Source of the DNA: a virus | Lineage: Duplodnaviria; Caudoviricetes | Virus record (IMG/VR): IMGVR_UViG_3300037183_000089 | Location: 1-34,894 of that record | Strand: one strand, 5' to 3' | Length of the DNA: 34,894 nucleotides | Shown here: positions 1 to 34,894 of the stretch, one piece after another | How positions within the stretch are numbered: the first letter of the stretch is position 1 | How the letters are laid out: every line of letters starts with the position of its first letter | Made by a program: the position numbers and the translations under genes | Notes under the pieces: generated by a model | Database searches by the model: none | Told to the model about the DNA's origin: nothing | The model's input: the letters and a program-made list of their open reading frames with translations, nothing else

Positions 1-530
1 ACATCCACGTACGGGCCTATCGAGGAATCCCAGTAGGCCATGATGAAGCCCTCTTCGGTGACGAGAGCGTTCCATACGAGCTTCTGGAAGGCGCGCTTAA
101 CCCGCCAGAGTTCATAGCCCGCGTTGACGACCTTTTTGGCGATCTGAGCTGCCGTGTAGTCCTCAGGGTCCGAAGTTGAAGGATTGACTTCATAACCAGG
201 AACTCGCTGGGTAGCGGCGGAGACCTTGGCTTGAACCATCGGGCCGATCAGGTCGTGAGAGCGCCTGACGCGATGATCGGGACGTTTGCCCCCAAGGAGA
301 GTCGAGACAGTCCCCTGGTAGCGCAGTTTCGAGCCGTCTTCGGCCAGCCAGCCGTAGTGTTTGTCGTTCGTGAACTCAATGCAGAGCTGGCGGCGGGGTT
401 GAAGCTCTTTGAGGCGAGCTTTCCCGCGTTTGATTTTCGCCGCTACGTCAGGAGGGATCGGAGCAGCGGCAGGGCGTAGCTGTTCCAGGGCGCTTTCTGC
501 CTTCTGTTCGATCTTTTCTAGAACAGCCAT
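1..530 (-). CDS. Portal protein, N-terminal part (runs off the window)
   Basis: Not in the ORF track. Manual translation from ATG 530 is open to base 1: MAVLEKIEQKAESALEQL...HDLIGPMVQAKVSAATQRVPGYEVNPSTSDPEDYTAAQIAKKVV...NALVTEEGFIMAYWD. This resembles P22-like portal N-termini, and the gene lies downstream of terL. Confidence 0.8.
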   Translation of the reverse strand, partial: MAVLEKIEQKAESALEQLRPAAAPIPPDVAAKIKRGKARLKELQPRRQLCIEFTNDKHYGWLAEDGSKLRYQGTVSTLLGGKRPDHRVRRSHDLIGPMVQAKVSAATQRVPGYEVNPSTSDPEDYTAAQIAKKVVNAGYELWRVKRAFQKLVWNALVTEEGFIMAYWDSSIGPYVD

Positions 531-557
531 CTAAGCCTTTGATAGAATGTGGACATA

Positions 558-761
558 ATGACTGAGACACCGGGAGCAAAAGCGCTCCACGATGAACAGT
601 GCCGCCTAATCAAAAAGACCCAAACTCGGCTCTCCGAGAGCATCGAGAACGGAGGCGCTGATCAACGCGCCCAACTTCTCGCTAAGGCTCTCGTCGATCT
701 CATTGCGGGCCAAACGAAACTGGCCGCTCAGCTTCACCCGGCTACAAAGATTGAGCGCTAG
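558..761 (+). CDS. Small helical hypothetical protein (antisense insertion)
   Basis: ORF 549..761 with a TAGAAT -10 box at 543-548. ATG 558 is the likely start. Its stop overlaps the convergent gene's stop in CTAG 758-761. Confidence 0.6.
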   Translation: MTETPGAKALHDEQCRLIKKTQTRLSESIENGGADQRAQLLAKALVDLIAGQTKLAAQLHPATKIER

Positions 762-1006
762 TCCGGTACCGATCCTTCTCGCTTCAGCCGTAGCGCCTCG
801 TAGCCCTCATCGTCGTCTAGAGCGATAGGCGCTACCGGCTGCGCTTGATCTACGAGGCTGCGCCCGTGTTCGATCACGGCCTGCTCTGGGGCCTGAATCC
901 TCTGGGTCAACTCCCTGCGCTCCGTAGCCCACTGGTTGCGGTCGTAGGCGTGGAAGGCCAACTCTGCGATCAGAGCGAGAAATAGGAAGCCTGCGGCTAG
1001 TTCCAC
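758..1006 (-). CDS. Small protein with N-terminal transmembrane helix
   Basis: Hydrophobic LAAGFLFLALIAELAF followed by ERRELTQRIQAPE; packed in the operon just upstream of the portal. Confidence 0.7.
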   Translation of the reverse strand: MELAAGFLFLALIAELAFHAYDRNQWATERRELTQRIQAPEQAVIEHGRSLVDQAQPVAPIALDDDEGYEALRLKREGSVPD

Positions 1007-1077
1007 CTGGGCCTCCGCGCGAAGAGCAGGATGCCCAAATCGAAGGCCAGCCAGCCACTTAGAATCGCGTAGATCAC
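997..1077 (-). CDS. 26-aa hydrophobic peptide
   Basis: Manual translation MIYAILSGWLAFDLGILLFARRPRWN; fills the gap between 1080..3365 and 758..1006. Confidence 0.5.
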   Translation of the reverse strand: MIYAILSGWLAFDLGILLFARRPRWN

Positions 1078-1079
1078 GG

Positions 1080-3365
1080 TCAGACCGTAAACCAATTCGC
1101 CTGGTCTGTATAGACCGAGAGCTTGCCGTAGTTGACGGCGATCAGGGCCGATTCCGCTCCGTCGATTTTTTCCGAAGCAGGGGTTTTCGGCACAACTTTG
1201 ATGTTTTTCACGAGCGCCCCGCCTGACTCGTCCTTAATTGTGAAGGTGACGCCCTTGGCCATCTTGGCGGCTTCGGGGAGAGTCAGGACGCGTTCTGCCG
1301 CTGTGCTCGTGACGGCGATCAGTTCATCGACATTGAGGATTGTGGCCGAGGTGGCCACGGTACGGCGCGATAGATAGTCGGTCCCATTGGTGCCATGATT
1401 ACGCCGTGAGCGCGAGTTTGCGCCCTTGATGACGATGTCTGAGCCAGTGCTTGCCGCAACGACGTGGTTGCCTTCGATCAAGTTGCGGTCGCATTCCGAT
1501 TCCTCCTGAATCCAATCGGCGTTAATCGCCGTGGCTTCGATGAAGTTGGCGTTGACGACGCAGTCCTTGGCGGCGTTGGAGAGTCGCAGGACGCCGTTGG
1601 TCCCGTTAGCCCCTTTGAGCCTGTTGCCGACAATTGTGCAGAATGGAGCGATAACCCGCATTGCTTCGGTGGTCGTAGCCCCGGCGATGACGCTGATCGA
1701 ATTGCCCGTAACAGCCGAGCTTTCGCCCTGAACGAGAAGGCGGCCGTTGCTGATTACGTTGCCAGCGAAAGTGCCGCCCGGAGCTTCGAAGAGGGCTTGA
1801 GCCGTCCCGCCCAGCAGGCGGAGCATATTGCCGGTCATCGTGACCTCTTTGAACTGCGCGCTGGCTAGGCGAACGCCCTGGCCTTCGACGGTAGCAACGC
1901 AGACATTGTCGGAGAAGTTCAGGCGTTCGCAGGTGAACTGCAACTGAATGATCCCGACAGCGGTGATATTGGGACCGACAAAGGTATTGCCGCTGATATT
2001 GGTGTCGGTGATCGTGCTTTCGTTGATCAGCGCGACCTGGCCTTCGGTTGTGGCTGCTGACATATCGACGTAATTCTCCGAGACCGAAGACTTGGCGAGC
2101 GTCAGGATTCTGATCCCTGGCACCGAGGAGATCGTGGAGACGCGGATCAGATTGTTCTGAAGCTGCATTTCCGTCCCGGCGATATCCACAACTCCCCAGG
2201 CATCGAAGACGTTGTCCGTGACGTGCCCGCGTTTTACATTCAGGGACGTAGACATGATCAGGGCCTCAACCCCGCCGAGTTCTTCGCGGGAAGAGTCGTG
2301 GATGAAGTTGTCGCTGACCTGGAAGTCGGTCGCAGGCGCACTGATCCGCAGCGCGTTTGCGTAGCAGTTATGCAGCTCGTTGTGGTGGATTAAGAAGTTC
2401 GAAAGCAGCGATCCGTTGCCTTCAATGAAGAGGGCTTTCCCAGCGAAGCGCTTGACCTCGTTGTGGGCGATCTCGAATTGAGTCGCTCCCCAGACCTCAA
2501 GACAATGCTGGTTTTCCTCAGGGAAGCCTCCAGCCACCGCAGAGACCGTCTTGCCGTCGAGCAGACAAGAAAGCAGCTTGAACTGTTCGGCGACGGTTTC
2601 TTTGGGCGTGGAGATCATGCAGCGGTTACGATTCTGCGCAACTATCGTCCCGACTGGAATCGTATGTACGCCTGCCTGAGTGACCGTGAACGAAGTAGCG
2701 GTCTTAGCCGACCAGGTTGGACCGATGTTGCCGAAGTTGGCGAGGCTCAGCGTCAGTTTTTTATTCGTTTCCGAGAAACCTGAGGTGCTGGCTACTTCAA
2801 GTGGTTCGGCGGTCAGCGGCGTAGCCGTTTCTTTGGTCACGATTGTCGCTACGGGCGCCATCGTGGAGAGTCCGACCCCTTCGGAGCCGTCGAGACAGAC
2901 GCCAGACTTGAGGATCAAGCAACATTCCTGCGTAGCCTGAGTCGTTCCATTGGCGTAGCTAAGCAGATAGGCCCCCGCCTGGGGCCTGACGGTTCTCGTC
3001 ACACCCGTAGCTAGGAAGGCTGCGTTGGCCGCGTCTATGGCTGCCTGGAAAGCTTTCGTGTCGTCGGTGGCGAAGAAGACCTTCTTGCCGCTCACCGTCG
3101 ATTCGGCCGGAGTTGCCAACGTGGCGACACCGTTCGTGACCGACGCTATGGTCGTGACAAGCGCAAGGCCGCTCCCAGGGCCAGCTCCTTCGACTTCGAT
3201 TTCTTTGCCAACGTCTGAATTCGAGAAGACGTAGCTGGATTCAAGCGTGGTCGAGCCTTTGGTGACTTTCCCGTCAGTCAGTTGACGACCGTCCCCCTTA
3301 GCGCCGAATTTGGTCGGATTCAGAACTTCGGCGCCAACTGGGGAGTTGTAAATCTCTCCGGTCAT
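1080..3365 (-). CDS. Right-handed beta-helix (pectate-lyase-like) spike protein, putative depolymerase
   Basis: N-terminal FGAKGDG...TDDTKAFQAAIDA motif typical of pectate lyase 3-type spikes; many I/VxGN and xxHN beta-helix repeats; C-terminal LTLP...IKD...IDG...NYG...NW fibre-type module. Confidence 0.8.
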   Translation of the reverse strand: MTGEIYNSPVGAEVLNPTKFGAKGDGRQLTDGKVTKGSTTLESSYVFSNSDVGKEIEVEGAGPGSGLALVTTIASVTNGVATLATPAESTVSGKKVFFATDDTKAFQAAIDAANAAFLATGVTRTVRPQAGAYLLSYANGTTQATQECCLILKSGVCLDGSEGVGLSTMAPVATIVTKETATPLTAEPLEVASTSGFSETNKKLTLSLANFGNIGPTWSAKTATSFTVTQAGVHTIPVGTIVAQNRNRCMISTPKETVAEQFKLLSCLLDGKTVSAVAGGFPEENQHCLEVWGATQFEIAHNEVKRFAGKALFIEGNGSLLSNFLIHHNELHNCYANALRISAPATDFQVSDNFIHDSSREELGGVEALIMSTSLNVKRGHVTDNVFDAWGVVDIAGTEMQLQNNLIRVSTISSVPGIRILTLAKSSVSENYVDMSAATTEGQVALINESTITDTNISGNTFVGPNITAVGIIQLQFTCERLNFSDNVCVATVEGQGVRLASAQFKEVTMTGNMLRLLGGTAQALFEAPGGTFAGNVISNGRLLVQGESSAVTGNSISVIAGATTTEAMRVIAPFCTIVGNRLKGANGTNGVLRLSNAAKDCVVNANFIEATAINADWIQEESECDRNLIEGNHVVAASTGSDIVIKGANSRSRRNHGTNGTDYLSRRTVATSATILNVDELIAVTSTAAERVLTLPEAAKMAKGVTFTIKDESGGALVKNIKVVPKTPASEKIDGAESALIAVNYGKLSVYTDQANWFTV

Positions 3366-3655
3366 ATTTCGCTAAACGTCACATTCGATTCGCCGGTTGA
3401 CGTGATCACGAAGACAGCGCCAGAATAGGAGCTGGTATTCCAGGTTCCGGTTTTGGAAACGAGGTAGGGGCCTTCTTTGGCGACCGCAGCCGTTCCGAGC
3501 GAGAGCCAAACATCGTTGCCGCCTTCGTTTGTCACGATCAGTTCGATCCGGTCTTGATTGGCTTTCGCCAATTCCACCGACGCGGTTTTGGCCGTGACTT
3601 TGCCCTTCGGAACCCTGGCTTCGGTGCTGGAGCCGCTTTGCTGGACGAAGCCCAC
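3362..3655 (-). CDS. Small beta-rich virion protein, possible spike base
   Basis: 97 aa, ANQDRIELIVTNEGGNDVWLSLG...; ATGA-coupled to the spike gene. Confidence 0.6.
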   Translation of the reverse strand: MGFVQQSGSSTEARVPKGKVTAKTASVELAKANQDRIELIVTNEGGNDVWLSLGTAAVAKEGPYLVSKTGTWNTSSYSGAVFVITSTGESNVTFSEI

Positions 3656-3657
3656 CG

Positions 3658-4086
3658 CTAGGCCCTCAGCGCTTCGATTAGCTCATCCTTCGTAAGGCCA
3701 GCGCGTCCCTTGATCTTGCGCTCGCTGGCAAGCTCTCGCAACTCCTCAAGCGTACGAGACTCGTAGGAGCCACCGTTACCACCCGTGTCGCCTCGCTCGG
3801 AGGGCTTGGCCTCCGCAGATACCCCTGAGGCGCGCTGTGCGGGCTCCCGCGGGGCTGGAACCTCGTCTGCATAGGTCACAGCCACATTGGCCCCATCAGG
3901 ACTATAGAGCGCCAGGGAGGGCTTCCCTTCGCAATCGTGCGTATCGGTGTCGGTGTCTGCTTTGACGACCGTCGAGTCGTGTCCGTCCGTGACGATCACG
4001 GAGCCTACGCCGACCTGAACAAAGGCAAGCCCGGCGTCAAAGGACTTCGTGTCGCCTTCGTTCATCGTAAAACTCTCTGGAGCCAT
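3658..4086 (-). CDS. Protein with C-terminal Rho-N/HeH domain
   Basis: YESRTLEELRELASERKIKGRAGLTKDELIEALR fits the Rho termination factor N-terminal (HeH) pattern common in phage head modules. Confidence 0.75.
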   Translation of the reverse strand: MAPESFTMNEGDTKSFDAGLAFVQVGVGSVIVTDGHDSTVVKADTDTDTHDCEGKPSLALYSPDGANVAVTYADEVPAPREPAQRASGVSAEAKPSERGDTGGNGGSYESRTLEELRELASERKIKGRAGLTKDELIEALRA

Positions 4087-4493
4087 CAGTCCTCCTCCGT
4101 GCCAGCAGGACTGGCAGCTTCGATTTCAACGTTATCGGGGCGCGGGACCTCGCCTTGCGGCCACGTCATCTTCAGTGGTCCCTGGGTTGTTCCTTCAAGT
4201 TCTTTCCCAAATCGCTTTTCGAGATCTCCGAGAAGCCCTACGTCTTTCAGGGCCTCGTCCAGCTTCTGGCTCAGGATCGCAAGGTGCTCTCGAACCTCAG
4301 CGATTTCCTCGCCAGAGACCATGCCGCAAGTCTCACGGGCCGCTTCTTCGATCACTCCGCGCTGCAAATAGAGCCTGAAGACCGGTTCGCTTACGTTCAC
4401 GTCCCCGAAGTCGAGCAGCTCGCCGTCTTCCGTAGAAGTCACGAGACAGCGGTGGGGAGCGAAGGGGAGTGGGGCTTTCATCATGCTAGGCAT
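4086..4493 (-). CDS. Hypothetical protein
   Basis: GGAGG RBS upstream; stop overlaps the next start; central coiled coil. Confidence 0.7.
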   Translation of the reverse strand: MPSMMKAPLPFAPHRCLVTSTEDGELLDFGDVNVSEPVFRLYLQRGVIEEAARETCGMVSGEEIAEVREHLAILSQKLDEALKDVGLLGDLEKRFGKELEGTTQGPLKMTWPQGEVPRPDNVEIEAASPAGTEED

Positions 4494-4516
4494 AGCGCCT
4501 CCGATAGACTGAAGTT

Positions 4517-4741
4517 ATGGACACAAAAGACATCGACTTTCCAGCACTGGCCGAGTACCTCTTTGAAAGCGAATTGCGGGACATTGAATTCGAGACCGAG
4601 TGCTGGGGTTCTCTCAACCGAAGCCAGAAGGCACGGTGCATTGAGGCCGTACGAAGGGCGTTCCGACCGCAAGTCAAGTTCGTAGAGCCCTCACGTATAG
4701 AGGCCCAACGGCCCCGCTGGTTCAGGAGCCTTCTTCGCTGA
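4517..4741 (+). CDS. Hypothetical protein (antisense insertion, leaderless)
   Basis: TAGACT 4505-4510 plus 6 nt then ATG; the 3' end overlaps the terL 3' end by about 50 nt. Confidence 0.6.
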   Translation: MDTKDIDFPALAEYLFESELRDIEFETECWGSLNRSQKARCIEAVRRAFRPQVKFVEPSRIEAQRPRWFRSLLR

Positions 4742-7225
4742 CATCGGCGGAGCGGTGCCGGGTAGCCAGCCTTTGTTGATCGACCCAGAGCTTCTACGCG
4801 GCTTCGCCGGGCTCAACGGCCTCGCATTGCAGAGATAGCGTTTGCAGTCCACGCCATGGTCTTCGCGCTTGACAACGTCGAATGAGCCGTCGTCTTTGGG
4901 CTTGAGTCGGTAGCGCCTGGTCTCGCGAATCAAGTTCGAGCAGTTTTCGCCAATGAGGAGAAGGGGATCGGGCTCACCTTCTGAGTCCCTGTGCTCCAGG
5001 CGGCGCATAACCTCGAAGACTCCGCCCTCTTTGTCGTTGTTAGCCCTGATCGTGCGGATGCCAGCGCGATAGTAGGCAGCCTCAACGGTGTCGGGCGTCA
5101 TCTTGCCATTCAGTTTCGCCCCGGTCAGCGTGTGGTTGCGGGCGGAAGGGTCGATCAGCGTGTACTTCGGCTCGACGCCCCAAGCCTTGCGCTTCTCCCT
5201 GATCCGTTCCGCTGCGTTCTCGGGGATCGAAGCGGATTCGGTCAGATATAGCTCGTCGTAGATCAGGAGTCGGTTCTCGGGATCGAAACCCGCGAATAGG
5301 ACAGCAGTCGTGTTATAGCCGGGGTCGATGACCTCGTAGAGGTCCAAGCGCTGCACATGGTCTTTCCCGGCGTCTGAACGCAACCACTCGGGATTGACGC
5401 AATGCAAGTCCTTGTCGAACATCGGGTAGACAAGGCCCTCCAGGTGCAGGAACTCCCCGCCTTCCCTCGCACGCCTGACCAAGTCCGGGAGGTTTTCAAC
5501 CAGGCGGTCGATCTCGGCTGATGGGATCGCCGGGTTGTCCCTGACCGAGGCCCTGACCACGAGCATCTTCTCGTTCAGCCAGACGTTCTTTTCGATTTCC
5601 GGCCCCTTCTGTTCTTCAAACTCATCGAAGGTCCAGCCGATTCCATTGAGGGGCGTGAAGGTGAAGAGTTCATCGCCACCAGTCTCCGCCAAGCGCCATT
5701 GGCACTCCTGGCGGATTTCCTCGCCTTTCACGCCGTCTGGCTCCTCATCGAAATGGCAGTTCCCGGTGACGAAGACCGCTCCATTCCGTTCCGCTACGAA
5801 GGTTCCGTTCTCGGTGGTCGGACACCAAATCGCTGTCGGCTCGTCGACCTCAGAGCGCTCCAGCTGGCAGACCGAGACCCGCGAGTAGTCGTACCGCTTG
5901 CTTTGCGCCGTGCGACCGTTGATTACGGACCAGGAATACTTGGTTTTGAGTATCTGCGCTCTATGGCCGAGAAGGGACGCGAGAAGAAGGAAGGCTTCTT
6001 TGTGCTGCCTGCGCGACGTGGTAATCGTCCACTTCCCGCTAGGCAGATATTGGCCGTCGCCCTTGATAATTGCGTCAAGCAGAATTTCGCGCTGGCGGGT
6101 GCCTAGGGACAGAATGAAATCTTGCGGAAGCCACTTCTCGGGGCCGGTGATATCCAAAAGCCTTTCGCGCGACTTGCCACGAAGATGGTAGTTGCGCATG
6201 GTCCCCTGGCACTTCTCGTCCCCATATGGTCTCTCCTCGACCCGATACTCAAAGCCCTCAAGCCAACCCTCGATTTCTTCGCACTTTGCAAAGTTGTAAG
6301 AAGACGATTGACCGATGAACATATTGCTGCCGCTGATGCAGCCATCGGTAACAAGCCAGCCCACAAGGGCAATCTCGGCGTCAGAGAAATCGGGGTTGTC
6401 CGCGTCTACGGCAGAAGTTCCGCCAACGATCAACTGCTCGGTGGTCTTTAGCTCATCGGTCGTCGTGAAGTAGTTGCGCTTGGTCTTCTTGTTATAGACC
6501 CACCAGCGATGATCCCCCGTAACGAGAAGATCGAAGTTATTGCGCGAGCGTAGGCGCGTCATTCGATCCTCGGCACTTTCAAATAGCCGCGTTATCGGCT
6601 TCCACTCGTATGCCCCTGTCTCCGTATTGAGGGTCAGGATCTCATCGCCCTCCGTCAGATACTCGGCGGTTGCCCAGCCCTTGCGCGACAAGGCCCGCGT
6701 CTTCTTATCCACGCATCTGTGCCTCGTCACGCCTCCAAACTTACTACGGTCCTGCTCATAGGACATAACCTCGATGAAGGAGCCGTTGCCGAAGCGCAGC
6801 CGATGCTCTCGCTGGGACCAAGCCTCTTCCCACGAAGCGCCCTTGAATTCGAATGCCGGGCACCACCGATGGATCGTCTCTTGAATGGCTTGCAGGGGAA
6901 GGCCGAAGTCGGGGACCACGATGCGGACGCTGCATGGCGGCTCGAAGCGCTTGAAGCGTTTCAGGTGGTCCGGCACCGATTCTTTATCGATGCACTGGAT
7001 CACGTCGTCTATGACGCCTGCTGCCGTCTTTCCCGAACGGTTCCCACCGAAGTAGACCCTGAGCCGCACCTTGGCAGAATGGAAGGCCAGTTGCTTCGGG
7101 TGTGGCCGGTAGCCCCAGAGGGGATTGGCCTCAAGGGCCGCGTTGAAAGCCGCCAGTTCTCGCTGAACCGCTGGATCGTTGAGAGCAGACGGATCAGAGA
7201 CTTCAATCTGAGGGGTTGGATTCAT
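4691..7225 (-). CDS. terL: Terminase large subunit containing an intein
   Basis: PHPKQ adenine-binding motif, Walker A GGNRSGKT, Walker B HFDEEP, coupling motif TFTP, nuclease IDPG...EDHGVDC. ATG 7225 is preferred over TTG 7246. Confidence 0.95.
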   Translation of the reverse strand: MNPTPQIEVSDPSALNDPAVQRELAAFNAALEANPLWGYRPHPKQLAFHSAKVRLRVYFGGNRSGKTAAGVIDDVIQCIDKESVPDHLKRFKRFEPPCSVRIVVPDFGLPLQAIQETIHRWCPAFEFKGASWEEAWSQREHRLRFGNGSFIEVMSYEQDRSKFGGVTRHRCVDKKTRALSRKGWATAEYLTEGDEILTLNTETGAYEWKPITRLFESAEDRMTRLRSRNNFDLLVTGDHRWWVYNKKTKRNYFTTTDELKTTEQLIVGGTSAVDADNPDFSDAEIALVGWLVTDGCISGSNMFIGQSSSYNFAKCEEIEGWLEGFEYRVEERPYGDEKCQGTMRNYHLRGKSRERLLDITGPEKWLPQDFILSLGTRQREILLDAIIKGDGQYLPSGKWTITTSRRQHKEAFLLLASLLGHRAQILKTKYSWSVINGRTAQSKRYDYSRVSVCQLERSEVDEPTAIWCPTTENGTFVAERNGAVFVTGNCHFDEEPDGVKGEEIRQECQWRLAETGGDELFTFTPLNGIGWTFDEFEEQKGPEIEKNVWLNEKMLVVRASVRDNPAIPSAEIDRLVENLPDLVRRAREGGEFLHLEGLVYPMFDKDLHCVNPEWLRSDAGKDHVQRLDLYEVIDPGYNTTAVLFAGFDPENRLLIYDELYLTESASIPENAAERIREKRKAWGVEPKYTLIDPSARNHTLTGAKLNGKMTPDTVEAAYYRAGIRTIRANNDKEGGVFEVMRRLEHRDSEGEPDPLLLIGENCSNLIRETRRYRLKPKDDGSFDVVKREDHGVDCKRYLCNARPLSPAKPRRSSGSINKGWLPGTAPPMSAKKAPEPAGPLGLYT
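5759..6715 (-). mobile_element. Intein (319 aa) with LAGLIDADG homing endonuclease
   Basis: Junctions HR|CVDKKTRAL and VFVTGN|CHFDEE; block B VTGDHRW; block F IWCPTT; LAGLIDADG-like LVGWLVTDG and LLDAIIKGDG. Confidence 0.93.
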
Positions 7226-7263
7226 GATATTATGTCCATAATTCAACGAAGGGAGTAGAACCA

Positions 7264-7488
7264 GTGAAGACCTACGTAATCCACGCCACTTGCAATTACG
7301 TCACCCGACAGAAACAGACGGGTGAGACGTATAGCGCCACCCGACGCCCGACGATGTCCGTCGAAGCGTCCAGCGAAAAAGCCGCAATCAACAAGGCGAA
7401 GAAGCAGCAGAAAGCGGCCATTGGGTCCGAGTGGTGGCCGTGCATTTCCCTAGGCTTCCGCGCCGACCTCGTTAGGGCGGTCAAATGA
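7264..7488 (+). CDS. Hypothetical protein (antisense cassette)
   Basis: GAAGGGAG RBS and GTG start; VEASSEKAAINKA motif. Confidence 0.7.
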   Translation: MKTYVIHATCNYVTRQKQTGETYSATRRPTMSVEASSEKAAINKAKKQQKAAIGSEWWPCISLGFRADLVRAVK

Positions 7489-7724
7489 GACGCCTTCTCA
7501 ATCTCGAAGTGATCTTGGGCCTACTCTGCGTCGTGGCTCTCGTAATCGCTACGCAAGACCCCTTCGGCTGGGCTGAATCAGAACCGACGAAACCCGATTG
7601 GCACAACGCCAACTGCTACAACATCCCGGCCCGATACCACGGCGGTCTGTATTGCTCAGACGAAGAGGCCGGAGGGAATCACGGCTATGTCAATCCGGGG
7701 AGCATGGAATGGGAAGTGGAATGA
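7485..7724 (+). CDS. Small membrane-anchored or secreted protein
   Basis: N-terminal hydrophobic helix then a domain with two Cys; ATGA-coupled at both ends. Confidence 0.7.
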   Translation: MRRLLNLEVILGLLCVVALVIATQDPFGWAESEPTKPDWHNANCYNIPARYHGGLYCSDEEAGGNHGYVNPGSMEWEVE

Positions 7725-7909
7725 GCCATAACGGCATGTCTCAAGACGTGCGGACGAGAGCAGAAAACGAAAAGGCCGGAGAACCTCTCTGTTCACGCTG
7801 CGAAGGGACCGGCAACGAAATCTATTCGATGTATCGGAAATGCTGCGCTTGCAACGGTACCGGCGTTTCTAAACAGCCGCTTTCCCATAAGTCCGTTCCA
7901 GAGACTTAA
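7721..7909 (+). CDS. DnaJ-type zinc-finger protein (62 aa)
   Basis: CSRCEGTG and CCACNGTG (two CxxCxGxG); ATG 7721 overlaps the upstream stop. Confidence 0.7.
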   Translation: MSHNGMSQDVRTRAENEKAGEPLCSRCEGTGNEIYSMYRKCCACNGTGVSKQPLSHKSVPET

Positions 7910-9593
7910 GAATCGCGCCTTTGTCTTCTGGCACGGCTTCTTTACCAGCGCCAATCCCTGCGCCAACCTGTTCCAGCTTTTTCAGGGTCCGGTGAGCTTT
8001 CTGCGCCTGAGTCAGCTTGATCGGGGACTTGGAGAAACCGGGTTTGGTCTGTGTCGTCCCGGCGCTGGGCTGAATCGTCGCCGTGGTTCCGCTGGAAGAG
8101 AGGGTCATGCCGGGGAAGCTTTCCGAGGACGTAGGGGAGAAGCCGAGCTGTAGGGCCTGCTTCTTACCGAGACCCGGAACGTGGCCCACGTTGTATTGCG
8201 CCAAGTAGCTAGCTGAGGGAGCTGGGTGGGGGCCGAGTCCTCCTGCGCCGCTATCGCCCACGCTCGTGCCCCAGTATTCGTTGCCGATCTTCATGAACGT
8301 GTGCTCACCGTTGTAGAAGACCGTCACGGCTCCGGGACCGGGCTTCAGAACCTCTCCCATCGACCCTGACGTGAGCGGGGTCTGGAGGATGCCCGCTTTG
8401 TTCAGCACCCAAGAGACAGCGCCTGAGCAGTCCAGGCCGGACGGAGCCGCTTCGATTGAGCCATGGCCACCGCCCCAGACATAAGGGATGTGGCGGCTTG
8501 CCAAGGCAGCTGCGGCCTTCTTGATCGCCTTGAATCGGGTTACGACCTTCTTGGGCGCCGGGCCAAGAGAAGTTGACCCTTTTACGTTCAGGCCAAGTTT
8601 TCGGGCCAAAACTTGACTTTGATGCAACTTGCGCTGCTGCGATGGCTTCAGTCCTCCACGTTCAGTTGCCTTGAGGATCGCATTGGCTTCAGGCTTCACT
8701 TCGTCATAGCGACCCCGGTACTGCTCGGCAGGGCGCTGGACGTTGGCGGCGAGTTCCCCAGCCGTAGCTCCACTCTGTTCTTTGGCCTCCGAGAAGAAGC
8801 GCCGAGCGCCAGCCTTGACGTTACGAGGGTTCGGATAGATCGAGGCTCGTTCCTGCCGCCAGCCCTGCGAGTCGGAAGTCCCGCCGGGAAGATTCTGGAA
8901 TCCCGACTCTACAAGTCCGGTCTCAGCCGCAGCGAGCTTCTCCTTACGAGTAGCTCCAGCCTTGACTCCCCGGCGCAGCACCATCCTGGCAACTTTCGAT
9001 TGCTGGGCAGTGAGGCCGGGGAGTGGTCCGGCGTGTTTGGCCGCTGCTGATTCTAGCCGCTTAAGAGTCCCAGCGGTCTTCCGAACAGCCGGTGTCGTCA
9101 CGTACCCCTTGCGATTCGTCCTGAGAAGTCCTTTGCTTTGCGCCGAGCGAAGTTCGTTGAGACTTGGCGTTCCTGCCGTCTTCGCCCCTTGGAACTTCGG
9201 AGGTTTGTAGCCCGGGACCCTTGGCTCCTTAACGCCGCGGACCCCGAGCGAAGCCAACTTAGCATGGCTCTCTGGAATGCGTGAGGTAGCCTCAGAAGCC
9301 CGCTGCTGCGTTCTGCGATGGAACTCTAGGGCTGAGGCCTGCTCGGCCTTTATGCGGCTTATACGGCGTTGCGAGGAACGCGTCTGTCTGACAGCTCTCT
9401 TGGCTTCAACGGGAGACAGGCCGCTGGTCGAGATCACCCGTCCTTCGTGGGACGTGACGACTTTCGGGGGCGCCGCCTTGACCTTCCGGGTTCCGCCTAT
9501 CGCTTTGCCAGGACCGGTCGAAGTCTTGCGTCGTTCGTTGACGACTGTCCCTCTGCCAGGGACTACATAGGTTTTCCCGGCTCGTAGGGGCAT
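7869..9593 (-). CDS. Peptidoglycan hydrolase: basic N-terminus, lysozyme-like domain and NlpC/P60 peptidase; probably virion-associated
   Basis: ETGLVESGFQNLPGGTSDSQGWRQER (transglycosylase-like with candidate catalytic Glu) and PYVWGGGHG...GLDCSGAVS...EHTFM (NlpC/P60 Cys-His). Confidence 0.85.
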   Translation of the reverse strand: MPLRAGKTYVVPGRGTVVNERRKTSTGPGKAIGGTRKVKAAPPKVVTSHEGRVISTSGLSPVEAKRAVRQTRSSQRRISRIKAEQASALEFHRRTQQRASEATSRIPESHAKLASLGVRGVKEPRVPGYKPPKFQGAKTAGTPSLNELRSAQSKGLLRTNRKGYVTTPAVRKTAGTLKRLESAAAKHAGPLPGLTAQQSKVARMVLRRGVKAGATRKEKLAAAETGLVESGFQNLPGGTSDSQGWRQERASIYPNPRNVKAGARRFFSEAKEQSGATAGELAANVQRPAEQYRGRYDEVKPEANAILKATERGGLKPSQQRKLHQSQVLARKLGLNVKGSTSLGPAPKKVVTRFKAIKKAAAALASRHIPYVWGGGHGSIEAAPSGLDCSGAVSWVLNKAGILQTPLTSGSMGEVLKPGPGAVTVFYNGEHTFMKIGNEYWGTSVGDSGAGGLGPHPAPSASYLAQYNVGHVPGLGKKQALQLGFSPTSSESFPGMTLSSSGTTATIQPSAGTTQTKPGFSKSPIKLTQAQKAHRTLKKLEQVGAGIGAGKEAVPEDKGAILKSLERTYGKAAV

Positions 9594-9778
9594 TAGCCTT
9601 CGACAGTCCGGGGATGCATCTCAGCTACGCAGTCGTCCCCTAGATCCGAGAAGCGATCCTCGAAAAGATCGACTACGACGTCCCTGCGCTCACTCAGCGG
9701 AGCATCCGGGGAAACGTCCATCGGGACCGTGAAAGTGATTACGGCGTTGACCCAACGCTCGGGGACCGTCCTAGCCAC
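9593..9778 (-). CDS. Hypothetical protein
   Basis: 61 aa; stop overlaps the next start (TAATG). Confidence 0.55.
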   Translation of the reverse strand: MARTVPERWVNAVITFTVPMDVSPDAPLSERRDVVVDLFEDRFSDLGDDCVAEMHPRTVEG

Positions 9779-9839
9779 GCTTGACCTTCTTCCGGCGCCG
9801 CTTGATCTTCCGGACGTGCTGGACGTGAGGGATCTTCAT
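9771..9839 (-). CDS. 22-aa highly basic peptide
   Basis: Manual translation MKIPHVQHVRKIKRRRKKVKRG; GAGG upstream; fills the operon gap. Confidence 0.45.
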   Translation of the reverse strand: MKIPHVQHVRKIKRRRKKVKRG

Positions 9840-9849
9840 CCCCGCCTCG

Positions 9850-10080
9850 TCAGCGATCCAGCGCTTCGCCCAAGCGGCGCCTCCAGCCGCTTTGACTCTG
9901 ACCAGCCTGTCTTGGGAGAGGCTCTTGCTGGGAATCGGATTCTCCTAGGATCGTGTCTGCCATCGTTTGACGAACTGCCTCGGGTTGGAAGAGAACAGCC
10001 AGCAACGCCTCTCGCTCACGCTTGTAGCGGTCGCGTTCCTCCTCGGCTCGTCTCCATAGATCCCAACCCCGGTCATTCAT
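9850..10080 (-). CDS. Hypothetical coiled-coil protein
   Basis: ATGA-coupled to the upstream gene. Confidence 0.6.
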   Translation of the reverse strand: MNDRGWDLWRRAEEERDRYKREREALLAVLFQPEAVRQTMADTILGESDSQQEPLPRQAGQSQSGWRRRLGEALDR

Positions 10081-10415
10081 CTCTGATTCTCGGCAAGCCT
10101 GCGCTTCGCCTCACGGCGTGCCTGGGCCATCGTCATAACCGGATCAGTCTTCGTTAGGACGAAGGATTCCGAGTAGATCCCCTTCGCCAGTTCCTCCACG
10201 TCCACGGCGTTATCAGGATCGCCATCGGGATTCTCTAGCTCCTCTTCCCTGGCGTTGCGTTTCTTTCTGGCCTTGGTCAGGCCTAGCTTTTCACGCACGT
10301 AGTCGGAAGTATTGAGGTTGGCTTCTCTCGCCTGTCGGTCTACCTGCTTCTTCTCCCAGGTGACGAGAGGGACGATGAGGCGCTCGTTGCGAAGGGCCTT
10401 AGCCACCCTGGCCAC
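10077..10415 (-). CDS. Ribbon-helix-helix (MobC-like) DNA-binding protein
   Basis: ERLIVPLVTWEKKQVDRQAREANLNTSDYVREKL; GGAG upstream. Confidence 0.7.
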   Translation of the reverse strand: MARVAKALRNERLIVPLVTWEKKQVDRQAREANLNTSDYVREKLGLTKARKKRNAREEELENPDGDPDNAVDVEELAKGIYSESFVLTKTDPVMTMAQARREAKRRLAENQR

Positions 10416-10746
10416 CTCCTACCTGCTCTATGGCGATCTGGAGGTCGGCGCGGGCTTCTGCTCGGAAACCCTCGTCCTCTCGGCCGTGCTTGGCAAGGTG
10501 TGCTTCGTAGGACTCCAGGTCCATCCCGACAGGCAAGGTGGTCGAATCGGCTCGACGCTGCGCGAGTACCTCGACGACCTCATCGGAGAGGAGGGCGGAG
10601 GCGGGGATGTAGGTTTCGTATTCGAAGTCGGCCAGCCGCGCCGAGCCAGCAATCATTAGCGCCGGTTTCGTGCGGTGACGACGATAGATCGTGACCTTCT
10701 CCCAGCCGCTCTCCGGCACCTTCGGACTGTCCTGGGCATCAGCCAC
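10399..10746 (-). CDS. Hypothetical protein
   Basis: 115 aa, overlapping neighbours in the operon. Confidence 0.6.
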   Translation of the reverse strand: MADAQDSPKVPESGWEKVTIYRRHRTKPALMIAGSARLADFEYETYIPASALLSDEVVEVLAQRRADSTTLPVGMDLESYEAHLAKHGREDEGFRAEARADLQIAIEQVGGGQGG

Positions 10747-10840
10747 GAAGGGTTTCCTTTGCCTGCAAGTAGAGCCTGCGGCCGAGGATGATCAGGAAGG
10801 CTACTCCGACTGCTGCAGGGATGATCAAGAGTGGGCTCAT
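10739..10840 (-). CDS. 33-aa single-TM peptide, leaderless
   Basis: Manual translation MSPLLIIPAAVGVAFLIILGRRLYLQAKETLRG; extended -10 TGcTAGCCT plus 6 nt then ATG. Confidence 0.6.
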   Translation of the reverse strand: MSPLLIIPAAVGVAFLIILGRRLYLQAKETLRG

Positions 10841-10849
10841 GCAACGAGG

Positions 10850-11053
10850 CTAGCAGATTGTGGACATATCTACGACCAGCTCCCAGAGACCGTCTTCGCG
10901 CTCTCGCCAGGTTCCAACGCTGATGGACTTGCCATCCTCGTTCTCGACCTCGACAAAGCCGCAGTGATGCGAGCCTGGGTTCGGGAAAGGACTGGGCGGG
11001 CCTGTCGTGACGATGCGAAGCTCTTTCACGGAAGCTTCGGCCAGTCCGTCCAA
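10850..11053 (-). CDS. Hypothetical protein
   Basis: FVEVENEDGKSISVGTWREREDGLWELV, a beta-rich small phage protein. Confidence 0.65.
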   Translation of the reverse strand: MDGLAEASVKELRIVTTGPPSPFPNPGSHHCGFVEVENEDGKSISVGTWREREDGLWELVVDMSTIC

Positions 11054-11253
11054 AGGCCGCTCCGAAGTTCTTCATTGCGCTGCCGAAGGAAGGTGAGGCG
11101 TTTCCCGTAAAACTCCATGCCCGCTGGGTCTACCTTCTTCTCTGCGTCGGACTTCAAGCTCCCGGCGACTTTCATTTGGCGGGAGACCAAATCTAGCTCC
11201 TGAAGATCAGCCATGCGGCCAAGAATGAATGCAAGCTCACGATCAGCCATCAT
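11026..11253 (-). CDS. Hypothetical protein
   Basis: ATGA-coupled to the RHH gene. Confidence 0.6.
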   Translation of the reverse strand: MMADRELAFILGRMADLQELDLVSRQMKVAGSLKSDAEKKVDPAGMEFYGKRLTFLRQRNEELRSGLWTDWPKLP

Positions 11254-11675
11254 GCCGTCCGGTAGGTCGTGGGCGTGACGATCAGCGCGTCTTTCATCGA
11301 ACGCGGCTCAATCTTCTCAAGCGGCTTGCCTTCCCGGACTAGCTTCCACTCTTCTCCGGACTTCCGCCTCGCCAAGATCCCAGGCCAGCGTTTCTGCTTG
11401 TCGCGGTGGAGTTCCGTGTTGCGCTCGTAGAGGAACTGGAGGAAGGTCTCTCGGGACGTATCGTCGGGAACCACAAAGTCTCGCGGGGTGCTGTCGCCCC
11501 CGGTAGTCAGCGCGAAGCTTCCGGTCTCGGCTTCCTCGTTGCTCGGCGTCGGGCCGACGAGAATGCAAGTCCTGGCGTAATCGCTGACCTTCATCCGGAA
11601 CTCCTCAGCCAGGAGTTCGGCCAGCTCCTTCTCCTCTTGTGTTACACGGACCTGTAGTACAGCGTCTCTTTTCAT
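11250..11675 (-). CDS. Ribbon-helix-helix (MobC-like) regulator, leaderless
   Basis: DAVLQVRVTQEEKELAELLAEEFRMKVSDYARTCIL; TACAGT plus 6 nt then ATG. Confidence 0.8.
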   Translation of the reverse strand: MKRDAVLQVRVTQEEKELAELLAEEFRMKVSDYARTCILVGPTPSNEEAETGSFALTTGGDSTPRDFVVPDDTSRETFLQFLYERNTELHRDKQKRWPGILARRKSGEEWKLVREGKPLEKIEPRSMKDALIVTPTTYRTA

Positions 11676-11681
11676 TAGCCG

Positions 11682-11709
11682 ACTGTATTACAGACCTCTT
11701 TGTATTACA
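11682..11709 (-). promoter_or_regulatory. Promoter with two TGTA-T-TACA palindromic boxes
   Basis: TGTATTACA at 11684-11692 and 11701-11709; the first overlaps the -10 box of the RHH gene. Confidence 0.7.
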
Positions 11710-11882
11710 AGGGCGCATTGTCCCTGGGCTTGTGCAAGACCGACGTATAAATAAATAACCAACACGCGCAACCACGACCACTCCCCCGCCCCCCCCTATG
11801 GCTTGCTAGAGCGGTTTGAGGACGATCAGCGCCCAGGCTTTGCACGTAATGACGCAGGCGTGAGAGAGGACCGCTGGCGCTC

Positions 11883-11925
11883 AGAAGCCCTGAGGACGGT
11901 ATGACCCGTTGCGCACAGGGCTTCT
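11883..11925. repeat. Inverted repeat with a 10-bp perfect stem
   Basis: AGAAGCCCTG (11883-11892) and CAGGGCTTCT (11916-11925), with an inner ACGG/CCGT pairing. Confidence 0.75.
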
Positions 11926-11946
11926 CAACGCCTAGCTAAGCCTAGC

Positions 11947-12096
11947 TCATCTGGCTCTGTAATGCGGGATACCGCGTGTATTACGTGGCTGGTACCGCGT
12001 CCAGGCTTGGAGCCTTAGGGCGCTAGCTGCACGTTCTTCGTCAGCCCAGCGCTTGAGGATCGCCTGCTTGCTCTCTTTAGCTGTCTCAGTGCTCAT
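11947..12096 (-). CDS. Possible 49-aa protein
   Basis: Manual translation MSTETAKESKQAILKRWADEERAASALRLQAW...; GAGAGG upstream. Confidence 0.4.
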   Translation of the reverse strand: MSTETAKESKQAILKRWADEERAASALRLQAWTRYQPRNTRGIPHYRAR

Positions 12097-12239
12097 GCTC
12101 AGATACCTCTCAGACGCTCTGTAAGCCGTTCTAACGGGAATTCAGGGTGCTTAGGTAGGTAGACCTTCGGAAGGTGGTTGGAAGGGCTTAGAGCTTGCTG
12201 TAGATGCATTTATGAAATAGCTAGAGAGCTTACGAAGGA

Positions 12240-12524
12240 TTAGCTACTTACCTTTAACGCTTCTCCTTCAGCTACTACCTTCCTAGCTCTAGCTATTTCT
12301 TCAGCTAGCTCTTCTGCTCTAAGCAGGATATTCTCGGCAAGTAGGGCGTCAGGGCCTTTGAAAGCCTCGTCGGAGAAGTTGCACCACGCTAGGAAGTCCC
12401 AGGTGCCACGCCGTTTGCGGCTCTCCAGGGCTTCATCCAAGGTCAGCTTGAAGTCGTCGGAGTCAACGTCGCTTTGTAGGGCGTTGACTAGGCAATCTAT
12501 GGCGCTCTGTCTCTCGTTATCCAT
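12240..12524 (-). CDS. Hypothetical protein, leaderless
   Basis: TAGGAT plus 7 nt then ATG; divergent from the plus-strand operon. Confidence 0.65.
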   Translation of the reverse strand: MDNERQSAIDCLVNALQSDVDSDDFKLTLDEALESRKRRGTWDFLAWCNFSDEAFKGPDALLAENILLRAEELAEEIARARKVVAEGEALKVSS

Positions 12525-12556
12525 AGCTTCAATCCTACCAGAAAACCGCTCTGTGT

Positions 12557-12594
12557 TTGACTTCTAGGGCTATAGGTGTAAGGTAGTACCTTAC
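12557..12594 (+). promoter_or_regulatory. Sigma70-type promoter with an overlapping palindromic operator
   Basis: TTGACT-N16-TAAGGT; GTAAGGTA-G-TACCTTAC at 12578-12594; GAGGAGG RBS downstream. Confidence 0.8.
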
Positions 12595-12621
12595 GTTAGC
12601 AACGCGAGGAGGACCGAAAAG

Positions 12622-12822
12622 ATGGCTGAGATAGCCGATTGCCTCGAAGAGGCGCTGGGCGGCCCGCAGTTCAAGCACGATGTGCGTGTCGTCTACGCGC
12701 GAACGCTTGAGGACAACCTGGTCGAGTTCGATGCCTGGCTCTCATTCCGGGGCGAGTTCGGCGAGGTTCTCGTCGCCTTCCGCAAAGCCTTCGGGACAGA
12801 TACCCGAGCCAATGAGAGCTGA
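12622..12822 (+). CDS. Hypothetical protein
   Basis: Strong RBS; first gene of the plus-strand operon. Confidence 0.7.
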   Translation: MAEIADCLEEALGGPQFKHDVRVVYARTLEDNLVEFDAWLSFRGEFGEVLVAFRKAFGTDTRANES

Positions 12823-12849
12823 CGCTAACAAGATCCGCGCTGAACTCTC

Positions 12850-13044
12850 ATGAGATCGCCAAAGCTGACAAGCGACGAGACATGGGCCGCTATGAGCGCG
12901 CTTGAGGCTGATATCGCTACACGCCGCAGCGCTGCCCTCAACGACCTGGGAGAACGAATCGAGGAAGGCCCGGACGCGATAGACGCCGAAGTCCCAGCGA
13001 TGGAACGCGCCCTAGAAAAGCTCAAGGCCGTCTTCTATGCCTGA
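12850..13044 (+). CDS. Hypothetical acidic helical protein
   Basis: In the operon; overlaps the next gene by 8 nt. Confidence 0.6.
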   Translation: MRSPKLTSDETWAAMSALEADIATRRSAALNDLGERIEEGPDAIDAEVPAMERALEKLKAVFYA

Positions 13045-13258
13045 GGACGCTAACCGCATACGAGCCGAACTGAGCCGCTGTGCCGCAGACCGCGTTCGTG
13101 CTCGCGGTGCAGGCGTGAAGGCCAAGAAGGAACTGCTTGAGTGGCTCTCGAAGGCTCACGAGCATCCTGAGGTCTCGAAGAGGGAATGCGCGCAGTTGCT
13201 TGGCTTGAAGCACCGAGAGACCGTCTACGAATTGCTAAAGGAGCGAGAGGATGGCTGA
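13037..13258 (+). CDS. Helix-turn-helix DNA-binding protein
   Basis: VSKRECAQLLGLKHRETVYELL HTH pattern. Confidence 0.75.
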   Translation: MPEDANRIRAELSRCAADRVRARGAGVKAKKELLEWLSKAHEHPEVSKRECAQLLGLKHRETVYELLKEREDG

Positions 13259-13409
13259 ACCACTTCTAGAGTTGTGCCCTCACTGCGGAGCGCACTTCAG
13301 GCCGCGTGAGGCCATCTTGCAACGAATCGCCCGGCTTGAAGCCGAACTCAAAGACGCCAACGTTTCTCGCAAGACCTCCACAGGCTCTTCTAAGCCCTCG
13401 AAAGGATAG
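13251..13409 (+). CDS. 52-aa protein with CPHC and coiled coil
   Basis: Manual translation MAEPLLELCPHCGAHFRPREAILQRIARLEAELKD...; AGGAG RBS. Confidence 0.6.
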   Translation: MAEPLLELCPHCGAHFRPREAILQRIARLEAELKDANVSRKTSTGSSKPSKG

Positions 13410-13414
13410 ACCTT

Positions 13415-13675
13415 ATGCCTGACACTGGAAAGACAACGAAAGCCATTAGGGAGGCCCCTGTAGCTCCTGAGAGCGTCTTCGAGGAACCGTACAGAGACCT
13501 ATATCCCGAGACAAAGCCTCGCTACACCGTCGAGCTGACAACTGAGGGATGGCAGATCAAGGACAACGCGAAGGGCACGATCCGCGCTGACGTTTACCCA
13601 AGCAAGCGCGAAGCTGAGGACGTAGTGAGGATGTTCGAGTCCGTCGATGAGGCCGAAGGACAAGGGAGGCGCTAG
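13415..13675 (+). CDS. Hypothetical protein
   Basis: AAGGA RBS; RYTVE...GWQIKD...YPSKREAE beta-alpha pattern. Confidence 0.7.
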   Translation: MPDTGKTTKAIREAPVAPESVFEEPYRDLYPETKPRYTVELTTEGWQIKDNAKGTIRADVYPSKREAEDVVRMFESVDEAEGQGRR

Positions 13676-13852
13676 ATGAACCAGTACGCCGTGAGAATCG
13701 CCGCTAGCGCCCACTGGAGCGCAGCGCGCCGCACGATCAGGGTTTGGGCCGATAGCGCCGATAACGCTCGCGCAGAGGCGCTGCGGCACCGAGTGGCTAA
13801 GCAATTCCAGACTCCGGTAGTCGTCTATACCCGAAAGGTATCTTTCAAATGA
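13676..13852 (+). CDS. 58-aa hypothetical protein
   Basis: Manual translation MNQYAVRIAASAHWSAARRTIRVWADSADNARAEAL...; GGAGG RBS. Confidence 0.65.
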   Translation: MNQYAVRIAASAHWSAARRTIRVWADSADNARAEALRHRVAKQFQTPVVVYTRKVSFK

Positions 13853-13920
13853 ACCGCTCAGACGCTCTAGGCATCCTTCTCGGAGCCGTTGTGATCTTCG
13901 TCCTGGTTCACTGGATATGA
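13849..13920 (+). CDS. 23-aa single-TM peptide
   Basis: MNRSDALGILLGAVVIFVLVHWI; ATGA overlaps at both ends. Confidence 0.6.
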   Translation: MNRSDALGILLGAVVIFVLVHWI

Positions 13921-14165
13921 ATCGCCTGCAACGCTGGAAAGCAAACCGAAGAGTTATCCAGAGCACCGAAGGCTGGGTAGAAGTACCGGGCTGGTGGTCG
14001 CCTACCCAGCGGGCTGGAGCGAAGGCTGCGCTCAGAATGTGGGAATGCAACCGCAGTTATGCACGAATGCAAGGCGAGACGAGACGCTGCCCCCGCTTCC
14101 ACCAGCGCCACGCTACTAGCCCTCAAGCTCCTCAGCCTCTCCCTCAAGCTCTTCGCCCGGCATAA
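13917..14165 (+). CDS. Hypothetical protein
   Basis: ATGA-coupled; the 3' end overlaps the convergent terS by 50 nt. Confidence 0.55.
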   Translation: MNRLQRWKANRRVIQSTEGWVEVPGWWSPTQRAGAKAALRMWECNRSYARMQGETRRCPRFHQRHATSPQAPQPLPQALRPA

Positions 14166-14631
14166 CCACTTTGACCCCGAACTTGCGCTCCAGGTTGATC
14201 TGGATCTGAATCGGGTTCGCAGTCTGCGGGACAATGGGATCAGCGTCGAGCATCTGGCCCTTGTCGGTGTGAATCGCTGAGCCTAGCCCAGCTTTGCCCT
14301 TCAGGGCCAGCAGCGCCTCTGGCTTAAGTTCATCAGCTTCCATCTGAGTCTCAAGGCGATCCGTAGCTTTCGCCTCAAGCTCAAGGTCTCTGATCGCTGC
14401 GGCGTGGTGTTTGTCTGCAAGGAATTCCTTGACGTGCTCGGCCTGCTTGATCCGAGCCTCGCGATACATGCCAGGGTGCTCGACACGCGCCCACTTCTTG
14501 AGGCGGTCTATCGAGACAGGCCGTCCTTCTTCCTCCAACTGCTTGCAGGTAGGGGCTAGCGCGCCTGCGTTAGCGGCCAGAGCCTCTAGGGCTACCTGGA
14601 CCTCGGGGGCGCGGTCTAGGCTAGTTCCCAT
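14116..14631 (-). CDS. terS: Probable terminase small subunit
   Basis: N-terminal HTH (APTCKQL...VSIDRLKKWA), long helices, AIHTDKGQMLDADP resembling the GI..DK..LL.G.P motif, and a C-terminal IQIQIN strand. Confidence 0.65.
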   Translation of the reverse strand: MGTSLDRAPEVQVALEALAANAGALAPTCKQLEEEGRPVSIDRLKKWARVEHPGMYREARIKQAEHVKEFLADKHHAAAIRDLELEAKATDRLETQMEADELKPEALLALKGKAGLGSAIHTDKGQMLDADPIVPQTANPIQIQINLERKFGVKVVMPGEELEGEAEELEG

Positions 14632-14827
14632 AGAACTTACGCTTCCAGCGAGACTGAGCGTCGTTCATCCAACGGCTCAACTCATCTTCGCTCGCCTTGA
14701 ACACTACGGGCTCTACCCAGCGTCCCATCCATCGCGCGGGCCACTCCCAGGTTGCTTGAGCCAGATCAGGAGTTGCATTCCAGCCAACGATCTTTGAACG
14801 TCCGCCCAGGTCAAACGTGATCTTCAT
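14621..14827 (-). CDS. Hypothetical Trp-rich protein, leaderless
   Basis: TAGGAT plus 7 nt then ATG 14827. Confidence 0.6.
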   Translation of the reverse strand: MKITFDLGGRSKIVGWNATPDLAQATWEWPARWMGRWVEPVVFKASEDELSRWMNDAQSRWKRKFYGN

Positions 14828-14849
14828 GGCCACGATCCTATCTCAAGAA

Positions 14850-15275
14850 CTGCGAGTAAGGTAAGCGATGCGGACGGAGGGCGCAGATGCCTCGCCTATT
14901 GCCTTGTCTCCGCCCGGCTACCCTGACCTCCTCGGCGCTTTCCCTAATCCGGGGTGCGAAGCGCCTACTAAGGGAGTGACCGCATGGCATGGGATCGCTA
15001 CACCCTTGGGCGACCCTCATCATATCGAAAACTCCACCGCTCGCGGATCAACGGCGAGGAGGCTCTACGAGCGGTGGCTTTGCGGGAGAGAACCGCAAAC
15101 TAAAGGAGCGCAACCCGGGCGCTAGCTCAGCATACGATCTGAGGAGAAGCGTGAATCCCGGCGATGCGCTCTTGGAAGATCATACCGGAAAGTGGCAGGG
15201 GCCAGATACTTTCCTGACCCTCAACTGCGGCCTTCGAGCGCGGATCTTAAGGCGCTCGCTAGGGACTTGGGCAGA
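14850..15275 (-). ncRNA. Putative structured non-coding RNA region (unclassified)
   Basis: No convincing CDS; at least seven consecutive stems and three candidate -10 boxes (see findings). Confidence 0.55.
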
Positions 15276-15297
15276 AACATAGCAGTTCGGTCAAGAG

Positions 15298-15465
15298 CTA
15301 CTCGCCCCAAGGCGTTTCAAGCAACTGATCTGCCCAGAACTTGAAGCGCTTACCTTGGTGCTTCCCCTTCTCCTGCCAGTCAGCCCATACCCAGCCATCC
15401 TGCTCTGCTGCCATCACCAGAATCACAGGACGGCCGAGGTAGAAACGCTGTTCGCCCTCAACCAT
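15298..15465 (-). CDS. 55-aa hypothetical protein
   Basis: Manual translation MVEGEQRFYLGRPVILVMAAEQDGWVWADWQEKGKHQGKRFKFWADQLLETPWGE; overlaps the upstream stop. Confidence 0.65.
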   Translation of the reverse strand: MVEGEQRFYLGRPVILVMAAEQDGWVWADWQEKGKHQGKRFKFWADQLLETPWGE

Positions 15466-15811
15466 TCGGACCTAGCGGAGAATCGGGCTGTATCGCACCC
15501 AAGAGGCTCATCTGGTCTTTCTTACGCCGCTTCGCGCCTGCTGCTGGCATCTCTATGAGCATGATGTTTTCCTCGTCGTTTGGGTCTAGGAAAACCTTGA
15601 TCTTGTAGCCACGCGCTCGTAGCTCTGTGGCGATAGCGGGAAGAGAGCACCAGCCTTGTTCGTGGAAGTAGGACGCGGGCACTCCAGCCTCCTTGCTCTC
15701 CTTCAAGTTCAGGAGCTTCACGACCTCTGAGACGTTCGTGATCTCCTTCGAGAGCGCCTGAGGCACCCAGCCGCCTGCTCCATCGTCCTTGTAGGGCTTA
15801 TGGAGCGGCAT
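15458..15811 (-). CDS. Putative winged-helix protein
   Basis: VVKLL...SLPAIATELRARGYKI resembles a phage wHTH. Confidence 0.55.
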   Translation of the reverse strand: MPLHKPYKDDGAGGWVPQALSKEITNVSEVVKLLNLKESKEAGVPASYFHEQGWCSLPAIATELRARGYKIKVFLDPNDEENIMLIEMPAAGAKRRKKDQMSLLGAIQPDSPLGPNG

Positions 15812-15980
15812 CGCGCAACCTAGCTTTGTCCACCGCTTCAGAGAAGTTCATCGCATCTACGGCGCGCTGAAGACGATTAGCCGCAGCGGTGTCTCGCTCA
15901 ACCGCGAAGCTCGCGTCGAGAACCAAGAGAACCGCCTCGGCGGCCTGGCGAAGCTCCCAGACCTCTCCCTCAAACATCAA
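15798..15980 (-). CDS. Hypothetical protein
   Basis: Coupled within the operon. Confidence 0.6.
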   Translation of the reverse strand: MMFEGEVWELRQAAEAVLLVLDASFAVERDTAAANRLQRAVDAMNFSEAVDKARLRDAAP

Positions 15981-16339
15981 GGAGCCAGCCCGTCGATTCT
16001 CTCGGAAGTGCGGTGGATGTCCCTTACCACCGTGGCCTCTCGCTCTGCCTCATCAACCTTGAGCAACGACGCCTTAGCCAGTGAAGCCGCGATATCCCGC
16101 TTCATGCGATGTTCTGCCGCGTCGGCTTCAGCTCGTATCTGCGCTACGCCTGCTGGCTCTCCCGCAGCGCGATATTCAACCAGCTTGATCGCCTTGGTTT
16201 TGCGATAGGCCAGGTCTTCCTTGGCAGCCTCTTCGGAGTGGCGCACGTAGTCCCGCCTGGCTGCTCTACGGTCTTCTGCGATAGAGCGGTCGGCCTTGCG
16301 CCTCTGATCCAAGTCCATGACCGTAGGTATGCCGTTCAT
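15977..16339 (-). CDS. Helical phage protein
   Basis: AYRKTKAIKLVEYRAAGEPAGVAQIRAEAD; all-helical; ATGA-coupled. Confidence 0.7.
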   Translation of the reverse strand: MNGIPTVMDLDQRRKADRSIAEDRRAARRDYVRHSEEAAKEDLAYRKTKAIKLVEYRAAGEPAGVAQIRAEADAAEHRMKRDIAASLAKASLLKVDEAEREATVVRDIHRTSERIDGLAP

Positions 16340-16584
16340 TCGTCCTGCCAGCGAGCGTAGTCATCGATCGGACCATAAAAGCGTGCTTCGTCTTCCGCGC
16401 GGCGCTGGGAGCGCTCGTCTGCAAAGAGATAGGGCGGAATGCGATAGTCAAGCTGATGGCAGATTCCGTCGTCTACGGCCTTGCGGAGACGCGCCACCGA
16501 AGCCTCTTCTCGCACTACTCGCCGTTCTTCAGCCTGATCCGCTGCTTCTTGCTCGGCGCGCTCTCTGGCTTCTTGAGAGTTCAT
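16336..16584 (-). CDS. Hypothetical protein
   Basis: ATGA overlaps at both ends. Confidence 0.65.
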   Translation of the reverse strand: MNSQEARERAEQEAADQAEERRVVREEASVARLRKAVDDGICHQLDYRIPPYLFADERSQRRAEDEARFYGPIDDYARWQDE

Positions 16585-16787
16585 AGGAGCTTCCCGTCAT
16601 CGAAAATGTAGAAGGGAACGCCCATGTTCCGACCGTTGGCTTCAGCATTCTCCAAGTCGTTGGTCTCCCAATAAACGCGTAGGCCAGCCTCGGTGGCAAT
16701 CGCCATCTCATATCGACACCCGTGATCTACGGTTCCGGGTGGATACGAGAGTTGGCCTCTCGCGGGTTCCTTCTCAACCTCAATCAT
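16581..16787 (-). CDS. Hypothetical protein
   Basis: ATGA overlaps; GAGGAG RBS. Confidence 0.65.
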   Translation of the reverse strand: MIEVEKEPARGQLSYPPGTVDHGCRYEMAIATEAGLRVYWETNDLENAEANGRNMGVPFYIFDDGKLL

Positions 16788-17368
16788 GCTGTTCTCCTCG
16801 CCGTCTCGTTGATCCTAGATTCCAGCTTGCTCAAGACCTTTTCGATCTTTCTCTCTGCAAACTGAAGTTCCGATCCAAAGGTACCACGGCCATGCAGGAG
16901 CGGGTTGTCCCGAATGCGGTCCAAGGCTCCTTTGACCTCTGCGCGGTGGCTTCTGAGCAGTTGAAGGGCCGGATCACTGCCCTGTTTCTTGAAGCGTTCC
17001 TGGTCGGCCCTTGAGACTTCCTCCCCAGAGCCTCTCAGAGCCGCCCCAGGGCTATGGGTATAGGCAGACGCCTCAGAGGCTTTGACAAGCTCAGCGCCCG
17101 TTAGATCGTCTCTCAGGCCCTCCTCGTAGCCAGCACTGCGAGTCCTGGCGCGTAGGAGGCGAGGACGTTCATCCCTGACCGTATAAAGCAACAGCCATAA
17201 ATCGTTGTCTTCCTGCTGAGCGCCCGATGCAACCAAAGCGACTTTGGCCGAAAGCCGGTATTCCTGGCCCATGATCCATGTGTCGAGAAAGACGGTCGGC
17301 CTAAGAATCCTTGGATGTTCTCCCGCAAAGAGAGCTTTGCGCTGCTGGCGGGTGAGGGAGAGCTTCAA
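16784..17368 (-). CDS. Hypothetical protein
   Basis: 194 aa; TTGA-coupled. Confidence 0.7.
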   Translation of the reverse strand: MKLSLTRQQRKALFAGEHPRILRPTVFLDTWIMGQEYRLSAKVALVASGAQQEDNDLWLLLYTVRDERPRLLRARTRSAGYEEGLRDDLTGAELVKASEASAYTHSPGAALRGSGEEVSRADQERFKKQGSDPALQLLRSHRAEVKGALDRIRDNPLLHGRGTFGSELQFAERKIEKVLSKLESRINETARRTA

Positions 17369-17568
17369 GCTTCTATAACTCGCAACGCTGTAGATGCTTC
17401 GATCAAAAGCAACCCCGCTTGTTTAGCACCCTCCGAGGTTAGAAGCACAGGAGCTTTCTGACCCGGAATCCGGAGAACAACATCTCCCGGTCCATCAAGA
17501 TTAGGATCGATATCGACCTCTAGGAGATCAAGTTGCTTTCGATCCGTTGAATTAGCCAGATCTTCCAT
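17365..17568 (-). CDS. Hypothetical protein
   Basis: The likely start is ATG 17568 (MEDLANS) after GAGGAGG, not the extended ORF from 17727. Confidence 0.55.
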   Translation of the reverse strand: MEDLANSTDRKQLDLLEVDIDPNLDGPGDVVLRIPGQKAPVLLTSEGAKQAGLLLIEASTALRVIEA

Positions 17569-18047
17569 TTTCCCGAATCCTCCTCGCCTGGAACCCTCTC
17601 CGCAAAGTCTTCGGCCATGCTCTTCGATTCCCAAAGCTTCTTCCAGCCATTGTGGGCTTTCGTCCGCCCGTTTTTCGAGGTCGAAATCCAGGGATCGTAG
17701 GCAGCGCCGCAAACAACCTGAAGGCACCCTACCAGCCCCATCCGCTTCAGGTGCTTCTTGACAAGCCAGAAGTCATCAGCGTCGAACTCGGTTTTGGGAT
17801 ACCAGCACGAAAGCCGCCACCACGTATGCAAGCACTCAGCCTCGTCCCAGAGGGAATCAGTCTTTGCCACCGTCTCGTCGTCTCGCTCAAGCTTGGTGAT
17901 CTTGGCCTTGAGGACACGAAGATCCTTCTCGTACTGGACCAGGATGTCCTCGCGTTTCTCGCATTGAGGGCAACTAACGATCTCCCCGGTCTCAGGGGAG
18001 ACGACACCGAGAAGTGGACGGCGGCTCAAGCGTCCTGCTCCACCCAA
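17520..18047 (-). CDS. Putative replication initiator / replisome-organiser-like protein
   Basis: PETGEI motif, CPQC and coiled coil, then HLKRMGLVGCLQVVCGAAYDPW...NG...GWKKLW, which resembles the C-terminal domain of phage replisome organisers. Confidence 0.5.
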   Translation of the reverse strand: MGGAGRLSRRPLLGVVSPETGEIVSCPQCEKREDILVQYEKDLRVLKAKITKLERDDETVAKTDSLWDEAECLHTWWRLSCWYPKTEFDADDFWLVKKHLKRMGLVGCLQVVCGAAYDPWISTSKNGRTKAHNGWKKLWESKSMAEDFAERVPGEEDSGKWKIWLIQRIESNLIS

Positions 18048-18253
18048 GCGCGCCTGACTGCGCTCATCAGGATCTCGTCTAGGCGCTCGATCTCTCCGAC
18101 TTCTTTCGGGCCGCTGACGCAGACGATGATGTCCTTCATGGCCTCGAAGCGAGCTTTATAAGCCTCAACAAGAGCGATCTGCTTAAGCCACTCGTCTCTG
18201 CGGCCAGCTTGATACGCCTCCTTGCAGCATTGCTCGGTCCCCTCGCCTTGCAT
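18026..18253 (-). CDS. Hypothetical protein
   Basis: ATG 18253 after GAAGG; EAYQAG motif. Confidence 0.6.
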   Translation of the reverse strand: MQGEGTEQCCKEAYQAGRRDEWLKQIALVEAYKARFEAMKDIIVCVSGPKEVGEIERLDEILMSAVRRAWVEQDA

Positions 18254-18264
18254 ACCTTCTTCTA

Positions 18265-18501
18265 TCACGCCCGCTCGAAAGCTTCGCCATCCCACCGCCA
18301 CTCCGGCCAGTGGGGGTGAAGTTGGCCCGGTTGCAGCTCGCGGCTTTTGCGAGGACGCGCTTTAGTCCCGTCGCGCTTGTCGGCCTCTTTGAGTAGCCGC
18401 TTCCGCCAACCCTTCGGAGGTGGCCACGGGATGCCCCATAGCGCCAGTTGTCTACGAGTCGGCCGGAACGTCTCGATCTGCTTTCGAGTCGGTTTTTCCA
18501 T
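18265..18501 (-). CDS. Small phage protein with TRRQL..WG.PWPPPKGW motif
   Basis: Recurrent motif in small phage hypothetical proteins (from recall). Confidence 0.7.
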   Translation of the reverse strand: MEKPTRKQIETFRPTRRQLALWGIPWPPPKGWRKRLLKEADKRDGTKARPRKSRELQPGQLHPHWPEWRWDGEAFERA

Positions 18502-18509
18502 AGCTGGGA

Positions 18510-18760
18510 CTTCTTTCTTTGGCTAAGAGACGCCAAGGTGTCCGTGGGGGCTAGGTAGCTATGTATCCCCCCAAGCCAAACAACGATCAACTGCTTTGGC
18601 TGCCCTCAAGCTCGTCAGGTAGAGGGGTATCGTGCTGCTTACGGGCTGTCACGCCTCCGTAAGACCCATCCGAATCCCGCCTGATCCGCTCGCCACGTCG
18701 GGCTCATCCCCAATTGCCGAAGCTCAGTCCACAGGGTTTGTCATCGGCTCTGCCGGACTG
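18510..18760 (-). other. Hairpin-dense non-coding region with a G6 tract; candidate origin or structured leader
   Basis: Stems CAGTCC/GGACTG, CTTACGG/CCGTAAG, CCCTC/GAGGG, AGCCAAA/TTTGGCT, GGGGG/CCCCC and TTGGC/GCCAA. Confidence 0.55.
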
Positions 18761-18762
18761 TG

Positions 18763-19044
18763 CTAACGTTCCGTGAGACGACTTCCTGGAGAGGTTGTGG
18801 TCAACTTTGAGAGGGCGTCCTTCGGGGCGCCTTTCTCTTGCTCGGAAGGAATCCGGCTCTCGCCAGCGGCCCCTTCGAGCGACAAGTTCTCGGCGTTCTC
18901 ACGCGCCAAGGGTTCAAGCTGCTTCTTATAAGCGGCCTGGGCCAAGTCTTTCCAAGATTCCGGCCTGGAGTACTGCGGGTAGCCGTTCGCATGCCTACGA
19001 CCAGCCTTAGTCCGGCGATCGTCCACGCGCGTGGCTTTAGGCAT
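18763..19044 (-). CDS. Hypothetical basic protein whose 3' end is covered by the antisense RNA
   Basis: ATG 19044 (MPKATRV) overlaps the upstream stop. Confidence 0.55.
   Translation of the reverse strand: MPKATRVDDRRTKAGRRHANGYPQYSRPESWKDLAQAAYKKQLEPLARENAENLSLEGAAGESRIPSEQEKGAPKDALSKLTTTSPGSRLTER
18775..18840 (+). ncRNA. Putative antisense RNA of about 65 nt
   Basis: Extended -10 TGcTAACGT at 18761-18769; terminator GAGGGCGTCC-TTCG-GGGCGCCTTTCTCTT, whose UUCG loop, G-U pairs and U-rich tail work only on the plus strand. Confidence 0.6.
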
Positions 19045-19243
19045 CTGCCTTGACCTTCGCCCGGCTCTCGACAAACAAGCGAGTTTCCATGCGCTGTTTC
19101 GGATGCTGGTCCTCAAGAGGGCCAACACAGAACTCCGTTAGGCGAGAACGCCCCATGCCGTGCTGAGGAACTTTCCCCACACGCTGACAGGAATTACAGA
19201 CTGGCAGCTCAACGTAGAGCCGATGATGTAGGCGCTCAGCCAT
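19037..19243 (-). CDS. Small putative zinc-binding protein
   Basis: CNSC...C...H pattern; TGaTATCGT -10 box upstream. Confidence 0.6.
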   Translation of the reverse strand: MAERLHHRLYVELPVCNSCQRVGKVPQHGMGRSRLTEFCVGPLEDQHPKQRMETRLFVESRAKVKADA

Positions 19244-19274
19244 GATCTAACCACGATATCACGCGCTGTTTATG

Positions 19275-19317
19275 AACGAAAGAGGCCCGCTACCCTCAAC
19301 TAAGAGAGCAACGGGCC
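19275..19317 (-). terminator. Intrinsic terminator
   Basis: GGCCCGTTGCTCTC-TTAGTT-GAGGGTAGCGGGCC-TCTTTCGTT on the minus strand. Confidence 0.8.
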
Positions 19318-19372
19318 AGTCCCATCGTCGTCAGCAGTGCATAGATACGTCTGAGAGCTTCTGCTGGGCTCT

Positions 19373-19545
19373 CTAAGCGGCGTTCTCGTCCTTTGAAGGG
19401 GTAGGTAGCGGATGAGGTTTCGCGGCGCTTGGAGGGCCGAATGCAAACCGCATGCCCGCTCTCCTCGGATCTTCTTTGATCTCCCGCTCCGGGACGCCTA
19501 GATTGCGCAGCGCCCTTCGAGAGCTTTTCGATCCCGGCGGTTCAT
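19373..19545 (-). pseudogene. Frameshifted small ORF (about 57 aa if shifted -1)
   Basis: The ATGA-coupled start gives MNRRDRKAL and stops after 15 codons; the -1 frame continues RRALRNLGVPEREIKEDPRR... to TAG 19373. Confidence 0.45.
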
Positions 19546-19754
19546 TCGGGCCTCGTAGAGGCTTCTACGACTCGCTCTGCATAGTCGGCCGCTTCTTTCG
19601 CTCTTTCCTCACGGTCCCCCAAAACACCCCAATCAATGGGAGACCTATCCCCCGCGACCCAGCCGCGCAGCCATGCGGTTTCGAGAGCTTTTCGAAAGTA
19701 CTCCGTAGGCATCTGGACGATTCGGGGCTCAGGCATCTCGGGATCAGTTCTCAT
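19542..19754 (-). CDS. Hypothetical protein
   Basis: 70 aa within the operon. Confidence 0.65.
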   Translation of the reverse strand: MRTDPEMPEPRIVQMPTEYFRKALETAWLRGWVAGDRSPIDWGVLGDREERAKEAADYAERVVEASTRPE

Positions 19755-19908
19755 GGGAAGCCATCCACTCCTTGGCCAGCTTTGCGGCTACCCGTTCGGC
19801 CCGATGTCCAGCCGCCTCATCTTGGATTCCGCCAACGCTTCCGAGCCCAGCCAAAAATGCACTGCGCAGCCAGTATTCCAGCTCTTCTTGTCTTAGTTTC
19901 CCCTGCAT
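19744..19908 (-). CDS. 54-aa hypothetical protein
   Basis: Manual translation MQGKLRQEELEYWLRSAFLAGLGSVGGIQDEAAGHRAERVAAKLAKEWMASHEN. Confidence 0.6.
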   Translation of the reverse strand: MQGKLRQEELEYWLRSAFLAGLGSVGGIQDEAAGHRAERVAAKLAKEWMASHEN

Positions 19909-20426
19909 GCCATCCACTTTTCTAGGCGGGCTAGGAGGATCGCTCCGGTGCCCAGCTTGGTTTGAGCATCGGCTATGAGTTGACGCATTCGAGGCTCCTT
20001 CGACGGGTCGTAAGCCAGCTTGGCGACCTCAAGTGCTTGCTCGGCGTTGATCAGGGCCTCGTTGTCCTGACGCTGCCACTCCTCCAGCCAGGGCCGTAGC
20101 TGAGCTACTGGGAAGAGTTCTCCGAGAAACCATGAAGGAACGGGCATCCCGGTTCCACCATCTTCCGGGGCTCTTCGCTCCCAGCCAATATCGCCCAGGA
20201 GGTTGGAGAGGGCCGCGATCTTACGGGCGCAAGCCGAGGCGTCTTCAGCGAGCCCTCTATCCGGCGGCGCAACGAAGACGCCTAGATTATTAGCCAGACC
20301 CGCAACCGAATCCAAGGCATGGCCTGCGATGTAATCTCTCTCTTCTCGGCTGAGGCGAAAGCTTCCCGAATTCGCATGAACGTCAACGGGTGGCCAAGGG
20401 TTTTTGTCTACAGCGTCAAGCATCAT
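19893..20426 (-). CDS. Hypothetical protein
   Basis: GGAGG RBS; 177 aa, helical. Confidence 0.7.
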   Translation of the reverse strand: MMLDAVDKNPWPPVDVHANSGSFRLSREERDYIAGHALDSVAGLANNLGVFVAPPDRGLAEDASACARKIAALSNLLGDIGWERRAPEDGGTGMPVPSWFLGELFPVAQLRPWLEEWQRQDNEALINAEQALEVAKLAYDPSKEPRMRQLIADAQTKLGTGAILLARLEKWMACRGN

Positions 20427-20586
20427 TGCCTCCGTTTCGGGTCCGCAGTTCCTTGCGTAGCTTCTGGAGATCCTCGTCCATGGCGCTGAGGACCTTCAAA
20501 ATCGCCAGAAGAAGCCGTTGATTCGGCTCCTTTTCGGGATCTAGGGTTTCCTCGATTAGGGTCGCTGCTTCTTCTCTCGCGTCCAC
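20416..20586 (-). CDS. 56-aa hypothetical protein
   Basis: Manual translation from GTG: MDAREEAATLIEETLDPEKEPNQRLLLAILKVLSAMDEDLQKLRKEL...; GGAGG RBS. Confidence 0.6.
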   Translation of the reverse strand: MDAREEAATLIEETLDPEKEPNQRLLLAILKVLSAMDEDLQKLRKELRTRNGGNDA

Positions 20587-20588
20587 GC

Positions 20589-20996
20589 TCAAGCCTCCAC
20601 GGGACGGCCGGTGGCTCGACAGAGGCCAGCGATTAGCGCTACGGCTGAGTCCGGCAGAGCGTGAGGACCTTCAATCGAATCGATCAATTCCGCGATCTGA
20701 TCCAGAGCTACGGTATCCGTCATCGTGGCTTCAAAGGCCCTGCTCGGCAGGTAATGCTTCTGCCAGGCCCCTCGTTTCTGTTCTCCTCCGACGACCTTAA
20801 GCGCTCCGGCCTCAAAGAGGACCTTGAAGTGGTAGCTGATCGGGCCGAGGGGGACTCCGAGCTTGTCTCCGGCCTGCTTGGCAGAGATTGTCTCCCCCTT
20901 GGCCTTCGCTTCCTCGGCCAGGATCATGATCTTGCGGCGTATTGGGGTACGACAGGCGTCTACGAGGGCCATTGCGTTCTTCTCGGGTTTAGGCAT
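20589..20996 (-). CDS. ArsR-like winged-helix transcription regulator
   Basis: TPIRRKIM...ISAKQAGDKLGVPLGPISYHFKVLFEAGAL...KRGAWQKHY; GAGG RBS before ATG 20996. Confidence 0.85.
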   Translation of the reverse strand: MPKPEKNAMALVDACRTPIRRKIMILAEEAKAKGETISAKQAGDKLGVPLGPISYHFKVLFEAGALKVVGGEQKRGAWQKHYLPSRAFEATMTDTVALDQIAELIDSIEGPHALPDSAVALIAGLCRATGRPVEA

Positions 20997-21192
20997 GATC
21001 GATTCCTCCCCGGGTCTCAATCCACCACTCAAAACCGCTTTCTTGAAGTGCGTCCTCCAGACCGTCCGAAAGTGGACCACCCCTCATCAAGGAATCTTCT
21101 ATCTCGCTGGCGGTTTCGCCCTCGTTAGCGTGGTGCCATCCCCCATCGTCCCTGATATTGCCGTTTACGCTCCAGCAAACTCGGTATTCCAT
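20989..21192 (-). CDS. Small acidic hypothetical protein
   Basis: GGGAG RBS; first gene after a strong promoter. Confidence 0.7.
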   Translation of the reverse strand: MEYRVCWSVNGNIRDDGGWHHANEGETASEIEDSLMRGGPLSDGLEDALQESGFEWWIETRGGIDHA

Positions 21193-21228
21193 AGGTTCTC
21201 TCCCTACGTTGTGGTCAGTGCTTCTTAG

Positions 21229-21256
21229 ACCATACAGATTCAGGAGGAACTGTCAA
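21229..21256 (-). promoter_or_regulatory. Sigma70-type promoter
   Basis: TTGACA-N16-TATGGT on the minus strand, directly after a terminator. Confidence 0.75.
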
Positions 21257-21262
21257 GAACTA

Positions 21263-21298
21263 CAAACAAAAAGAGCCACCCTCCGAGGAGAGTGGCTC
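21263..21298 (-). terminator. Intrinsic terminator
   Basis: GAGCCACTCTC-CTCG-GAGGGTGGCTC-TTTTTGTTT. Confidence 0.85.
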
Positions 21299-21330
21299 AG
21301 AAAACCAAGCGCCTGTCTGAATTTAGGCTA

Positions 21331-21864
21331 TCAAAATGGAACGTCTGTCTCAGGCTTCTTCTCGGCTGCGGGTTGAGCCTTGGCCGCATCGCTGATCGCA
21401 GCGGTCTTTTCGTCCAGGACGCAGGCGAAAGCCTCCAGGTCATCTAGACGTTGTTGAACGGCGCTGGGAGATGCCCCGCCGTCTGCGAGAATTGGCAAAG
21501 GGGAAAACGTATGGGCCGCTACGAGGAGGTTGTGAGCGTGCCTCGCTCCTGCGATTTCTGAAGGATCGCGGGGCTTGAAGGTTCCTCCGCCCTTCGACCC
21601 GCCACCTCCCGAGAAACCGCCATCTTTGAACTCCTTCTTGAACTTATCCGCGAAGTCCGGGTTGGAACTGGACGTGATCGTCCCTGAGAGCGTTTCTCCG
21701 GCCTGTGGAGGGGCTGTGGAGGGCTTCTGGTTCATCTCTACCTGACGGGTGTTTCCGGAGCCGTCACCGACTTCCTGTAGCTCCAGGGCGTAGGTTGACA
21801 TCGGGCCGAATTTTCCGTTCCAGTCTTCCTTGTGATCCGCTCGTACAACTTGGTAATCAGGCAC
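21331..21864 (-). CDS. Putative single-stranded DNA-binding protein
   Basis: Beta-rich N-domain, Gly-rich linker and acidic-aromatic tail ETDVPF; GTG 21864 after GAGGAG. Confidence 0.65.
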   Translation of the reverse strand: MPDYQVVRADHKEDWNGKFGPMSTYALELQEVGDGSGNTRQVEMNQKPSTAPPQAGETLSGTITSSSNPDFADKFKKEFKDGGFSGGGGSKGGGTFKPRDPSEIAGARHAHNLLVAAHTFSPLPILADGGASPSAVQQRLDDLEAFACVLDEKTAAISDAAKAQPAAEKKPETDVPF

Positions 21865-22042
21865 TGGCTCTCTCCTCTTGGATGGTTTCAACGCGTCGTC
21901 GGGCGTCCGCGAGTTCTTCCCCGGCAGTCTCTAGGCAGCCGACGATCACCCGATCGTCACGGCTCATCTTCTGCAGGTAGACCACAGCGTCCTCCAAAAC
22001 ACGAAGACGCCTCTGTATTCCTTCTGCGCGTAGTTGTTTCAT
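21857..22042 (-). CDS. Small coiled-coil protein, leaderless
   Basis: TAGATT plus 6 nt then ATG 22042. Confidence 0.65.
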   Translation of the reverse strand: MKQLRAEGIQRRLRVLEDAVVYLQKMSRDDRVIVGCLETAGEELADARRRVETIQEERASA

Positions 22043-22087
22043 GGACACAATCTAGCGCAGTCTCCGGACATCGGATACGCTGCCCGC

Positions 22088-22732
22088 GTGGGAGCCAAGG
22101 GGCAGAAGCTCACTGCGGAACAGAGAGCTAAAATCAGCGCAGCCCGGAGGCGCTACCTAGCTTCTCTCCCCGCTCCGGTCGAAGATCCAACGCATAAGCG
22201 TTGCTCGAAGTGCGGAGAGACGAAGCCTCTCTCTGAGTTCCATTGGAGCACTCGTAAGCCGAAAGGCAAGCAGGCTACGAGGCGTCCTGAGAGCGCCTGC
22301 AAGGTTTGCAAGTTGGCACAGAACAAAGAAACGCGGGAAAGGGAACGGTTGCAGGGGAAGGACGCCTATGCACGTTGGACTCAGTGGTGGGAGCGCAAAC
22401 GCGTCAAGGACCCTGCCTACTACCAGCGATTCCTGGAGCGCAAGCGGGAGCGAGAGGCGATCAAACGCAGGGAAGAAGGCTGTCGGGTCTTAGAGCGTCC
22501 CGGCCAGGGCGGCAGGGGGAGTCTTCTGGCCACGGAGCCGCTCGCCTTATTCCTTGAAGACGAGATGAAGGGACGAAGCTTCCAGGCCATCAGCGAAGCC
22601 GCCGGAATCAACCAGCGCCAGCTCACAACGATCTTGAGTCGAGAATATCCGACAGTCTCCCTACGCACGGTTGATCGCTTCCTGACCGGGCTCGGCGCAC
22701 CAGAGGCATTGTCGATCCTCTATCCCGAATAG
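22088..22732 (+). CDS. NUMOD3-like, C4 zinc-finger and C-terminal HTH DNA-binding protein, leaderless
   Basis: LTAEQRAKISAARR; KRCSKCGETKPLSEFH...CKVC; RSFQAISEAAGINQRQLTTIL...VSLRTVDRFL; TACGCT plus 6 nt then GTG 22088. Confidence 0.75.
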   Translation: MGAKGQKLTAEQRAKISAARRRYLASLPAPVEDPTHKRCSKCGETKPLSEFHWSTRKPKGKQATRRPESACKVCKLAQNKETRERERLQGKDAYARWTQWWERKRVKDPAYYQRFLERKREREAIKRREEGCRVLERPGQGGRGSLLATEPLALFLEDEMKGRSFQAISEAAGINQRQLTTILSREYPTVSLRTVDRFLTGLGAPEALSILYPE

Positions 22733-22743
22733 GTCTGGAACGA

Positions 22744-22828
22744 TAAAAGGCGCCCCACCCTCCCGAGTGAGACGCCTTGGCAAGCAACCGTAACTCGTAC
22801 TGATGAGGGGCTCCCAGTCAATGAGCCG
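22744..22828 (-). ncRNA. Putative stand-alone sRNA of about 85 nt
   Basis: Own promoter, 5' hairpin GGCTC/GAGCC, and terminator AAGGCGTCTCACTC-GGGA-GGGTGGGGCGCCTT-TT; no credible ORF. Confidence 0.65.
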
Positions 22829-22834
22829 GTGACC

Positions 22835-22862
22835 AAACTAACAGAATATGGCCATATGTCAA
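22835..22862 (-). promoter_or_regulatory. Promoter with a palindromic operator in the spacer
   Basis: TTGACA-N16-TAGTTT with extended TGn; perfect palindrome ATATGGCCATAT at 22846-22857. Confidence 0.8.
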
Positions 22863-23176
22863 GGCCAATCCTGAGAGGGGATAAATTGCCGGGTTCCGTG
22901 AGGAGGCCAATAGCAAAGTTCAGCCACCGCACCAGCTTTCCTGGCTTCGCCGTGTAGCTCTTTGCGCTCAGCAGGGCTGAAGTTCTTGTAAGGACCGCCG
23001 TCTACGTTGGCCTTGACCTCTATGAAACGAGTGAGACATCCCGCTCGTAGCGCTACAAGGTCCGCCACGCCCTTCGAAGCCGGGGAACGAAGAACCCACC
23101 AGCCACCCCCGGCCTCGGATTCGAGATAGCGCTTGACATCCCGCTCCCTGGCATGCCCGCGAGAAGTTCGACTCAA
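22859..23176 (-). CDS. Holliday junction resolvase, Hjc-type PD-(D/E)XK nuclease
   Basis: RGHARER...WVLRSPASKGVADLVAL...FIEVK; likely start TTG 23176. Confidence 0.85.
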   Translation of the reverse strand: MSRTSRGHARERDVKRYLESEAGGGWWVLRSPASKGVADLVALRAGCLTRFIEVKANVDGGPYKNFSPAERKELHGEARKAGAVAELCYWPPHGTRQFIPSQDWP

Positions 23177-23238
23177 CGCAAGACGAGGATCAGGAAAAGG
23201 ACGCAGGCCAGGATGACGAGAGCTAGAAGGATGCTCAT
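23173..23238 (-). CDS. 21-aa hydrophobic peptide
   Basis: MSILLALVILACVLFLILVLR; ATGA and TTGA overlaps link the holin-like gene to the resolvase. Confidence 0.6.
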   Translation of the reverse strand: MSILLALVILACVLFLILVLR

Positions 23239-23432
23239 TTCTTAAGCCCTCGGCCCGAACCGTTTCTGGCGATACCAAGTCCTCCTGCGCCAGCCGTGCC
23301 GACGCCGGACGTAATGAAGGCCTGCTCCAGCGTCAGACTACCTTGGAGGTAGCCGATTACAGAGAGGATGATGGCAGCGTAGGCCAGCAGTGTCGCGTGA
23401 GGCAAGTCCAGAAGATCATCCAAGAGTTTCAT
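23235..23432 (-). CDS. Holin-like membrane protein
   Basis: Two hydrophobic segments and a basic C-terminus, downstream of the lysin. Confidence 0.6.
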   Translation of the reverse strand: MKLLDDLLDLPHATLLAYAAIILSVIGYLQGSLTLEQAFITSGVGTAGAGGLGIARNGSGRGLKK

Positions 23433-23554
23433 CAGTCCCACGTCTTATCGTCGTGGATCAGGCCAACGAGTTCTTGGCGCATGGTCAAGAGAGGCTGGTT
23501 GAATAGCTCCAGCCACGCCCGATGGGCTTCTAGGAACTTCATATTCTCGTTCAT
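23432..23554 (-). CDS. 40-aa hypothetical protein, leaderless
   Basis: MNENMKFLEAHRAWLELFNQPLLTMRQELVGLIHDDKTWD; TAGGAT plus 6 nt then ATG; TGATG coupling to the holin-like gene. Confidence 0.55.
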   Translation of the reverse strand: MNENMKFLEAHRAWLELFNQPLLTMRQELVGLIHDDKTWD

Positions 23555-23563
23555 GGCCACATC

Positions 23564-24421
23564 CTACTCCAGGATGAAGCATCTGTAGGAACCATCTCCG
23601 AACAAGTCCACGGTTCCGAAATCCACGGGCGCTGAGCCGTGCCCCGCCGTCCTGTCCCCTGGGCCAAGGTAGGCCTCAACGTGATGGCCTACGCCGGGAC
23701 CGTAGACCACGTAGCCGGGCTTTCCATTGGATTCCATGCGGCTTCGGGTGACCATGCGCCAACCGTTGTGCTCGCCCACGAGCGTCCCGGTGTAGCCGCC
23801 GTGGAAGTCTTCTCCGTTGGGATCGGGCAGCCCGCAGGCCTTGGCCCAGCCAGTAACGGTGCTGGAGCAATCAGAGCGATGCCCGTACTCCGGGCCTCCC
23901 TTGATTTCGTGGTCGATATCCCAGCTACCCGATTGTGAGTAGAAGTTCCGGCGAGAGCCGTTAGAGCAATTCTGGACCGAAGCGAGAAGCGCTGTTTTCC
24001 AACGTTGGCCCGGCGTTCCTCCAACGACCCTGTTGCCTTCGACCACAACGCCGTGCTCTTTCTTCCACTTCGCCAGTTCGGCTGCGATCTTGTCCTCGTG
24101 GATCTGCAGGCTATGGATCTTCTGCTGAGCAGCCCTGACTTTGCCGTGCCAGTACTGGGCCTTGGATCGGCTCTTGTGGGCACGGTGGGCACAACGGTCC
24201 GCTGCTGCCGTAAAGGCCTGAGCGTTCGTAGCGTTGGGATAGCCGCCTGCCACTTTGCCTGAAGCCAGATCGGCTCGTTTCTGGAACTCGGCCTGACGCT
24301 TGAGGTTGTGCTGTTCCCGCGCTCTCGCAGCCTTGTAGCGTTTCTGCGCCTTCTCAAGCTGCGCTTCGTTGCTCGACAGCTTTTCCACGATCCTCGCGAG
24401 ACGGGCTTTGATCCGAGCCAC
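23564..24421 (-). CDS. Endolysin: N-terminal coiled coil and NlpC/P60-type cysteine peptidase
   Basis: YSQ...RSDCSSTV...GLPDPNG...GYTGTL...VVYG...HHVEAY...GHG; flanked by membrane genes. Confidence 0.8.
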   Translation of the reverse strand: MARIKARLARIVEKLSSNEAQLEKAQKRYKAARAREQHNLKRQAEFQKRADLASGKVAGGYPNATNAQAFTAAADRCAHRAHKSRSKAQYWHGKVRAAQQKIHSLQIHEDKIAAELAKWKKEHGVVVEGNRVVGGTPGQRWKTALLASVQNCSNGSRRNFYSQSGSWDIDHEIKGGPEYGHRSDCSSTVTGWAKACGLPDPNGEDFHGGYTGTLVGEHNGWRMVTRSRMESNGKPGYVVYGPGVGHHVEAYLGPGDRTAGHGSAPVDFGTVDLFGDGSYRCFILE

Positions 24422-25185
24422 TAGGGGAGTCCTTCCAGTTTGGGTAGTTCGACTTCTACGTTTATGGGCAGCGGCAACGGGGCCACCGGTAGTTCCCGTC
24501 GTTCTTTCTCGACCACTCGCGTGCCGCCTTCGCTTTCTTCCTGAGCCACTTCCGGTTCGTTTGAGGGAAGGGGTTCCGAAGGAGCCGGGATAGCTTCAGG
24601 CGCAGTGGCCGGAGCTTCGGGTTCAGCGGGTTGTTCCTGATGCCCTTTCTGAGGCTCCAGGGGAGCGCTGGGAGCCAATTCAGGCTTAAGGGTGGCGGGC
24701 ACCCCTTCTTCCCCAATTCCGGCGTGAGAGGGTGCGGAGTAGCTTGGCGAGAAACTCGCGTGTCTATGGCCATTCGCGTCTTGGGCCACGGGCTTGCGCA
24801 ACCTAGGCTCGAAGGACTGGAGGATGCGATGGATTTGCCCCAGCGCTCTACGAACTTGAAGGCCGACGGGCGGGAAGCCTGGAGCGCTACGGCATTCAGA
24901 ACCGCGAGCTAGACGTAGTGTCTGCTGCTGGGCTTGCATGCGGGTGAGGAAGTGGCGAATCGGCTCGACTTCCCCGTTCGGAGCCAAGGACCGGAACCTG
25001 TAGGCGTTGGCCGTGTTCTGAACCTGAGCGCAGATGATCGCGTGTTGGCTCATCACCGACTGCTTGAGCTGGGCCTGGGTAGATTTCTGAGTCGGGTTGA
25101 CTGAGAAGAGGATTAGCCCGACCGCTACGAAGAGAGCAAGGATCGTGATCGCAGCCATGCCGAGGACTACGGGAGGGCGTCTCAA
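24421..25185 (-). CDS. Membrane-anchored protein with Pro/Glu-rich tail (lysis accessory?)
   Basis: N-terminal TM helix, helical domain with two Cys, low-complexity PEAPA tail. Confidence 0.65.
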   Translation of the reverse strand: MRRPPVVLGMAAITILALFVAVGLILFSVNPTQKSTQAQLKQSVMSQHAIICAQVQNTANAYRFRSLAPNGEVEPIRHFLTRMQAQQQTLRLARGSECRSAPGFPPVGLQVRRALGQIHRILQSFEPRLRKPVAQDANGHRHASFSPSYSAPSHAGIGEEGVPATLKPELAPSAPLEPQKGHQEQPAEPEAPATAPEAIPAPSEPLPSNEPEVAQEESEGGTRVVEKERRELPVAPLPLPINVEVELPKLEGLP

Positions 25186-25322
25186 CGGGTAGCTCCTACG
25201 ACGATTGCCCCCACGAGCAGCACCGCCAGACAGGAAAGTATGAGCAATAGGATGGGTGGCGTCTTCAAGAGTTCCTCGTAGATCAGGCGCAGCTCTTTGT
25301 AGAAGCGCTCACCGAAGTTCAT
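25182..25322 (-). CDS. 46-aa membrane protein
   Basis: MNFGERFYKELRLIYEELLKTPPILLLILSCLAVLLVGAIVVGATR; ATGA-coupled. Confidence 0.6.
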   Translation of the reverse strand: MNFGERFYKELRLIYEELLKTPPILLLILSCLAVLLVGAIVVGATR

Positions 25323-25510
25323 TTCTGGATCGACCTTACGCTGATGATCCCGCCCAATGCTACGGCTAGTGCCCCGATAGCCCCACCCATTACCTCCGGT
25401 CGTGCTCCAATCAGCGCTGCGACTGGGAGCAAGAGGGTGAGATAGAGGATAGCCAGCGTGAGTAGGATGGGGACCCAGTCCCGTCCTGGTTGTTTCTGGG
25501 GACGCGTCAC
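25319..25510 (-). CDS. Two-TM holin-like protein
   Basis: 63 aa with two clear TM helices and basic termini. Confidence 0.65.
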   Translation of the reverse strand: MTRPQKQPGRDWVPILLTLAILYLTLLLPVAALIGARPEVMGGAIGALAVALGGIISVRSIQK

Positions 25511-28500
25511 TCATTCCAGCGCTTTCAGATAGGCGTTCCCGCCGCTAGAAGATTTGAGGGCTTCCAGGTAGGCATTGCCTCCTGAGCTTTCTTCAGAGGC
25601 TTCCAAGTAGGCGTTGCCCTTCTTTTTCTTCTTCCCGGAAGGCCCGGTTTCCCAAGCGTTCTCCAGAGCCTGCAAGGCATCGGACTGTTCTTGGGACCAG
25701 CCGCCACCCTTAGGATAGAAGCGAGTCTCGGCCTTTTTGGTCAGGTCCGCGCCCCGTTCGGAGGCATGGATTTCCCCGATCAGGCGCTTGAGTCCCGCTT
25801 TGTCCACCTTGTCGCCCTTCTTACCACTAAAGAGGACTTCGGTTACCGCCGAGGAATCAAGCGGACCTGGGAGATGGCCTTTGCCGTACTTCAGGTCGAA
25901 GCTCTTGGAGAGGGCTTCGGTGCGGCCGAAGTCCTTACCACTCTGCGGTGCGCCGGGGTAGATCCCCTGACGGATGTTCTTGTTTTTGTCTAGGGCTTCG
26001 TATGCCTTGGACGCAGGACCGCGAGGGGGCGCGCCCAACGCGCCGAGCGCCTTTTCGGAGAGGCTTTCTTTGTCAAGGCCAAGAATCGGTAGCTTGGCCC
26101 TGAAGGGATAGGAAAGCCCGGTGATCTGTTCAAGCGCAGCCCAACCCTGGGGCTTCGTGGTCTTTTCCCCAGAGAAGGCGTCTACACCGGTTATGCCCTC
26201 GATACCAGCGGCGAGGAAGGGATTGGCCGAGCTTAGGACTGCCGCCGGGTTACCGCTCGAAAGAGCCTGCGTGAGAGACGATTGGCCTGGCGAGATTCGC
26301 GAGCCTCCCGGTAGGACCGACTTGCGGCCGCCACTTCCAGCATAAACGGGGAAAGCGTAAGCGAGGGGGTTGCTTGGCTTCGCGGCAGCGCTGGTCTTCT
26401 GAAGTCCTGCTTCATGGAGTCCTTCTCCCGTGAGCTTGTCGATCTGGTTGGCATTGGCCTGAGCAAGCATATAGGCCCAGGTCGCCATGATCGGATGGGT
26501 CTTCGGGAAGGTCCAAGTTGACCAGCGCATTGAGTAGCGCAGGAACCCGTAGAAGATCGCCAGCGGGGCGAAGTCACGCTCGTAGCGGGAGAAAGCAGTC
26601 CAGTTCCCAGCTACGTTGTCTACGTAGTCTTCGAGCTTGACTCGCTCGGCTTTGCCCTTGGGGTCGTGCTGGAGCCAATCCCATAGCTCGGCTCGTGACC
26701 TGCCTTTGAACTGTCGGGCGAGCTTGGCCTGACTATCGAATAGTCCAGTAAGTGAGCTATGCCAACTTCTAAAACGTTTATCAGCCTCGGCCGCGAGGAG
26801 GACCGTGCGGTACTCGTTTTGTCGGAGGGCGTCGATCTTGCCAAGGGTCCTCAGCTTAGCGAAGCCTAGGGCCTCTCGCGCCGTTTTCCCCCGCGTCAGC
26901 TCTTTCGCCCCGTCTGCCCACTGGACCGGCGTGTAGGTCTCCTGCATGTCGCCAGGCGTCCTGAGGGCAGCACCTGAGATCGGGGTAGCTCCGGCCATAG
27001 CTTGCAACTCAAGCGCTTTCTCGGGATTCTGCTTGCGGTACTTCCAGATGTCTCGCTCAATCCGGGCTACGCGTGTCGGGTCCAGCAGAAGCTCCGGGTG
27101 CGCAAGGACGATGGGGATGCCCTCAGCCACGGTCTGCGCTATCTCCCAGGCTGGGTTAGTTCCCAGGATGGCGCGGTTGGCAGTGCGGCCCAGAGTGTTG
27201 AAGAGGCTCGTAACGCCGCCTTGCTCGGGGTTAACCTGGGCCTTCGCCTCCTTGATTGCCTCTCTCGGCATCAGAATCCAGGGCTCATGGCCCTTGACCT
27301 TCCCGGTCTCGGCGTCAGCCAGAAGGCTTTGGAGCTTGGAGGATCGCTCGGCCTCGGTCATGTAGGGATCGTTGAGAGCGTTCTTCCACTCGCGGTAGGC
27401 TAGGCGTCCCCAGGACTTCGGGTCGAACTGACCGCCCTGTTTGGTGATCTCGTTCCAGTCCTTCGATCCCTGTCCGACGAACTTCTGCCTCCCATCAATC
27501 GTGAACGGGGTCTTGAAGTGGTTGGTCAGCGCCCTGACGAACTGGCGCGCGGCCTCGCGTTGACGGGGCAGGTGGACGGTGCCACGGATCAAGCCCTCCA
27601 GGCTGCGATCAAGGTTGTCGCTCGCGGACAGCGCACCCTCACGCATGTGCTCGACACCGGGAGTTTTTGAATAGGCCCCAACCATCCCTGAGCCTGCCTG
27701 GTCTACGGGGCCGTGGTGAGTCCAGATGGCCGGGGCTAGACCAGCCTGACTACGAGCCGCTTCAACCTGGCGCTTGTACTCGGCCAGCATCTTGTCGTCG
27801 TAGACCATCCGTTTGGATTGGTCGATGCTGTGATCAGGATGCGTGTAGGGGCTGAGAGCGTCGTAGAGTGCCTTGTTGTCCTTCTGAAGCTTGCGAGCCT
27901 GGGCATAGAACGCCTTCCCCTCATCGTGAACCCGGCGCGCCTCAAGCCCTTTGAGGACTTTGGCCTGGTTGAACTTCTCCCGGCCTTGGCGCTTTAGGGT
28001 TTTGAGCTGAAGGTCTCGCTGATGGAGGTCTTCCCACGCGGACTCCCGGCTATCAGCCGCCGTGCGCGTTCTAGCTGCCGTGGGGACCATCTGCTCGGGT
28101 CGCTGTACAGCCAGGAGATCCCCTTGGGCAAGGAGCCTTGCGCGCTCTCCCTTTCCAACCAGCCCAGCGGGGGCTGTGGCTGCAGCTCGCCCAACGGCTT
28201 GGAGCGCTCCATCGAAGTCTTTGGATTTGTAGATTCCGGGGTGGGCATCGGCGTAGTCTAGCGCTGCGATCAACTGCTTATCGCCGGGGCCTTTGTGGCG
28301 CACAAGGGCTGCGCCTTTCGGTCCTCTGATCCCGTACTCAGCCAAGGTTTGTAGCGCTACGTGAGAGTCTTTTGGAGCCTTAGCGATGGCGTGAGAAATC
28401 TGAGACTCGTGGTAGGCGCGCTTAACTCGGCTTGGGTTATCGACACGCTGCTTGAGTAGAGCCGTCTGCTTACGATGCTCGTGGCGGCCTAGAACCCCCG

Positions 28501-29794
28501 AGACGTGCTGCTCTACGCCCTCGGGAGCATGGCGCACGTTGCGGTTGAGCTTCTCGCTACGGCCCGCGATCTTGCGTCGTCCCTTGGCTGCGGTCTCTCT
28601 GAGAACACCGCGGCCTTTCTCGTACTTCCCTAGGCGAGTAAGGGCGGGTAGCGGGGTTGCCAGCGCAAGCGAGCCTTCCTTGCGCGCTGCTTCTTCAGCC
28701 TTCTTCGTGTCTCCCGAAAAGGCTTGGCCGACGATATGGCCTACGCCCTTGACCTGTTCCTCTGCCGTATTGACGAGAGGCTCAGGAGTGCCGTGCTTTA
28801 CAGAAGAAGCCGCAGCTCCGAGCAGAGCCGCTGGCCCTGTGATTGCACCCGCGAGTGAGCGGCCTGTTGTCTCAAGAGTTTCCGCTGGGTGCTTAGCGAG
28901 CGCAGAAGCCGATCCCTCCGCAAAAGCTCGCGCTCTCTTTGTAGCGTCTCCAGGGAGGACTCCCGGTGGAAGGACAACCGCAGCTCCATAAGTCGAGCGT
29001 ACAGGATGACGCCGGGCTGAACGTGCCGTTGACTGAGCAGCAGCCCGGCGTCCCTGTTGAGTCGCGACTGCCCGTCGCGCGCGCTTGGGAGCGGACCGAA
29101 CCCTAGCAGGAGCCGCCTTGACTTTCGCAACCTTCCGAGCCGGATAGGTCTTCAGGGCCTGGGCCTCCGACTTCGCCTTGGAGACGCCTGCTTTCACGAG
29201 ACGCTCTGGGGCGGCCTTAGAGGCGCCGAGTGCACGAGAGGCTACGTTGGCAGCGCCCTTGCTCGCGATAGTCGCTGCGCCCTCCTCTGCGCCCTTGATA
29301 GCCAGCTTGGCTACGGCAGGCGCACCCGTTGCGAGAGAAGCGAGTTCAATCGCATGGGTTATGTCTTCCGGTTCGCCTAGGTTTTCTTTGAGGCTGGCGA
29401 GCTTGGCTTTTTCGTAGGCCTTCGGGAAGGCTTTTCTCTCAGTTGCGGGTGGCTTGATACCCGCGTAGCGCGCTCGTTGATAGAGCGTATGCGGCTCAGG
29501 TGGGAGTTTTGTCGATGCGGCATGAAGAGTCGCTTGCAGCCTATCGAGCTTGCGAGCCTTGACAATCTTCCGTTGCGCTTCAGCATGGAGTTTGCGCCTG
29601 GACCTTTGGATTGTTTTGGGCAGCGAGGGAACAGCAAAGGGCTCCGCACTTGCAGAAGTCCGGGGTTTACTTGCACTTCTTTCCGCTTGCCGACCGGTTG
29701 GCGTCGGTGCGTACGGGACCGAGACACTTACTGGGCGCTTGACTTTCCGTTTAGCGACCGGCTGTGGTCTGGATTGCCCTCCCTTGAAAGGCAT
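25511..29794 (-). CDS. Large putative internal virion / DNA ejection protein
   Basis: 1427 aa, Ala/Lys/Arg-rich and helical; last gene of the structural block before lysis, as in podoviruses; no catalytic motif recognised. Confidence 0.65.
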   Translation of the reverse strand: MPFKGGQSRPQPVAKRKVKRPVSVSVPYAPTPTGRQAERSASKPRTSASAEPFAVPSLPKTIQRSRRKLHAEAQRKIVKARKLDRLQATLHAASTKLPPEPHTLYQRARYAGIKPPATERKAFPKAYEKAKLASLKENLGEPEDITHAIELASLATGAPAVAKLAIKGAEEGAATIASKGAANVASRALGASKAAPERLVKAGVSKAKSEAQALKTYPARKVAKVKAAPARVRSAPKRARRAVATQQGRRAAAQSTARSARRHPVRSTYGAAVVLPPGVLPGDATKRARAFAEGSASALAKHPAETLETTGRSLAGAITGPAALLGAAASSVKHGTPEPLVNTAEEQVKGVGHIVGQAFSGDTKKAEEAARKEGSLALATPLPALTRLGKYEKGRGVLRETAAKGRRKIAGRSEKLNRNVRHAPEGVEQHVSGVLGRHEHRKQTALLKQRVDNPSRVKRAYHESQISHAIAKAPKDSHVALQTLAEYGIRGPKGAALVRHKGPGDKQLIAALDYADAHPGIYKSKDFDGALQAVGRAAATAPAGLVGKGERARLLAQGDLLAVQRPEQMVPTAARTRTAADSRESAWEDLHQRDLQLKTLKRQGREKFNQAKVLKGLEARRVHDEGKAFYAQARKLQKDNKALYDALSPYTHPDHSIDQSKRMVYDDKMLAEYKRQVEAARSQAGLAPAIWTHHGPVDQAGSGMVGAYSKTPGVEHMREGALSASDNLDRSLEGLIRGTVHLPRQREAARQFVRALTNHFKTPFTIDGRQKFVGQGSKDWNEITKQGGQFDPKSWGRLAYREWKNALNDPYMTEAERSSKLQSLLADAETGKVKGHEPWILMPREAIKEAKAQVNPEQGGVTSLFNTLGRTANRAILGTNPAWEIAQTVAEGIPIVLAHPELLLDPTRVARIERDIWKYRKQNPEKALELQAMAGATPISGAALRTPGDMQETYTPVQWADGAKELTRGKTAREALGFAKLRTLGKIDALRQNEYRTVLLAAEADKRFRSWHSSLTGLFDSQAKLARQFKGRSRAELWDWLQHDPKGKAERVKLEDYVDNVAGNWTAFSRYERDFAPLAIFYGFLRYSMRWSTWTFPKTHPIMATWAYMLAQANANQIDKLTGEGLHEAGLQKTSAAAKPSNPLAYAFPVYAGSGGRKSVLPGGSRISPGQSSLTQALSSGNPAAVLSSANPFLAAGIEGITGVDAFSGEKTTKPQGWAALEQITGLSYPFRAKLPILGLDKESLSEKALGALGAPPRGPASKAYEALDKNKNIRQGIYPGAPQSGKDFGRTEALSKSFDLKYGKGHLPGPLDSSAVTEVLFSGKKGDKVDKAGLKRLIGEIHASERGADLTKKAETRFYPKGGGWSQEQSDALQALENAWETGPSGKKKKKGNAYLEASEESSGGNAYLEALKSSSGGNAYLKALE
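25514..25620 (-). repeat. Three in-frame GNAYL(E/K)A repeats
   Basis: KGNAYLEASEESSGGNAYLEALKSSSGGNAYLKALE at the C-terminus. Confidence 0.85.
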
Positions 29795-30933
29795 TAGAAC
29801 CCGGTGGCGATCCCTTTGAGAACCGCCTTTTTCTTCCGTTCAGGGGCGGTCCGCTGTTTGTAGCGTCTGACGGCTTCAGAAGCACGACGAGAGCCGACGC
29901 CCGATTCTTTAGCGACGATGGCTTCCAGGCCAGCCCATTCCTGGGGAGTCTTCGGAACGCCATTGGCTTGGATCGTCCGGCCCACGGCAGCCGCAGCATC
30001 TTGGTTGCTTTCCTTCTGGTTGCGCCGCTGGGTTGGAGTTAGACCGCCTCCGTGCTTGGCTTCCCTGGCTTCGCGCTTGACTTTCCGTCCAGCCTGATTC
30101 GTTTTGCGGGTTTCGTTTTTGAGCTGGGCTTCGGAGATCCCCAGTTTCGCTTCGTCTATCGAGCGGCCTGCCGCGCCTTCTCGCGCTTTCAGCCTGCGAT
30201 CCTTAGCGGCTTCCCTTGCACCTAGGGCCGATTCCTTGGTCTTCTGTCCAAAGGCTTGTTTCTGAATCACGTAGTCCCGCGCACCTTCGCGCAGTTTCTC
30301 CAGGTTCGCCACGACCGCCTGACCGCGCTCCTTCTTACCTGCCCGAAGGTCTTCCTTGATTTTGCGACGGCGTGAGGTCTCGGCTTTGTGGGCCTCTATG
30401 CCGCGTTCTGTGGCTGAGATACCGCGTTGGCCTAGGTAGTTCTGGTAGCTGGCTCTTTCGGCACTGAGGGGCGACGTGAGGGCGACTCGTTGCTGGGCTA
30501 CGGCCTGAGCGCCTTTGGCAGCTTCGGCCTGCCCGGCGCTGTTCGTAGGGCCTCCGAGGAGTTTGGCGAGATCGGCGTTCTGAGAAGCCTGTGCCTGAAG
30601 TGCTGAGGAATCCGAAGCGCTAGCATTGGCGAGCCGCTGCGTTAGAGCCGACTCAGCAAGACCGGAAGACGTAGCGGCACTTTGCTGTGCTGCCTGGTTT
30701 TGAGCAGTCAGCCCTCCGTACCAGTCTTTGAGTTCGCCTTCGCGCTTGTTGGAGCCAGCGACTTCGCTCTTGAGGCCCCGAAGGACGGGCGTGTATTCCT
30801 TGCGCGCCTCGGCTCCTGCGATGTGCCGGGCTTTCTTCGGAGTCGGGGATTCGATGAATCGGGACTGCGCTTTGCGTTCCCGTGTTTCACGCTTGAGCTG
30901 CCGATTAATTTGGTTACGACGCTGCTTAGGCAT
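29794..30933 (-). CDS. Putative internal virion / ejection protein
   Basis: Basic, Ala/Gln-rich and helical; ATG 30933 after GAGGA. Confidence 0.6.
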   Translation of the reverse strand: MPKQRRNQINRQLKRETRERKAQSRFIESPTPKKARHIAGAEARKEYTPVLRGLKSEVAGSNKREGELKDWYGGLTAQNQAAQQSAATSSGLAESALTQRLANASASDSSALQAQASQNADLAKLLGGPTNSAGQAEAAKGAQAVAQQRVALTSPLSAERASYQNYLGQRGISATERGIEAHKAETSRRRKIKEDLRAGKKERGQAVVANLEKLREGARDYVIQKQAFGQKTKESALGAREAAKDRRLKAREGAAGRSIDEAKLGISEAQLKNETRKTNQAGRKVKREAREAKHGGGLTPTQRRNQKESNQDAAAAVGRTIQANGVPKTPQEWAGLEAIVAKESGVGSRRASEAVRRYKQRTAPERKKKAVLKGIATGF

Positions 30934-31017
30934 CTGGTCCTCTGGTAGGTTTGACAAACCGACTTGGGCTAGCCGCTTGCGGAGTGGCCCAGGGAATCGA
31001 AGACCCAGGAGGGTTGC

Positions 31018-31293
31018 ATGGATCTCTCAACTGCGTTGGCAGTTTTTAGCAATTTGGAGAAGCTCTACTACGAAGAAGACGATGGGCTGATCTCTGACAA
31101 CGAGCCGATCCTTGATGTGAGGCTAGATGCAGCCCATTCCTCAGAGGACTTTAAGCGCACTTACCGCGTCCGCGTCTCCCTTGCCGCAATTAAGGACGTT
31201 ACGGGAGAGACCTGGGATCTCGTATTGAGGGTAGCCAAGGAGCACGGGTTGACAACAAACCTTCAGAACAACGGCATGGAGCTTTGGTCATGA
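31018..31293 (+). CDS. Acidic hypothetical protein (antisense insertion)
   Basis: AGGAGG RBS; ATGA-coupled to the next gene. Confidence 0.7.
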   Translation: MDLSTALAVFSNLEKLYYEEDDGLISDNEPILDVRLDAAHSSEDFKRTYRVRVSLAAIKDVTGETWDLVLRVAKEHGLTTNLQNNGMELWS

Positions 31294-31478
31294 CGATGAA
31301 GAACGGCTACCACAGCGGCTACCGAGTTAGCGCCACCGGAACTTTGCGAGTTCCGCCACGCGTTGCCAACTTGGTTCCTTCGACCGCTCGCTTTGACTGC
31401 GAGCTAACCGAGGAGGGAATCTTGTATCGCCTCTGCAAGGACAGCGTCGACCCCCCTGATTGGACCAAAAACCCCTAG
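31290..31478 (+). CDS. AbrB/MazE/SpoVT-like small DNA-binding protein
   Basis: YRVSATGTLRVPPRVA...FDCELTEEGILYR swapped-hairpin pattern. Confidence 0.65.
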   Translation: MTMKNGYHSGYRVSATGTLRVPPRVANLVPSTARFDCELTEEGILYRLCKDSVDPPDWTKNP

Positions 31479-32242
31479 CGTTTTCCCTTCTTGGGCGGAG
31501 GGTTAAAAGGTTTGATGTAACCCGCGCCCTTCCCCTTCGGCGCTTGGCCCTTGTAGCCCTTCGGTCCGTAGCTGATACCGCCAGGCGCAGCCGAGGGCGC
31601 GGGTTCAGGCGCTTCTTCTCTCGCCCGTTCGATAGCGGCCAGCTGCGCTTCTTCGGCCTGTTGCTGGACTTCGTGCTGGGTTGCCACTTCTTCTCGTTCG
31701 ACCCGAGCACGTCTAGCCTCGTAATCTTCTTTCAGGTGCGCGGAGCCTTCGTTGTAGCCCCGTTCGGCCTGACCAAGGTGGTTGATCGTCGCGCCTGAGT
31801 AGAGCTGACCGGGGCGCTGGTTGATCCCCCTCGTGGCGATTTCTTTCTGACGCACGAGCAGGGAGGCCTGAGAGTAGGGGTTGTTTTCGTAGCCAGCGCC
31901 TAGGCCAATGGAGCGCTGTTCTGCATCCCAGTTGCCGCGTAGTCCCGCGAGTTTGTCTTCCGCGTTGCGGTAGCTTCCCGCGGATTCCAGCGTTGCCTGC
32001 GAATCCCAGGGCATAGCCGTAGAGGCCTGTGGGAGGCCTGTAGGCGCCACGGAACCCGCTCCCTGACCCCCAGACCCCGCTCCCCCCTTGTAGCCCGCAG
32101 CAGCTCTCGCAGGCGCTCTACGGGAAACCCCTCTGTTCGCGCCAGCTTTCTGATCCTGAGACACGCCAGCGGTCAAGCGGGGTTGCGGCGGGCGGTTGGA
32201 AGCTACGGCTGCGCGTATGACCGCTCGGCGAGGACGAGCCAT
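31475..32242 (-). CDS. Putative internal virion / ejection protein
   Basis: Basic termini and a central Q/A/E coiled coil with GQLYSG. Confidence 0.6.
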   Translation of the reverse strand: MARPRRAVIRAAVASNRPPQPRLTAGVSQDQKAGANRGVSRRAPARAAAGYKGGAGSGGQGAGSVAPTGLPQASTAMPWDSQATLESAGSYRNAEDKLAGLRGNWDAEQRSIGLGAGYENNPYSQASLLVRQKEIATRGINQRPGQLYSGATINHLGQAERGYNEGSAHLKEDYEARRARVEREEVATQHEVQQQAEEAQLAAIERAREEAPEPAPSAAPGGISYGPKGYKGQAPKGKGAGYIKPFNPPPKKGKR

Positions 32243-32248
32243 GTGGGG

Positions 32249-32836
32249 CTAGTAGAGCTTCCGCTTAGCGCGTCCTAGAGCCGCTGAGCGCTTAGCTCTG
32301 ATTTGGCCCTGTGCGAACGGACCGGAGATTCCTTTCGCTCCGCCCTGCCCGAAGACCTTCGTCCGCCAATCTGAACCGAAGGCTTTCTGGAGCATAGCCC
32401 GCTGTTTGGCGACTTTGGCAGCTTGGCCCTGATTGATCGCTCCGCTCTGTACGCGGTTGGAGAGCTGAGCGCCTAGCTTGGGCTGCATCGCTCCGCCTAC
32501 GCCGGGAGAACCGGGTTGACGGATACCCGAGGCCCTGGCTGTGTTACCAGGCTTGGAGGGGTAGCGGATCGGAGGGATACCAGCAGGTAGGGTCTTGGCT
32601 CCGGCGGGTCCTTTGGCCAGTCCTTCGCGGATCTGCTTCCTACGGGCGTTGGGGGCTTCTGTGCCGCCCGACTTCCCCATGCCCTGGAGGATCATTGCTC
32701 TGCGATTCATCTTGCTCCTATCCATGAGAGGACGGTTGCGGTTTTCAAGTTCTCGTTTGACTTTGGGGCTGAGCGTGACGTTGCCAAGGATCTGCTTCGG
32801 GCTGCCTTCGTTGCGATGTCCTCTGGCTCCTGGCAT
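32249..32836 (-). CDS. Highly basic Gly/Arg-rich protein, putative internal virion protein
   Basis: Composition and position in the structural block. Confidence 0.6.
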   Translation of the reverse strand: MPGARGHRNEGSPKQILGNVTLSPKVKRELENRNRPLMDRSKMNRRAMILQGMGKSGGTEAPNARRKQIREGLAKGPAGAKTLPAGIPPIRYPSKPGNTARASGIRQPGSPGVGGAMQPKLGAQLSNRVQSGAINQGQAAKVAKQRAMLQKAFGSDWRTKVFGQGGAKGISGPFAQGQIRAKRSAALGRAKRKLY

Positions 32837-33121
32837 CTATTCACCGATGCATTGGAAGGAGAACGCCGTATCGCCCAGAAGGAGGGTTGCCAGGAGCGTA
32901 AATTTGACGATGAAGCCTTTCTTAGAAACTTCGCTGAGGGAAACCGCTGAAGCGTTTCCAATCGGGTTGACGCCTACGGATGCGTATTCGATGAATTCCG
33001 GTTTGTAAGTGATTTTGTAGGTGCCGGTCGCCGTTTTTTCAGACGTGAAGTTTTCAAAGGCTTCCTTGACGGTGCCGTTGGCGTTGATGATCCCGGTGAC
33101 GCCTAGCTGTGCAGCGGGCAT
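32837..33121 (-). CDS. Small fibre-associated beta protein
   Basis: GIINANG...TATGTYKITY...FSFQCIG pattern seen at fibre C-termini. Confidence 0.65.
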   Translation of the reverse strand: MPAAQLGVTGIINANGTVKEAFENFTSEKTATGTYKITYKPEFIEYASVGVNPIGNASAVSLSEVSKKGFIVKFTLLATLLLGDTAFSFQCIGE

Positions 33122-33131
33122 AGCTTTCCCC

Positions 33132-34427
33132 CTAGGTCACGGCTCTCCAGAAGACCGTGACTTTTTTGGTTGATTGGTTGCGGATCGTGAATTTGGTTGC
33201 ACTTCGCGCCTTGATCAGAAGATTGATGTTGACGTTCTCGTTAATCATCCCCGTCAGATGAATCTCTTTTGGTTCAGCCCCGAGTTCGTGGGTCACTTCG
33301 ACTTCTGATTCAAGAGCGAGTTCCAGCGAACCAAAGTTTTCTTTGTGATCGGCGGCGGTCAGCGATTCGATCAGCTGGACGAACAACCGCTTGCTCGTGG
33401 TGGAGAGCGTCGGGTTCGGGTAGGTACCGGTCAGTCCTCCGCCTGCGTTGCCGGTAGGAGCGGCGGTGAAGGCTGAGAATGCCTGGGCCGTTGTTCCGAT
33501 GGTAATCGGGTTTTCAGTCGTCAGAACCCAGCTCGAAGCTTTGTTCGTCGTCCCCAGCGTGACGAGGACGAACATGCCGGTTTTGACCTCTTCGGTTTCG
33601 TCCGCATCTTTGGTCCTGGTCAAGATCCATTTCGAGCCGGAGCCGAATGTCCCCGAGCCACCGAATTTGCCCGTGCCTCCAAAGGCTTCGTCAGTCGTTA
33701 CTTCGTAAATTCCGTTCTGGGCTTCAGAGACCTGGTTCTTGATCAAGACCCTTGTGCCTGCGCTCCAAGCCGAGTTCCCGTCAATCGTCAGCGGAGCAGT
33801 TCCTTCAAGCGTTTTTTCGGTCGCTTTGGTGACCGTCAGCGCCGCGGTCGTGGCGTAGTTGACCGGGTTCTTGATCGTCAGCCCAGCCGCAGCGGCGGAG
33901 GCTAGGGCTTTTGCCGTTTCTTCAGCTTCGAGGAGGACCGAGGCAATCGTTTTGCCGGAGTCTTTGGCGATCTTCCCGGTGGTTCCCGAGAAGAGGACGA
34001 TATCGCTTTCTATGGCTGAGGCCGGACCTTTGATCCGTTCGTTGTCCGCCGTTTCCCTGGCGCTTTTCTCAGTGGCTACTTCACCTTTGATCCCGGTGTC
34101 AGCAGCTTCCCGCGCTTCTTTCTCGGCTTTGACCGCCGCTTCTCTCGAAGCTTTCTCAGCTTCCCCTTCAGCTTTGAGAATCCCGTCTACTTCTTTGCGG
34201 GCCGTCGTCTCGTTTTCGAGTTCGGCTTTGTAGGCAGGTTCTTTGGCGAATTCGGGGTTGGGGTATTCCCCTTTGAGAACGCCTCCGGCTTTGCCCGAAG
34301 CGGGGAGACCTTTTTTGATCGTTTCGAGAAGCAATCGTTCCGCTTCTCCGCCACGATGCCGGATGTCGCGCAAGTTTCGCTCTGTAGCGACATCTCGGAC
34401 GGTTCCCCCCGCTACGGGCCAGGTCAT
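33132..34427 (-). CDS. Tail or head fibre protein
   Basis: AEKxAREAA coiled repeats; two AGGxLxGxYPNP motifs; RVLIKNQ...QNGIY...LTR..DAD fibre domain. Confidence 0.75.
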   Translation of the reverse strand: MTWPVAGGTVRDVATERNLRDIRHRGGEAERLLLETIKKGLPASGKAGGVLKGEYPNPEFAKEPAYKAELENETTARKEVDGILKAEGEAEKASREAAVKAEKEAREAADTGIKGEVATEKSARETADNERIKGPASAIESDIVLFSGTTGKIAKDSGKTIASVLLEAEETAKALASAAAAGLTIKNPVNYATTAALTVTKATEKTLEGTAPLTIDGNSAWSAGTRVLIKNQVSEAQNGIYEVTTDEAFGGTGKFGGSGTFGSGSKWILTRTKDADETEEVKTGMFVLVTLGTTNKASSWVLTTENPITIGTTAQAFSAFTAAPTGNAGGGLTGTYPNPTLSTTSKRLFVQLIESLTAADHKENFGSLELALESEVEVTHELGAEPKEIHLTGMINENVNINLLIKARSATKFTIRNQSTKKVTVFWRAVT

Positions 34428-34432
34428 CTACA

Positions 34433-34894
34433 TCAACGCACCTTTTCGAAGACCGCGCGACCGATTTTGAAGTCGGTCCCATACGAGTCTTCGAAGAGTT
34501 CTTCGGTCCCACCGGTTTCCTGGTAGACCCGAGCCTCTAGGTAATCCCCGCCTTCTAGCCATGCCTGTGCCTGGCAGAACTCGCTCTTGTTCGAAGAAGA
34601 TCCCTGGAACTCGGCGATCTTATTCAAGCTGCTGCCATTGACCGTCACGGAGACCAATCGTTCTCCGGCAGTTGAGCCAGCCCACCGGATTGAGAAGCCG
34701 AGGCGGTAGAGCCCTTCGTCGGGAGCCACAAAGCGCGTTTTGTTGGTGCTCGTCCAGCACTGGCCTTCATTGAAGCAGAGGGCTCCTGCGTCGGAGTCCC
34801 AGGCGATAGCCGTGCCCGTAGCGTTAGGAATTTTCTTTTTGGCCGTCAGGATGACCGAGCAGCCGTAAGAGGAGACGCCGAAGCGTCCCCTCCC
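34433..34894 (-). CDS. Fibre protein C-terminus with C1q/TNF-like domain (5' truncated)
   Basis: Frame is open to the window end; TAIAWD...TRFVAPDEGLYRL...GDYLEARVYQ. Confidence 0.7.
   Translation of the reverse strand, partial: GRGRFGVSSYGCSVILTAKKKIPNATGTAIAWDSDAGALCFNEGQCWTSTNKTRFVAPDEGLYRLGFSIRWAGSTAGERLVSVTVNGSSLNKIAEFQGSSSNKSEFCQAQAWLEGGDYLEARVYQETGGTEELFEDSYGTDFKIGRAVFEKVR

Follow-up and report, generated by a model that had tools for sequence, protein, structure and literature searches.

A near-invariant two-hairpin element among exchangeable cassettes of a phage genome: a predicted antisense RNA with loops complementary to the phage's own ribosome-binding sites

Introduction

About 430 nt of predicted RNA structure lie in front of a terS-like gene on a phage contig (positions 14850-15275), and the question is what kind of RNA, if any, this locus encodes and on which transcripts it would act. 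The window, by which we mean the whole analysed stretch of 34,894 nucleotides, is a phage contig of 34.9 kb that carries terL and has the 5' end of a portal-like gene at its edge. In the original prediction, the locus was described as a continuous stretch of RNA structure upstream of a terS operon, with a loop that pairs to a target inside the same region. Here, we describe the locus by comparison with related phages and weigh the explanations that it allows.

Results

Genome setting and relatives

The search for relatives was based on the neighbouring ORF:

14116-14631, minus strand: terS-like ORF of 171 aa, used to find relatives

This ORF has 28 relatives at 60-84% identity. No Pfam or PHROG family matched it, and what leads to TerS is a PF06056 cluster (score 0.94) and a structure model (pTM 0.41) that matches the Sf6 TerS at an E-value of about 2. 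The term "terS operon" is therefore a loose one, since the TerS identity goes no further than these leads and terL lies 7 kb away, beyond a gene group of opposite orientation. Through the terS-like ORF 13 distinct related loci were obtained, six of them in genomes rated complete (42.6-45.4 kb), after removal of three duplicates (L008, L012 and L016, which duplicate L002, L003 and L007). One locus, L017, does not reach the slot. L018, L022, L025, L027 and L028, which made up 5/11 matches, were dropped as 17-mer chance matches in unrelated DNA.

The host is probably a member of Solirubrobacterales, because the matches of the NlpC domain (best GTDB match, 63%) and of a capsid homologue fall into one Solirubrobacterales bin, the NlpC match on a contig of that bin (G007, marked unpublished). 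The order-level genome samples used below were drawn around this bin.

Some further features of the window were recorded. TerL (4691-7246) has a probable intein, with PF14890 below the cut-off and relatives that match one part only. The interval 11700-12240 is a long gap without main-strand genes; it contains conserved patches and ten G in a row, and is a candidate packaging or terminal region. Short patches at 13849-13920, 13508-13567, 12510-12594 and 19273-19411 are more conserved than their surroundings, and the last of these includes a terminator-like hairpin.

A group of short non-coding units

Every stem arm and -10-like box of the original prediction was found where it had been placed, and so were the two occurrences of the repeat TGAGGGTC. 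The continuity of the structure holds for about 15026-15250 and fails for the full 430 nt. Over its full 431 nt, the region has only a modest folding advantage against its shuffles (z -1.98, 2/100 shuffles). On the minus strand, 15026-15175 (150 nt) reaches z -4.5, the lowest among the windows of that strand between 10 and 20 kb, and 15101-15250 reaches z -3.5 (30 shuffles each). The 3' part, 14859-15018, is at chance level (z -0.01). A single 430-nt RNA is also contradicted by the relatives, as the core described below is absent from one fully covered slot and cassette 2 is cleanly deleted in another phage. The region is better described as a group of short non-coding units, a reading that the original prediction had included as an ncRNA cluster, whereas its proposal of a packaging RNA found no support.

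A conserved ORF does not explain the region: the three ORFs that overlap it match relatives over core DNA only, or nowhere, and have no family match. Likewise, no Rfam covariance model matched the window or the 13 loci at the gathering score, and none at E-values up to 10 or 5; a Streptomyces-metH match (E 3.2) was rejected as chance level. ARAGORN reported no tRNA or tmRNA in the window at default settings and none in this region at a relaxed score, and blastn against INPHARED gave no match. An HDV-like ribozyme, RNase P, a put-type antiterminator, a CRISPR-repeat mimic and attP, candidates considered on the basis of motifs, were rejected, as there was no Rfam support and no cellular copy was found. 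Contigs from two RNA sequencing runs did not reach the region, which is neutral as to its expression. A perfect 10-bp inverted repeat (14858-14867 and 15347-15356, 479 nt apart) brackets the region; its arm at 15347-15356 lies inside a 55-aa ORF for which the six complete relatives gave no counterpart.

Fixed anchors and exchangeable cassettes

Judged from the alignments, the region is in related phages a series of fixed anchors with exchangeable cassettes between them. In the window the units are, in the order of transcription:

15272-15294, minus strand: anchor A, promoter-like, putative promoter (TTGAC, 7-nt spacer, TATGTT at 15276-15281)
15236-15257, minus strand: cassette 1a, first hairpin, immediately after anchor A
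15187-15220, minus strand: remainder of cassette 1a with a hairpin at 15199-15220, not found in relatives
15106-15184, minus strand: cassette 1b, a stable fold, with a -10-like box (15179-15184) and a bulged rod (15106-15171)
15026-15100, minus strand: core, 75 nt, predicted antisense RNA (conservation, fold, terminator-like shape)
15079-15099, minus strand: core hairpin 1, loop 15086-15092
15034-15077, minus strand: core hairpin 2, stems 15067-15077 and 15034-15044, loop 15045-15066 (22 nt)
15028-15033, minus strand: U-rich tail of the core
14858-15024, minus strand: -10-like box B (15019-15024) and cassette 2
14825-14860, minus strand: anchor C, promoter-like, putative promoter (TAGGAT at 14835-14840, 7 nt before the ATG at 14825-14827)

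Anchor A is kept in 9/9 aligned sequences and is present as a single copy in the window; its spacer is one helical turn shorter than canonical. At anchor C, TAGGAT stands about 7 nt before the ATG in most relatives, and the ATG is likely the leaderless start of a 68-aa ORF that precedes the terS-like ORF. A motif ending in TGTTT is common to 15272-15290, about 12520-12530 and the left anchor of a second slot (see below); near three promoter-like sites, it could be an operator of a phage regulator.

The sequences between the anchors vary from phage to phage. In the first hairpin of cassette 1a, 3/6 pairs are changed on both sides and 94% of cells are paired; its covariation score exceeds 500/500 shuffles, with the three double changes mostly coming from one relative. 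The GGAAAGT/ACTTTCC pair in the same cassette is an alternative to hairpin 15199-15220 or a possible pseudoknot. For cassette 1b, blastn found no homologue; in its place, two relatives have another rod with a TAGAAT box. The hairpin of cassette 2 (14914-14971) is 86% identical over 58 nt to a sequence in another phage (G005:8493-8550), which there lies in the slot between portal and scaffold genes and is antisense to structural genes. Two adjacent compensatory pairs distinguish the two copies, the reading frames differ, and the internal loop resembles a bulged-G motif. Searches with a model of this cassette (R1) gave back the two sequences used for training and no others in 26 sources, and there was no match in 151 order-level genomes.

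Three relatives have tRNA-like cassettes (L013 335-410, L014 141-222 and L004 5710-5791) whose anticodon or D arms are odd. A CUA anticodon loop is seen in one of them; the anticodon loop measures 6 nt in another and 8 nt in the third, which is the only unit above the ARAGORN default threshold. Another insert between anchors is an antisense ORF of 202 aa, a candidate GIY-YIG-like protein. The flanking cassettes are predicted to be separate, optional small-RNA cargo. Outside the window, a second cassette slot was seen between the portal and scaffold genes of G001-G006 (L059-L064), with conserved anchors and a leftward -10-like box; it holds small antisense ORFs in four phages, the cassette 2-related RNA in G005 and almost nothing in G001.

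The core element

Among the 13 relatives the core is complete in ten, cut by the contig end in one, absent in one whose slot is covered (L011) and in an uncovered slot in one. The loss in L011 counts against the antisense model. Nine relatives share 94-99% identity with the core, at a neighbouring terS-like protein that is only 60-84% identical; the tenth has 81%, with its changes mostly in loop 2. Both loops are of pyrimidine type, UUCUCUC and CCUCCUCGCC, and loop 2 contains CCUCCU. Hairpin 2 is followed by a U run, which gives the core a terminator-like shape.

The core folds with z -3.1 on the minus strand, and the opposite strand, with z -3.8, is as good or better, which counts against the antisense model. 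In the stems, 15/18 pairs are invariant and two change on one side while still pairing, and these two one-sided changes preserve pairing on the minus strand only. Compensatory changes were found neither in the core stems nor between loop and target in the aligned relatives, and this counts against the antisense model. The loop sequence and four sample ids were absent from six supplementary files of PMC10690425; the core may be among the unnamed candidates of that study.

Predicted target sites of the two loops

The following sites are complementary to the loops:

16794-16815, minus strand: T1 (loop 2), within the end of the 194-aa ORF 16784-17368; ribosome-binding site (RBS) of the gene that follows (start 16787)
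21194-21204, minus strand: T5 (loop 1), non-coding RBS of the first gene, 20989-21192; 11-nt match
17579-17588, minus strand: T3 (loop 2), 10-nt site ahead of an ATG, in the 3' part of ORF 17520-18047
19552-19560, minus strand: T4, weaker, upstream of a gene start; requires invasion of hairpin 2
17319-17330, minus strand: T6, weak candidate, 5' coding part of the 194-aa ORF; at least 10 nt in 3/7 genomes
12600-12612, plus strand: T2, weak candidate, RBS of the first plus-strand gene (12622); duplex -18 to -26 kcal/mol

T1 is orthologous in 7/7 genomes and takes rank 1-3 among the about 7,000-9,300 windows of each genome in a scan with the 22-nt loop 2. The predicted pairing comprises 15 contiguous bases in two genomes and 9 + 10 with a bulge in five, and the site occurs with two different protein alleles, both of which pair with the loop. 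Synonymous codons at T1 are identical in 42/44 cases (codon identity 0.95, compared with 0.70-0.73 further up the gene), and a 7-mer matching loop 1 lies nearby at 16849-16855 in 5/7 genomes. A conserved mRNA hairpin was observed just upstream of T1, at about 16820-16870; its sequence differs in G001 and G002 and still pairs. T1 is itself an RBS beside a conserved mRNA structure, which adds constraint even without any antisense RNA and counts against the antisense model. Searches with the 194-aa protein gave no usable match; a distant homologue of it is encoded on an integrase-bearing element of a cellular genome (L084, G302:C196), which shares no RNA with the phages.

T5 is an exact 11-nt match in 6/7 genomes and has a G-U-compatible change in the seventh. 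In the window it lies behind a terminator and a promoter of the form TTGACA-N16-TATGGT (21229-21256), and a terminator with TTGAC-N16/17-TATG(G/C)T precedes it in all seven genomes, where the site stands in front of six different genes. In IMG/VR, T5 is confined to six core-bearing contigs (co-occurrence 6/6), and its word is rare in order-level genomes (2 matches in 41). An HTH gene (HTH_20 match below the cut-off) overlaps the stop of gene 20989-21192. T3 is present in 6/7 genomes, with a duplex of -29.7 kcal/mol in the window. T4 is exact over 12-15 nt in 5/6 relatives and over only 9 nt in the window, and T2 is absent from several relatives. The conserved targets are located 1.7-6 kb upstream of the core and are spread over 4.4 kb. 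Two features of this arrangement count against the antisense model: T1, T3, T4 and T6 all lie inside coding sequence and are under coding constraint, and a conserved terminator-like site at 19.3 kb divides the target region into at least two units.

The originally proposed target, inside cassette 2, is a real complementarity in the window (duplex -24.7 kcal/mol) and is not conserved: its 11-mer is missing from 31/33 loci, and the remaining two, from one phage, carry a copy about 3.4 kb away. In its one homologue a G is missing and the site is part of a helix. The idea of an antisense RNA with an anti-Shine-Dalgarno (SD) CCUCCU loop was right in kind but named the wrong target; the conserved sites are distant RBSs.

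Statistical support for the matches

Among 3122 windows alignable in at least five of six relatives, T1 is the best conserved duplex site. Its mean duplex energy is -32.6 kcal/mol, against -25.1 (sd 1.9) for shuffled loops and -25.8 (sd 2.0) for shuffles that keep CCUCCU, and it was reached by 0/45 shuffles in each of these two control sets. The kinship of the seven genomes and the small number of shuffles count against the model. The pre-filter passed 25 windows for the shuffles and 60 for the real loop, and T1 is top-ranked either way. The opening cost is 3.6 kcal/mol for loop 2 and 5-13 kcal/mol for the T1 target.

Antisense matches of at least 10 nt occur in 21/2403 ATG-start regions of the seven genomes (core masked), compared with 2.8 expected from shuffles (0/2000 reach the observed number) and 4.6 if both anti-SD heptamers are kept (2/2000). 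Downstream control windows at +30 and +60 hold 5 and 2 matches, which is no excess, and the variable cassettes show no antisense enrichment either (6 vs 5.4; 2 vs 3.5). In start regions, same-sense matches exceed the shuffles too (10 vs about 3); they are scattered and mostly non-orthologous, and their excess counts against the interpretation.

Discussion

The account that we favour, and that we regard as likely, is that the core is a trans-acting, multi-target antisense sRNA whose loops would cover RBSs of the phage's own mRNAs and shut down early genes. Transcription of such an RNA would start at the putative promoter of anchor A, with read-through out of the unit upstream as a further source; the RNA would end at hairpin 2 with its U run, and would either stay fused to the variable 5' cassettes or be cut from them. 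Pairing would start at the loops and then block ribosome loading. At T5 the first gene of the unit with the canonical promoter would be silenced, and the HTH gene with it through coupling; genes further down would be silenced as well, with polarity on coupled genes. The outcome would be a delayed negative feedback that ends the early phase. Two points lead us to prefer a delayed shut-off: lysogeny genes were not found, and the RNA gene is located where the targeted region ends, next to the terS-like gene; the targeted genes are called early from promoter shape alone.

A related and bolder reading takes in the cassettes. The locus could be an RNA-only moron array, that is, a master antisense switch with exchangeable small-RNA genes that are swapped as decoys against RNA-cutting defences of the host. 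The cargo would then include a bulged-G RNA able to move from one of two slots to the other, as well as tRNA mimics whose anticodon arms are odd. We give this combined picture a small chance.

The main rival is that the same RNA, instead of timing an infection, confers immunity as C4 and CI do. In a carrier state without integration, anchor A would then drive its steady synthesis, and it would silence early genes of both resident and superinfecting phages. A promoter-like anchor belonging to the core itself and near-invariance across distant phages would suit this, the variant loop of L013 would fit a second immunity group and the loss in L011 a virulent form, and two ribbon-helix-helix (NikA-like) genes were found. 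However, tyrosine integrase, resolvase and ParA families had no match in any of the five complete relatives searched (5/5), the core pattern occurs in 0 GTDB genomes, and core DNA gave just short, chance-level matches in 8 of 301 order-level genomes. We consider a carrier-state immunity unlikely.

The core may also be understood purely in cis, as a tandem terminator that also forms the upstream portion of promoter B and serves cassette exchange as a homology arm, with the distant matches being shared DNA words such as operators or a common SD sequence. Its terminator-like shape agrees with this, as does the TANNNT box that follows it in all 11 aligned sequences, and in three sequences an antisense -10-like box abuts its other end. 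The clean deletion of cassette 2 in L009 runs between short TTTTCG repeats, and the core stems are without covariation. But a terminator has no need of invariant loops, and the best matches fall in exactly these loops, antisense to mRNA and on start regions, with a T5 word that is rare in order-level genomes. A cis role explains the position of the core, not its loops, and as the whole explanation we find it quite improbable; terminator and promoter roles can coexist with an antisense role.

Another reading is that host mRNAs are the main targets of the loops, which would then serve as general anti-SD decoys like sRNAs with C-rich loops; CCUCCU in loop 2 and some phage genes that look leaderless speak for it. 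It is very unlikely in our view, as the match to the phage sites runs well past the SD word and beats controls in which that word is kept, and AGGAGG is not avoided on the phage coding strand. Finally, the original model of a long RNA or attenuator with loop 2 pairing in cassette 2, or of a packaging RNA, had the local duplex and the position before the terS-like gene in its favour and is now hardly credible, being largely refuted by a local site that is missing from the relatives' slots and is changed and helical in its homologue, by cassettes unrelated between phages, by an optional core and by the distance to terL and portal.

Comparison with known antisense RNAs

On our reading as a trans-acting antisense sRNA, the core is by analogy a functional counterpart of P1 C4 and P4 CI and a member of neither family. 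The loops of C4 of P1/P7 (RF01695) are described as pairing around the RBS of a phage mRNA and blocking its translation (PMC12197685). In temperate phages, C4 governs heteroimmunity and the antirepressor (PMC12197685, PMC8201110). The core resembles it in loops that are complementary to phage RBS regions, a predicted pairing that draws on sequence matches and their controls. In contrast, it has no RF01695 or c4-motif covariance match, and its three to five sites span 4.4 kb at a distance of 1.7-6 kb. No icd/ant antirepressor homologue was recognised; the downstream genes scanned had no Pfam match, and no integrase was found in the five relatives searched.

P4 CI, likewise an antisense RNA of small size, shuts off the phage's own genes by pairing at more than one site (PMC4825925). 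CI is processed from the leader it controls, pairs with flanking seqA/seqC and acts by premature termination. The sites of the core differ in being distant RBSs upstream of the RNA gene rather than flanking sequences.

Sar of P22 is encoded opposite its target. With 68-69 nt it is similar in size to the core, and it blocks translation initiation of a phage mRNA; it is tabulated as trans and has a single target, ant (PMC12197685), where several are predicted here. The 6C sRNA of Actinobacteria uses C-rich loops to bind several mRNAs and needs no chaperones for this (PMC6486639). Its host phylum is likely shared with this phage; unlike the core, however, it is chromosomal and host-targeting, and the core has no Rfam match and no C runs as loops.

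Phage morons and late tRNA slots are promoter-bounded, optional cargo between conserved anchors. The present slot shares this organisation, with the difference that its cargo is mostly non-coding. It can serve as a natural catalogue of small RNAs outside known classes, which differ from phage to phage like counter-defence genes. Further literature for comparison is found in PMC2864571 and PMC4488713. In the mostly non-subscription literature that was searched, we found no work on this phage group and a small RNA and no fitting title on trans-acting antisense RNAs against early genes of virulent phages or on hypervariable tRNA-like decoys.

C4, CI and Sar, as described in the sources cited, are RNAs of temperate phages of Proteobacteria, and each controls a single unit (PMC12197685, PMC4825925, PMC8201110). 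If our reading is right, antisense control would extend to the timing of infection and to several RBSs in a phage without a detected integrase, and it would reach a poorly sampled host group, likely Thermoleophilia. Since the targets are defined to the base, this is directly testable with reporters.
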